NCBI GenBank assembly: GCA_041659785.1
Contig: JBAZXO010000002.1
Location: 1-53,478 of the forward strand
Direction of reading: 5' to 3'
DNA: 53,478 nucleotides
Source: Minisyncoccota bacterium
Lineage (GTDB): Bacteria; Patescibacteriota; Minisyncoccia; Phycocordibacterales; UBA9973
Below the pieces are notes generated by a model that was given only the letters and a program-made list of their open reading frames with translations, made no database searches and was not told where the DNA came from. How positions within the stretch are numbered: the first letter of the stretch is position 1; every line of letters starts with the position of its first letter. Positions 1 through 53,478 of the stretch are shown in pieces. Both the position numbers and the translations under genes were made by a program.

Positions 1-84
1 ATGGAAGTTCTAGGATTTTAAAAGTGGATTTTTAAATTTAAAATTGCTAATCTAAAAATATCCCACGTTTTAAGCGGGGCAAAG

Positions 85-156
85 CCTCTCGTCGTTCAAT
101 GGATAGGACGTAACTTTGCGGAAGTTATGATGTAGGTTCGATTCCTACCGAGAGGA
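85..156 (+). tRNA. tRNA-Arg (anticodon GCG)
   Basis: Cloverleaf read by hand: acceptor CCTCTCG/CGAGAGG, D stem GTTC/GGAC, anticodon stem TAACT/AGTTA with loop TT-GCG-GA, T arm GTAGG-TTCGATT-CCTAC; CCA not encoded. Confidence 0.93.
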
Positions 157-212
157 CAAGAAAAAATAAAATAAATCTATTTATACAAAACATAACTCTC
201 TTTATAATGTAT

Positions 213-241
213 TTGACATTTTTACCTAGTCATGATACAAT
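213..241 (+). promoter_or_regulatory. sigma70 promoter of collagen-like gene
   Basis: TTGACA (213-218), 17-nt spacer, TG-A-TACAAT (233-241); inverted repeat ACCTAG/CTAGGT (224-229, 243-248) straddles the -10. Confidence 0.7.
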
Positions 242-342
242 GCTAGGTGAATAAAGTTGTTGGGGATGCACCCCAAAACCGGGGATTTCCCCCACAGTTC
301 ATCCAATTTTCATAGCCCCAAGAAGGGGCACAAGGAGAAATC

Positions 343-996
343 ATGAAAAACCTACTGAAAGCATTCACGATTTTCGTGATGTTGCTCTTCGGTCTCTGCT
401 CGCCCCTCGGCGCGCAAACAGCGCCCGCTCTTTTCGAAAACAAAGAGCAAGCTGAAGTGGCCTTCAACACTGGTGCGTATACGATGTACGTACCTCAACA
501 AAGGGCTGCCCATCCAGTAAGTGGGCAAGAGAGAATGACGGAAACAGTTATTTTCGCAGAACTGTTAACCCCCCACGGGTGGATGTGGACCATCTACCCT
601 ATCAAATCTCGCTTGCTCTTCAACGAAATGAGTGAGCCTTCCGGAGACGCGAGGTGCCGGAACCCAATCCGCAGGTGGGCATATCCATCGGCACCCAAAG
701 CCACCCCGATCACGGCTCAGGTAACTGTAGGTCCTCAAGGGCCTCCGGGACCACAAGGACCCCCGGGACCTTCGGGGTACACCCCTATCAAAGGAATCGA
801 TTACTTCGATGGTCGGGACTTCTCAGATCGCGATCGCAAACCCAACATCCCAGTAGTCAACAAGACTTCATGGATGCGAAGGCACCCCGTGGCTTCTGTT
901 TTCATCGGGATAGCTGGAGCAGCATTAATCGGCTCTGCTTTATCTGGTGGGCACAAAGGTTCATCCGGCCCCAAGGGCGCAGGGGACAATCTTTAA
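343..996 (+). CDS. Exported protein with short collagen-like Gly-X-Y tract
   Basis: Signal peptide; GPQGPPGPQGPPGPSG followed by YTPIKGIDYFDG; hydrophobic segment near C-terminus; AGGAG SD upstream; visibly GC-richer than flanks. Confidence 0.7.
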   Translation: MKNLLKAFTIFVMLLFGLCSPLGAQTAPALFENKEQAEVAFNTGAYTMYVPQQRAAHPVSGQERMTETVIFAELLTPHGWMWTIYPIKSRLLFNEMSEPSGDARCRNPIRRWAYPSAPKATPITAQVTVGPQGPPGPQGPPGPSGYTPIKGIDYFDGRDFSDRDRKPNIPVVNKTSWMRRHPVASVFIGIAGAALIGSALSGGHKGSSGPKGAGDNL

Positions 997-1145
997 CAGT
1001 CCCATCTATCAGCCGCAGGAGCAAAGTTAACCAAAAGTTAACCTTGCTCCTGCACTCTTCAAAGTTATGAAAATAATTTCATAATTCCGAAGAGTGAAAA
1101 TGTCGAATTTTTATTCCAAAAAAATTAATAAAATAAATTATAATT

Positions 1146-4100
1146 ATGAATACAAAAATAAAATTATCAATGAAATTGTTTATGTTAGGAGTAGTCACAC
1201 TACTTGGCATTTTTGCTGTAGCTACACCAGCATCAGCAACATCAAATATAACTTGTAATAGTGCGACAATCAGTGCTTGGGTTGATCCAATGGGAGTCAC
1301 AACCACTGCTTGGTTTGTGTGGGGTACGACTACTTCATTCGGACAACAATCACAACCACAAGACTATAACTCATACCAAAGCTTCAGTTATAATTTGACT
1401 GGTCTTAGCCCAAATACAACATATTATTGGAATTCAAAATTCCACAACAACTCAAGAGGATATTGGGATGGAACATCTATTCAATCTTTTACTACTCTTT
1501 CTTGCACCCCACCACCACCTACTATTTTCACTGTTACAGCAATTGCTGGTACGGGTGGATCAATTAATCCCCCATCACAGACAGTCACTTCAGGCTACAC
1601 TGCAAACGTTTATGTAACTGCAAATCAAGGATACACAATAAATCAAGTTACTGGCTGTGGTGTTTTCTATAATGGAGGAAGTACGTATACTACAGGTGCA
1701 ATACATTCAGACTGTACGATCAATGCTAGTTTTACCCAAAATGCTCCTACTACTTACACCGTCACAGCTACTGCTGGACAAGGTGGATCAATCACCCCTT
1801 CAGGAAATCAGCAAGTAAACGCAGGGAATACAACCAGCTTCACAGTAACTCCAAATTCTGGATACACTGGATCAGTTTCTGGTTGTAATGGTAGTCAGTT
1901 GAATAATATTACTTCTGCTACTACATACACTACTGGTACAATAAATTCTGCTTGTACTGTATACGCTAGCTTTACACAAAATGCTCCTAATCCAGCAACG
2001 GGAAGTCTAACTATCTCACCATCAAGTTGTATTATCGCTTCAGGTGCAAGTACTTGTACTGTTACGGGCGCAACCTGGACAACAACAAATGCTACAAATC
2101 CTGCATTAATAGATGGAAACACGGGAGCTACTCTTTCTACTGCTGCAAATAACACAAACCCTCTTTTAGTATATGTTGGATATCCATATACAATATTTAA
2201 TCTAAAAAATGGATCAACCATTCTAGACACAAAATCAGCTATTTCGTCATGCGCAAACGGATCTTCTTGGAACGGTTCAATCTGTGCGTCCAATGCACCC
2301 AACCAATACACCGTCACAGCTACTGCTGGACAAGGTGGATCAATCACCCCTTCAGGAAATCAGCAAGTAAACGCAGGGAATACAACCAGCTTCACGGTAA
2401 CTCCAAATTCTGGATACACTGGATCAGTTTCTGGTTGTAATGGTAGTCAGTTGAATAATATTACTTCTGCTACTACATACACTACTGGTACAATAAATTC
2501 TGCTTGTACTGTATACGCTAGCTTTACACAAAATGCTCCTAATCCTACTAATCCTGCTGTTCAATTGACTGCAGACAATCAAAATGTAACTTATAACGGA
2601 AGCACTGTTCTCCGTTGGAATGCAACTAATGCGACTTCTTGTATTGGAAGTGGTAATTCTAGTTACTGGTCTGGAAGTGTAGGTCTTTCGGGACCATGGA
2701 ATACTGGATCTTTAACTAACACAACTACTTTCAACATAACTTGTTATGGTGCCAATGGAACAACACCAGCCTTCAGCACAGTAACTGTTACTGTAAACCA
2801 AAACCAAACTTGTCAGGATCCTAATGCTATTAACTACGGTGGATCACTGCCTTGTAGATACCAAACACAAGGACCAACTGTCACCATATACGCAAACCCA
2901 TCTTCTATAAATTATAATGGAACTTCTTTGGTTATTTGGAATTCAAATGGTGCAACCTCTTGTACTGCAAACGGTGGAACAAACGGTTGGTCAGGAAACC
3001 AAAGTACGTCTGGAAGCTTCTACACGAACACTCTAACCAATACAACAACTTACGGTATTACCTGTACGAACAATACTGGTCAGCAAGCAAACGCCTCTAC
3101 TACAATTTATGTAAACAATCAGACCCAATACCCAACAGTTAACATTTATGCTAGCCCTGCTTCTGTTTCTTACAATGGAACTTCTTTAATCACTTGGAAT
3201 TCAAATAACGCAACATCCTGTAATGGTACAAGTGGCACCAATGGATGGGCAGGAAATAGAAGTACATCTGGAAGCTTCTACACCGGCAATCTAACTTACG
3301 CAACAAATTACGGCATTACTTGTACAAGCAATACAGGTCAGCAAGCAAGTAGTTCAACCACAGTATATGTAGATAACCAGCAAGTTGTTAATAATCAACC
3401 TACAGTAGTAGTTTATTCAGATCAAACAAATGTAGATTTTAATGGAGCTGCTACTGTTCGTTGGATTACTACAAATGCAACTTCATGTAATGCTTCAGGC
3501 GGATCCGTCGGCTGGGCAGGAGCAAAGAGTATCGGACCAGGTTCTTTCTACACTGGAAGCCTTACTTCAAGCAAAACTTATGAAATAACTTGTAGCAATG
3601 CTTTCGGATCTGCAAGTGATAGCCAAACTATCACTGTTCGAGGACAAATAAACAGAAATCCTATTACCCCATCTTCTCTCGTCTTAATAACCTCCTCTGT
3701 TGACCGCAACCAACCAATCGTTCCTACGATTGATAACACCATGCCAAAACCTGGTGATGAAATAAACTACACTGTTAGCTATCAAAATATTGGTAACGCT
3801 TCAATCACTGGTCTTACTTTACAAATGAATCTTCCACTTGAAGTAGATTACCTGTTCTCAAACCCAAGCAATCCCTCAATCTCTGGAAATACTTTATACT
3901 TTAATCTCGGAAGTCTTCGAGCAAATGGTAAAGGAGTAGTCACTGTCAGAGTCCGAGTCCGAGACAACATTAAGGCTGGAACAGCTTTAAACTTCCCTGC
4001 AACTTTGAGTTACATTGATCCTTCTGGTCAACCTCAATCAGTCAGCGCAAATGTCTCCGCCCAAGTTTGGAAAGATGGAACAGGAATTAATTTCCTCGGA

Positions 4101-4283
4101 GCAAATGTCTTCGGAGCTGGTTTCCTTCCAACAAATTTATTCGGATGGCTTCTATTGCTTATCCTTATACTTATATTGGTATTTCTAGCTAAATACCTTT
4201 ATGATCAATCTTTCCAAAAGAAAACTACAACTGTAGTTGATCAACCCTCTGGCAAAAAGACCACGACTACTACGTTACAATAA
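1146..4283 (+). CDS. Large membrane-anchored surface protein (Fn3-like, InlB-B-like repeats, Ig/PKD-like repeats, DUF11-like domain, C-terminal TM)
   Basis: 1045 aa; signal peptide; T/S/N/G-rich beta repeats with paired Cys; LTGLSPNTTYY Fn3-like motif; PGDEINYTVSYQNIG DUF11-like motif; C-terminal hydrophobic helix plus basic tail. Confidence 0.85.
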   Translation: MNTKIKLSMKLFMLGVVTLLGIFAVATPASATSNITCNSATISAWVDPMGVTTTAWFVWGTTTSFGQQSQPQDYNSYQSFSYNLTGLSPNTTYYWNSKFHNNSRGYWDGTSIQSFTTLSCTPPPPTIFTVTAIAGTGGSINPPSQTVTSGYTANVYVTANQGYTINQVTGCGVFYNGGSTYTTGAIHSDCTINASFTQNAPTTYTVTATAGQGGSITPSGNQQVNAGNTTSFTVTPNSGYTGSVSGCNGSQLNNITSATTYTTGTINSACTVYASFTQNAPNPATGSLTISPSSCIIASGASTCTVTGATWTTTNATNPALIDGNTGATLSTAANNTNPLLVYVGYPYTIFNLKNGSTILDTKSAISSCANGSSWNGSICASNAPNQYTVTATAGQGGSITPSGNQQVNAGNTTSFTVTPNSGYTGSVSGCNGSQLNNITSATTYTTGTINSACTVYASFTQNAPNPTNPAVQLTADNQNVTYNGSTVLRWNATNATSCIGSGNSSYWSGSVGLSGPWNTGSLTNTTTFNITCYGANGTTPAFSTVTVTVNQNQTCQDPNAINYGGSLPCRYQTQGPTVTIYANPSSINYNGTSLVIWNSNGATSCTANGGTNGWSGNQSTSGSFYTNTLTNTTTYGITCTNNTGQQANASTTIYVNNQTQYPTVNIYASPASVSYNGTSLITWNSNNATSCNGTSGTNGWAGNRSTSGSFYTGNLTYATNYGITCTSNTGQQASSSTTVYVDNQQVVNNQPTVVVYSDQTNVDFNGAATVRWITTNATSCNASGGSVGWAGAKSIGPGSFYTGSLTSSKTYEITCSNAFGSASDSQTITVRGQINRNPITPSSLVLITSSVDRNQPIVPTIDNTMPKPGDEINYTVSYQNIGNASITGLTLQMNLPLEVDYLFSNPSNPSISGNTLYFNLGSLRANGKGVVTVRVRVRDNIKAGTALNFPATLSYIDPSGQPQSVSANVSAQVWKDGTGINFLGANVFGAGFLPTNLFGWLLLLILILILVFLAKYLYDQSFQKKTTTVVDQPSGKKTTTTTLQ
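1755..1993 (+). repeat. Intragenic 239-bp direct repeat, copy 1
   Basis: Matches 2307-2545 (offset 552 nt); only one synonymous difference seen (ACA vs ACG). Confidence 0.92.
2307..2545 (+). repeat. Intragenic 239-bp direct repeat, copy 2
   Basis: Matches 1755-1993. Confidence 0.92.
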
Positions 4284-4292
4284 AAAGACACA

Positions 4293-4325
4293 ATAAAAAC
4301 AGCACATAAAATGTGCTGTTTTTAT
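4293..4325. terminator. Intrinsic terminator hairpin
   Basis: ATAAAAACAGCACAT-aaa-ATGTGCTGTTTTTAT directly after the surface-protein stop. Confidence 0.75.
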
Positions 4326-4339
4326 GTTATATTTAAAAC

Positions 4340-5050
4340 ATGTTATACCCAATAAGGATAAACAAATATTTAGCTGATAAGAAAATCTCTACCAGGCGAG
4401 GCGCAGACGAGCTCATAAAAATGAAGAAGGTCTTTATTAACGGGAAATTGGCTGTATTGGGTAGTCAGGTAAATGAGAATGATAAAGTCGAAGTAAAAGG
4501 TGCAAAGGCAAAAGAGTATGTATATTTCGCTTATAACAAACCTATCGATGTCATTACCCATTCTCCCCAGGGTAAAGAAAAAGACATAAAGGAAGAAATA
4601 AAAAATAAAAACATTCCAAAAGATGTCTTCCCTATTGGTAGGCTGGATAAAAATTCTCATGGGCTACTCATCCTCACAAATGATGGACGTATCACAGACT
4701 CTCTCTTAAATCCAAAATATTTTCATGAGAAAGAATACATAGTCAGAACAAAAGAAAAACTTCGCTCAAATTTCAAAGAAAAAATGGAAGCGGGAGTAAA
4801 TATTGAAGGATACAAGACCAAACCATGTAAAGTTAAAATCTTGAGTCCTTCTTCTTTTAAGATAATCTTGACCGAGGGTAAGAAACATCAAATCCGCCGA
4901 ATGTGTTCTGCTCTTTTTCAAGAAGTCGCAGACCTTAAACGCGAAAGATTTATGAATATAACATTGGGCACTCTAAAGCCTAATGCTTTTCGCCCTATAG
5001 TAGGTAAAGAATTAGCTACTTTTCTAGATCCAATACTTCATCAATCCTAA
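4340..5050 (+). CDS. rRNA pseudouridine synthase, RsuA/RluB/RluF family with S4 domain
   Basis: RINKYLA...STRRGADELI S4 domain; PIGRLDKNSHGLLILTNDG catalytic motif; EGKKHQIRRM. Confidence 0.92.
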   Translation: MLYPIRINKYLADKKISTRRGADELIKMKKVFINGKLAVLGSQVNENDKVEVKGAKAKEYVYFAYNKPIDVITHSPQGKEKDIKEEIKNKNIPKDVFPIGRLDKNSHGLLILTNDGRITDSLLNPKYFHEKEYIVRTKEKLRSNFKEKMEAGVNIEGYKTKPCKVKILSPSSFKIILTEGKKHQIRRMCSALFQEVADLKRERFMNITLGTLKPNAFRPIVGKELATFLDPILHQS

Positions 5051-6512
5051 TTTGTTTTATAAATTCTGGTACGTGAGAAACGATAATCATAGCACCAGCG
5101 TATTTATGGAGCGCTTCGGCAATGACTGGCAAGTGACGGAAATTTATATGGTTCGTTGGTTCATCTAATATTAGAAGTCCGGGCTTTTGTAGAACCAATC
5201 TAGCAAAAGCGACGAGCCCTTTCTGCCCCTCAGACAAGTCCCCTATTTTCGTACGAATAAATTCTCCAGTAATTAAAAATCCGGCTGCGACAGAACGCAT
5301 ACGCTCTTCATCTAATTTTTCTCCACCTTCACGCATAGCATCTGCTAGAGAATTATAAACAGTGTCATTAAAATCAAGTGTAGAGAAATCTTGTCTATAA
5401 TATCCAATACGTATCCCCTCTCTCACCTTTTCTCCATCTGCGTGGCCACTAGCGAGCCTCTCAAGCAAGGTCGTCTTGCCGATACCATTTGGCCCCTGTA
5501 AAAGTAAATGTTTATTTTTATTTAAGGAAACGTGAGCTTTGTGTTTTACTATTTTTCCATTTTTCATCGTGGTGAAAGAAGAAATGTTCAAAATTTCACC
5601 AATCAAGTCCGGTTGCGAAGGAATAATAAAAGGCCTGATGGCTTTGTCTTCTTTTCGCACATCCACTATCTCCTCTTCAAGCTCTTCTGCTTTTTCTCGC
5701 ATTCTTTTCGCTACTAAACGTAGTCTACCTCCTTTATATGCGAAGACATTAGCCTGATCTTTCTTAGCCTGAATTTCTTTTTGCAACTGGGCATTTTTCA
5801 TATTTTCTTTTTCGACACGAGCAGCGATATCTTTCACTACATCAAAATAGTTTCCAACATATTGTTCAATTTTCTTTGTATACACGTCGAGGTAAAGGAC
5901 GCCCTGCGTAAAAGCATTTAAAAATTCTGCATCGTGTGAAATAACTAAAACTGTTTTTGGATAATTTACTAAAAAATTTGTCAGATGAGCAATACCTGCT
6001 TTATCTAAATTATTTGTCGGCTCATCCAAAAGAAGTAAATCTGGATTTTGAATAATTGCAGAAGCAAGTAGTAAGCGTGCTTGCTGTCCACCAGAAAAGG
6101 TTCTAACTATCCTATCATGCACCTTGGTGTGCCCTTTTAAATTTACTACTTCTAAAACATCATCAATCTTTGGATCAATGTCATAAACTTTTTCCTTAAA
6201 ACTCTTTTCAAAAAATTCTCTTACAGTTAAATCTAGTTGATCACGAGGAATTACTTGTAATGCCGAAGCGATACTCACTCCTTTTACTATGTTTATAGTT
6301 CCAGATTCAGGAGTATAAACACCAGAGATAAGCCCGAAAATAGTACTCTTCCCTGCGCCATTTTGCCCCATTAAAGTGAACTTCGTACCCCTTCTGATGG
6401 TAAAACTGACCTCATCTAAAATAGGCTTATTCACGCCCCATTCGAATGAGACATTTTCAAATCTAGCTATTGTTTCTTGGGTTTTTCCTGTTTCTTTGGT
6501 TTCGAAGGCCAT
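5016..6512 (-). CDS. ABC-F family translation-associated ATPase
   Basis: Two ABC cassettes (GQNGAGKS, FSGGQ, LLLDEPTNNLD; GPNGIGKT, LSEGQ, LILDEPTNH), linker, no TM segments. Confidence 0.92.
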   Translation of the reverse strand: MAFETKETGKTQETIARFENVSFEWGVNKPILDEVSFTIRRGTKFTLMGQNGAGKSTIFGLISGVYTPESGTINIVKGVSIASALQVIPRDQLDLTVREFFEKSFKEKVYDIDPKIDDVLEVVNLKGHTKVHDRIVRTFSGGQQARLLLASAIIQNPDLLLLDEPTNNLDKAGIAHLTNFLVNYPKTVLVISHDAEFLNAFTQGVLYLDVYTKKIEQYVGNYFDVVKDIAARVEKENMKNAQLQKEIQAKKDQANVFAYKGGRLRLVAKRMREKAEELEEEIVDVRKEDKAIRPFIIPSQPDLIGEILNISSFTTMKNGKIVKHKAHVSLNKNKHLLLQGPNGIGKTTLLERLASGHADGEKVREGIRIGYYRQDFSTLDFNDTVYNSLADAMREGGEKLDEERMRSVAAGFLITGEFIRTKIGDLSEGQKGLVAFARLVLQKPGLLILDEPTNHINFRHLPVIAEALHKYAGAMIIVSHVPEFIKQIRIDEVLDLEK

Positions 6513-6584
6513 TTATACACACTAGCTTATTTGGACCAAAATAGAAAGCTGGGTTGACCCCGTCGCTCGCGAGCGAAAACAGGG

Positions 6585-6614
6585 TTGACAAAGTGGGTAA
6601 TTTTATGATATACT
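6585..6614 (+). promoter_or_regulatory. sigma70 promoter of cold-shock gene
   Basis: TTGACA (6585-6590), 18-nt spacer, TG-A-TATACT (6606-6614); gives a ~70-nt leader typical of csp genes. Confidence 0.7.
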
Positions 6615-6693
6615 TGTTGTACAAAGTAGGTGCGAAAAGAGTCGATTTCTAGGGTTATCTATTTGTAATTTAACAACTTAAACAAAAAAATCA

Positions 6694-6891
6694 ATGACTG
6701 GTACAATAAAAAGACTCACTGATAAAGGTTTCGGCTTTATAACAGCAGAAGGACTACAGAAGGATTTATTCTTCCACAGTAACTCTCTTGTTGGCGTAAC
6801 TTTTGACGAGTTAAAAGAAGGTGATACTGTTTCTTTCGAAACTGAGGAATCACCAAAAGGATTGAATGCTACAAACGTACAACGCGCGTAA
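6694..6891 (+). CDS. csp: Cold-shock protein (CSD)
   Basis: RNP1 KGFGFI, RNP2 LFFH, GLNATNV. Confidence 0.96.
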   Translation: MTGTIKRLTDKGFGFITAEGLQKDLFFHSNSLVGVTFDELKEGDTVSFETEESPKGLNATNVQRA

Positions 6892-6900
6892 TATTCTCTA

Positions 6901-6932
6901 AATAAAAAAGCCCCTTACGGGGCTTTTTTATT
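6901..6932. terminator. Bidirectional intrinsic terminator
   Basis: AATAAAAAAGCCCC-ttac-GGGGCTTTTTTATT between convergent genes. Confidence 0.85.
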
Positions 6933-6943
6933 TTGTATATTTT

Positions 6944-7207
6944 TTATTTATCTTGCGCCCAAGCCTTTAAATTTTCGTAACTATCCGAACCACAAATCCA
7001 TTTGGTAGTTTTCGTATTATAGAAAAAAGGTACTCCCCCACAAAGATCTTTGTCCAACTCTAGTAAACGCTTTTCATTTTCTTTATTGTGCCAGACTTCA
7101 ATGGCTTCAACCTTAATTCCTTCTTCTTTTTCTAATTTATCCACGAGTACATGCATGTCCACGCAATGAGGGCATTCGGTTCCATAAAATTCAAGTAAAT
7201 GATTCAT
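6944..7207 (-). CDS. Thioredoxin/glutaredoxin-like protein
   Basis: CPHC redox motif, GGVPFF cis-Pro motif. Confidence 0.8.
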   Translation of the reverse strand: MNHLLEFYGTECPHCVDMHVLVDKLEKEEGIKVEAIEVWHNKENEKRLLELDKDLCGGVPFFYNTKTTKWICGSDSYENLKAWAQDK

Positions 7208-7325
7208 AAAAAAATATTAATAATAAAGGATTATGTTTTTAAGGGGGTTTTGCGAGCGACGGCGAGCAAACTTCAGAATTTTTTAAGCTTCAAAAAATTT
7301 GTACCCTAAAAAATATAACCCTTTA

Positions 7326-7577
7326 TTATTTGACTAACTTTGATAAGCGAGATTTCTTGCGAGCAGCGTTATTTTTCTTAATAACACCTTTTTGGGCAGA
7401 TTTATCTATAGCTTGAAAAGCATCAGAAAGCATCTTGGCAGCTGCGACCTTATCGGTTTTAGCGATTTTCTCAATTTTTTTGGTTATCTCTTTCATTACC
7501 TTCTTGCGTTGGTCATTAAAAGCCTTCTTGCGAAGTGAACCTCGTATAGCTTTTTTAGCTGATTGTGTTATTGGCAT
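7326..7577 (-). CDS. rpsT: 30S ribosomal protein S20
   Basis: MPITQSAKKAIR...KNNAARKKSRL; start moved to ATG at 7577. Confidence 0.95.
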   Translation of the reverse strand: MPITQSAKKAIRGSLRKKAFNDQRKKVMKEITKKIEKIAKTDKVAAAKMLSDAFQAIDKSAQKGVIKKNNAARKKSRLSKLVK

Positions 7578-7649
7578 ATAAATAACATAACAGAAAAACA
7601 CGAAAAATGCAAACCCGCCATGCTGAAATAAATATGATATGATTAACAC

Positions 7650-8228
7650 ATGATTGGAAGCATAAAGGGAAAAATTCAACTAAAAACAGAGAAATTTATA
7701 ATAGTAGAAACGGGTGGAGTTGGATATAAAATCAACATATCCCCTGACACATTGTCTAAAACAAAAAAAGTAGATGACGAAATATTTCTTTGGATTCATA
7801 CTCATGTACGTGAAGATGCATTAGATTTATACGGATTTTTAGATCGAGGGGAATTAGAGTTTTTTGAAATGCTTATAAATGTATCTGGGATTGGACCAAG
7901 ATCTGCACTCGCTATCTTGGGAATTGCCTCTATTGAGACACTCCGAAAAGCTATCGGCACAGGAGACACTAGCTACCTCACGAAAATATCTGGCATAGGC
8001 AGAAAAACAGCAGAAAAAATTGTAATCGAACTACGAGACAAGGTGGCAGATAAAAATATAAATGAAAAGGGAGGGAATTCACTCAAGGACGAACTGGATG
8101 CGCTCGAAGCGCTTAAGTCTCTCGGCTATTCTCAAAACGAAGCTCGCGACGCACTCAAAAAAGTCTCCCCAGATACAAATACAAATACAAAAATACGTGA
8201 GGCATTAAAGATTCTAGGAGGAAAATAA
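7650..8228 (+). CDS. ruvA: Holliday junction branch-migration protein RuvA
   Basis: VGY..I, HVRED..LYGF, VSGIGPRSAL HhH, C-terminal ALKSLGY domain. Confidence 0.96.
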   Translation: MIGSIKGKIQLKTEKFIIVETGGVGYKINISPDTLSKTKKVDDEIFLWIHTHVREDALDLYGFLDRGELEFFEMLINVSGIGPRSALAILGIASIETLRKAIGTGDTSYLTKISGIGRKTAEKIVIELRDKVADKNINEKGGNSLKDELDALEALKSLGYSQNEARDALKKVSPDTNTNTKIREALKILGGK

Positions 8229-8231
8229 AAT

Positions 8232-8293
8232 TCACCTCTCCCCTTCGCCCCTCTCCATAATTTTAGAATTATGGAGAGGGGTTGGGGGTGAGG
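8232..8293. repeat. Palindromic mini-element, CCCCTCTCC/GGAGAGGGG family
   Basis: 15-bp stem CCCCTCTCCATAATT/AATTATGGAGAGGGG with C-rich and G-rich flanks; overlaps the amidase 3' end. Confidence 0.8.
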
Positions 8294-9144
8294 ATATTTT
8301 TTTTAGTTGGGAAAAAGTAATTTTTTATCCCTATCGTGGTAAGACTAGACATGTTTTTATAAGCGGCAAGACGTGTACTTTTCGTTCTAAATTTTTTTTC
8401 GTAAATATAACCATATTCTATTAAAACTGAACGCACAGAAGCATTGAGCGTGTTATTAGCACCGATCGCAATTAGTTTTTGATCAGGAGTTAAGCCACCA
8501 GCTTCTGGTTTCCATGTACTTGTGATGTATTTTTTATTTAATTGTAAAAAAATATCAGCAGCAAGCTGTCCACTTTCTCTAGAGTTAGCAAACTGTCCAT
8601 CTGGCATATAAATAGTAAAACCTTTATATTGTCCAACTGTCCAACTCTTGGGCCGTGGATAATCATTAAAGTGAATATGCACCATTGCGTCTATTTTGTT
8701 TTCATCAGCCCATTTATTAAATCCATACAAACGAAGAGCAATGTCTTCGCTCACACGATGATGAGGAATATTGTCTTTTGGTATAAAATTACCACTAATA
8801 ATATTATTATTCATTATTTTTTTTGCAGCCTGTTCAAAGGCTAAAATAGCATCTTTCTGTGTGAGAAAATCTGCAAATTCTTTTGTATAGCCTTCACTAT
8901 CACGAGTAATATAAACGTCAAACCTTTTATCTTTCTTTAAGAGACCATAAATCTGAGTCGCCACAGCTAAATTCATATCGGCTTCTTTTATGTTCCCATA
9001 TTGTGCTCCCCAAACCTCGTTATCATGTCCTGGTATCAATAAAATCTTAATTATTTTGGCGACACTGGCTTCTACCTTTAAAAGTGGTACAAGGAAAAAT
9101 ATTGGAAGAAAAAAAAGTATTAATAGTGATCTTTTCATTAACAT
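8269..9144 (-). CDS. N-acetylmuramoyl-L-alanine amidase (Amidase_3)
   Basis: Signal/TM; IPGH...E, HIHFN and LIEYGY zinc/catalytic motifs. Confidence 0.85.
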   Translation of the reverse strand: MLMKRSLLILFFLPIFFLVPLLKVEASVAKIIKILLIPGHDNEVWGAQYGNIKEADMNLAVATQIYGLLKKDKRFDVYITRDSEGYTKEFADFLTQKDAILAFEQAAKKIMNNNIISGNFIPKDNIPHHRVSEDIALRLYGFNKWADENKIDAMVHIHFNDYPRPKSWTVGQYKGFTIYMPDGQFANSRESGQLAADIFLQLNKKYITSTWKPEAGGLTPDQKLIAIGANNTLNASVRSVLIEYGYIYEKKFRTKSTRLAAYKNMSSLTTIGIKNYFFPTKKNILTPNPSP

Positions 9145-9158
9145 TGTATGATTATAGC
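9145..9158. promoter_or_regulatory. 14-bp bidirectional leaderless promoter
   Basis: + strand TATGAT 6 nt before mutM ATG; - strand TG-C-TATAAT 6 nt before amidase ATG. Confidence 0.6.
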
Positions 9159-10151
9159 ATGCCAGAATTACCAGAAGTCGAAACTACAACGCGAGGCCTA
9201 AGAAAAGCAATTTTAGGCCTAACAATAAAAGACGTGTGGACGGATTTATCAACAAAAGATAAACGTCAAAAGGGGTCCATCGCCAATCCGAAGTTTTTTA
9301 CCATATTTAAAAAAGAAATTTTAAATAAAAAGGTTATATCAGTAGAAAGACGAGCAAAAAATATTTTAATAAATCTTTCCGGAAGCCCACGCCATGTCGG
9401 GGCAAGTAAAACCATACTGATACATTTAAAAATGACTGGGCATCTACTTTATGGAAAATATAAATTTACTCCCTCCCCAAGGCCAGACCTTAAGAATTCA
9501 AAAAGATCTGGCCTTATTAAGGGGTTTTGGACCCCTAATGAATCTGGCCCCCTTCATGACCCCTATAATAGATTTGTGCATGTGGTTTTTACTTTCTCAA
9601 ATAAAAAAAATTTAGCTTTCTCTGATGCTCGAAAATTCGGAAAGATAACTCTTCTTGACCCCGAAGGAAAGAGTACTTCCTACGGGGCAGGTACAAAAAC
9701 TGGCTACCTTGCTCACCTTGGGCCAGAACCACTTGATAGAAACTTTACCTTTGAAAAATTTAAGAAATGCCTGTCCGCCTCTTGGCGGAGGAAAATAAAA
9801 ACTATTTTAATAGACCAGAGCATCATTGCTGGTATTGGAAATATTTATTCTGATGAAATACTCTGGCGAGCTGGTGTACATCCAGAACGAAAAGTTCAAA
9901 AAATTAAAGAAAAAGAATTGAAACTGATATTCAAAGCAATAAAAGAAACATTAACAAAAGGCATAGATTTCGGAGGAGATTCAATGTCAGACTATCGTAA
10001 TATTCATGGTCTACCAGGTAAATTCCAAATACATCATGAAGCCTACAGGCGCACAGGGGAAAAATGCAGAAAACCAAACTGTAAAGGTATCATAAAAAGA
10101 AAAATAGTAAACGGCCGTAGCGCACACTTTTGCTCAGTACATCAGAAATAA
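9159..10151 (+). CDS. mutM: Formamidopyrimidine-DNA glycosylase
   Basis: MPELPEVET N-terminus (start moved to 9159), HLKMTG, DARKFG, AGIGNIYSDE, C-terminal zinc finger. Confidence 0.96.
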   Translation: MPELPEVETTTRGLRKAILGLTIKDVWTDLSTKDKRQKGSIANPKFFTIFKKEILNKKVISVERRAKNILINLSGSPRHVGASKTILIHLKMTGHLLYGKYKFTPSPRPDLKNSKRSGLIKGFWTPNESGPLHDPYNRFVHVVFTFSNKKNLAFSDARKFGKITLLDPEGKSTSYGAGTKTGYLAHLGPEPLDRNFTFEKFKKCLSASWRRKIKTILIDQSIIAGIGNIYSDEILWRAGVHPERKVQKIKEKELKLIFKAIKETLTKGIDFGGDSMSDYRNIHGLPGKFQIHHEAYRRTGEKCRKPNCKGIIKRKIVNGRSAHFCSVHQK

Positions 10152-10260
10152 AAAAGTGAAATATAAAATTTAGAAAGCCTTGCGCAGCCGGGTAGGCGAG
10201 CAGTTCGCTGGCAAAGCTTTGCCAGATAGATTGCTTTATAAATTTTGATATTTTATTTTT

Positions 10261-10734
10261 TTATAATTTACAAATCCTAAATAGAGCTATACCTAACGCA
10301 ACAGAGACATTCAGGGACTCTTTTTGGCCACGCATTGGTATTTCAGCGATGACATCACACTTTTTGAGATTTTCTTTAGAAATGCCAGCTACTTCTTCCC
10401 CCACAAGAAATGCATTTTTGTTTTTTGTTTTTACTTTTTTATAGTCAACTGACTTTTTATCTTGTTCTAAACCAATAATAAAAAAATTGTCCCGCCTTAA
10501 TCTGCGAAAAATGGCGGGCAAGCTTTTTTTAGATTCCCATAATACATATTCTTCTGCGCCTAATGCAGATTTTGCAAAATCCCCTCTCTTTCTGCCGAAA
10601 CGATCCAGCGGTGCTGGTGTGTAACCAGTCAAATAAATTTTATTTATGCCAGCCGCATCCGCAGTACGAAACATCGCGCCTACATTTTCTACGCTTCGTA
10701 TGTTATGAAGTATTAAAATATTTTCTTTTTTCAT
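10261..10734 (-). CDS. TrmH/SpoU family RNA methyltransferase
   Basis: HNIRSVENVGAMFRTADA; IPMRGQKESLNVSVA SPOUT knot. Confidence 0.9.
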   Translation of the reverse strand: MKKENILILHNIRSVENVGAMFRTADAAGINKIYLTGYTPAPLDRFGRKRGDFAKSALGAEEYVLWESKKSLPAIFRRLRRDNFFIIGLEQDKKSVDYKKVKTKNKNAFLVGEEVAGISKENLKKCDVIAEIPMRGQKESLNVSVALGIALFRICKL

Positions 10735-12014
10735 TATTTTAAAAAGTTTCTATTGCGCATGTTTTTATGATAAGCAATAGCGAATCTATGCGCCTCACTG
10801 TTTGCTAATAAAATCTCTCTCTCGTATTTTAAACCAAGATTCTTATCTCCCATAATAGCTTTTGGTTTATGTCGCTCGTCTTTTAATACTGAGACTATTG
10901 GAATATTAATTTTCAAACTAGATAAAACTTTCTTTGTGGCATTTATTTGAGCTATTCCACCATCCACAACTATCAAGCTCGGATAGGTCCATTCTGTATG
11001 CGCCAAACGCCTTTCTAAGACTTCTTTTAATGCTCCTGTGTCGTTTGCATCAATTTGTGTTCTTATTTTAAATTTTTTATATTCATTTTTTGCCACTTCT
11101 CCATCTTCTAAAACTACCATAACACCAACCATATTTTTTCCTCCCATGTGTGCTATGTCGTAGGCTTCAACTCTAAAAGCCTCACCTCTCGTAATTTTTT
11201 CGAGCGAGGAATTCTGCTTGGCAGTACGTAGTGAGAAAAAATTATGAGAGGTGGGGTTTTCTTTTATTAAAGCCACATCATTTATATGCTGTAAGGCAAA
11301 AATTTGTCTTTTAATTTCTCCCGCCTTTTCAAATTCACGCAATTTAGAATATGCATTCATTTCTTTCTTTAAATTTGCTAAAACTTTTTTCTTTTTGCCT
11401 TCAAAAAACAATTTAATGTTTTTAATATTTTGCAAATACAATTTTTTGTCATCTAAATCTGGCACTAAATTTATTTGTTTATAAAATTCAAGATAATTTT
11501 TACTTTTTTCGTCCAAGAACGGGAAAATTCTTCTTACTATTTTTAAAGCCTCTCGAAGTTGTGTTCCACTAGTATATGGTCCGTATATTTTGTTAAACAC
11601 CGAGTGTTTAACATTCCTACCTCTAACAACAATCACTTTCGGTAACTCATTTACGCCATGGCGTAAATATACTTTTGTAATACAAACATAGTTAAAACTC
11701 TTATCCGATTTTTCTTTAGTATTATATTTCGGCTGATATTTTTTAATTAAATTTGCCTCAAGTATCAAAGCTTCAAGTACGCTGTCGGTCTCCTGCCAAT
11801 CAATTCTATCCGCCTTGAAAACCATATCCACAAGAATTGGACCTCTCGTCTCTATTAGATCTTTACCAAAATAACTTTTTACTCTATCTTTGAGTGATGT
11901 AGCTTTACCAATATACAAAATTTCCCCGCCAGCGCGGGCAGGCTTTCCTTTTAAGAAAAAGTACACGCCGGGCTTGTCAGGAAGTTTTACTTTTTTTAAA
12001 GTTTCATTTTTCAT
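10734..12014 (-). CDS. uvrC: Excinuclease ABC subunit C (short form)
   Basis: PGVY..YIGKA GIY-YIG; PKYN; VEAYDIAH and LIVVDGG RNase-H-like domain; ends without HhH motifs. Confidence 0.9.
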   Translation of the reverse strand: MKNETLKKVKLPDKPGVYFFLKGKPARAGGEILYIGKATSLKDRVKSYFGKDLIETRGPILVDMVFKADRIDWQETDSVLEALILEANLIKKYQPKYNTKEKSDKSFNYVCITKVYLRHGVNELPKVIVVRGRNVKHSVFNKIYGPYTSGTQLREALKIVRRIFPFLDEKSKNYLEFYKQINLVPDLDDKKLYLQNIKNIKLFFEGKKKKVLANLKKEMNAYSKLREFEKAGEIKRQIFALQHINDVALIKENPTSHNFFSLRTAKQNSSLEKITRGEAFRVEAYDIAHMGGKNMVGVMVVLEDGEVAKNEYKKFKIRTQIDANDTGALKEVLERRLAHTEWTYPSLIVVDGGIAQINATKKVLSSLKINIPIVSVLKDERHKPKAIMGDKNLGLKYEREILLANSEAHRFAIAYHKNMRNRNFLK

Positions 12015-12075
12015 ATTTTTCTATTTACTCCAACCCCCGAACGAAAGCCTTCGGCTTCATACGGGGCATGCTTTT

Positions 12076-14838
12076 TTATTTTCGTAGTACTTTCTTCAAA
12101 TATCTACCAGTGTACGATTTGTTATTATTAGCTACATCCTCTGGAGTACCTTTAGCTACTATATTACCACCATTTACTCCTCCTTCAGGACCAATATCGA
12201 TGATATAATCTGAACTTTTTACGATATCTAAATTGTGTTCAATAAGTACAACAGTGTTACCCTTAGAAACTAATTTATTTAAAACTTCTAGAAGTTTATG
12301 AACATCATCATAATGCAGACCAACAGTTGGTTCATCTAAAAGGTAAATAGTTTTTTCTAAATGTGGACGATAAAGCTCACTGGATATTTTTACTCGTTGT
12401 GCTTCTCCGCCTGATAAAGTCGTCGCTGACTGCCCTAACTCCAAATATCCTAAACCTACGTCCATAAGAGTTTGCAACCTGTCAGAAATAGCAGGAATAT
12501 CTTTAAAAAAGACTAATCCATTTTCTACGGTCATATGAAGCACTTCATAAATATTTTTTTTCTTATATTTTACGGTGAGTGTTTCTTTATTAAAACGTTT
12601 TCCATTACAAACATCACAAGTAACATAGACGGTGGGCAAGAAATGCATTTCCACGGCTATTTCCCCATTTCCTTCACAAGCTTCACAGCGTCCACCCTTT
12701 ACATTGAAAGAAAAACGATTAGATTTCCACGCCCGGAGCCGTGCTTCTTCGGTCGCTGCGAAAATGTCTCGAATATGAGTAAATGCGCCAGTATAAGTAG
12801 CAACATTAGAGCGTGGAGTTCTGCCGATTGGTGACTGATCAATTAAAATAGCCCGTGATAAATATTCAGTTCCAGAAAATGAAGAGCAATTAAAAACTTT
12901 AGCTGTACGATATTTTCTTTCGTAACGAGCCTGAAGATTTTTATAAAGAATCTCATACATAAAAGAACTTTTTCCAGAACCAGACACTCCGGTGATAGAT
13001 GTCATCACACCGAGGGGTATTTCCACATTTAAATTATTTATATTAAAAATATTTCCACCCGCAATACGCAAGGCTCCCTTCCCCTGTCGTCTCTTTTTAG
13101 GAATTTCTATTTTTGTTTCTTCTCTTAAATAAGAAAGGGTTCGTGAATTATTGGTATTCTTCTTTGCAGTTAATAAATCATCAAGATAACCAGAGACGAT
13201 AACCTCCCCGCCGTGTACTCCAGCTTTATGTCCAATATCTACAATATAGTCTGACGCATAAATAGTGTCTTCGTCGTGTTCTACAATTAAAATAGTATTT
13301 CCTAAATCACGAAGGTTTTGCAAGGTTTTTATAAGTCTATCGTTATCTCGCTGATGGAGCCCTATTGTTGGTTCATCGAGCACATAGAGTGCCCCCACGA
13401 GTCTAGAACCGAGCTGAGAAGCTAAGCGAATACGTTGTGCTTCCCCACCAGAGAGAGTGTTCGCTTTACGTGAAAGCTGAAGGTAATCCAAACCCACATC
13501 GAGCATAAATTGAAGGCGAGCCTCAATCTCCCGTACGACGGGTACAGATATTTCACGTTCTTGTTCTGTAAGTTTAAGATTTTTGAAAAAATCATGCGCA
13601 TCTTTTATGGAAAGTGAAGCAAGGTCTAAAATATTTACTCTACTTTTTTTAAGCTTATTTTTTTCTTTTCCTTTTTCTACTGCAACCTCTGCCTCTAAGA
13701 AAACATTTAAGGCCTCAGGACGCAAGCGCGCGCCATGGCAAGTATCACATGGTTCATCTCCCATAAAATACTTTGAACCAAGACCGTTACAAGTAGGGCA
13801 TGCCCCATAAGGAGAATTGAAAGAAAATAATCTTGGCTCGACTTCTGGAAAAGAAAAGCCGTCATTCTTGCAAGCAAATTTTGATGACATAATAAATTCA
13901 TCATCAGCAATTTTAATAGTTACTAGTCCATCAGATTCAAGAAGTGCACGCTCTAAGGCCTCAGAAAGTCTCATACGGCTCGTCTCAATATCATCTTTAA
14001 ACTCATGGAGGGCATATTGGTCTACTAAAATATCTATATTGTGGGCTTTATTTTTTGAAAGAGTAATTTGCTCTCGCAATTTCTTCATTGTGCCATCAAG
14101 GCGAATTTCAGCAAAACCTTTCCCAAGTAAGTCATAAAGAAGTTGATAATATTCCCCTTTTCGCCCACGAACAACTGGAGAAAAAATACTAATTTCTGTT
14201 TCATCCCACTCAACTCCCATAATTTTTCGTTTACCTTTCTCGAGATTTAAAGAAGAAGAATTCTGCAGCCCGTCGTAGGGCAAGGAATTTTTCTTCTTTA
14301 GGTCTCCACCCTGAGAAGTTAATTTCTTTGTCCTACTACGGCCGTCAGAAATCAACTTCTCATGGTCTCGCATTTTTTCCAAAACAAAATTTAAAATTTC
14401 TTCATTAGAAAGTTTTTTAATTTCTTCTCCACAAATAGGACAGTGTGGGTGCCCAATACGCGCATACATAACACGCAGATAATCATAAATTTCTGTTATC
14501 GTCGCTACTGTAGAGCGAGGATTATTAGAGCGAGATTTTTGATCAATAGATATCGCTGGAGAAAGTCCTGTAATCTCATCCACGTCTGGCTTGGGCATTT
14601 GATTTAAAAATTGTCGCGCATAAGAAGAGAGAGATTCCACATATCTTCTTTGTCCTTCGGCAAAGATAGTGTCGAAGGCAAGAGAGGATTTCCCAGATCC
14701 GGAAACACCAGTAATAACCACCATCTTATTGCGTGGCATTTCTACGTCTATATTCTTTAAGTTATGGGTCCGTGCCCCTTTTACTATTATTTTACTTGCC
14801 CCGCCTTGGCGTGGGTCTACATTTTTCTCTGTTTTCAT
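12076..14838 (-). CDS. uvrA: Excinuclease ABC subunit A
   Basis: [20 protein letters not shown], two LSGGEAQR signatures, Zn modules; start moved to ATG 14838. Confidence 0.97.
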
Positions 14839-14969
14839 AAAAATTAAGCTATATAACACAACTACACCCCGCCATGTTCCTAGGGGGTGTCTATCTATAT
14901 TCAACTACCAATACTATACCACAAAAACTCTCAAAAGTCTGGTTTGCGTTAGGTCTTGCCTAACGCAGT

Positions 14970-17216
14970 TTATTTCTTTTCTGATCGAGTTCGTAATACT
15001 CCAATCTCATCTCGCAGGATTGCTGCAGTTTCAAAATCCAATTCTTTTACCGCTTTATTCATCTCTTTCTCTTTCATTTTTATTATTTTTTCATAAATAA
15101 GGTTTCCTATTTCTTCATCAGAAAGATATGATTGTCCTAAACTTGTATTTGGTATTTTATTTTTATTTTTTCTTTCTTTTTTAAACTCTTTCGAGTAAGC
15201 ACGTTTGAATACCTCTAAATCAAGACCAAGCTCTACATTTACAACTTTTCCGTGTTCACTCTCCATTTCTTCCGTAATGTCTTTTATTTTTTTCATTATT
15301 GTTTTGGGAGTAATGCCATGTTTTTTATTGTAAGCAAGCTGAATATTTCTACGACGTTCTGTTTCTTTTAACGCATAATCCATAGCGTCAGTCATGATGT
15401 CTGCATAAAGAATTACTTTACCTTCACTATTACGGGCTGCACGACCGATAGTTTGGATTAAGGACGTTTCTGACCGTAAGAATCCTGCTTTATCAGCATC
15501 GAGAATCCCAATCAGCGCCACTTCAGGCAAATCGAGTCCCTCGCGAAGCAAATTAACACCAACCAAAACATCAAACTCTCCTTTTCGAAACTGAGTGAGG
15601 ATTTTAATTCTTTCTATCGTCTTTATATCGCTATGTAAATATTCGGCTTTTATTTTTTTGCCCTCCTTGGCGGTTAAATCTTTTAAATAAACAGAGAGGT
15701 CTTCTGCCATCTTTTTTGTTAAAGTTGTAGCCAAAACCCTAAAACCTTTGGCAATTGTTTTTTCCGTTTCAGAGATAAAATCTTGAATCTGGCCTGGATA
15801 AGGCAAGTGGGCAAACTTTTGTGAATGGTGACGTTGCGAAGCAGGATCCTGAGCAAAAGATTGGTCACTTGCCTTATTAGCACTCACAGGTCGCACAATT
15901 GTCTCTGGATCAACGAGCCCTGTCGGACGAATGATTTGCTCTACTATTTGCTCACTTTGACTTCGTTCCTGCTCACTAGGAGTCGCACTCGTATAAATAA
16001 CGGGGCCAATACGCTCACTGAATTCTGCATATTTAAGAGGCCTATTATCTTTAGCCGAAGGTAAGCGAAAACCATATTCCACAAGCGTATTTTTGCGTGA
16101 AGCATCTCCTGCATACATTCCGTTTAATTGAGGCAAGGTCACATGTGATTCATCAATAATTGTAAGAAAATCTGGCTCACCTTTTTTATTGCGCGGAAAA
16201 TAAGAAAGAAGTGTCTCTGGGGGTTCTCCTTCTTTTTTACCAGACAAATGTCGAGAATAGTTTTCTATACCATTACAATAACCAACCTCTTTTATCATAG
16301 CTAAATCATAATTCGTTCTTCTTTTTATTCTTTCTGCCTCTAAAAGCTTCCCCATTTTTTCAAATTTCTTTAATTGTATATTTAATTCTTTTTTGATCTC
16401 AACCAGCGCTTTCTTTTTCTTTACATCTTCGGTAATAAAATGTTTAGCTGGGAAAATAAAAATATTATCCTCTTCTTTAATTATTCGAGAAGAAACTGGG
16501 TCAATTTTTGTTATTTTTACTAAGGTCGGACCTTCGTTTTTACGAAAGTCGGACCTTTTTTCTTCAAATTCTATTTGATATACAACTGTTTCTGAAACTG
16601 GCATAAATTCTACCCTTGAACCAATAAACCTAAACTGTCCAGGATTCAAATCTGCATTGGTGCGTTCAAAATGAATACCAATTAATCTTTTCATTAAACT
16701 CATACGATCCAATTTCATTCCTAACTCAAGTTTTAAATTTACTTTTTCATATTCTTCTGGAGAGCCTAAACCATAAATACAAGAAACAGAAGCAACGATA
16801 ATAACATCTCTTCTCGTTAGAAGCGCCTGGGTGGAGGCATGACGAAGCATATCTATCTCTTTATTTATAGAAGCATCTTTTTCTATATAAGTATCGGAAG
16901 CAGGCATATAGGCCTCTGGCTGATAATAATCATAATAAGAAACAAAATAGTGTACCGCAGATTCTGGAAAAAATTGTTTAAATTCTTGGGCGAGTTGCGC
17001 GGCCAATGTTTTATTATGCGCAATTACAAGTGTTGGTTTATTATACTGTGTAATCACATTCGCCATTGTAAAAGTCTTCCCTGTGCCAGTAGCTCCAAGC
17101 AAGGTCTGCTTCTTCATACCTTTTTCAAGCCCACCCACAAGCTCAGAAATAGCCACCGGCTGATCTCCAGCAGGCTCGAAAGGATTATGTAATTTAAAAA
17201 TACTTTTTTCCAACAT
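14970..17216 (-). CDS. uvrB: Excinuclease ABC subunit B
   Basis: PAGDQP, GATGTGKT, YYDYYQPEAY beta-hairpin, DESH, GRAARN, C-terminal UVR motif. Confidence 0.97.
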   Translation of the reverse strand: MLEKSIFKLHNPFEPAGDQPVAISELVGGLEKGMKKQTLLGATGTGKTFTMANVITQYNKPTLVIAHNKTLAAQLAQEFKQFFPESAVHYFVSYYDYYQPEAYMPASDTYIEKDASINKEIDMLRHASTQALLTRRDVIIVASVSCIYGLGSPEEYEKVNLKLELGMKLDRMSLMKRLIGIHFERTNADLNPGQFRFIGSRVEFMPVSETVVYQIEFEEKRSDFRKNEGPTLVKITKIDPVSSRIIKEEDNIFIFPAKHFITEDVKKKKALVEIKKELNIQLKKFEKMGKLLEAERIKRRTNYDLAMIKEVGYCNGIENYSRHLSGKKEGEPPETLLSYFPRNKKGEPDFLTIIDESHVTLPQLNGMYAGDASRKNTLVEYGFRLPSAKDNRPLKYAEFSERIGPVIYTSATPSEQERSQSEQIVEQIIRPTGLVDPETIVRPVSANKASDQSFAQDPASQRHHSQKFAHLPYPGQIQDFISETEKTIAKGFRVLATTLTKKMAEDLSVYLKDLTAKEGKKIKAEYLHSDIKTIERIKILTQFRKGEFDVLVGVNLLREGLDLPEVALIGILDADKAGFLRSETSLIQTIGRAARNSEGKVILYADIMTDAMDYALKETERRRNIQLAYNKKHGITPKTIMKKIKDITEEMESEHGKVVNVELGLDLEVFKRAYSKEFKKERKNKNKIPNTSLGQSYLSDEEIGNLIYEKIIKMKEKEMNKAVKELDFETAAILRDEIGVLRTRSEKK

Positions 17217-17439
17217 AAACACTCTTTTATAATTATTTATTTTCTGTTAAATAACCATAATCAGTATTATCATATGCTTTTATTACAATAAAATAAGCTA
17301 AAGCAGAACTTACTATTGTAAAGATAAGAAAATATACTAATGTTACTCTAAGGTCTCGCATGCTTATACTCTAGCATTTTTCTTGATTTTTCACCTTATT
17401 TACTATATATTTAAATAGTTTTCTGTTATAAAAATACAT

Positions 17440-17512
17440 GCGCCCGTAGCTCAGCTGGTAGAGCAGATCCCTTTTAAGGATAAGGTCCTCGGTTCGATCC
17501 CGAGCGGGCGCA
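17440..17512 (+). tRNA. tRNA-Lys (anticodon UUU)
   Basis: Acceptor GCGCCCG/CGGGCGC, D arm GCTC/GAGC, anticodon loop CT-TTT-AA, T arm CTCGG-TTCGATC-CCGAG; CCA not encoded. Confidence 0.95.
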
Positions 17513-17522
17513 CAGCGTAAAG

Positions 17523-17548
17523 AAAAATCTGCACTACTGCAGATTTTT
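17523..17548 (+). terminator. Terminator-like hairpin after tRNA-Lys
   Basis: AAAAATCTGCA-ctac-TGCAGATTTTT. Confidence 0.65.
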
Positions 17549-17769
17549 TAGCTGTGCGGACCGCAGTGCTGTTTTCTGAGCACAGAAAACCACGAGGGGC
17601 GGGCTGCGAAAATTTCGAGCGACGGCGAGAAATTATTTGTAGCCACAAGAAAATTATGCCTGACCACAAAGTGCGAGCCGGAATCATATTTTTTCAGTAG
17701 AAAAAATAGATGAGGCAGGGTCGTGAAAATTTTGTTTTGACGAAAACAAAATTATTCCTGACCACAGCG

Positions 17770-18057
17770 TTAATATATTATTTTAAAATCAGAAAAGTTT
17801 TTTGTTGTTTCGCTAAATTTTGTATCAATATTATCTACTTTAAAATTTATTCTTGTGAGAAGTGGACCTTTAAACATTAATTCTAAAAATTTTTTGAGAT
17901 TCTCTTCTTCTCCTATAGCCACAACCTCCACAGAACCATCTGTTTTATTCTCTACTGTACCTACAATACCTAAACCCTGTGCTTTTCTTTGAACAAAATC
18001 ACGAAACATAACTCCCTGAACTTTGCCATTAATTTTACAAAATAATTCCATTTTCAT
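17770..18057 (-). CDS. acyP: Acylphosphatase
   Basis: GKVQGVMFR and GTVENKTDGSVEVVA motifs; exact start uncertain (18057 or 18051). Confidence 0.92.
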   Translation of the reverse strand: MKMELFCKINGKVQGVMFRDFVQRKAQGLGIVGTVENKTDGSVEVVAIGEEENLKKFLELMFKGPLLTRINFKVDNIDTKFSETTKNFSDFKIIY

Positions 18058-18062
18058 AATAA

Positions 18063-18710
18063 TCAAAAAGCTTCTAGAAGAAACTGTTCAAAAGCAGCCT
18101 CTGCATTAAGGCCGTTTTTTCGAGCTTCTGGTAAAAGACAAGGAATACGAGAAACGAAAATCTTAAGTTGTTCTTCTTTAAATTTACTAAAATTCTTTTT
18201 TAAAAGCATATCTTTAATTTTCCAGAAAAGAACACCCACAAGCTCCTCCATTCCTACACCCACATCTACAGCTTGTCGGAAATAAATCCAAGTATTTAAT
18301 TTATCTTTATTAGCAAAAGCATTAGCTACCAAAAAGTTATCAAACTTCTCTTTTTTTTCTTTAGGTAATTCAAAAACATTAAGTTCTGCCCGTGCTTTTT
18401 TAAAAGCATCCAGTATAGGTTTATTTAATTTACTCTCTAAAAATATAAATGTATTACTAGACTCTCCCATTTGGGCCAATCTTTCTAGAAGAAAATCTCT
18501 CTTTTCCTCATATTCAAAAATATTTAAAAAAACTATTGCAGACAAAGCTGAAAATAGACTAGCTCCAGAATAAAAACTTTCAATTTGAACAGGGTTGAAA
18601 TCGTTTCTATTTATAAAAAAAGTTTCTGTACCGACAGGAATGGATTTTATGAATTTTTCATAATTTAAAATTTTATTTTTAGAATCATCACCAGAGAAAA
18701 GATACAGCAT
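18063..18710 (-). CDS. holA: DNA polymerase III delta-subunit-like protein (short HolA)
   Basis: MLYLFSGDD N-terminus, SLFS motif, C-terminal helical collar-like region; only 215 aa. Confidence 0.6.
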   Translation of the reverse strand: MLYLFSGDDSKNKILNYEKFIKSIPVGTETFFINRNDFNPVQIESFYSGASLFSALSAIVFLNIFEYEEKRDFLLERLAQMGESSNTFIFLESKLNKPILDAFKKARAELNVFELPKEKKEKFDNFLVANAFANKDKLNTWIYFRQAVDVGVGMEELVGVLFWKIKDMLLKKNFSKFKEEQLKIFVSRIPCLLPEARKNGLNAEAAFEQFLLEAF

Positions 18711-18726
18711 AAATATTCAATGATAA

Positions 18727-19197
18727 TTAAAATTTAACCTTCTCTTTATACTCAAGGTAAGGGGTGCCGTATTTTATAGCTAACATCTTTTCTTGTTTAT
18801 TTAAAAATACAAACTTTGCAAGGAAGAAGGACACGAAAGCAGATAAAACCACAAAAAAAGCATTAATTATTAAACCAAAACCTAAAACTAGGAAAAAAAG
18901 ACCAAAATTAGTAGGAGTCCTGGTGTAACAATATGGGCCACGGCAAAAAGTTTCTTTAGTTATATTGTCTTTGTCCAATTTTTGTGAAGTTTTTTGTGCC
19001 CAAAAAACTAAAAACGTACCAAATACTAAAAAGAAAAAGCCGACAGACATGCTTATAGGATCATTAAAAAATTTAAAATTAAAAACAAGATCCAAAACAA
19101 CTCCAACTAAAAACAAAATAAAATGGAGAGAGTAAGAATGGGCTAAAACCTTATGTATAGCATGTTGGGGAAAGCTGTTTTTATCATTATTTTCCAT
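18727..19197 (-). CDS. Isoprenylcysteine/phospholipid methyltransferase family membrane protein
   Basis: Four TM segments; GPYCYTRTP and E..L..KYG..YLEYK motifs. Confidence 0.8.
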   Translation of the reverse strand: MENNDKNSFPQHAIHKVLAHSYSLHFILFLVGVVLDLVFNFKFFNDPISMSVGFFFLVFGTFLVFWAQKTSQKLDKDNITKETFCRGPYCYTRTPTNFGLFFLVLGFGLIINAFFVVLSAFVSFFLAKFVFLNKQEKMLAIKYGTPYLEYKEKVKF

Positions 19198-19220
19198 ACC
19201 TTTATTCTATCACAAATTTA

Positions 19221-21647
19221 TTACTTCACTTCTCCTAAATTATCTCCAGAACCAGAATGCACCAAAAGAGGAATATCATCTTTATAATGTAAATATGATC
19301 TAAAAAGAGCATCTTCCATAGCGTTTTTTATTATTTTGTCAGCTTTTTCTAATATTTTTTCTTCAGTTTCGTAAACTAATTCATCGTGGATTTGGAGCAC
19401 TAAATGAACCTTATCTAATAGTCCTGCTTTTTTTAAATCCTCTTCTGTATATCTTATGGCTAGTTTTATAATATCAGCAGCCGTACCTTGGAGAGAGGCA
19501 TTTGTTGCTGTACGTTCAGCCATATTTTTAAGAAATGGAATTCTAGAATTAATATTAGGGAAATATCGCCTACGGCCAAACAATGTTTCTGTGTAAGAAT
19601 TTTTCTTGGCAAATTCTTTAACACTTTCTAAATAATCTCTGACACCAGAAAATTGATTAAAATAATTATCATAAAATTTTTGAGCTTCCTCACGAGTGCC
19701 TCCGAGATTTTTCCGCAAAGCAGATACTCCCATACCATAAATAATACCGAAGTTTATCACCTTGGCCTTGCGACGCATCTCACTATCTACTTTTTCTATA
19801 GGAACACCAAAGACAAACGAGGCTACCCCAGCATGAGCATCTTTTCTATCACGGAATATCTGAGTCATCTTTTTGTCTTTGGACAACATGGCGGCTACTC
19901 GCAATTCAATTTGGCTGTAATCAAAAGCTGCGAGCTTATAACCTTTTGGAGCTACAAAACCATCTCGAATTTTTCTTCCTAGTTCTGTTTTTATTGGTAA
20001 ATTTTGTAAATTAGGATCTTGAGAAGAAAATCTACCCGTAGTCGTACCATTTTGCAAGAATTTAGCGTGCAGGCGTCCGTCTTCTCTTGCCATTTTAGGA
20101 ATTACATCAATGTAAGTTGAAAGCAACTTCTGTAATTCTCGATAAGCTAATATTTCTTTTATAATTGGATTATTTTCTTCTAATTCTTCTAGAACAGAAA
20201 CTTTAGTAGAAAAAGACCCACTAGCATTTTTCTTTTTTCCACTTCTCATCCCCATTTTACCAAAAAGAACTTCTCCCAATTGTTTAGGGGAATTGATATT
20301 AAATTCCACTCCGGCCTGTTCGTATATTTTTTTAGTTAATTTGTCTAACTCTATATGGTATTCTTTTGATAATTTTTCAAAATACTTTTTATCTATTAAA
20401 ATTCCATGATCTTCCATCTCTTTCACTACAGAAATAATGGGCTTTTCTATTTCTTCATATATTTTATCAAGTTTTTGTTCTTTTAATTTTTTAAAAATGT
20501 ATTCATAAGCTACATCAAAAGAGTCTGTATTAGCAAATATCAAAATGTCTTCTAGTTGAGGGTTTGATATATCGGAATTAATTAACCACAAAGCAATACT
20601 AGCTTCTTGTAGTTTTTCAGGGGAAATTTGAGAAAGCAAAGTTTTCTCGGGTCCTCGGTTCTCTGGGTCCCCTACCCCAGCCAGACCAGCTCCAAAACTT
20701 TCTTTCTCAAATTTCCCCTTCTCATTATTTCCAAAGAAATTTTTTAACCGCCCAAACAAACTACGAAACTCAAATTTCACAAAAACCTGCTCTATTTTTT
20801 TTAAATCCGCATTCTCCCAAAAAGTTTTTTCAGGCATTTCAAAATTTATTGGCGCATCAGTTCGTATAGTCGCTAAAGTTTTAGAGAACAAAGCTTCTTC
20901 CTCGTTATTTTTTAATAACTCAATCATTCTAGGGCTTATGCCAGCTTTCGAAAAAGCCCCTTCATCCTTTTTAATTTTTTTATATATTTCTTCTATTGTT
21001 CCAAAATTTACAATTAATATTTCAGCAGTTTTTTCCCCTATTCCCTTGATACCGATAATATTATCTGAGGGATCACCACGTAAACCTTTATAATCTGGTA
21101 AAAATTTTGGTTTAAAATGAAATCTTTTAACGACAGCATCTTCATCATATAAAATGGTGTCATTGATTCCTTTTTTTAATGTATAAACTCGCACTTTTTT
21201 ATCATCCACTAATTGCATCGTATCCATATCTCCTGACGCAATGATAATATTTAAATTTTTATCTTTCTTGAATTTTTCGACAATTGTTCCCAAAACGTCG
21301 TCAGCTTCGAAGCCTTTCGCATCATAAATGGGGATATTAAAACCTTCAAAAATCTGCCGAGAATTTTTCAGCTGCACGATAAGAGCATCTTCAGTTTTTG
21401 CCCGTCCAGCTTTATATCCCTCATAGGCATCATGCCTAAAAGTTTTGTGGGGCAAATCATAACAGGCAACGATATAGTCTGGCTTTAATTCAGTAATTAT
21501 TTTCATTAGCATACTCGAAAGTCCGTAGAGGGCGCCCGTAGGTTCACCCGAAGATGACAAAAACTCAGGCAAAGCATGATATGCACGATGAATGATGGCG
21601 TGGGAATCTAATAATACTAATGTTTTTTTATTCTCTTCTTTTGGCAT
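19221..21647 (-). CDS. polA: DNA polymerase I
   Basis: LVLLDSHAIIHRAYHA 5'-nuclease, GDPSDNIIGIKGIG, FNINSPKQL, TGRFSSQDPNLQN, DYSQIELR, QIHDEL; start moved to ATG 21647. Confidence 0.97.
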   Translation of the reverse strand: MPKEENKKTLVLLDSHAIIHRAYHALPEFLSSSGEPTGALYGLSSMLMKIITELKPDYIVACYDLPHKTFRHDAYEGYKAGRAKTEDALIVQLKNSRQIFEGFNIPIYDAKGFEADDVLGTIVEKFKKDKNLNIIIASGDMDTMQLVDDKKVRVYTLKKGINDTILYDEDAVVKRFHFKPKFLPDYKGLRGDPSDNIIGIKGIGEKTAEILIVNFGTIEEIYKKIKKDEGAFSKAGISPRMIELLKNNEEEALFSKTLATIRTDAPINFEMPEKTFWENADLKKIEQVFVKFEFRSLFGRLKNFFGNNEKGKFEKESFGAGLAGVGDPENRGPEKTLLSQISPEKLQEASIALWLINSDISNPQLEDILIFANTDSFDVAYEYIFKKLKEQKLDKIYEEIEKPIISVVKEMEDHGILIDKKYFEKLSKEYHIELDKLTKKIYEQAGVEFNINSPKQLGEVLFGKMGMRSGKKKNASGSFSTKVSVLEELEENNPIIKEILAYRELQKLLSTYIDVIPKMAREDGRLHAKFLQNGTTTGRFSSQDPNLQNLPIKTELGRKIRDGFVAPKGYKLAAFDYSQIELRVAAMLSKDKKMTQIFRDRKDAHAGVASFVFGVPIEKVDSEMRRKAKVINFGIIYGMGVSALRKNLGGTREEAQKFYDNYFNQFSGVRDYLESVKEFAKKNSYTETLFGRRRYFPNINSRIPFLKNMAERTATNASLQGTAADIIKLAIRYTEEDLKKAGLLDKVHLVLQIHDELVYETEEKILEKADKIIKNAMEDALFRSYLHYKDDIPLLVHSGSGDNLGEVK

Positions 21648-21684
21648 TGTATAAATTATACCATTTAAGATATACTTTAAGATA

Positions 21685-23382
21685 ATGGCTTTATTTGATG
21701 AAGAAAAACAAAATAGACAATTGGATGATTTGCACAAACAAGAAGAAGAGCAGTTAGTGGCAACGCTAGCAGAATCAAAATATGGCATACCTTATATTGA
21801 TCTTTATCGATTAGGGATAGACAACGAGGCGCTTCGTGCAATATCTGAAAAAGATTCCAGGGAACTAAATGTAGCTCCTTTTAAGCTTTTTGGAAAAAAT
21901 ATTTTTATTGCATTACGTTCTCCTTCAGACGAACTTATAAAAAGACTAAAAGACGATATGGAAAGAAAAAATCTAATTCCAACTTTTTATATGGCATCTT
22001 CAGGAAGCATAAATAAGGTCTGGGAAAGATATAAAGAAATTTCAATGGCAGAAAGCTCTACTATCGGGGGTTTGGATATTTCTGGAGAAGTTCTCAGGGA
22101 AACAGCAGCAAAAATACAAAAAATGAAAGATATTGAAATAATGATCACTGATGCCTTGAAAGAAAATAAAATCCATAAAATTTCTCGTATGCTCGAAATA
22201 ATATTAGCTGGTGCTATCGCCATCAAAGCGTCTGATATTCATATTGAACCCGAGGAAGACAGAGGAAGGCTCAGGCTTAGACTAGATGGAGTTCTCATTG
22301 ATGTATTATTCTTCGGCTTAGATGTCTATCGTTTACTTAATTCACGAATAAAACTTCTCTCTGGAATGAAATTGACATCAAAGATAGCTCAAGACGGACG
22401 TTTTAGTATTACAGAAGGCAAAGAAGAAATAAGTATTCGTTCTTCTCTCATCCCTGGAACTTATGGTGAATCGATAGTCATGAGAATATTGGATCCAAAA
22501 TCAATTCAAGTACCACTTGAAGAGCTCGGAATCGAACCTTTCCTTTTTTCAGTCATTCAAAAAGAAATATCAAAACCAAATGGATTAATTTTAGTTACTG
22601 GTCCTACAGGCTCCGGAAAAACCACGACCCTTTATGCGTTCTTAAAAAGAATTTACTCTCCCGAAATAAAAATAATAACAATTGAAGATCCGGTAGAATA
22701 TCATTTGGTAGGTATTACTCAAACACAAACTGACATGAAAAAGGGTTACACCTTTGCAGAAGGTTTGCGCTCAGCCTTACGCCAAGACCCAGATGTGGTG
22801 ATGGTCGGAGAAATTCGTGACAATGAAACAGCAGAAATAGCTGTGCAATCAGCGCTCACAGGACACATCGTCTTTTCAACTCTGCACACGAACAACGCAG
22901 CAGGTGTCATCCCCCGCTTAATCGACCTTGGTGTTAATCCCAAAATTTTAGTTTCAGCATTATCTCTCTCTATTGCACAACGTTTGGTGCGTAAACTTTG
23001 CCAGTTCTGTAAAAAGGAAAAAGCTCCAAGCAAAGAAGAGGAAGAAACTATAAAATTAGTTCTAGCAAGTATAAAAGATGAGGGGAAAAGTCTTTCAAAC
23101 TATAATATAAAAGAAGACGCGCCTATAAAACTTTTTACTACTGTAGGCTGTGATAAATGCAACATGACTGGATTTAAAGGCAGAATAGGAATATTCGAAG
23201 CAATTAAAACAGATGATGCTATTGAAAAAATAATGCCAGAAAATCCAAGCGAGCATGAAATTAAAAAAGTAGCGCGGGCACAAGGAATACTTTCAATGCG
23301 CCAAGATGGTCTTGTAAAAATGTTAAATGGAATTACCTCTTTTGAAGAAGTACAGAGTGTCGTTGATCTAAATGAGGAATAG
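21685..23382 (+). CDS. pilB: GspE/PilB family type IV pilus assembly ATPase
   Basis: ASDIHIEP, QDGRF, GPTGSGKTT, TIEDPVEY, LRQDPDVVMVGEIRD, CQFC/CDKC. Confidence 0.88.
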   Translation: MALFDEEKQNRQLDDLHKQEEEQLVATLAESKYGIPYIDLYRLGIDNEALRAISEKDSRELNVAPFKLFGKNIFIALRSPSDELIKRLKDDMERKNLIPTFYMASSGSINKVWERYKEISMAESSTIGGLDISGEVLRETAAKIQKMKDIEIMITDALKENKIHKISRMLEIILAGAIAIKASDIHIEPEEDRGRLRLRLDGVLIDVLFFGLDVYRLLNSRIKLLSGMKLTSKIAQDGRFSITEGKEEISIRSSLIPGTYGESIVMRILDPKSIQVPLEELGIEPFLFSVIQKEISKPNGLILVTGPTGSGKTTTLYAFLKRIYSPEIKIITIEDPVEYHLVGITQTQTDMKKGYTFAEGLRSALRQDPDVVMVGEIRDNETAEIAVQSALTGHIVFSTLHTNNAAGVIPRLIDLGVNPKILVSALSLSIAQRLVRKLCQFCKKEKAPSKEEEETIKLVLASIKDEGKSLSNYNIKEDAPIKLFTTVGCDKCNMTGFKGRIGIFEAIKTDDAIEKIMPENPSEHEIKKVARAQGILSMRQDGLVKMLNGITSFEEVQSVVDLNEE

Positions 23383-23383
23383 A

Positions 23384-23535
23384 AAAAGCATTAATCTCTA
23401 AACAATCCTTTCGGAGCTGGGCCCCAAAAGTAACAAAGTATTATAGGATGGTTCCAGTGGACTAATAAAAGTAACCAAAACGTCCTATGCAAATTCGTAT
23501 AACCTGTGGCTGATTGCTTAGAGATTAATGCCTTC
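23384..23535. ncRNA. Candidate structured ncRNA (long closing stem, central bubble, apical stem)
   Basis: 20-bp stem 23388-23407/23512-23531; inner stem 23443-23450/23481-23488; TCC-GAAA-GGA hairpin on - strand; strand not settled. Confidence 0.45.
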
Positions 23536-23612
23536 TTGTCCCGCCTTTGGCGGTGGCTTTAATAATCTCTTAAAACTATTATACTATATAAGGCGAACAA
23601 CAAATGCTATAA

Positions 23613-23644
23613 TGTTGATAGCTATGTTGATACCCTGTTGATAA
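23613..23644. promoter_or_regulatory. Three DnaA-box-like repeats upstream of ruvB
   Basis: TGTTGATA at 23613, 23625 and 23636; overlaps TG-C-TATAAT at 23605-23613. Confidence 0.45.
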
Positions 23645-23672
23645 ATGTACTATTTTTATAATATAGCATATA

Positions 23673-24719
23673 ATGAAACCAATGTCAAGTAAAAAAGCTA
23701 AAGAAATAGACAATACCGATATTAAAAAAACAGAGAGCTCTGATGACTCTTTCTTGGATCAAACACTCCGCCCTACCCACTGGGATGAATATATTGGCCA
23801 AAAGCACATAAAAGATAATGTAAAAATTTTATTAAAGGCCGCAGAAGGACGCGGACATATTCCTGAACACATACTTTTCTATGGACCACCAGGATTAGGT
23901 AAAACAACTCTCGCGCACTTGATTGCAAAAGAAACTGGCCGACAAATGAAAATTACTTCTGGGCCGGCAATAGAAAAAGTCGGAGACCTCGCATCTATTC
24001 TTACAAACTTAGCTGCGGGTGACATTCTTTTTATAGATGAAATTCATAGACTTAATAAAATGGTTGAGGAAATACTTTATCCTGCGATGGAGTCTGGCGT
24101 TTTAGATATTATTATCGGCAAAGGTCCGTCCGCACGAACGATTCAGCTCGACTTACCACCTTTTACTTTAATTGCCGCCACCACTCGCGTAGCAATGGTA
24201 TCTTCCCCATTACGTTCTCGTTTCTCGGGTGGAGTTTTTCGATTAGAATTTTATTCAAACGAAGAAATTGCAAAAATTATAGAAAGATCTAGTAAACTTT
24301 TAAAAATAAAATTAGAAGAAGAAGCATTGAAAGAGATTGCGGAGCGAAGTCGCTTCACCCCTCGTACAGCAAACTACTTTTTAAAACGTTGTCGAGATTT
24401 TGCTCAAGTACACAAAAAAGATTTAGATAAAAAAACAGTCAAAGAAGCCTTAAACATGCTTGCAATTGATAACATTGGCCTAAACTCTTCCGACAGAAAA
24501 TTCTTAGAAATATTAATTGAAAAATTCAAAGGTGGCCCCGTAGGATTAAAAACTATTGGTGCTGCAATGTCCGAAGAAGAAGCCACTGTAGAAGAAGTAA
24601 TAGAGCCATATTTAATACAGCTTGGTCTCCTTGAACGTACGGCTCGCGGAAGAGTAGCCACGACTAAAGCATATGAGCATCTTAAAATTAGTTATAAAGT
24701 AGAAAGTGAAAAGTTGTAA
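23673..24719 (+). CDS. ruvB: Holliday junction branch-migration helicase RuvB
   Basis: LRP, GPPGLGKTTLA, TSGP, FIDEIHR, LRSRF, EPYLIQ.G...RTARGR. Confidence 0.97.
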   Translation: MKPMSSKKAKEIDNTDIKKTESSDDSFLDQTLRPTHWDEYIGQKHIKDNVKILLKAAEGRGHIPEHILFYGPPGLGKTTLAHLIAKETGRQMKITSGPAIEKVGDLASILTNLAAGDILFIDEIHRLNKMVEEILYPAMESGVLDIIIGKGPSARTIQLDLPPFTLIAATTRVAMVSSPLRSRFSGGVFRLEFYSNEEIAKIIERSSKLLKIKLEEEALKEIAERSRFTPRTANYFLKRCRDFAQVHKKDLDKKTVKEALNMLAIDNIGLNSSDRKFLEILIEKFKGGPVGLKTIGAAMSEEEATVEEVIEPYLIQLGLLERTARGRVATTKAYEHLKISYKVESEKL

Positions 24720-24786
24720 AGTAAATGCAAAATAAAAAATTTAATATATAATCTTTATAACTTTATGAACCTTATAACTTTCAACT
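24690..24786 (+). repeat. 8/9-nt repeat element, both arms, no cargo (ruvB-yebC)
   Basis: AAGT-type arm 24690-24722 overlaps ruvB end; ACTT-type arm 24753-24786 before yebC ATG. Confidence 0.8.
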
Positions 24787-24792
24787 AAACTT

Positions 24793-25329
24793 ATGTCAGG
24801 ACATAATAAGTGGGCACAAATAAAACACAAGAAAGCAATTACTGACTCAAAGAAAAGTAAGATTTTTTCTAAACTTGTACGTTTTATTTCTGTAGAAGCA
24901 AAACTCTCAGGGGGCAAAGAATCTCCCGGACTTCGTGCCGCCATAGAAAAAGCAAGAAAAGTAAATATGCCGGGAGATGTAATAGAAAGAGCTATTAAAA
25001 AAGGAAGTGAGCCATCTTCACATATGGATATGATAACTTATGAAGCGCACGGCCCAGGTGGAGCAGGAATTATTATCGAAACTCTGACAGATAGCAAAAA
25101 CAGGACTGCTCAAGACATAAAACACATTCTTACAAAAAATGGTTTCGCCTTAGGGGCTATTGGCTCTGCATCTTGGGCATTTAGAAAAGAAAAAACCCCC
25201 GAAGGACTTGTTTGGATACCAAATAGCTCTGTTCCCCTTTCTGATGAAGACCTAGAACTACTAGATAAACTAATAGAAGATATCGAAGAAAACGACGACG
25301 TGCAGGATGTTTATACTAATGCGGAATAA
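24793..25329 (+). CDS. yebC: YebC/PmpR family protein (short form)
   Basis: MSGHNKWAQIKHKK, TYEAHGPGG, DDVQDVYTN. Confidence 0.95.
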   Translation: MSGHNKWAQIKHKKAITDSKKSKIFSKLVRFISVEAKLSGGKESPGLRAAIEKARKVNMPGDVIERAIKKGSEPSSHMDMITYEAHGPGGAGIIIETLTDSKNRTAQDIKHILTKNGFALGAIGSASWAFRKEKTPEGLVWIPNSSVPLSDEDLELLDKLIEDIEENDDVQDVYTNAE

Positions 25330-25788
25330 ATAGGCAAAAGAAAAAGCCACCAGTGTTTTTCTTATAAATAAAAAAATCTTAATGACTTCAGATAGGTGGG
25401 GGAGGCCTCTCAAAACCTCCCCCTGTCTCTTCTCTTTTTTTCCTTTTCCCTGGCCCTTTTGGAGGCCGTACCTAAGTGCCGCTACGGCTCCCAAGAACAC
25501 CGGTGAATTTTTTCATGAATCCTCCAGAATAACTTGAAGCTTAGCTTCAAGTTGATTATGAGGCCACGCGGAAAGTTGCCGTGGTTGCTCAAAAATTAAA
25601 AAATAAAGAACGAAGTAAATTGATGCAAACAAAAGGGCAGCGGGAGGAGATTGGTTGTCCCCTCCCTGACACAACCCTACCGGAAAACCCTCCGGCCAAA
25701 CACATACAAAGGACTGTGCTTTCTTTAAAATACTACTTCTGCCATGAATGTCAATTAAAATATCCACACACTATGTTAAACTTATATC

Positions 25789-26268
25789 ATGAGAATTTTA
25801 GGAATAGATCCAGGATATGAACGCCTCGGTGTCGCCATATTAGAAAAAAATAGGGGGGATAAAAAAGAAACTGTAATTTTTTCAGAATGTTTTAAAACTT
25901 CCGCTAAATTAGAATTTAATGAACGATTACTTTTAATCGGTGAAGAAGTAAAAAAAATAATAAAAAAATACAAACCAGAAGTTCTTTCGATAGAAACTTT
26001 GTTTTTAACTACCAACCACAAAACAGTCATGCACGTAGCTGAAGCACGTGGTGTGGTAATTTATGAAGCCACAGCCGCTCGACTTAAAATATTTGAAGCC
26101 TCCCCTCCCCAAATAAAAATAGCCACGACCGGTTATGGCAAAGCGAACAAAGAACAAATAATAAAAATGGTAAAAATATTAGTTGATATAGACCCCGCAA
26201 AAAAATCTGACGATGAATTAGACGCTATTGCTATCGCTATTACAGCCTTGGCGCATATGAGAAATTAA
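25789..26268 (+). CDS. ruvC: Holliday junction resolvase RuvC
   Basis: ILGIDPG, SIETLF, EARGV, DDELDAIAIA. Confidence 0.95.
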   Translation: MRILGIDPGYERLGVAILEKNRGDKKETVIFSECFKTSAKLEFNERLLLIGEEVKKIIKKYKPEVLSIETLFLTTNHKTVMHVAEARGVVIYEATAARLKIFEASPPQIKIATTGYGKANKEQIIKMVKILVDIDPAKKSDDELDAIAIAITALAHMRN

Positions 26269-26290
26269 AAGCTCGCTCGCCTTATGCGAG

Positions 26291-26299
26291 TTATCCACA
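26291..26299 (+). promoter_or_regulatory. Perfect DnaA box
   Basis: TTATCCACA. Confidence 0.5.
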
Positions 26300-26397
26300 T
26301 TTGCTATTGCCAATGCTTTCATATTTTGTTACAAAAGAGGAAATTAAAGGATATTTGTTTTTGGTCGCTTATTAAAAATAAAAAATATAATAAAAAT

Positions 26398-26526
26398 ATG
26401 CGTGACGAGGATGAGGAGATAGATGAAGGAGGTTTTAAAATGGATCTAGATGATGATCTGGATCTTCCTCCCGAAGATATGACCGACTTCGGCTTAGACG
26501 AAGAAGACCCAGATAGAGATAGTTAA
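26398..26526 (+). CDS. Small hyper-acidic protein (42 aa)
   Basis: MRDEDEEIDEGGFKMDLDDDLDLPPEDMTDFGLDEEDPDRDS; 21 of 42 residues D/E; followed by a terminator. Confidence 0.7.
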   Translation: MRDEDEEIDEGGFKMDLDDDLDLPPEDMTDFGLDEEDPDRDS

Positions 26527-26534
26527 GAATAAAA

Positions 26535-26567
26535 TTAAAAAACCCACCAATATGGTGGGTTTTTTAA
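26535..26567. terminator. Bidirectional intrinsic terminator
   Basis: TTAAAAAACCCACCA-ata-TGGTGGGTTTTTTAA between convergent genes. Confidence 0.85.
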
Positions 26568-27734
26568 TTATTTTATTTTTATAAATTTATGTTTCCCAAT
26601 TTTATAAACATGACCTTTAGCAACCACCTCCTCTAAAATTAATTTTTTATTGTCAGTCATATCTTTAATCGCTCCTGCTTCAAACAAACGTCGAATTTCT
26701 CCTTTCGAATCAAACATTCTAGCTTTTAGAAGTATTGGGGTAAGCAACCCCTCTCCTTCTATTTCTTCTACTATTTCTGGAATTTCTTTCTTTTGAAAAG
26801 TATTTACGAAGTTTTCTTGCGCCTCTTTAGCCTTTTTCTCTCCGTGGTAAATCTTTACTATTTCATAAGCAAGGTGCATTTTTGCATCACGAGGATTCAT
26901 TTGGTTTATCTTGTTTACTTCATCCATGGGAACACGAGTACAAATCTCAAAAGCTGATGAAATCAAAGAATCGGGCCAACTCATAACTTTACCAAACATA
27001 TTCTCTCCACCGTCTTCCAAGGTAACCATATTACCTTCACTTTTCCCCATTTTTTTACCAGTAGGATCTACTAAAAGCTTAGTGGTTAAAACATATTTTT
27101 CTTTTCCTCGACTTTTCATCATCGTACGTCCAACAAGCATATTAAAGGTTTGGTCATTACCACCTATTTCCATATCCACATTCATGGCAACAGAATCATA
27201 TCCTTGCATAAGTGGATAAAAAAATTCATGTAAGTATACTGGTTGTCCTTCTTTTATTCTTCTTTCAAACATATCTCTTTCAATCATTTGCTGAAGAGTA
27301 AACTCTGAAGCAATTTCCATCACTTCTTCAAAGGAAAGTTTGGAGAGCCATTTGCTATTAAATTTAACTTGAACATTTTTGATATCCAAAATTTTACCGG
27401 CTTGTTTAGTATATGATTTTAAATTTTCTTTTATTTCTTTTGTCGAAAGTTGTTTTCTGGTTGCTGTTTTATCTGTAGGGTCACCTATCCTGCCCGTAAA
27501 ATCACCAATAAGTAAAATTACTTTATGTCCCAGGTCTTGTAGCTCTCTTAATTTAAGAAGAGTGGAACCATGACCAATATGAAGAGTGGGCCCAGTAGGA
27601 TCAATACCGTTATATACAGAAAGAACCTTGCCAGACTGAAGGACTTTCTTTAATTCTTCTTTAGAGGGGTAGATATTCTCTACGCCGCGTTCTAAAAAAT
27701 TATTTATTTTTTTCTCATCTGTTATCACTTTCAT
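26568..27734 (-). CDS. tyrS: Tyrosine--tRNA ligase
   Basis: GIDPTGPTLHIGH (HIGH), YPLMQGYD, GGNDQTFN, KKMGKS (KMSKS), C-terminal S4. Confidence 0.97.
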   Translation of the reverse strand: MKVITDEKKINNFLERGVENIYPSKEELKKVLQSGKVLSVYNGIDPTGPTLHIGHGSTLLKLRELQDLGHKVILLIGDFTGRIGDPTDKTATRKQLSTKEIKENLKSYTKQAGKILDIKNVQVKFNSKWLSKLSFEEVMEIASEFTLQQMIERDMFERRIKEGQPVYLHEFFYPLMQGYDSVAMNVDMEIGGNDQTFNMLVGRTMMKSRGKEKYVLTTKLLVDPTGKKMGKSEGNMVTLEDGGENMFGKVMSWPDSLISSAFEICTRVPMDEVNKINQMNPRDAKMHLAYEIVKIYHGEKKAKEAQENFVNTFQKKEIPEIVEEIEGEGLLTPILLKARMFDSKGEIRRLFEAGAIKDMTDNKKLILEEVVAKGHVYKIGKHKFIKIK

Positions 27735-27772
27735 GCTCGAATTATAACATATTTACTGATATAATTAGAACA
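27735..27772. promoter_or_regulatory. Back-to-back leaderless extended -10 promoters
   Basis: - strand TG-T-TATAAT 6 nt before tyrS ATG; + strand TG-A-TATAAT 7 nt before PBP ATG. Confidence 0.65.
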
Positions 27773-30319
27773 ATGGACGAAATAATAAAAGAATTAAGAA
27801 GTATATTCAAAAACAAAAAGTTAGTAAAAAATATAGCACTATTGTGTGCAAGTATTTTTATTTTAGGGTCTGGGGTAATAGTAGTTTTGTTATTTTCTTT
27901 GCAAATTCCTGATTTTCATTCTTTTGGCGACAGAAAAGTTGTGAACTCTACTCAAATATATGATCGCACAGGGAAAATTTTGCTCTACGATATACATCAA
28001 GACACAAAAAGAACAGATATTTCTTTCGAACAAATGAGTCTAAATATAAAGAACGCAACCGTTGCAATTGAAGATTCTGAATTTTATACCCATGGTGGAA
28101 TAAGAATAACTTCTATTGTGCGAGCTCTCCTTTCTAATTTATTTGGTTTTGGTATAGGGGGCGGAGGTTCGACAATCACTCAACAATTAGTAAAAAATAC
28201 TCTATTAACACAAAGTAGTGGCTTGGGTAAGTATATTAGAAAAGTTAAAGAGTGGGTTCTAGCAATAAAAATAGACAGGGCTATGCCAAAAGAGAAAATC
28301 TTGGAAGCATATTTAAATGAAGTTCCTTATGGAGGAAATGTTTACGGAGTAGAAGCGGCAAGTAAAACTTACTTCAACAAAGATGCTCAGGATTTAACAT
28401 TGGCAGAATCAGCATACCTAGCATCAATACCTCAATCCCCCACAATGCTTTCTCCTTATGGAAAAAATAGAAACAAACTAGAAGAAAGAAAAAATCTAGT
28501 TCTTTCTAGAATGCTAGAACTAAAATTCATCACGAAAGACGAATACAATAAAGCAAAATCCGAAGTGGTCACATTTATTCCACAAGCAACGATGGGCATC
28601 AAGGCAGCACACTTTGTTTTTTTTATTAAAGATTATTTAGAACAAAAATATGGATCTAGTGTAATTGATAATGGTGGGCTAAAAGTTACTACGACTATTG
28701 ATGCAGACCTACAAGCGAAAGGTGAAGAAATTGTAAAAGAAGGTGCACTTAAAAATGAAAAAGATTGGAACGGAAAAAATGCAGGTTTAATAGCCATAGA
28801 CCCTAAAACAGGCCAAATTTTAACAATGGTGGGTTCAAGAGATTATTTCGACAAAACAATTGATGGTAATTTCAACATAACGACCGCCACTAGGCAGCCA
28901 GGGTCCTCTTTTAAGCCTTTTATTTACGCCACAGCCTTTAATAAGGGCTTTACTCCTGAAACAGTACTCTTTGACCTACCTACAGAATTTCAAACAACCT
29001 GTGACGCTTATGGAAAGGCTCTAGGAGGACACAACCAGAAAGATTGTTATATGCCGGATGATTTCGATGGAAAATTCCGTGGACCAATGAGCTTAAGAGA
29101 TGCACTCGCTCAATCAATAAACATTCCGGCGGTAAAACTTTTCTATTTAGCAGGCCTTCCTGACTCACTCAAAACAGCAGAAGACATGGGGATCACTACA
29201 TTAAAAAATATTGGACAATATGGATTAACGCTCGTTATCGGAGGCGGAGAAGTATCTCTCTTGGATATGACTTCAGCTTATGGAGTTTTTGCAAACAGCG
29301 GTGCAAGAAATCCATATACTGGAATTTTGAAAGTTGAAGACCTAAGTGGAAAAGTTTTAGAAGAATTTCAACCAAGAACAGAGGAAGTTTTACCGAAAAA
29401 TTCTGCTTTAACTATTTCTGATATTTTATCAGATAATAGAGCTCGCATACCAACCTTTGGAGCAAATTCAGTTCTTCAAATACCTGGAAGAAATGTCGCA
29501 GTAAAAACAGGAACAACAAACAATGCCAAAGATGCTTGGACCATAGGATATACTCCATCTATCGTAGTAGGTGTCTGGGCAGGAAATAATGAAAACACTC
29601 CTATGAAAAAAGGAGGTGCGGCAGTAGCAGGACCAATCTGGAATAAATTTATAACTGAAGCATTAAAAACCCTACCAAATGAAAGTTTTGAAAAACCAGA
29701 CACGGAGGTTGATATCACAAAAGTAAAACCAGCTCTTCGTGTTTTTTGGCAAGGAAATGAAAACTTTTTTATAGATAAAATTTCAGGTAAATTGGCCACC
29801 GAATTTACGCCCAAGGAAACACTTCAAGAAAAAGTAATTACAAACGTTCATTCAATTTTATATTGGGTAGACAAAAGAGATATTTTAGGAGCACCACCCG
29901 TTAATCCTCAGAATGATTCTCAGTTTAACCACTGGGAAATTCCAGTACAAAATTGGTGGGCACAGAACAAAGGAAAATACCCTGTCACAACATGGAGTGA
30001 AAAACCTGCTCTTACGGATGACGTACACACAAGTGCTAATCAACCCGTAGTATCAATCCTAGAACCAAACAGTGAGACCACCTACACCTCTGATCAAAAA
30101 ATAAATTTAAAAATTTCCAGCTCTGGTCGTTTTCCTTTGCAAAAAATGGATATTTTTATAAATGATATTTACCTAGAAACGATAGACGCACCATTTAATT
30201 TTTCTTTTTCGGGAAAAGATTTAGAAAATTTAAAAAGTGACAATGAATTAAAAATAATATCTTACGACACAGCCTTCAACCGCAACCAAACAATTACAAC
30301 CTTTAAAGTACAGCAATAA
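27773..30319 (+). CDS. Class A penicillin-binding protein (PBP1A family) with C-terminal Ig-like domain
   Basis: N-terminal TM; IEDSEF and GGSTITQQLVKN transglycosylase; GSSFKP, SIN, KTGT transpeptidase motifs. Confidence 0.95.
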   Translation: MDEIIKELRSIFKNKKLVKNIALLCASIFILGSGVIVVLLFSLQIPDFHSFGDRKVVNSTQIYDRTGKILLYDIHQDTKRTDISFEQMSLNIKNATVAIEDSEFYTHGGIRITSIVRALLSNLFGFGIGGGGSTITQQLVKNTLLTQSSGLGKYIRKVKEWVLAIKIDRAMPKEKILEAYLNEVPYGGNVYGVEAASKTYFNKDAQDLTLAESAYLASIPQSPTMLSPYGKNRNKLEERKNLVLSRMLELKFITKDEYNKAKSEVVTFIPQATMGIKAAHFVFFIKDYLEQKYGSSVIDNGGLKVTTTIDADLQAKGEEIVKEGALKNEKDWNGKNAGLIAIDPKTGQILTMVGSRDYFDKTIDGNFNITTATRQPGSSFKPFIYATAFNKGFTPETVLFDLPTEFQTTCDAYGKALGGHNQKDCYMPDDFDGKFRGPMSLRDALAQSINIPAVKLFYLAGLPDSLKTAEDMGITTLKNIGQYGLTLVIGGGEVSLLDMTSAYGVFANSGARNPYTGILKVEDLSGKVLEEFQPRTEEVLPKNSALTISDILSDNRARIPTFGANSVLQIPGRNVAVKTGTTNNAKDAWTIGYTPSIVVGVWAGNNENTPMKKGGAAVAGPIWNKFITEALKTLPNESFEKPDTEVDITKVKPALRVFWQGNENFFIDKISGKLATEFTPKETLQEKVITNVHSILYWVDKRDILGAPPVNPQNDSQFNHWEIPVQNWWAQNKGKYPVTTWSEKPALTDDVHTSANQPVVSILEPNSETTYTSDQKINLKISSSGRFPLQKMDIFINDIYLETIDAPFNFSFSGKDLENLKSDNELKIISYDTAFNRNQTITTFKVQQ

Positions 30320-30320
30320 A

Positions 30321-30578
30321 TTATCGAATATTTTGTGGACCCTTTTTTCCAAAAGCTTCTTGAAGTTTTGAAAAAATTTGATCTTGTTTTAAAAAAACTT
30401 CATTTTTATAAATAGGTTTAATATTTAAATAAATTATATTATTTTTTATTTCTATATCACCAGAAGATATTTCTGTTTTAATTACAGAGGATATAACATT
30501 TCTTATGATTTCCTTTTTTCCACCCTCTTTTAGAAGAATATTATTAAATCTATTTAATAAATCCTTTATTTCAATCAT
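30321..30578 (-). CDS. Small protein, possible DciA/DUF721-like helicase loader
   Basis: 85 aa, helix-strand-strand-helix-strand pattern, immediately downstream of dnaN. Confidence 0.45.
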   Translation of the reverse strand: MIEIKDLLNRFNNILLKEGGKKEIIRNVISSVIKTEISSGDIEIKNNIIYLNIKPIYKNEVFLKQDQIFSKLQEAFGKKGPQNIR

Positions 30579-30579
30579 A

Positions 30580-31677
30580 TTATCTATTCATTGGCATTAT
30601 AAGATAAGTAAAAGAAGGGTCAGAAACAGCTGATATGACGATGGGGCGAGAAGCACCAGATAATTTTATAGAAACACTGTCAGTATTTATTGACTGAAAA
30701 CAGTCTAGGAAATATTTATAATTAAAGCCTAACTCAACATTTTCCCCTTTTATCACAGAATCTAAGTATGTTTTATTTTCTCCAACATCATTATTAGAAG
30801 AAGAAAGCTCAAAAACTTTTTCTTTAGCTGAAACTTTCAAATTAACCTGATTAAATTTATCAGAAAAAATATTTGAGAGTTTTAATGCATTTAATAAATC
30901 TTGTTTCAAAACCACCACCTCGGTTGAAGAATCTTTAGGTATAATTTGCTTATAGTCTGGAAAAATTCCATCAATAATGCGTGATGTTAAGTAAGTATTA
31001 TCAGACGAGAAAGAAATTTGGTTTTTATTAAAACATACCTTTATAACACCCTTAACTTCTCCAAAAACTTTTAATATTTCTGCTATGTTTTTATAAGGTA
31101 TAAGAATACCGGAAATTTCTTCAAGGTCTTTTACTTTAATTTTCTTTTCTGCTAAACGAAAAGAATCCGTGGAGACAAAAACTAAATTATTGTCGTGGGT
31201 ATATATAAAAACACTTGAAATTTCAGGCTTTATATCAGAAACAGAGGAACTATAGTAAACGGATTTTATACCATCAATTAGTTTGGTTGATTCTATTTCA
31301 AAATTATTTCCAGTAACCAATGGTATTGTTGGAAAATCCTCATGTGGTTGACTTTTTAACCTTATTTGGCTTTTTTTAGTTTTAATTAATAAATTTTCAT
31401 CCTTACTTTCAAAAGAAACATTTTCGTTTTGAGAAACATTAGAAAAAACAGCGTTCAATATTGATCCAGAAATAGCCAAGGTTCCTTCTTTTTCTACTTT
31501 TGCAGGAATTTCAATCTCAATACCAAGACTTAAATTTGTTGATCTAAGTTTTAGTGAGTTTTTGGAAGCAATCAATAAAATTGAATTTAAAATAGGCAAA
31601 GTTAAATTTTTACCAGTTATTCTCTCTACTTGAGAAATTGCATTTTTTATTTTTTCTATTGAGCATTCTGTCTTCAT
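30580..31677 (-). CDS. dnaN: DNA polymerase III beta sliding clamp
   Basis: LPILNSILL, STNLSLGI, DFPTIP, STDSFRLA, FPDYKQIIP, YLIMPM. Confidence 0.97.
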   Translation of the reverse strand: MKTECSIEKIKNAISQVERITGKNLTLPILNSILLIASKNSLKLRSTNLSLGIEIEIPAKVEKEGTLAISGSILNAVFSNVSQNENVSFESKDENLLIKTKKSQIRLKSQPHEDFPTIPLVTGNNFEIESTKLIDGIKSVYYSSSVSDIKPEISSVFIYTHDNNLVFVSTDSFRLAEKKIKVKDLEEISGILIPYKNIAEILKVFGEVKGVIKVCFNKNQISFSSDNTYLTSRIIDGIFPDYKQIIPKDSSTEVVVLKQDLLNALKLSNIFSDKFNQVNLKVSAKEKVFELSSSNNDVGENKTYLDSVIKGENVELGFNYKYFLDCFQSINTDSVSIKLSGASRPIVISAVSDPSFTYLIMPMNR

Positions 31678-31915
31678 ATGTTTGTTTATATCTTCTATAT
31701 ATAATTTATTAATAATATTAGTTCTGTTGATAAGTGGATAAGTTTTTTTAATATTGTTTTGTAATACTTTTTTGGTTTTTTAATTTATTTTAAAACTTAA
31801 TAACTTTTTTTAATTTATTTTAATTATTTTTTATTATTATAAACTTCTTTTTTATAAATCTTTACTAACTTCCCCCACACTACTTATTAATTCTTTCTTA
31901 ACTTATTATTAACAG
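31678..31915. other. Candidate oriC (dnaA-dnaN intergenic)
   Basis: Extremely AT-rich; overlapping DnaA-box variants TGTTGATAA (31725-33) and AGTGGATAA (31733-41). Confidence 0.6.
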
Positions 31916-33256
31916 CTATTTAAACATAATTCTTATTTGTTCTAATTCTTGAATTAACTGCGAATCATTTTTTAAATCAGCTTTAATCTTTACACATGAG
32001 TGCATCACTGTGGTGTGGTCCTTCCCTCCTAGTTTTTGTCCTATTAAAGGATAAGACACACTAAAGTCCTCCCGGAGTAGATACATTATTATTTGTCGGG
32101 CTTTTACTATTTCTTTTTTTCTAGTTTTTTCATAAACAGATGCTTCTTCTAGTTTATAATAATCTGCCACAATTTTTACAACATCTTTAATCGCCATATT
32201 CTTTTTAGGCTTCATGTTGTTTTTTAGAAGGTTTTTTACTTCCAAAAGCGTAGGAGCTTTATTTTTCAAGCGATATTGGCAAACAATGAGGTTTAAGCTT
32301 CCCTCAAGCTCCCTGATATTTCCTTGCATTGCGCCAGCAACATACTCAACTAAGTCGTCCTCTAAAACAATATTAAGCTCTCGAAGCTTAACCTTTATAA
32401 TCGCGAGCCTGGACTCATATTCTGGTTCAGAGATATCGACTATCATTCCTGCAGCAAAGCGTGATTTAAGGCGGTCTGCGAGCTCTGGGATGTAGTTAGG
32501 GTGCTTATCAGAAGAAAAAATAATTTGCTTATTGTTTTCATAAAAAGTATTAAACGTATGGAAAAGTTCTTCTTGAATTTTTTCCATTTTTCCTATGAAC
32601 TGTATGTCGTCTATGATTAGAAGATCATATTTTCTATATTTTTCTTTAAAAGAGTTTGCTTTATTGCTTTGAAGTGAATTAATAAAGTCAGTTGCAAACT
32701 TTTCTAGGGTCATATAATGCACCTTTTTATCAGGATATTTGTCTTTTATTGAATTTCCTACTGCTTGGATCAAGTGAGTCTTCCCTAAACCAGTGCCTCC
32801 ATAAATAAAAAATGGATTGTATTTAGTTCCAGGAGACTCGATGATTGCTTGAGATGCCGCATAAGCGAGTTCGTTGAAGGCTCCGACGATAAAAGAGTTG
32901 AATTGGTACCTTGGGTTGAGGTTGTCTCCTGGATTTATATACAAATCCCTTAAAGGCAGCTCTTTTTCTACGGTTTCGTTTATTGTGATAATTTCTTGTT
33001 TAGGATTTTCTATTTTTGTAATGGTATATTCCACAGCCCGCATGTTTTCATAGGCTTCTGCTATGGTTTTAGTTATGAGTTTGTGGTATTTGTTCATGAG
33101 CCAGTCACGTACAAATTCGTTTGGGACGCCAATATAAATAATACCAGTTTCCTCTTTAACAATAGAGGTATTTTTGAACCAGGTGCTGAAGTTTGCTTTT
33201 GACATTCCTGCTTCAATCTTCAATAAACAATTTTTCCACAACTGTTTCGTATTCAT
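31916..33256 (-). CDS. dnaA: Chromosomal replication initiator DnaA
   Basis: LNPRYQFNSF, YNPFFIYGGTGLGKTHL, LIIDDIQF, RLKSRF, GGKDHTTVMH. Confidence 0.98.
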   Translation of the reverse strand: MNTKQLWKNCLLKIEAGMSKANFSTWFKNTSIVKEETGIIYIGVPNEFVRDWLMNKYHKLITKTIAEAYENMRAVEYTITKIENPKQEIITINETVEKELPLRDLYINPGDNLNPRYQFNSFIVGAFNELAYAASQAIIESPGTKYNPFFIYGGTGLGKTHLIQAVGNSIKDKYPDKKVHYMTLEKFATDFINSLQSNKANSFKEKYRKYDLLIIDDIQFIGKMEKIQEELFHTFNTFYENNKQIIFSSDKHPNYIPELADRLKSRFAAGMIVDISEPEYESRLAIIKVKLRELNIVLEDDLVEYVAGAMQGNIRELEGSLNLIVCQYRLKNKAPTLLEVKNLLKNNMKPKKNMAIKDVVKIVADYYKLEEASVYEKTRKKEIVKARQIIMYLLREDFSVSYPLIGQKLGGKDHTTVMHSCVKIKADLKNDSQLIQELEQIRIMFK

Positions 33257-33311
33257 AGTTTCATATTATACTATTTCTAAAATAGAAGACACTTTTAAGT
33301 CTTATTAACTC

Positions 33312-33331
33312 TGTTGATAAGCTGTGGATAA
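33312..33331. promoter_or_regulatory. DnaA-box pair upstream of dnaA
   Basis: TGTTGATAA (33312-20) and perfect TGTGGATAA (33323-31). Confidence 0.75.
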
Positions 33332-33336
33332 AAAAG

Positions 33337-33388
33337 CCTCTCCCCCAGCCCCTCTCCTTAGTAAGGAGAGGGGAGGTTTGGGGTGGGA
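33337..33388. repeat. Palindromic mini-element, CCCCTCTCC/GGAGAGGGG family
   Basis: CCCCTCTCCTT-agt-AAGGAGAGGGG with C-rich and G-rich flanks. Confidence 0.8.
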
Positions 33389-33454
33389 CCCGAATCTCGA
33401 AGGCCGGATGAGGTGAATTTGATTTATTGTTGGTTTTATTATAGACTTTATTAT

Positions 33455-33589
33455 ATGTCACAAACATACCAACCTAAAAAGAGAAAAAGAGCCCGAGCCC
33501 ATGGGTTTTTGGTTAGATCAAGAATAAAGACTGGTAAAAAGGTCTTAAAAAGAAGACGCCAAAAAGGTAGGGCTAAACTTTCAGTTTAA
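33455..33589 (+). CDS. rpmH: 50S ribosomal protein L34
   Basis: [18 protein letters not shown]...RRRQKGR; start moved to ATG 33455. Confidence 0.96.
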
Positions 33590-33668
33590 GTTATCAAGTT
33601 TGTAATGTTGAAAGTTTTTAAAGTAATAATTAATCTTTATGAACTTTATAACTTTTTACTTTATAACT
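33588..33668 (+). repeat. 8/9-nt repeat element, both arms, no cargo (rpmH-rnpA)
   Basis: AAGT-type arm 33588-33624; ACTT-type arm 33635-33668. Confidence 0.8.
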
Positions 33669-33675
33669 ATTAAGT

Positions 33676-34050
33676 ATGCTTCCTAAAAAAAATAGGGCCG
33701 ATAAAAAGGCAGTAGAAAAAATCTTTAAAGAAGGTAAGTTTGTTAATTCTCCAAACTTAACTTTTAAATTTGTAATACGCGGAGAAAATGATTTTCTTAT
33801 GAGCAACACAGAAGCCAGCTACTCATTGCGAAAATCATTTTCTCCGCGTGTTTCTGTTGTTGTGCCTAAAAGTGTAGCCAAGCTCGCAGTAAAAAGGAAT
33901 TCCCTAAGAAGACTTTTATATTCTATACTTATAAAATATATAAAAGATTTACCAGTTTCTCTTGTGGGTGTTTTTATTTTTAAAAAAGCAGAAAATGACG
34001 TCACAATTCTTGAAAATGAAATTAAAACAATATTCAATAAAATTCGTTAA
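33676..34050 (+). CDS. rnpA: Ribonuclease P protein component with in-frame palindromic insertion
   Basis: MLPKKNR, PRVSVVVPKSVAKLAVKRNSLRR (RNR motif); position rpmH-rnpA-yidD-yidC. Confidence 0.92.
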   Translation: MLPKKNRADKKAVEKIFKEGKFVNSPNLTFKFVIRGENDFLMSNTEASYSLRKSFSPRVSVVVPKSVAKLAVKRNSLRRLLYSILIKYIKDLPVSLVGVFIFKKAENDVTILENEIKTIFNKIR

Positions 34051-34231
34051 TTTTTACCAGAAATATATTTCTATTTTTACAAAACCAAACTGTGTTTTTT
34101 ATCCTACCTGTTCAGAATATACCAAACAAGCTATAGAAAAATATGGAACACTAAAAGGAATTTATTTAGGATTTTTACGTATTTTACGTTGTCATCCATG
34201 GCAAAAAAAACACATTGATCCCCTACTTTGA
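34016..34231 (+). CDS. yidD: Membrane protein insertion efficiency factor YidD
   Basis: YQKYIS, CVFYPTCSEY, RILRCHPW; start taken at ATG 34016. Confidence 0.93.
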   Translation: MKLKQYSIKFVNFYQKYISIFTKPNCVFYPTCSEYTKQAIEKYGTLKGIYLGFLRILRCHPWQKKHIDPLL

Positions 34232-34261
34232 TTTTTTGTTGTTTTAATATAGAATGGGGTA

Positions 34262-34987
34262 ATGCTTTCAAGTATTTGGAATATCGTTCTATATCATCCA
34301 TTATTAAACGCCCTAGCTTTTTTGGTATCTATTATACCTGGTGGGGACGTTGGTATTGCTGTTATAGTCCTCACTATCCTTGTTAAAATCATCCTCTTTC
34401 CTTTATCTCAGAAATCCATAGAAAGTCAGGCGGAGATGAATATTTTGACTCCTGAGATTAATAAAATCAAAACGAGCGGTGCTTCTAAAGAAGAGCAAGC
34501 ACGTCTTACTTTCGAACTTTATAAAAAACACAACACAAATCCATTTTCAGGATGTCTTTTAGTCTTAATTCAGATCCCTGTTATCTTCGCTTTGTATTAT
34601 GTATTTCTAAAAGGAATAAAATTTGACGGAGTCTTGTACTCTTTTATTCACGTACCCGCTCATGTAAATATGATTTTCCTTGGTTTTCTTGATATAACTC
34701 AAAAGAGCTTAGTATTAGCAATTTTGGCTGGTGTTTCTCAATATCTACAAGCACACTATATGCCTAAGCCTCCCACCCCTGCCCCAGGTGCCAGTGCTTC
34801 TTTCGCTGATAGCTTTACAAAGAGTATGAGCATGCAAATGAAATATATTTTCCCATTTATTATTGCTTTTATTGCTTACAGCATTTCTGGTGCTGTCGCT
34901 TTGTATTGGATTACCAGCAATCTTTTTATGGTGGGTCAACAGATTTATGTTAAAAGAGAGAAGAATTTTAAAATAGTTATAAAGTAA
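34262..34987 (+). CDS. yidC: Membrane protein insertase YidC (short, Oxa1-like)
   Basis: LTILVKIILFPL, LYKKHNTNPFSGCL..LIQIPV, ALYWITSNLF. Confidence 0.95.
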   Translation: MLSSIWNIVLYHPLLNALAFLVSIIPGGDVGIAVIVLTILVKIILFPLSQKSIESQAEMNILTPEINKIKTSGASKEEQARLTFELYKKHNTNPFSGCLLVLIQIPVIFALYYVFLKGIKFDGVLYSFIHVPAHVNMIFLGFLDITQKSLVLAILAGVSQYLQAHYMPKPPTPAPGASASFADSFTKSMSMQMKYIFPFIIAFIAYSISGAVALYWITSNLFMVGQQIYVKREKNFKIVIK

Positions 34988-35008
34988 AAAGTTATAAAGT
35001 TCATAAAG
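34975..35008 (+). repeat. 8/9-nt repeat element, solo 5' arm (yidC-jag)
   Basis: AGTTATAAAGTAAAAAGTTATAAAGTTCATAAAG spans the yidC stop. Confidence 0.8.
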
Positions 35009-35013
35009 AATTT

Positions 35014-35496
35014 ATGAAAAAGGAAGAGATTCAAAATTTAATAAAAGAATTAATAGAGAAAACCACAGTAAAATTAAACGAAATTTCAGTTGTTGAAGAT
35101 GGCCCTAAAAATTTATGGGTTTCTCTGGAGGTGAATGAACCACATTTTTTTATTTCACGCGAGGGTGAAGGCTTGCATGCTTTGAGTCATCTTGTGCATC
35201 GAATTATTGAATCAAAGTCTTCTCCAAAATCTGGATTAGGAGAAAGAAATGAATCAGGCTTAGGAATTATCATAGATGTAAATGGTTTTCAAAAGAAACA
35301 CGTCGAGAGTATCCGTGCCATAGCTCACATGATGTCTGAAAGAGCACGATATTTTAAATCTAATATAGAAGTTGACCCAATGTCTGCTTTTGAACGCAGA
35401 ATTGTTCATGAGTTTTTATCTGATGCAAGTGACCTCAAAACTGAATCCATGGGTATGGGGCGCGATCGTCGTGTTGTTATTAAATACATTGGCTAA
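35014..35496 (+). CDS. jag: Jag/KhpB-like KH-R3H RNA-binding protein
   Basis: ISREGEGLHAL KH-like motif, IDVNGF, PMSAFERRIVH R3H motif; follows yidC. Confidence 0.88.
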   Translation: MKKEEIQNLIKELIEKTTVKLNEISVVEDGPKNLWVSLEVNEPHFFISREGEGLHALSHLVHRIIESKSSPKSGLGERNESGLGIIIDVNGFQKKHVESIRAIAHMMSERARYFKSNIEVDPMSAFERRIVHEFLSDASDLKTESMGMGRDRRVVIKYIG

Positions 35497-35511
35497 AATA
35501 TATAGGTCTAA

Positions 35512-35583
35512 ACCTCACCCCGTCTCGCAAGCGAGCCACCCCTCTCCATTTTAGAAAATGGAGAGGGGAAAAAGGGGTGAGGT
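35512..35583. repeat. Palindromic mini-element, CCCCTCTCC/GGAGAGGGG family
   Basis: CCCCTCTCCATTTT/AAAATGGAGAGGGG stem; 35516-35544 is the exact reverse complement of 50159-50187 inside rsmA. Confidence 0.85.
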
Positions 35584-35587
35584 GCAT

Positions 35588-36982
35588 TTATTTTAATCCT
35601 AACTCCCACAAGAAAGAATCTTTTTTGTTTACAAAAAATAGGTAATTTTCTCCATCATCCAATGCAAGTTTAATGCTGTCTGTGTCTTGTCCTCCTTGCA
35701 CAGTTACTGGGTCTGCAATTATTGTGGCATTTCCAGTTTTAATATCTATTTTCCAAATTTGATCTGAGAAAGAAACTTCTCCTTGATACCAAGTATCTGG
35801 ATAGCTCCCCGCGTTAATATTTTTAGGTACTCCGCAATAAGCAGTGTCACTTGTTTTATTCCAGACACATTTTTCTGGTAAAGTTTTCACTCCGAGTGGG
35901 TCTGTTGTTTTTGTGTCTGTGTGATAAACATTGAGAAATAAATTATTATCACTATATAGAACTAATTTTCCACTAGGACTTGTTAGTGTGGTGAGTCCAT
36001 TTATACCTCCTAATACTTTGGTTAAATTTTTATTAGTTGGATCCATCATATACATATATCCTTGTACGCTAGAGGCGGGCTTAGTGGTGAAGGTAATCAT
36101 TTTACTATTGGGCCACCAAGATAACCATTCTGTAAATGCTGAACTGAAAACTTGAACTTTCTTATTAGTTGCGAAGTTTAGAGTCGTCCCTATCATATTA
36201 TCTCCAGAGTTAAATAAATAGAATAAACTTCCAGCATCAGAAGACAGGCTTACATCTTTTATATCATCAGGTAAGAATGTTCCCTTTACTTCATTGCTGC
36301 TCGTTGTGTCTGCGCCCAATATTTCTTTAGGAAGATTACCAACAAAAGTAGCAATTGTTTTAGCATCCCCTTTTAAATATCTCATTATCACCGAGCCTCC
36401 ATTGTTGCCAAAGAAAACTTCGTATATTTTAGGAATTATTGTTATGGAAAATTTCTGTTCGAGGATTCTGTCTGCAAAAGTTTGATAGATGTTTCCCGTA
36501 GCTCTCTCTACGTATCTCAATGCAGGCATAAATTCAGTTGGTGGAGCAATTGGTTTTACTAAAGTCTTTTTTAGACCCCCCGCACCCCCCTTAGCAGGGG
36601 GGACAGGATTAGCTCCCTCTCCTGATAAGGGGAGGCTGGGAGGGGTTGTATTGTTTGGTGTTACTACAGGGACATCTTTTAATCTTTCTTTAGAAAATAC
36701 AGTAAATCCAGCTATAGGCATACTAGAAATTTTTCTTAATTTTACTAGTAAGTCTGGATTTGTGGGAGTTGGTTCATATCCAGAAACATCTACTGGAGGA
36801 GTAACTGCTGGAGTTACTGGTTTGTTGTTATTTCCAAATGGATTAAATTGGGAACCAAAATTTGTGCCACCCGTGTCAACGCCCAGTGTGCCTGTTGGTT
36901 GCTGTAAATATAAAAATCCAAATACCCCAACTACAACGATGGCTAGAATGATTATTAAAAGTATAAAGTTTCTTTTTGACAT
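35588..36982 (-). CDS. Membrane-anchored exported protein, possible beta-propeller
   Basis: N-terminal TM, Pro-rich linker, repeated S.D/W.P strand motifs; carries a palindromic insertion at 36576-36645. Confidence 0.6.
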   Translation of the reverse strand: MSKRNFILLIIILAIVVVGVFGFLYLQQPTGTLGVDTGGTNFGSQFNPFGNNNKPVTPAVTPPVDVSGYEPTPTNPDLLVKLRKISSMPIAGFTVFSKERLKDVPVVTPNNTTPPSLPLSGEGANPVPPAKGGAGGLKKTLVKPIAPPTEFMPALRYVERATGNIYQTFADRILEQKFSITIIPKIYEVFFGNNGGSVIMRYLKGDAKTIATFVGNLPKEILGADTTSSNEVKGTFLPDDIKDVSLSSDAGSLFYLFNSGDNMIGTTLNFATNKKVQVFSSAFTEWLSWWPNSKMITFTTKPASSVQGYMYMMDPTNKNLTKVLGGINGLTTLTSPSGKLVLYSDNNLFLNVYHTDTKTTDPLGVKTLPEKCVWNKTSDTAYCGVPKNINAGSYPDTWYQGEVSFSDQIWKIDIKTGNATIIADPVTVQGGQDTDSIKLALDDGENYLFFVNKKDSFLWELGLK

Positions 36983-37001
36983 ATTGTTTTAATTTTATTT
37001 A

Positions 37002-38243
37002 TTAGCATCCATCTTTAGCAATTTGTGCTTTTATTTGAGTCATTCTATTTATTACACTATCCCCATAAAATTCATTTGGCGGTTGTCTACCAGCTTGACA
37101 GGCAACACCAGAGTAATATTTACAGGCAGCGTTTCTGGGATCATTAATTGCACCGATATTTTTTAAATATACACCCGCTGTCATTAATGCGTCGTTAGTG
37201 TTCCACGGATTTTTTCCACTGCCACCATTGGCTAGCCATGTTGTAGGACGAAATTGCATAAGTCCTATAGCACCCCCATGACCACCGCCACTAGCACACG
37301 ATACATAAGTAGTACTCATATTATTACTACCCACAATGGCTTCTAAAGCTTTTTTATCTTCAGGAAACATGTTTGCATTAGCAGGAAGACATCCCCCAGT
37401 GTTTGCTCCTCCACCTGTTTCTTGGGCAAATATAGCTAAAATAAAAGCTTTATCTACTCCAGTGCTTGCTTGAGCAGCTGTTGCTGCAGGACAAGCTTCT
37501 GCTTTAAAGTTAACTTTACTAGGTTTTCCATCACGACTTAGTGCCCCAGAAATTTGGAAATCCTTTATAGTTACCTCAACCTTCACATCTGTTAAACTAT
37601 TTAAGTCAGTTTTTAAAATATCAGGATTTATCGTGTACAGAAGAGTGTAAGCACCAAGAGCCAAAAGAAGACCAAAAATTGCATTTCTTATTCTTTCTTT
37701 TCCATGTTCTTTGTTTGAGATTAGTTCACTCGTCATATATTCTATTCCACCTATGACAATCATTATCACAGCAAAGACTGCACAAACACCAATAAATATT
37801 CTTATAATCATATTTAAATAATCACCCAGTTTATTATTGTTGGCAGTGCTACTTGTAGGGTCATAAGTTCTTAAGGTATGGGTCTGGGGATCACATCCAG
37901 GGGTGCTAACATCACAAGGTAACGGAGCTAAAAAATTATAATAAGCTTGCCAAGATGCTCCAGTTACAGTTTTGCATTCTTTTTCTGTAACATTATTAAT
38001 TGTTGTTTCCCCAACGGGAAAAACACAGTTTCCTTTTGGTTCGGGTGTGTTTGGTGTTGTGGAGGTTGGAGTGGGCGTAGGGGTTGGATTTGTGGTTGGG
38101 GTGTTACATCCAATTGGTATAGGTATTGGTGTGCCACTACTGCTGTCTGTCCCCGTACAAGGGAATGCGTGTATAGATAATATTGGAATAAATATTCCAA
38201 TTAGTACAATAAGTATTAAAATGTATGGTGAAATTTTTTTCAT
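37002..38243 (-). CDS. VirB2/TrbC-like pilin fused to lytic-transglycosylase-like domain
   Basis: Signal peptide; two-TM pilin block IIRIFIGV...IGGIEYMTS...KERIRNAIFGLLLALGAYTLLYTINP; C-terminal AIFAQET...GAIGLMQF.P.TW...NPWN..DA lysozyme-fold motifs; start moved to 38243. Confidence 0.75.
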   Translation of the reverse strand: MKKISPYILILIVLIGIFIPILSIHAFPCTGTDSSSGTPIPIPIGCNTPTTNPTPTPTPTSTTPNTPEPKGNCVFPVGETTINNVTEKECKTVTGASWQAYYNFLAPLPCDVSTPGCDPQTHTLRTYDPTSSTANNNKLGDYLNMIIRIFIGVCAVFAVIMIVIGGIEYMTSELISNKEHGKERIRNAIFGLLLALGAYTLLYTINPDILKTDLNSLTDVKVEVTIKDFQISGALSRDGKPSKVNFKAEACPAATAAQASTGVDKAFILAIFAQETGGGANTGGCLPANANMFPEDKKALEAIVGSNNMSTTYVSCASGGGHGGAIGLMQFRPTTWLANGGSGKNPWNTNDALMTAGVYLKNIGAINDPRNAACKYYSGVACQAGRQPPNEFYGDSVINRMTQIKAQIAKDGC

Positions 38244-38244
38244 T

Positions 38245-39234
38245 TTAAAATTGTAAATTAATTTCTCCGCTAGCATTTCCAGTAAGTTTATATATATTTT
38301 CAATATCAAGTTTTACTTTAGATGTTCCAGAAACCCCAGCCTGAATTTTAAGAGGTATTAAATTTTTTATAATACCAATTGAGGTAGCTACTGAAGTGTC
38401 GTTAATAGACCATGTCCAATTAAGTAGAGGGGTTCTTATGTCGCCTGGAGAGATAAAGTACGGTACAGCCTCTAGCGTAGTATCGCCAAGGATTTTATAT
38501 CCATCAAAAAGTGCTTGTTCCCAAAGTGTACCCATGTATATATTATTTATATAGAATAAAATTTTAGGTTGAGTCATTCCTATATCAATGCTTGCGTTCG
38601 AAGAAATATTTTGGCTGATTGTTGACGCAGTTACGCTAATATTATTTGAATTTTCTAAATAATCATTGACATAAGTAAAAGAATTTTTACCATACCCAGA
38701 ACCATCTACATTATTGGTGTAATCTTTTTTCCAAGAATAAGTCATGGTTTTAGGATTTACCAAACCAGCACCCGATTTTATTTCAGGCATAGCCACTACT
38801 TTTACAGAACTGTCGGCTGAAGGCATTGCTTTACCTTTATAAAATGGTGGTACATAAGAATCTTGTGCTTGCCAAAGCAACACCATTACCGAAGGTTTTA
38901 TTGTCATGTTTGTATTTACTGTGCCGTCTGGTAGATTTATTGTAGCTACGACGCTTGTATTCCCCCCCGCATTGGGAGCATTTAGAGAAAAAGTTTTCTT
39001 ACCAATTCCAGAAGAAATATTTTTTCCATTAACAGACCAAGAAATTAGAACACTGTCTAGATTATTAGCATAACTATTTAAGGTAATATTTACATTTTCA
39101 TTAGGTGCCGGATTTTCTGGTGACATATTAACTAAAATACTACTAGATGAAGCAGCATTTGCTTTAAAAGGTAAATTTATTCCCAGTATTGCAACAAATA
39201 TAGTTAAATATAGTAATAAAAATTTAAACTTCAT
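38245..39234 (-). CDS. Exported protein with Ig/PKD-like domains
   Basis: Signal peptide; repeated ISWSVNG, YSWKKD, WTWSIND strand motifs. Confidence 0.6.
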   Translation of the reverse strand: MKFKFLLLYLTIFVAILGINLPFKANAASSSSILVNMSPENPAPNENVNITLNSYANNLDSVLISWSVNGKNISSGIGKKTFSLNAPNAGGNTSVVATINLPDGTVNTNMTIKPSVMVLLWQAQDSYVPPFYKGKAMPSADSSVKVVAMPEIKSGAGLVNPKTMTYSWKKDYTNNVDGSGYGKNSFTYVNDYLENSNNISVTASTISQNISSNASIDIGMTQPKILFYINNIYMGTLWEQALFDGYKILGDTTLEAVPYFISPGDIRTPLLNWTWSINDTSVATSIGIIKNLIPLKIQAGVSGTSKVKLDIENIYKLTGNASGEINLQF

Positions 39235-39254
39235 ACACTCTAATTATATCATAT

Positions 39255-39292
39255 CTACTTTATAAACTTGATAACTTTAAACTTTATAACTC
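39255..39292 (-). repeat. 8/9-nt repeat element, solo 5' arm (after virB4)
   Basis: - strand GAGTTATAAAGTTTAAAGTTATCAAGTTTATAAAGTAG. Confidence 0.8.
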
Positions 39293-39311
39293 CCAAATAA
39301 AACCTATGTTT

Positions 39312-41159
39312 TTATTTGGTGGCTGTTGCTGCCTCTGCTTGCTCTTCTTTGGCTTTTTTGTTGGATAATATTTGTGAAGGATCAGAAGTAATGATTTGGT
39401 CTTCAGTGTAAGAAGAAACAATTTTGATAGCGACGTGTTTTAATCCTGCAAAAAAGATTCCTTCTCCTAAACCAGACTCTAATAGTAAGTATTTTTCTTC
39501 ATCTGTAAGGTTGAAAGTTTTCTGTAGAAGGTCGATGGTGGTTGGAGACTGTTTCAAGAGAAGTTGGATTGAAGAGTTTGTAATTATGGGTACTCCATAT
39601 GGGGACTTCATGAAGTCCCCAGCGTCTTGAGTAATAGTAGAAAGCCCTAAATAATATTTTCGGCCTCTTTTAGCTATTGAATACAAGAAAGATGCCGTAT
39701 CTTCAGACTTCATCATCCACCATGCTTCGTCCACTACGAGTAAGCGTTTTTTTAAGTTTTTACGAATAGCATTCCATATGTAATGCATGATGATATACAT
39801 TGCTACTGGTTTAAGCTCGTCTTCCATGTCACGAACAGAGAAAACAACAAATTTTTTATTTATATCCACATTGGAAGGTCTATTTAAGAATGTTGCCCAA
39901 GAACCTCGTGTATATTTCGCGAGTCGTGCAACGACTGAGTCACTCCCCTCCATGCCTGAAAGCACCATTTCCATATCTGAGAGGAGTGGAGGTTCTATGT
40001 TAGAGAAATCTGACTCCGGAGTGATGTCTTTTATGGCATAAGTCTCTGAGATGGCTCGGTCCACCATGGAATCTTCTTCTGGAGTGAGTCCACCTAGCAT
40101 GAGTCTAAAGAGTCCGACTAGGTTAATGATGTTTGAACGAAGGACATCTTCGGCAGTTTCATCTTCGCGAGGTATCGGTAAATCGAAAGGATTTAAATGG
40201 TGGTCCGAAGAAAGTGAAATGTTAAAATATCTTCCACCGACAGCTTCAGCCAAGAATTCATATTCTCGCTCTGGGTCTATCACGATGACGTCTGTATCAA
40301 ACATGAGTGACCTTAGAATTTCTAATTTTGTAGCATAAGATTTTCCTGAACCAGACTTGGCGAAGGTTACAGAATTGTAATTTTCTAATGAAAATCTGTC
40401 GAAAATAACTAAACTAGAATTGTGTCTATTGATACCATAAAGTATTCCTTTATCAGAAGTGAGGTCAGAAGATATAAAAGGAAAGACACTCGAAAGCGGT
40501 TCCGAATTTAATTTTTGATGGATATTTAATAAGTCTGTCTCTATTGGGATGACGCTCTTGAAGCCTTCTTCTTGTTGGAAAAGGGCTGGTTTTATATAGA
40601 TGAGTTTAGATTCAAGCATTGATTTTATCTCATTTTCTATCTTGAAGAGCTCGAGATCGTTGTCTGCATATATTGTGATATAAATACCTACATCAAACAT
40701 TTTTTCTTGAGCTTGGATCAGATTATCACGGAGACCTTCTAAGTCTTGGTATGCTGTATCTAGCATTGGATCTCGGACCATACCTTTTGATTCTCGGACA
40801 TTTATCTGACTTTGAACTTCGGCGACTTTTTTCTGAAATTGCCTAAGCATTAATGATGTATCTATTGGATGAACAAAAATTGAAATATCAAAAATTTTAT
40901 CCAAGTTAATTATTGGAGAAAACCAATTATCTGTTAGAAATCTAGGATAAGATATTATGAAAAATGTTCGAGCTATTTTGTCACCAAGGTTTATAGATTT
41001 GGGGTCAATCTTGAGGGCTGAGGGGGCGATGACGTCTTGGAGTTCCAAGTTTGCAGATTCGTAAATTTTTTCTGGCAAAATAGCCAAAACAGAAGCGTTT
41101 GGCTCTTCGTTACTCTTTTTTACTCCAAATAATTTTTTTATATCATCTAAAATACTCAT
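39312..41159 (-). CDS. virB4: VirB4/TraC-like secretion ATPase
   Basis: Walker A AKSGSGKS, VIDPEREY, LNPFD, Walker B LLVVDEAW, KRGRKY..GL..ITQ. Confidence 0.88.
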   Translation of the reverse strand: MSILDDIKKLFGVKKSNEEPNASVLAILPEKIYESANLELQDVIAPSALKIDPKSINLGDKIARTFFIISYPRFLTDNWFSPIINLDKIFDISIFVHPIDTSLMLRQFQKKVAEVQSQINVRESKGMVRDPMLDTAYQDLEGLRDNLIQAQEKMFDVGIYITIYADNDLELFKIENEIKSMLESKLIYIKPALFQQEEGFKSVIPIETDLLNIHQKLNSEPLSSVFPFISSDLTSDKGILYGINRHNSSLVIFDRFSLENYNSVTFAKSGSGKSYATKLEILRSLMFDTDVIVIDPEREYEFLAEAVGGRYFNISLSSDHHLNPFDLPIPREDETAEDVLRSNIINLVGLFRLMLGGLTPEEDSMVDRAISETYAIKDITPESDFSNIEPPLLSDMEMVLSGMEGSDSVVARLAKYTRGSWATFLNRPSNVDINKKFVVFSVRDMEDELKPVAMYIIMHYIWNAIRKNLKKRLLVVDEAWWMMKSEDTASFLYSIAKRGRKYYLGLSTITQDAGDFMKSPYGVPIITNSSIQLLLKQSPTTIDLLQKTFNLTDEEKYLLLESGLGEGIFFAGLKHVAIKIVSSYTEDQIITSDPSQILSNKKAKEEQAEAATATK

Positions 41160-41167
41160 TTTTTTAT

Positions 41168-41209
41168 CTTTACTTTATAAACCTTACAACTTTACAAACT
41201 TTATAACTA
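41168..41209 (-). repeat. 8/9-nt repeat element, solo 5' arm (before virB4)
   Basis: - strand TAGTTATAAAGTTTGTAAAGTTGTAAGGTTTATAAAGTAAAG. Confidence 0.8.
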
Positions 41210-41848
41210 CTATTCCAGCTTTATTTTACCTTCTATTTCCCCTGGATTGAAAACTTTATAAAATACTTCCACCACTTCTTCAGTACCGAGCTGAGCTGAA
41301 TTTATACCACAACGACTAAGTCCTTGCTGTATTACGGCTACCCTCTCCTCTAATTGGGATCTCTTTTCTTCAAAAGCCACTTTCTTTGCTGCTTTAATTT
41401 CTGCTGAATTTTTTCTTGAGAATATTTTATCAATTATTCCAGAGTCTGATTTTAGAGCAGTGTGTGTATAAGGTACAACAATAAAAAAGCTTTTGGTCAT
41501 TATGGCGACAGTATCAGTGAAGTTTTTAATGAATTCTATATATTCTCTGGTTTGTAATTTTAGAAGAGGTTCATTTTGTACCTTGATTCTGTTCTCCAAG
41601 AGAAGTAGATATGGCCTGATGTCTAATCTTCTGGACTGGATTGATATCTGTATTGAAAAATCTAAGGTATTTAGAAAGTTTTGGAATTGCATTATTGTTG
41701 CTTTTTGTTCATCGGCAGATTTTAAAGAAAGATTTATAGAATTTGCCAATACAATTGCACGCAATTCGTCGTTTTTCAGCACGACTATTCCGTCGCGTAC
41801 TTCTTTGATTGGTATGAATTCTTGTGTTGCTTTTGCGTTTAATGCCAT
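41210..41848 (-). CDS. TraC/VirB4 N-terminal-like protein
   Basis: IKEVRDGIVV, NLSLKSADEQ, FLNTLDF.IQI.IQSR; sits between prgI-like and virB4. Confidence 0.65.
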   Translation of the reverse strand: MALNAKATQEFIPIKEVRDGIVVLKNDELRAIVLANSINLSLKSADEQKATIMQFQNFLNTLDFSIQISIQSRRLDIRPYLLLLENRIKVQNEPLLKLQTREYIEFIKNFTDTVAIMTKSFFIVVPYTHTALKSDSGIIDKIFSRKNSAEIKAAKKVAFEEKRSQLEERVAVIQQGLSRCGINSAQLGTEEVVEVFYKVFNPGEIEGKIKLE

Positions 41849-41850
41849 AC

Positions 41851-41969
41851 AGTTAGTTCATAAAGTTATAAAGTTCATAAAGTGTAAAGTTGTATTTTTT
41901 AAATTGTGAAATTGAATTTATTTGCATTGTATTTACTTGATAACATTATAACTTTTTACTTTATAACTC
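41851..41969 (-). repeat. 8/9-nt repeat element, both arms, no cargo (prgI-traC-like)
   Basis: AAGT-type arm 41933-41969 overlaps prgI stop; ACTT-type arm 41851-41892; 41852-41883 identical to 42411-42442. Confidence 0.85.
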
Positions 41970-42404
41970 GTTTACCTTTTGCTTGCTTAAATCTAACACA
42001 TCCAGACTCCAAGCCAGATCTCTTAATTTACTGCCATTTAATTCTAAGCCCCCTTCTTTCATCATTCTTATCTTGTTTATATCATTTGAGGTCCCCTGCT
42101 CACCATTTGTAGGCTTTTTTATCGTTGTATTTTTTTTCCAAATATAAAGTTTGTTTTGTATAAAATATTTGAAACCAGACTCAAGCATGTTTATAAAAGG
42201 TTTGTTGTTTGGTTTGTAAAAAGTAAGCATTAAAGAAAATCCTGCGATGGCCAAGATGGGTATGATTCCAAGGAGGAGCCCAAGCAATTTATAAACAGTA
42301 AAACACAAACCTGCTCCACCAGCTAAATAAACAAACTCCCTGAAGGTGAAAGGGCCAAAAATTTTGTCTTCTATTTCTAAAAACTGTGGAACTTTGAATT
42401 GCAT
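41961..42404 (-). CDS. PrgI family (VirB3-like) membrane protein
   Basis: MQFKVPQFLEIEDKIFGPFTFREF, two TM segments. Confidence 0.8.
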   Translation of the reverse strand: MQFKVPQFLEIEDKIFGPFTFREFVYLAGGAGLCFTVYKLLGLLLGIIPILAIAGFSLMLTFYKPNNKPFINMLESGFKYFIQNKLYIWKKNTTIKKPTNGEQGTSNDINKIRMMKEGGLELNGSKLRDLAWSLDVLDLSKQKVNEL

Positions 42405-42408
42405 GGAT

Positions 42409-42847
42409 AAGTTAGTTCATAAAGTTATAAAGTTCATAAAGTCCTTAAAGTTAAGATCCTTAATCCAAAGTTTTAATAAAACCTGATAATAACTTAGAAA
42501 TCTCTAGAGTTAAACCATACATTTTATCAAAATCTCTTTTGGGAAGGTACCTTAACTCTAAACCTAAGTTTAACATAGATCTGACTTCCCCAGCAGAGCC
42601 TTTTGATATAAAAAGAAAACTTTTTAATTCTTTGTTTGTTCTCCTCTCAAAACCTTCTGCAATATTATTCATTATTGAAACAGAGGCTCTTTCTATTTGA
42701 TTTTTGAAACTAAAATCTTTGCAAGTTTTAAATACCGTGTAAATATTAAGTGTTAATTCTTTTCCTTTTTGCCAAGATATTATTTCTTCGAATTTTTCTA
42801 TTTTCATGCTACTTTATAAACTTTACAACTTTTTACTTTATAACTAG
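42409..42847 (-). mobile_element. Putative cassette: four-helix-bundle gene bracketed by inverted 8/9-nt repeat arms
   Basis: 5' arm 42809-42847, gene 42460-42807, 3' arm 42409-42454; mobility inferred, not shown. Confidence 0.5.
42460..42807 (-). CDS. Four-helix-bundle protein (23S rRNA IVS protein / bAvd-like family)
   Basis: FEEIISWQKGKEL, QIERASVSIMNNIAEGFERRT.KE...FL.ISKGSAGE. Confidence 0.9.
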   Translation of the reverse strand: MKIEKFEEIISWQKGKELTLNIYTVFKTCKDFSFKNQIERASVSIMNNIAEGFERRTNKELKSFLFISKGSAGEVRSMLNLGLELRYLPKRDFDKMYGLTLEISKLLSGFIKTLD

Positions 42848-42859
42848 ATTAAGTCCTTC

Positions 42860-43483
42860 CTAATCCGGACTTAATCTGTATGGATCTCCTTTTGGAGGAT
42901 AAGTGGAAGGAGCGGGTTTAGGGGGCTGGGGAATAGTATCGTTCTGGTTACTCATTTTTGTAAGATTTTCTAAAGAGTGTTCTGTGGTTACTGTAGGTGT
43001 TTGGAAAGTACTGTTTAATTTTTGTGCTAATATTGGATGTACTTCTTCTCCCTTTTTTAATTCTAATTTTTCTGGAATGATTTCTATACCAGCTGTGTTT
43101 AATACATGTGTATTTTTCTTCTTTTCCTCCTCTGTGTCGTGTTCAGTTGTATCTTTCTTGGATGTATTGTCATACATTTGCATCATTTTCTCTTTGATTT
43201 CTTTTAGAATTTTTTCATTTACAGCATTTACTATTAAGCGTGTTTTCTCATCTCCCAATTTCATGCTGTTTTTGATAGATTCTTCAAACTTGTCTGGATG
43301 TGTAAAACCAAACATGACCATATGTGTCTCTAGAGAAAGTTGCCCCATTTGCTCCACGTTCAAACCCTGTGTCTGACCTATTTCAATAATATTGTCATCC
43401 ACATTTACTCCCATGATTGCCCATTTTAAATCTTCTGGGAGATCGTCAAACTTTTTTTGTATTTCTTCTAATGTTATTTCCAT
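42860..43483 (-). CDS. Hypothetical cytoplasmic protein
   Basis: 207 aa; helical N-terminus, low-complexity C-terminus ending DPYR; in the T4SS-like operon. Confidence 0.7.
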   Translation of the reverse strand: MEITLEEIQKKFDDLPEDLKWAIMGVNVDDNIIEIGQTQGLNVEQMGQLSLETHMVMFGFTHPDKFEESIKNSMKLGDEKTRLIVNAVNEKILKEIKEKMMQMYDNTSKKDTTEHDTEEEKKKNTHVLNTAGIEIIPEKLELKKGEEVHPILAQKLNSTFQTPTVTTEHSLENLTKMSNQNDTIPQPPKPAPSTYPPKGDPYRLSPD

Positions 43484-43516
43484 AAATTTATTATTAAGCT
43501 AATAATTTTTTAATGA

Positions 43517-46500
43517 TTAAGTATGTCCATGTGCCGCTGGTGGTGTATGTGCTGATTCTGTTGGTTTTTCATGAGGTTTTTCTTCTTCATGCTCTTCTTC
43601 TGTTTTATGTGCTGTATTTTCTTTTGGTGCTTCATGACTCTTCTTGTCTTCTTTGTGTTTTGTTCCTCCCCCCTCTTGTTCTTTCTCAAGTGCCGATTTG
43701 TCTTTTCCTAAATCAAGATTTTCCTTTTTAAGATTATGAAGATCTTTTTCTGCAGTTTTTAGTTTAGTTAATTCAAATTTTCTTTCGCCATTTTTTATTG
43801 TTTCATTAAATAAACCTACAACCCTTGGATCATCTTTCCCTGCTTTTTCTTGTTCAACAAGTCTTTTTAGTTCTATTTCGTTCATCTTTTCAGCAAATGA
43901 TATTTTTGTTAACTCCGATTCTATTTTTCCTGTATTTACAGTAAATCCCTTGTCTTTATCTCCAGTTACTAATCCATTTCCTGTGTCTTTTCCTGACGCA
44001 TCTTTTTCAATAAATTTATCTAATGATTCATGGAGTTTGTCTATTGATTTTATGTTTTCCGCTATCCTATCTGTTATTCCAGACATTTTCTTAAAGCCCT
44101 TTTCAAGTTCCTTGGTGAACTTAGATTCACCAGCTGCTTCTTTCATAGCATAATCTCCAGCACTTATACCACCTACACCCATACCACCCGTTACTCCCGT
44201 TGCTGTTCCCAAGGTTCCCATACCCATTGCTCCAGCAGCTACACCACCTACTGCTCCGCCAGTAAGAACAGCGGCTGTTCCACCGACGGCCATCTTTGTC
44301 ATCATAACTCTCTTGTGGTTTACATCGTTTGCTATTTTTGAATCATATACCATCTCTGCAAGTTTAGCTGGATCATTTTTATATGCTTCATTGTATCTTT
44401 TCCTATATGCTCCATCTTTACTAAAGTTATTTTTATCAATGATTTCACCAGTAAGATTTACGGTTGAATATGCTAGTGCCCCCAACAAACTATGGGCACC
44501 CACAAGAATATCATCACGAAATTCTTCCATTCTGGAACGGTTTAATTCGTCAGCTTTTGTGTAATATTCACCTTTGCTGTTTCTTACATTATGTTTCTTA
44601 GACCACTCCTCGACTTCCTTATCCGATTTGCCCGTTTTGTAAAGTTTCGATTCTTCTTTTAGAGCTTCAGATTTTCTTTCTCCAGCTCCTTTGAATCCAC
44701 CTTCTGTATTAGGCCTCAACCCTAATACACTTCTAGAGAAATCTAATCCAGATGCCTTAGACAAGGCTTTTCCTGCGCCCGATTTTCCAAAATCAAAAGA
44801 AGCTTTTTGTCCATAGTCTGCAGCCTTGAGAGTCGTTCTTGCCAAGAACCCACCAATACCTTTTGATTCAACTCCTGCCTTCTTTAGATTTTCACTGCTT
44901 GCTACAGTAGATGCTATTTTACCAATTGTTCCTGTTGCGAGCATTGCTGTTCCGCCCGTCACTGCTCCTAATGCAAGAGATGCACCAGTTTTTGCAGCAC
45001 CAAGTATTACCTCTCCAACTTTACCAGAGCTCTTTACTGCGTACATCATTGCTTTGTAAAGAAGGATATTAACTAAAATTAATGGTAAAAAGACCCCTAA
45101 ATACATTTTTATTGCTCCCGCTGGATCATCTGTACCACTAGCTTTTGGTATGAGTTCAGAAAATATATTTGAATGAAGTAATAAAAATATAAAATACAAA
45201 AAGAACATAAAAATTGGAGCCATAAATGCTGTTTTCAGCAAACGTTTTAACCAAGAATCCCAACCTATATATTCTAATCCTCCTAAAATTGGGACAGAGG
45301 AAGACATAAAAGCAAAAGGAGAAAAAATAATTAAAAACCAAAGCTCAACTAATCTAACTAAGAAAGCAAAACCTGCTACCCAAAGTACAAACACAGTATA
45401 GTACATTAATGATCCAGCCAAAATAGAAATTGCAATCAACATTCCAGCAGGTACAGTAGGCTCTTGTTTGACAAGATGACCGTCTATATATGTTTTTCTA
45501 AGTTCACTAAAGAAAGGTTCAGTTAGCGTTGTGGTAGGATTAAAACCACCAACTAAACCACCCGCTATATCTGTTTCGTTTCCTGTAAGTGCTACATATT
45601 TTCTTTGGTTTCCTTGTGCGTCTTTTGTATAAACACTTAATTTGTTATAAAAAGTTAAAGCTAAAATATTCGAAGCATCGATGATTACTTGAGTAAAGAA
45701 CATAGAAAAGTTTATGAGGAGTGCCACGACGATAACCTTCGCTATCATCTTTTTAACATCAGAACCACCAAGTCCAATAATTAATTTGATTGCAATATAA
45801 AGTAAGACAAGGATAAAGAAAAGATTTGAAAGGTCTCGAACGACTCCCCATGCTTGAGAAATAAAAGAATTTGTGAACAATCCACTACCCAATGAAATAA
45901 ACACTAAGATGTTAAAAAAATAAGCTGCAGTATAAAGGAAAAAAGCTGGTACGGTATAGAACATACCATAAGAAATTTGTATAGCACACCCAGGCCAGAT
46001 ACTAGAACCAGTACCTCCAGCAAAAAATACTCCGAATCCACACTGTTGTTTATTAATTTCTACTTCGAATGGCGTTGTCCCTCCTGGGGAAGCTGGAGCT
46101 ACTTGTCCCGTTGGTGTTGTCCCTGATGTTCCCGCTGGTATTTGTGTTACCGCCCCACCAACACCACCTGCAGTCCATGTTCCACCTCCATTACTTCCTG
46201 CCAATGTTTGACACTCAACAAAGGAATTAACTACCTGTGTTGGTGTTCCTTGTAAATTATAATTACAAGTTCCATTTCCTGTTGGTCCTGCTGGTGGTGG
46301 GGTGGTTGCTGGTATTTGTGTTACTGTTCCATCACGTGCAGTCCACGTTCCACCACCATTACTTCCTGCCGATTTTTGACAATCAGTTAAGTAAGCAGCT
46401 TGTTGAGTTTGCCCATATTTACATATTCCAGATAGATTTTGTTGTGCATTAATTTTACTTATCGGACTAAAAAGCCCGATAAGTGCAATGAATATTATTA

Positions 46501-46525
46501 TGTAAGGCAGAATTTTTCTAATCAT
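43517..46525 (-). CDS. VirB6/TrbL-like polytopic membrane protein
   Basis: Signal peptide; WGVVRDLSN, LLINFSMFF, RLVELWFLIIFSPFAF TM blocks; Gly-rich cytoplasmic tail; duplicated Cys module at N-terminus. Confidence 0.75.
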   Translation of the reverse strand: MIRKILPYIIIFIALIGLFSPISKINAQQNLSGICKYGQTQQAAYLTDCQKSAGSNGGGTWTARDGTVTQIPATTPPPAGPTGNGTCNYNLQGTPTQVVNSFVECQTLAGSNGGGTWTAGGVGGAVTQIPAGTSGTTPTGQVAPASPGGTTPFEVEINKQQCGFGVFFAGGTGSSIWPGCAIQISYGMFYTVPAFFLYTAAYFFNILVFISLGSGLFTNSFISQAWGVVRDLSNLFFILVLLYIAIKLIIGLGGSDVKKMIAKVIVVALLINFSMFFTQVIIDASNILALTFYNKLSVYTKDAQGNQRKYVALTGNETDIAGGLVGGFNPTTTLTEPFFSELRKTYIDGHLVKQEPTVPAGMLIAISILAGSLMYYTVFVLWVAGFAFLVRLVELWFLIIFSPFAFMSSSVPILGGLEYIGWDSWLKRLLKTAFMAPIFMFFLYFIFLLLHSNIFSELIPKASGTDDPAGAIKMYLGVFLPLILVNILLYKAMMYAVKSSGKVGEVILGAAKTGASLALGAVTGGTAMLATGTIGKIASTVASSENLKKAGVESKGIGGFLARTTLKAADYGQKASFDFGKSGAGKALSKASGLDFSRSVLGLRPNTEGGFKGAGERKSEALKEESKLYKTGKSDKEVEEWSKKHNVRNSKGEYYTKADELNRSRMEEFRDDILVGAHSLLGALAYSTVNLTGEIIDKNNFSKDGAYRKRYNEAYKNDPAKLAEMVYDSKIANDVNHKRVMMTKMAVGGTAAVLTGGAVGGVAAGAMGMGTLGTATGVTGGMGVGGISAGDYAMKEAAGESKFTKELEKGFKKMSGITDRIAENIKSIDKLHESLDKFIEKDASGKDTGNGLVTGDKDKGFTVNTGKIESELTKISFAEKMNEIELKRLVEQEKAGKDDPRVVGLFNETIKNGERKFELTKLKTAEKDLHNLKKENLDLGKDKSALEKEQEGGGTKHKEDKKSHEAPKENTAHKTEEEHEEEKPHEKPTESAHTPPAAHGHT

Positions 46526-46561
46526 TTTTGTTTTGAAACTTTGCTACTCTTCTTTCTGTTT

Positions 46562-48916
46562 TTAATATGAAGGCTCTCCAGTATAAGAGTAATCAGTTGG
46601 GCTAGCCTTAAAAATAATATTACAGTTTATGTCTATATTTATTAGACTGCTAATGTCTCCATACACATGTTGCGCATTTACCATAGGTAAATCGGTATAT
46701 CCTGGATTGCCTAAGTCATTTGTTGGGTTTCTAAATGTAAAGCCAGAAGCGTTCGCAGCATTTGCTTCAGCTTCCCATCCTAGTGGATTATAAGGCATTA
46801 TGCTTGTGTCTCCATGAGAATAACCGCTTACTATTGGTAAGTCGCAGAATTTATCTATTTCTTTTGTTCCACTTTGCGTGCTTTTTCCTTTCCCTGTTGT
46901 ATCGACTTCCCCCCAGCCTGCAGCAATTCTTTGGTTTGAGCATTTAATATTTAAGTCTTCCATGTTAAGTTTCTGATCCTTTAGGGTATTTAATTCATTT
47001 CGTGTGTTTTCTATACTAACCGTAGAAGAAATTGAAGGAATTATGGCATCATATTGTTTTGCTAATTCTATTAATTCTTTTTCTTCAGGAGAGCCCGAAA
47101 CTGGTTGAGTTGAAAAAGTTGAAGTCGCTAAGGTGTCAGCAATTGCACGCAATCTATCTAATGCTTGGGATTTTATTTGTTTTGCATCAATTAATTCCTT
47201 TAATTGTTGACGAAAACTATCTATTTCTTTTATGGCGTTTATATAAGTCGTTGCCCCAGGAAGTGAGTTTTTCATTTTTGTATTTATCCAACTTGTAAAC
47301 GAATCAACAGCAAACCTAAGTTCCTTTAGTGCAGCATTTGAGGCTCGTACTTTTAAGTTATCACTACTGCTGACGGCATCAGTAAATTTACCAGCAAAGA
47401 GACGTTGCTCTTCTTGCAGTCTATTTTCCCAAGCTTTATCTGGTCCTGGCAAGCATTGATCAAGAGTTTTAGCTTCTTGCGTCACTGGTTCCATTAATTG
47501 AACAATGCCAGGAACATAAAAGTTTGGACTGTTTGGATCTACATTATTTGGATTGGATGGGTTATTTGCATTACATAATGGATCAGTTGAATTACATGGA
47601 GGATTATCCATCAATCTAATTTCTAGGGTTGTGTTGTTTATTGCATCTTGTATGGTCTTTTTGAAATCACTAAGTACAATTACCGAATTCCAATTGAAGG
47701 TTGTGTTAGTTCCTGTGGCTGGGCTACTAAGAGTTTGTCCACCATAGCTCCAAGTGTCTGGGGTATTTGATTGGTTTGTTGTACTTGATAAGCTATTTAA
47801 ACCACTGCTTATAAATTTATTTAATAAAGCATCAAAGATTGCAGAAAGGCTGTTTCCCATAGCTGCGGCAAGTTCGGTTTGTCTTTGTCCCGAGGTCAAC
47901 GAAGTCATTATTTGATTAGAAACCACAGAACCAGGAGTAGTATTTACTAATCCTCCTGGGCAGGTATTTTTACCCTCCCATTCACCCTTAGCTAATCTAA
48001 GTTTTGCTTTAAAAACTACATCCCATTGTTCTGCGTCTATTCGCTCATTTTCTGTTGGGTTTAAAATATCTACGGGTGTTGGCATTAATGGTCTATAATT
48101 GCTAATAAATGCAGCTTCATCAAAGCTTGGTTTTTGAAATTCGTTTGTGCCGTTATTGTAGTCTGGATTAGATGGACAAGTTTGTGGAGACAAAAAGCCA
48201 TTTCCTTGTTGAAGAGTCGATGTAATTTTTTGTGCGTTATTTTGACTTGTGCCCTGCAGTCTTGCCGCGAGTTCATTGGTTGCAAGAATTTGAAACCCCA
48301 CATAATTATTTTGAGGATATTGAGTATTAACAAGAAAACCACTCCAACCACTATAATTAAAATTTTGGTAATTATTTAATGCTATAGGGTCTCTTAGAGC
48401 ATTACTCAAACTAAAAGCAGCATTGTCTGCAAGTGTTCTTTTGTAAGAGTTAATTATATTCAAAGAAAAATCTTTCCCGAAAGGATATTTTAAATTATCA
48501 TAACCAAACACACCTACTAGCGACCTTACTTCTGATTTTGCAATATCGTTAAAGAAAGAACTTGAATTCTCTACGAAAAGTGGTGATCCGTGAAAACCAG
48601 AATTTATCCAGTTCACTGTGCTTTGGGTTATTTTTTTAAGAAAAGATCTAGCTACAGCCATAAGAGCTTGTTTAATAAGCACTTCTGACCATTGTTTTAT
48701 TGAAAGAGAGGTATTCGTGACTGTTGATACTGAAGTTATCCAAGTAAAAGCCTTCGTTAGCCAAATTGCTGGGGCGCTAGGTATCTCAACAACCGGGACT
48801 ATTACTGCTTGTGCTTTTTGAGGATTAGAAAACAAAATAGATGGTGCTATTATTGAAATAATTAAAAGAGCAGAAATAAATTTTTTTATTTTATTTTTAA
48901 ATTTTATATTTTGCAT
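46562..48916 (-). CDS. Large exported protein of the T4SS-like cluster
   Basis: 784 aa; signal peptide; ITQSTVNWINSGF..SPLFV motif; coiled-coil C-terminal half with paired Cys. Confidence 0.65.
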   Translation of the reverse strand: MQNIKFKNKIKKFISALLIISIIAPSILFSNPQKAQAVIVPVVEIPSAPAIWLTKAFTWITSVSTVTNTSLSIKQWSEVLIKQALMAVARSFLKKITQSTVNWINSGFHGSPLFVENSSSFFNDIAKSEVRSLVGVFGYDNLKYPFGKDFSLNIINSYKRTLADNAAFSLSNALRDPIALNNYQNFNYSGWSGFLVNTQYPQNNYVGFQILATNELAARLQGTSQNNAQKITSTLQQGNGFLSPQTCPSNPDYNNGTNEFQKPSFDEAAFISNYRPLMPTPVDILNPTENERIDAEQWDVVFKAKLRLAKGEWEGKNTCPGGLVNTTPGSVVSNQIMTSLTSGQRQTELAAAMGNSLSAIFDALLNKFISSGLNSLSSTTNQSNTPDTWSYGGQTLSSPATGTNTTFNWNSVIVLSDFKKTIQDAINNTTLEIRLMDNPPCNSTDPLCNANNPSNPNNVDPNSPNFYVPGIVQLMEPVTQEAKTLDQCLPGPDKAWENRLQEEQRLFAGKFTDAVSSSDNLKVRASNAALKELRFAVDSFTSWINTKMKNSLPGATTYINAIKEIDSFRQQLKELIDAKQIKSQALDRLRAIADTLATSTFSTQPVSGSPEEKELIELAKQYDAIIPSISSTVSIENTRNELNTLKDQKLNMEDLNIKCSNQRIAAGWGEVDTTGKGKSTQSGTKEIDKFCDLPIVSGYSHGDTSIMPYNPLGWEAEANAANASGFTFRNPTNDLGNPGYTDLPMVNAQHVYGDISSLINIDINCNIIFKASPTDYSYTGEPSY

Positions 48917-48954
48917 TTTCTTATTTTAACTCTTTATATTATACGTCTTTTTGT

Positions 48955-49887
48955 TTAATTGTTCAATTTATTATTGATGATGTCTGTAAGTTTTTTTACA
49001 GCAGATTCTAAAAGAGTGGCATTGTTTTGATATTGGCTTATTCCGCTGAGTGCTACGATCACATCACTATCATAAAGCCTTATATCACTTGTATTTTCTG
49101 ATAATCTTTCTAATGCGTTCAGAATATCTAAATGTGTGGATGCAAGAAATTGTGGTACGTTCATTTTTGCCATTTCATTTATTGTTCCTTGTGTTTGTTT
49201 AATAATTGGGTCAAGCTCTACGAGCACACTTGAGTCAACGTTGTTTTCATCAATTACAAATTTTTGCAATACATCTAAAACAGTTCCTTTGTTTGGATAT
49301 TTTTGTTGAATATTATTAAGCGTGTCGTTGTAACTTTTTACAGCCTTAATGCTGTTGTCATTTATTACTTTTATATCAGAAAGTAAAAATATTTTTCTTA
49401 TGGGAGTATTTTGTATTTTTGAAGCAAGAGAATTACTTAATTGGTCTGCTGTATTTTGGTCCATTATTCCATTTTGGTTTAGTGCTGCTGTCGAAGAGAA
49501 AAGTTCTCTAGAGAATTTATCTGTTTGAGTTAGATTTTCTTCATTTTGAATATTTTCGGCATTTGCTTGGTTTGCATCATTTTCTTTAGCTTTTAGTTTG
49601 TTTATTGCTACACTGTCAGGTGTTCCAGGAGTCGTTTCTTTCTTGGTTGGGTCAAGGCCGTATAAACCTTCTTCCCAATCTGGCACTCCGTCGCCATCTT
49701 CATCTTTATATACTAATTCTTTTAATGTGGTGGTGTAAGCTAGCCCACTTTCTTGATTTTTAAAAACAGAATTGATGGAATTTTTAACCACTGAAGTGTT
49801 TTTTATTAAAAAAAGTGCAACAAGAAACAGCACCGCAAAAGTGATTGAAAGTATCCTTTTATGTTTTAACCAAATTTCTTTAATTAT
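48955..49887 (-). CDS. Membrane-anchored protein with DxDGDG Ca-binding motif; start ATA (49887) or GTG (49833)
   Basis: DEDGDGVPDWEEGLYGLDP; frame is open from ATA 49887, 6 nt after TG-T-TATAAT; no ATG before the TM segment. Confidence 0.65.
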   Translation of the reverse strand: MIKEIWLKHKRILSITFAVLFLVALFLIKNTSVVKNSINSVFKNQESGLAYTTTLKELVYKDEDGDGVPDWEEGLYGLDPTKKETTPGTPDSVAINKLKAKENDANQANAENIQNEENLTQTDKFSRELFSSTAALNQNGIMDQNTADQLSNSLASKIQNTPIRKIFLLSDIKVINDNSIKAVKSYNDTLNNIQQKYPNKGTVLDVLQKFVIDENNVDSSVLVELDPIIKQTQGTINEMAKMNVPQFLASTHLDILNALERLSENTSDIRLYDSDVIVALSGISQYQNNATLLESAVKKLTDIINNKLNN

Positions 49888-49930
49888 CTTTTAATTATAA
49901 CAATAAGGTATAAGCAAAGCAACGAATTTA

Positions 49931-49968
49931 CCCCCTTTCCTTAATAAGGAGAGGGTTGGGGTGAGGTG
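49931..49968. repeat. Palindromic mini-element, CCCCTCTCC/GGAGAGGGG family (degenerate)
   Basis: CCCCCTTTCCTTA-A-TAAGGAGAGGGTTGGGGTGAGG. Confidence 0.7.
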
Positions 49969-49973
49969 AATTT

Positions 49974-50846
49974 TTATTTAGCTAAATTTATCCAATCAGA
50001 GAGAGATAAATCTTCTGCCCTTTTGTTCCCCAGTTCCAATACACAGGCGTTGCCTGTGTATTTTAATATATTTTTTAGATTTGAGGAGAGTTTTTTTCTT
50101 TTGTGCGCGAAGCCAGTCTTTACTATTTCCCAAAATCTGGTTTCAAAATTCCCCTCTTGAGGGGTGGCTCGCTTGCGAGACGGGGTGGATATTCCACCTC
50201 CCCCTAAAGGGTACTCCTCAAGAGGAGAATTGGTGAATAATTTTCTAGAAATATTACTAATTTTAATTATTGCTGAATCTACCTTAGGTGCAGGGGAAAA
50301 GTATCGTGCGGCCACCTTCATTATCATCTTTGGTTCCCCATAAGCCTTGACTGATATGGATAAAATGCTTTCTTTGTTATCACGAGCGACTATTCTCTTT
50401 GCCACCTCGTGCTGAACCATTAAAACCATACATTCAGGCTGTTTTTTCTCTGTTAGAAATTTTTTCAAAATTGCACCAGTAATGTTGTAGGGGATGTTGG
50501 CGATTATTTTATAGTGAAATGTTTTCGAAAAACTTGGAAACGTTTCGCTAACGTTGAATTCTAAAATATCTTCATTTAATAAAACTAAAGCACCAGATTT
50601 TATTTCTGGAGCAAATTTTTCTTTTAGAAAAATAAAAAGTTCTCGATCTTTTTCCACAGCGATGACAATTCCCCGCCCCGCCCCATCGGGGTAAACATTC
50701 TCTAAAAGTTTCTCTGTGAGCGCTCCTTTACCTGGACCTATTTCTAAAATTACATCATTCTTTTTTATCTCCCCTGCTTCAACTATTTTTCTGAGCGCTA
50801 TTTCAGATTTTAGAAAATTTTGTCCGAGGGATTTTTTTGCTTTCAT
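49974..50846 (-). CDS. rsmA: 16S rRNA dimethyladenosine transferase RsmA/KsgA with in-frame insertions
   Basis: AKKSLGQNFL, LEIGPGKG, IIANIPYNIT, FSPAPKVDSA, RAEDLS. Confidence 0.96.
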   Translation of the reverse strand: MKAKKSLGQNFLKSEIALRKIVEAGEIKKNDVILEIGPGKGALTEKLLENVYPDGAGRGIVIAVEKDRELFIFLKEKFAPEIKSGALVLLNEDILEFNVSETFPSFSKTFHYKIIANIPYNITGAILKKFLTEKKQPECMVLMVQHEVAKRIVARDNKESILSISVKAYGEPKMIMKVAARYFSPAPKVDSAIIKISNISRKLFTNSPLEEYPLGGGGISTPSRKRATPQEGNFETRFWEIVKTGFAHKRKKLSSNLKNILKYTGNACVLELGNKRAEDLSLSDWINLAK

Positions 50847-52384
50847 ATAGACAAAACACTTTTAATTTCGAATAAATTTTTTGGGAAATAACTTTCTATT
50901 GTTGGCTCCATTAATTTTTCTACAGGGGAAAAATTGTCTGTGAGTATTACAGATGGATAATTTTTAAAAGATAAAACCGGGACTATTTTCTCTGCTAAAA
51001 AACTATTTTCCCCGACTGACAATTTTTTTATAAGCTCTTCTTCGTTTATAGGTAAGTTCCCTTTTATTCCTACCAAGGTTACGTTTTGTGTATATTCTGG
51101 ATTTGTTCCAAACGCAAATATGTAAAAGTTAGGAAAACTAATTTTAAATGTATTTAATACACTATTTGTAAATTCTGACTTTGTTCCGGAGAGTGAGCCT
51201 ATAAAATTTATAGCATAGATTCCATTATCATTTAATTTCTCTTTAACCTCGTCATTCCATTCTTTTGTTAAAAGATACCAAGGGACAGAAATAAAAGAAT
51301 TATAAGCATCACCAAAGATTACATCGTATTTTTCTTTATCTTTATTTATTACTATCTTTGCATCTCCTGCAACTGTTTTTATGTCATATTTTTTAAGGTT
51401 AAAAAAATTATTACCAATATTTATCATTTCTGGGTCTACCTCAACCACAGAAACATTTGCATTTTTATAATAATTTTTAAAATATTTTGGCATAGTATAT
51501 GCTCCAGCCCCTATGACTAAAATATTTTTTATATCTTGTTTTAAATTTCCAAAGACAGGATACATTTCTGGGTAATCTTCAGCTTTTTTTTCTGGTTCAA
51601 CGCTGTGAAAATCAAAATCTAAAGCAAGAATTCTAGATTTTCCATATGACGGAAGATCGGAATCAATAACTCTTGCATCATAATAATTTGTTTCTTTTTC
51701 GAAAACTATTTTTGGGTTTAATATTTTTTGTTGTGTTATATAAAGAATAATTGGCATTACAATAAGGGTAACTAAGAAAAGTAGAATTATTTTTTTATTT
51801 TTTAGGGCAAAAATTCCTCCTACGAAAAACAACACGAAAGACATAAGCCAGATCGTTTCCCTGCTTCCAATATTTGATATGAAAAAGAATCCTGTCAAAA
51901 ATACACCGAGTATTCCACCAGCTGACCAAGCAAAAGATAAAATACCATATTCACTACCAATTTTTGAAAAATCGTTGGCAAATTTTTTCAGAATTATCGG
52001 CTGGATAAGTCCTATCGCGAATGTGGGTAGTAAAAATAAATAAAGTGACAAATATAAATTTAAAGTCAATATTGAATCAGAAGAATCTGTAATAAAATTT
52101 GTATTTGCTGCCAATAGTGGAATTAAAGAAACTAGTATTGATGAGATTAAAAATGTTAACGGAAGTGCTTTGTTGTTTTCAGCCCTGTCTGCTATCTGAC
52201 CTCCAACATAGCTACCAATTGCTAGCCCCAGTAAGGTTATCCCTATTACAGATGTCCAGGTGAATACCGAAGATCCTATTATTGGAGCTACTATTCTTCC
52301 AGAAATAAGCTCAACTGTCATTACAGAAAAACCAGCAAGGAATGAACTTAATATATAGAATGTATGTTTTGTAAAAATCCTCAT
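50843..52384 (-). CDS. Fused membrane domain / spermidine-synthase-like methyltransferase
   Basis: Seven TM segments (VMTVELISGRIVAPIIGSS), then LVIGAGAY, VEVDPEM, YDVIFGDAY, LTDNFSP. Confidence 0.85.
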   Translation of the reverse strand: MRIFTKHTFYILSSFLAGFSVMTVELISGRIVAPIIGSSVFTWTSVIGITLLGLAIGSYVGGQIADRAENNKALPLTFLISSILVSLIPLLAANTNFITDSSDSILTLNLYLSLYLFLLPTFAIGLIQPIILKKFANDFSKIGSEYGILSFAWSAGGILGVFLTGFFFISNIGSRETIWLMSFVLFFVGGIFALKNKKIILLFLVTLIVMPIILYITQQKILNPKIVFEKETNYYDARVIDSDLPSYGKSRILALDFDFHSVEPEKKAEDYPEMYPVFGNLKQDIKNILVIGAGAYTMPKYFKNYYKNANVSVVEVDPEMINIGNNFFNLKKYDIKTVAGDAKIVINKDKEKYDVIFGDAYNSFISVPWYLLTKEWNDEVKEKLNDNGIYAINFIGSLSGTKSEFTNSVLNTFKISFPNFYIFAFGTNPEYTQNVTLVGIKGNLPINEEELIKKLSVGENSFLAEKIVPVLSFKNYPSVILTDNFSPVEKLMEPTIESYFPKNLFEIKSVLSI

Positions 52385-52391
52385 GTTTTTA

Positions 52392-53478
52392 TTATAGGTA
52401 AATTGTCTTTATTCCGCTAGCTTCGCCTTCTTTTTCTAAAAGATCAGCTGGAATGTCAGAAATAAATTCTGAAGGCGCATTTATGTTACGTGAACCGAAA
52501 ATTGTGCGGAAATTCGCAAAGGATAAAAACAATTTTTCTTTTGCGCGAGTGAGCGCCACATAGAAGAGCCTTCGTTCCTCTTCACTATCTTCATTTGTTT
52601 TACTCTCATTTTGTCTTTCATGTGGGAAGAGTCCATCTTCTAGTCCAGTAACGAAAACGTATTTAAATTCAAGGCCTTTTGAAGCATGGACAGTCATTAA
52701 CTTTACAGCATTTATTGCTTCTTTTTTCTCCCCTCTTTCTATTAATGAATCTTGGTCTGATGCGAGTGAAGCATCTTCTAAAAGCTTTTCTATGCCTCCT
52801 GGATAAGGGATTTCATCATATTTTAAGGCAAGCGTAGCAAGCTCTTTTATGTTTTCGAGCCTTTCTATGTCTTCTTCAGTGCCACTACTAAGCTCCTGTT
52901 CAATGCCAGACTTTTTTACTACGAACTTAATTATTTCTGAAGTTTTTGAACTTTCAATTTTTTCTTTTATTTGTGAAAGTAGGTTATAGAAATTTTCTAC
53001 CCTCAATAAAGTTTTTACCGGTAATTTTTCCTTTTCTCCGGCAAAAATTTTTACTAAAGTGGCCTTGCCGATGCCTCGTGTGGGGAAATTTATAATTCTT
53101 TTTATGTCCGACAAGCTATCAGGATTTAATGCTGCTCGTAAATACGCCAGAGTGTCTTTTATCTCTTTTCTCTCAAAAAATTTAACACCTAAAACTTGAT
53201 ATGGGATATTGTAGCGAAGCATCGCTTCTTCTAACGCTCGAGATTGGAAGTTGGCTCTATATAAAATCGCAATGTCAGCGAAGTCGGTAATATTTTTTTT
53301 CAGGATATCCTGCTTCGCAACGTCACCGTTCAAAAAATTATTACCGACTTCGCTTTTAGCGTAGCTGGATGTGCTTTTTCGAATGGTCTGGGGATTTTTT
53401 CCGAGGACCTGAGAAAAAGCATCTCCAGTGGAGCTATCCATAATTTCAAGAATTTTTGTGGCGACAAATTCAGCTTCG
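52392..53478 (-). CDS. pcrA: UvrD/PcrA helicase, C-terminal part (5' end outside window)
   Basis: IAILYRANFQSR, FFERKEIKD, INFPTRGIG, LMTVHASKGLEF, EERRLFYVALTRA. Confidence 0.93.
   Translation of the reverse strand, partial: EAEFVATKILEIMDSSTGDAFSQVLGKNPQTIRKSTSSYAKSEVGNNFLNGDVAKQDILKKNITDFADIAILYRANFQSRALEEAMLRYNIPYQVLGVKFFERKEIKDTLAYLRAALNPDSLSDIKRIINFPTRGIGKATLVKIFAGEKEKLPVKTLLRVENFYNLLSQIKEKIESSKTSEIIKFVVKKSGIEQELSSGTEEDIERLENIKELATLALKYDEIPYPGGIEKLLEDASLASDQDSLIERGEKKEAINAVKLMTVHASKGLEFKYVFVTGLEDGLFPHERQNESKTNEDSEEERRLFYVALTRAKEKLFLSFANFRTIFGSRNINAPSEFISDIPADLLEKEGEASGIKTIYL

Follow-up and report, generated by a model that had tools for sequence, protein, structure and literature searches.

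Organization of the cassette between gene X and prgI

The window (the whole stretch of 53,478 nucleotides analysed here) includes an origin-proximal operon encoding a T4SS-like system. Between two cistrons of this operon, gene X and prgI, lies a 455-nt segment in the sense orientation that runs from the stop codon of gene X to the start of prgI (Table 1). The segment, hereafter called the cassette, consists of a short gene encoding a four-helix-bundle (4HB) protein, held between two arrays of short units. Arm A, before the gene, reads ctAGTtataaAGTaaaaAGTtgtaaAGTttataaAGT (42845–42811, minus strand), with AAAGT in four of its five units, while arm B, after the gene, reads ACTttaaggACTttatgaACTttataACTttatgaACT (42451–42414, minus strand) and has its last base 9 nt before the prgI ATG at 42404. 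The arrays claimed in an earlier note on this DNA, at 42809–42847 and 42409–42454, are real, and their coordinates were correct to a few bases.

Gene X had no match in Pfam. Searches gave neither a terminator on the minus strand nor more promoter-like sites than expected, and no Rfam family matched in a search of 41000–43600. The cassette contains no transposase, integrase or nuclease. No conserved direct repeat that might represent a target duplication was visible at the borders of seven type-1 cassettes, but these borders are AT-rich and short.

Table 1. Features of the gene X–prgI junction and further repeat arrays in the window.
Feature	Position	Strand	Description
Gene X	42860..43483	-	207 aa; hypervariable, with conserved C-terminal DPYRxxPx motif; cassette begins right after the stop codon (42862-42860)
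Whole cassette	42405..42859	-	1-25 nt in relatives without the gene; closest relative (L009) alignable again from the prgI ATG onward, with no offset; type-1 cassettes alignable from arm A to arm B
Arm A	42811..42845	-	AAAGT type: five units ending AGT, repeated every 7-9 nt, the last one ending 3 nt ahead of the ATG
Four-helix-bundle gene, type 1	42460..42807	-	115 aa; start ATG 42807, stop 42462-42460
Arm B	42414..42451	-	Five units beginning ACT (ACTTT type), inverted complement of arm A
prgI (VirB3-like)	41961..42404	-	Directly downstream of the cassette; PF12666, E 1.7e-8
Arms-only pair	41855..41975	-	AAAGT array and ACTTT array separated by a loop of ~40 nt; in the gap from prgI to the TraC-like gene
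Single AAAGT-type array	41172..41206	-	Gap preceding the VirB4-like gene; orthologous gap in L009 28 nt without array
Single AAAGT-type array	39257..39289	-	Gap preceding a 329-aa gene
AAAGT-type array	34977..35000	+	Between yidC and jag (R3H)
Inverted array pair	33590..33666		Between dnaA and rnpA; hairpin -16.6 kcal/mol, z -3.3
Inverted array pair	24692..24777		Between ruvB and yebC; hairpin -13.5 kcal/mol, z -1.9

The four-helix-bundle protein

The assignment of the gene to TIGR02436/PF05635, made earlier from the letters alone, was borne out by both profiles, which the 115-aa product matched above the curated cut-offs: PF05635 with E 4e-30 and 104.6 bits (cut-off 33.8), and TIGR02436 with 103.6 bits (cut-off 24). 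All four types of the protein described below scored 103–125 bits against the latter. The four-helix-bundle family was the only match of the protein in Pfam and NCBIfam, with no IS200/IS605-like tyrosine (HUH) transposase among the hits. Sequence relatives in the PDB are 2GSC (E 8e-9) and 2RLD, with five chains each, and a pentamer of the solved relative Xcc0516 is cited in PMC10053308. The anti-phage defence models of PADLOC gave no match for three of the protein types, and a search of viral contigs for types 1 and 2a brought up no near relatives.

Intact ORFs of 115–126 aa were present in all 22 loci, and the dN/dS of the 4HB gene was 0.04–0.17; the protein is under strong purifying selection. 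The share of identical codons at conserved residues was 0.62 for the 4HB gene versus 0.46 for prgI, the traC-like gene and virB4, and was higher in 20 of 21 pairs, so that the silent sites of the 4HB gene are less diverged than those of the flanking genes. This low divergence could be caused by constraint on a short gene, rather than by a younger age.

Predicted folding of the transcript

A repeat search identified inverted segments of 22 nt within the arms (42421–42442 and 42811–42832) that are 91% complementary. The minimum free energy RNA fold of 42400–42860 (minus strand) had an energy of −99.9 kcal/mol (z −2.96), which was equalled by none of 100 shuffles, and the predicted structure is closed by the arm–arm stem, with a duplex energy of −31.8 kcal/mol. 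The arms are predicted to be able to pair in the transcript, as had been proposed. When the order of the units in arm B was shuffled, the pairing between the arms became no weaker, giving no sign of selection on the exact register of the stem; this unit-permutation test neither favours nor rules out an RNA stem.

Occupied and empty sites among relatives

An unbiased scan seeded with VirB4 yielded 71 species loci from Nomurabacteria with the same T4SS-like operon. The cassette was present at the junction of gene X and prgI in 16 of these, and most of the others had a gap of 1–25 nt. Other filled sites were found in the same operon, between prgI and the traC-like gene in L021, and before the VirB6-like gene in L070. 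The closest relative, L009, with a VirB4 that is 96% identical, has neither the gene nor any array, and its gaps measure 1–28 nt, compared to 50–112 nt in the window. In a relative from the same groundwater sample, the sequence corresponding to position 42404 is joined to that corresponding to 42879, with 37 other letters between them. The comparison of presence and absence at the prgI-upstream junction, as suggested in the earlier note, shows a gene that is not fixed and that is scattered on the VirB4 tree. We had also considered that the gene was a fixed component of the operon: three look-ups with the exact protein all returned the order gene X–4HB–prgI, with identities that tracked those of VirB4. 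This picture was overturned by the VirB4-seeded scan.

Four types of the 4HB protein occur at this one junction. Identities are 19–39% between the major types and 66–95% within a type, and an alignment across all types proved too divergent to search with as a pattern. Each type has one inverted arm unit (AAAGT/ACTTT, TAGGC/GCCTA, TAGCT/AGCTA or AATTACG/CGTAATT). Between subtypes T2a and T2b, which are ~60% identical, every unit has changed in concert (TAGGC vs TAGCT). On the VirB4 tree, the distribution of the cassette types required 19 changes, compared to a mean of 19.4 after shuffling, equivalent to random scatter. If only its well-supported branches are considered, the four types still need a minimum of 5, 5, 3 and 3 changes. 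The comparison of these loci shows gain, loss or replacement of the cassette over the time in which species diverge.

Flanks of family members at other junctions and in other phyla

Relatives of type 1 occupy dozens of other operon junctions, including secY|adk, wzm|wzt and murT|gatD. Metagenomic relatives (59–83% identical) did not adjoin prgI in 65 of the 69 cases in which the downstream side was covered, and the 142 proteins encoded by their neighbours fell into 103 clusters. Where both neighbours were known, they were co-directional in 56 of 62 relatives. In a metagenome sample of 70 members, AAGT arrays were found upstream of the gene in 50 and ACTT arrays downstream in 39, while the opposite polarity was seen in only 1 and 3, respectively. 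These frequencies (71% and 56%) compare with 1.2% and 0.4% in background windows. Of the plasmid-borne members from other phyla, 8 of 8 were flanked on either side by arrays of a unit of their own, with 3–15 units per array rather than a fixed five. Flanking arrays like those noticed in the window are also carried by other family members: by all four types, by members of the metagenome sample and by the members from other phyla.

Arrays outside the cassette

Strict arrays, defined as at least three AAAGT/ACTTT cores at a spacing of 7–10 nt, numbered 6 in the window versus 0.045 in shuffled sequences. The units of the cassette arms also fill seven other intergenic gaps of the window, and the idea that the arms form a pair private to this gene had to be abandoned. 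The ACTTT arm of the arms-only pair downstream of prgI is nearly identical to arm B, and the predicted fold of this pair is weak (−12.8 kcal/mol, z −0.17), as are the AU-rich type-1 arms-only hairpins generally (z −0.2 to −3.3). By eye, the loops of the arms-only hairpins bear no likeness to the gene. Many arrays are lone arms with no partner nearby. The arrays of the window are confined to 24.7–42.8 kb, and six of them are no further than 3.6 kb from the gene.

Across the loci, arrays outside the cassette tended to match the type of the resident gene. We counted 33 such cognate arrays, compared to a mean of 11.7 when the type labels were shuffled, and none of 20,000 shuffles reached 33. The density of cognate arrays was ~1.1–1.3 per 10 kb for types 1, 2a and 2b and 0.6 for type 3, while loci with a non-cognate gene or no gene had 0–0.5 arrays per 10 kb, mostly no more than 0.15, so that loci without a gene had almost no arrays. 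A comparison of independent pairs drawn from the tree gave 5.0 in which the presence of arrays went the same way and 0.3 in which it went the opposite way (p ~0.06). Some array was present in 12 of 62 loci without the gene (L035, L051 and L064 among them), and 8 of 20 typed loci had no arrays beyond the flanks. The arrays had five units in 42 of 63 cases, four in 14 and six in 5, and 62 of the 63 were intergenic, at a median distance of 14 nt before start codons. Their orientation relative to the next gene was 31 one way and 26 the other, which would be awkward for a reader of single-stranded RNA.

The co-variation of gene type and array unit suggests that the protein probably recognises the repeats. 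It would, however, arise trivially if the cassette were inherited whole and the arrays were descendants of its arms, and is therefore not proof of binding. Two other roles for the units were considered. A promoter or Shine-Dalgarno function of AAAGT was rejected, since the other types use TAGGC, TAGCT and AATTACG, the arrays occur in either orientation, and promoter-like sites are not in excess. A DNA-uptake sequence was ruled out because the unit changes with the 4HB type.

Discussion

We interpret the segment between gene X and prgI as an evolutionarily mobile, insertable cassette resembling the intervening sequences (IVSs) of rRNA, with a protein that probably recognises its own arrays and arms that would pair and may be cut by RNase III. 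We put the probability of this reading at roughly 0.6. The cassette would be co-transcribed with the operon, and the arms would pair into a long stem that RNase III could cut, by analogy with Coxiella and Leptospira. Cleavage of this kind would set the 4HB message free and part the cistrons on either side of it. The protein, if a pentamer like its relative Xcc0516, might recognise the repeat units at about one per protomer, and through this recognition might help to keep or spread the arrays.

The earlier note had suggested that the stem-plus-cargo design of the ORF-bearing rRNA IVS recurs here inside a protein-coding operon. This is supported by our analysis: other family members have such flanks, the gene is not fixed across relatives, and the arms close the predicted fold. 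As for the suggestion of a repeat-guided mobile unit, evolutionary mobility is well supported by the comparison of loci, but no transposase, integrase or nuclease is encoded in the cassette.

Four other explanations were weighed. In the first, nothing is mobile: the host would have domesticated the protein as a regulator that binds RNA or DNA, controls its own expression along with the T4SS-like operon and a few housekeeping genes, and binds at the arrays just before start codons. We consider this unlikely. The intergenic position of the arrays shortly before start codons would suit such a regulator, but with genomes as compact as these, whatever is inserted between genes ends up near a start codon, and the arrays lie either way relative to the gene that would be regulated. 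The concentration of arrays in the gaps of the T4SS operon and the strong purifying selection on the protein also fit a host function, and MacGregor's paper proposes a post-transcriptional regulator for the TAACTGA arrays (PMC4679880). Against this stand the absence of gene and arrays from most close relatives with the same operon, the random scatter of the types on the VirB4 tree, and the occurrence of the same gene type in dozens of unrelated operons.

Alternatively, the element might act through RNA alone, with the stem offering RNase III a site to cut or insulating or stabilising the mRNA, and the ORF a passenger that does not touch the repeats. A passenger ORF was suggested for Coxiella by Warrier et al.; there, S23p apparently goes unproduced and its reading frame is in decay, yet the stem is cut by RNase III (PMC4990558). 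Arms-only pairs, which the window contains and the metagenome shows at high depth, would also be expected of a functional stem. In our loci, however, the ORF is intact and constrained throughout, a switch of protein subtype is accompanied by a concerted change of the units, many single arms have no nearby partner, and the pairing signal specific to the register is absent. This makes an RNA-only element quite improbable.

The two remaining explanations have very little probability. The AAAGT arrays might be an independent REP- or SSR-like repeat with the gene between two of them by coincidence, as might be suggested by the further seven gaps of the window that contain such arrays, in part at a long distance from the gene; this is already contradicted by the match of type and unit (each of the four protein types has its own unit on both sides in a fixed polarity), by the label shuffles, by the rarity of arrays in background windows, and by the flanks of the members from other phyla. 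Equally remote is an orphan Avd left by a diversity-generating retroelement (DGR) that lost its reverse transcriptase and template/variable repeats: PF05635 is homologous to Avd (PMC10053308) and one type-2b protein has a weak Avd match of 23.8 bits, but the Avd equivalog NF033474 (cut-off 80 bits) was not reached and not matched at all by the window's protein, T4SS genes are neighbours in every locus, the repeats are arrays of 7–9 nt with no template/variable pair, and the cassette measures 455 nt.

A broader reading can be put forward tentatively, although we would not bet on it at even odds. TIGR02436 pentamers might read short periodic repeats in a sequence-specific way, with each protomer taking about one unit, and gene plus arrays might be a self-propagating system of protein and site that colonises transcribed spacers. 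The 23S rRNA IVS, the operon cassettes and the heptamer arrays known as orphans from Xanthomonas, cyanobacteria and Beggiatoaceae would then be one system, similar to REPIN-RAYT but lacking a known transposase fold.

The very large family PF05635/TIGR02436 was discovered in 1993 in the 23S rRNA of Leptospira, and to our knowledge no function has since been assigned to it, the DGR relative Avd apart; we know of none either for the short heptamer-type arrays (STRR, TAACTGA, GGGNATC), which have been equally orphan for decades. The locus described here is an unusually clean natural experiment, a single junction in a conserved operon that is empty in most species and otherwise holds one of four types, each with its own inverted unit and with matching arrays in nearby gaps, and it makes the idea that the protein reads its own repeats directly testable with cognate versus non-cognate arrays. 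If true, the family would gain a function, rRNA intervening sequences would find their explanation as just one of many places where the element lands, minimal mobile or selfish elements of a new kind would be established for operons, and the protein might give a small programmable repeat-binding scaffold. For CPR biology, it is relevant that an element that may cut or restructure mRNA sits within a T4SS-like operon; a PrgI homolog of a T4SS-like system was reported to be essential for epibiotic growth in one cultured strain (10.1101/2025.01.22.634366).

Comparison with known systems

We found no description in the literature of a protein-plus-repeat element of this kind. The Avd protein of DGRs (bAvd, PDB 4DWL) has a homologous fold, and is described in the literature as a pentamer that binds nucleic acid and reverse transcriptase; unlike a DGR, the window has no reverse transcriptase or TR/VR repeats, and its protein does not reach the Avd equivalog score.

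In REPIN-RAYT systems, reportedly described by Bertels and Rainey, a short repeat likewise stands in inverted copies on either side of one gene, and further copies are spread over the intergenic regions of that genome. Gene type and repeat type correspond, and the repeats are missing from genomes in which the gene is missing. However, RAYT is a tyrosine transposase of the IS200/IS605 type, whereas the window gene encodes a 115-aa helical bundle with no known catalytic motif. The repeats of the window are tandem arrays of 7–9 nt rather than single palindromes, and its gene is patchy and found at many sites.

Dispersed short arrays are known from several groups; the STRR repeats of cyanobacteria are said to have been described by Mazel et al. 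in 1990. The arrays of the window share with them units of 7–9 nt in few copies, an intergenic position often just before starts, frequent inverted pairs (70–75 in Xanthomonas), and lineage-specific units with a patchy distribution. GGGNATC arrays in Xanthomonas and Nostoc, with a preference for four units, are covered in Rehm et al. 2015 (PMC4692102). TAACTGA arrays in Beggiatoaceae, Cyanobacteria and Bacteroidetes are covered in MacGregor 2015, where a repeat-binding protein is suggested as a possible mobile element (PMC4679880). Among the terms looked for in these two papers, the four-helix-bundle family is named in neither. The window arrays differ in being tied to a specific type of gene that is flanked by two of them.

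The ORF-bearing 23S rRNA IVS of Leptospira, reportedly described by Ralph and McClelland in 1993, belongs to a group that the cassette resembles in layout: the ORF in the loop encodes the same protein family and is enclosed by terminal inverted repeats that can pair into a long stem, and tandem short repeats (here, five units of 7–9 nt) occupy the arm before the start codon. The distribution is patchy and horizontally acquired, and present or past mobility has been suggested in print. In the IVS of Coxiella burnetii (Warrier et al. 2016, PMC4990558), three to four GACAGAT heptamers precede the S23p ORF, and the stem, of 28 bp, is cleaved internally by RNase III; excision by RNase III is known for Coxiella, whereas for the window element it is a prediction by analogy. 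The window element also lies between protein-coding cistrons rather than in an rRNA helix, and its protein is clearly under purifying selection. Finally, its arm units are dispersed as arrays in other gene gaps, and several protein types with different units alternate at one and the same site.

Cassette anatomy and operon setting

The four-helix-bundle (4HB) gene of the window (35% G+C) lies in a minus-strand T4SS-like operon, which also encodes further exported proteins and a pilin/transglycosylase. The names carried by near-identical proteins and loci assign the window to a Candidatus Nomurabacteria/Paceibacterota bacterium. The operon is adjoined by dnaA, rnpA, yidC and jag, in agreement with the origin-proximal position reported for the Patescibacteria T4SS (10.1101/2025.01.22.634366). 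By profile search, the 4HB protein is a clear member of TIGR02436/PF05635; its sequence relatives in the PDB are 2GSC and 2RLD, with five chains each. The window contains no second 4HB gene. The earlier note had placed the gene between two inverted short-repeat arrays, which was confirmed by arm A, the AAAGT-type array upstream, and arm B, the inverted ACTTT-type array downstream.

Features of the T4SS-like operon, the cassette and the array-bearing gaps of the window
Feature	Position	Strand	Remarks
VirB6-like gene	43517-46525	-	T4SS-like operon
Gene X	42860-43483	-	T4SS-like operon
4HB gene	42460-42807	-	T4SS-like operon
prgI	41961-42404	-	T4SS-like operon
TraC-like gene	41210-41848	-	T4SS-like operon
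VirB4-like gene	39312-41159	-	T4SS-like operon
Arm A	42845-42811	-	five units ending AGT, 4/5 AAAGT; 14 nt after gene X stop
4HB ORF		-	115 codons; ATG 3 nt after arm A
Arm B	42451-42414	-	five units starting ACT; 8 nt after 4HB ORF, 9 nt before prgI ATG
Perfect hairpin	42846-42877		11 bp, 10-nt loop
GC-rich palindromic element	35497-35587		gap between jag and 464-aa gene
ruvB–yebC gap			array or inverted pair
dnaA–rnpA gap			array or inverted pair
yidC–jag gap			array or inverted pair
Before 329-aa gene			array or inverted pair
Before virB4			array or inverted pair
prgI–TraC-like gap			arms-only pair

The perfect hairpin (AGATTAAGTCC / GGACTTAATCT) covers the stop codon of gene X directly outside arm A, and its outer half is similar to an inverted arm-B unit (AAGGACTTAAT versus AAGGACTTTAT). 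Among species with 88–95% identical VirB4, identity is as low as 26–40% for gene X and the VirB6-like gene, and of gene X the C-terminal DPYRxxPx end alone is kept; both seem to be rapidly evolving components of the machine that are presumably exposed.

A repeat search found 42421-42442 and 42811-42832 to be 91% complementary over 22 nt. That the arms could pair in the transcript, as had also been proposed, is borne out by the predicted minimum free energy structure of a 461-nt transcript segment, which is closed by an arm–arm stem (z = −2.96). The arm duplex was no weaker when the unit order of arm B was permuted: the arms owe their pairing to being built from a single repeated unit, and the permutation gave no extra signal of selection for one particular stem. 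Arms-only hairpins of the window's unit have a weak predicted fold. The cassette region had no Rfam match, no minus-strand terminator and no excess of promoter-like sites, which is compatible with co-transcription. A search of RNA runs found none that contains this stretch.

Filled and empty sites among relatives

The order X–4HB–PrgI was found in all three close orthologues looked up, with identities that paralleled those of VirB4, suggesting that the 4HB gene was a fixed component of the operon. This was overturned by an unbiased VirB4-seeded scan, taking one genome per species, which gave 80 loci with VirB4 82–95% identical. Searched by tblastn and with an HMM built from the matches, 16 of the 71 loci that covered the X–prgI junction had the gene there; in most others, the X–prgI gap was 1–25 nt. 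The comparison of this junction suggested in the earlier note thus showed that the gene is not fixed. One further copy lay between prgI and the TraC-like gene (L021), and another ahead of the VirB6-like gene (L070). In the closest relative (L009, VirB4 96%) both the gene and all arrays are missing, and five orthologous gaps measure 1–28 nt there versus 50–112 nt in the window. In the window's own groundwater sample, a relative's contig joins 42404 to 42879 via 37 unrelated letters, and arms-only hairpins are abundant in the contigs.

Protein types and arm units

The 22 distinct 4HB genes were sorted by identity into four types, all members of TIGR02436. Type 1, that of the window, is 71–95% identical within itself, plus one outlier at 55–60%; type 2b is about 60% identical to type 2a, and type 3 about 25% to type 1. 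Each type has a unit of its own, which forms inverted arrays on both sides of the gene; written as upstream/downstream, the units are TTATAAAGT/ACTTTATAA for type 1, TAGGCnn/nnGCCTA for type 2a, TAGCTnn/nnAGCTA for type 2b and AATTACG/CGTAATT for type 3. In three type-3 loci (L053, L059 and L042) the upstream AATTACG array is open in the gene's own frame, reading ...ITNYEL..., and might be translated, which makes the true start codon uncertain.

The types are distributed over the VirB4 tree (83 rows) as if by chance, needing 19 changes versus a shuffled mean of 19.4; the well-supported (starred) branches make at least 5 changes necessary for type 1, 5 for type 2a, 3 for type 2b and 3 for type 3.

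The units also recur away from the gene. In the window, ACTTTATAA with at most one mismatch has 87 copies versus 45.9 expected, the exact copies being concentrated in a few gene gaps, and there are 6 strict arrays versus 0.045 in shuffles; the arms are thus not private to the 4HB gene. (The word AACTTTATAA has been described in the T4SS gaps of another genome.) The GC-rich palindromic element (ccctctccattttctaaaatggagagggg ... gcttgcgagacggggtgagg) is unlike these AT-rich arrays; a similar palindrome lies just upstream of prgI in L060, a relative's locus. In two groundwater metagenomes, the summed contig depth over arrays was 8–45 times the local baseline (42355-42508, 41816-41892 and 42817-42893), and one arms-only hairpin, whose 21-nt loop is GC-rich (ACGGACTACTGTAACCGTCCG), was very abundant.

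Leaving out 200 nt on each side of the 4HB gene, arrays cognate to the local type occurred at ≈1.1–1.3 per 10 kb for types 1, 2a and 2b and 0.6 for type 3, versus 0–0.5, mostly ≤0.15, for non-cognate units and for all units in gene-less loci. When type labels were shuffled among the 20 typed loci, the mean was 11.7 cognate arrays versus 33 observed, and none of 20,000 shuffles reached 33. In phylogenetically independent pairs, array and gene presence agreed in 5.0 and disagreed in 0.3 (p ≈ 0.06, with nine pairs as the limit). Some array was present in 12 of 62 gene-less loci, and 8 of the 20 typed loci had none beyond the flanks. The relative's locus L064, which begins at prgI so that the cassette site is cut off, has arrays of three units (AAAGT twice, GCCTA twice, AGCTA once); its genome may hold several 4HB types.

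Array cores of 3 nt were used to count units in 63 arrays: five units were found in 42, four in 14 and six in 5. The typical array has four full units and one degenerate terminal unit, always at the same end. All arrays but one (62/63) are intergenic; their median distance to the next start codon is 14 nt, and they occur in both orientations relative to the next gene (31 versus 26). The five-unit mode equals the chain number of 2GSC, and Xcc0516, a solved relative, is a pentamer according to a title cited in PMC10053308. Arrays in other phyla have other lengths (plasmid-borne members; also PMC4692102), so the match between five units and a pentamer is only a lead.

Landing sites and arm polarity

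Scanning metagenomes with the window's protein yielded 80 loci at 59–83% identity. The downstream side is covered in 69, of which only 4 are next to prgI. The 142 neighbour proteins fell into 103 clusters, and both neighbours, where known, were co-directional with the 4HB gene in 56 of 62 cases. Among the named junctions are secY–adk, wzm–wzt, murT–gatD-like, a GDP-mannose dehydratase gene, obg, purH and macB/ftsX. Flanking inverted arrays, for which the earlier note had proposed a test around other 4HB genes, were found: AAGT arrays of at least three units lay upstream in 50 of 70 loci (opposite polarity, 1/70; background windows, 1.2%) and ACTT arrays downstream in 39 of 70 (3/70; 0.4%).

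Plasmid-borne members from Nostoc, Riemerella, Anabaena, Geminocystis, Picosynechococcus, Calothrix, Pseudanabaena and Azospirillum had own-unit arrays on both sides in all eight cases, inverted in seven. The exception, on a Pseudanabaena galeata plasmid (L095:890-1470), has long direct arrays, AAAAGCT ×15 upstream and AAAAGCC ×10 downstream. On the plasmids of Anabaena sp. 90 (L091), Picosynechococcus PCC 7003 (L093) and P. galeata, 4HB genes with own-unit arrays lie inside CRISPR-cas operons (cas6–cas4 twice, cas10–cmr3), which may explain the family's listing as CRISPR-associated. The member on Azospirillum lipoferum plasmid AZO_p2 (L096:890-1450) has GGACAGA-type inverted arms (duplex −94 kcal/mol) in a stretch without a listed gene. 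As the collection in question does not list RNA genes, this member may be a genuine rRNA intervening sequence (IVS). In viral contigs, no close relatives of type 1 or type 2a were found, and three 4HB types gave no PADLOC match.

Selection and age

Within types, dN/dS of the 4HB gene is 0.04–0.17, so the protein must matter in some way. Of the codons at conserved residues, a share of 0.62 is identical in the 4HB gene. The same species pairs give 0.46 for prgI, the TraC-like gene and virB4, and the 4HB gene has the higher value in 20 of 21 pairs. By NG86, dS is 0.5–1.1 in pairs with the window and near saturation in several others, the flanking genes ranging from 1.3 to saturation. Gene X is just 26–34% identical among type-1 loci, so the cassette and its flanks do not travel together. 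Taken as a whole, these data point to a cassette younger than the species splits, the alternative being extra constraint on a short gene.

Comparison with known systems

The main proposal of the earlier note, a stem-plus-cargo design inside a protein-coding operon, is supported. The mechanism, comprising protein binding to the arrays, stem processing and the route of movement, is what we infer. In the Coxiella IVS, terminal inverted repeats make up a 28-bp stem in which RNase III cuts, and three to four GACAGAT heptamers directly precede the S23p start; Warrier et al. cite an older idea that the IVS was once a mobile element whose ORF served mobility (PMC4990558). A CPR rRNA study noted 23S_rRNA_IVP ORFs in rRNA insertions. 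Rehm et al. described intergenic GGGNATC arrays, which number in the hundreds in Xanthomonas and Nostoc and include 70–75 inverted pairs, in a text that mentions neither "four helix" nor "XCC0516" (PMC4692102). For TAACTGA arrays of 2–6 units before start codons, MacGregor suggested an unidentified binding protein, maybe itself the mobile element (PMC4679880). Our literature search found no paper linking the TIGR02436/PF05635 family to cognate arrays outside rRNA. New here are the series of filled and empty sites at one junction, where four protein types alternate, the match of protein type to dispersed arrays, with the types scattered over the tree, the arm polarity fixed over dozens of landing sites, the silent-site signal of the 4HB gene and the sharp five-unit mode of the arrays.
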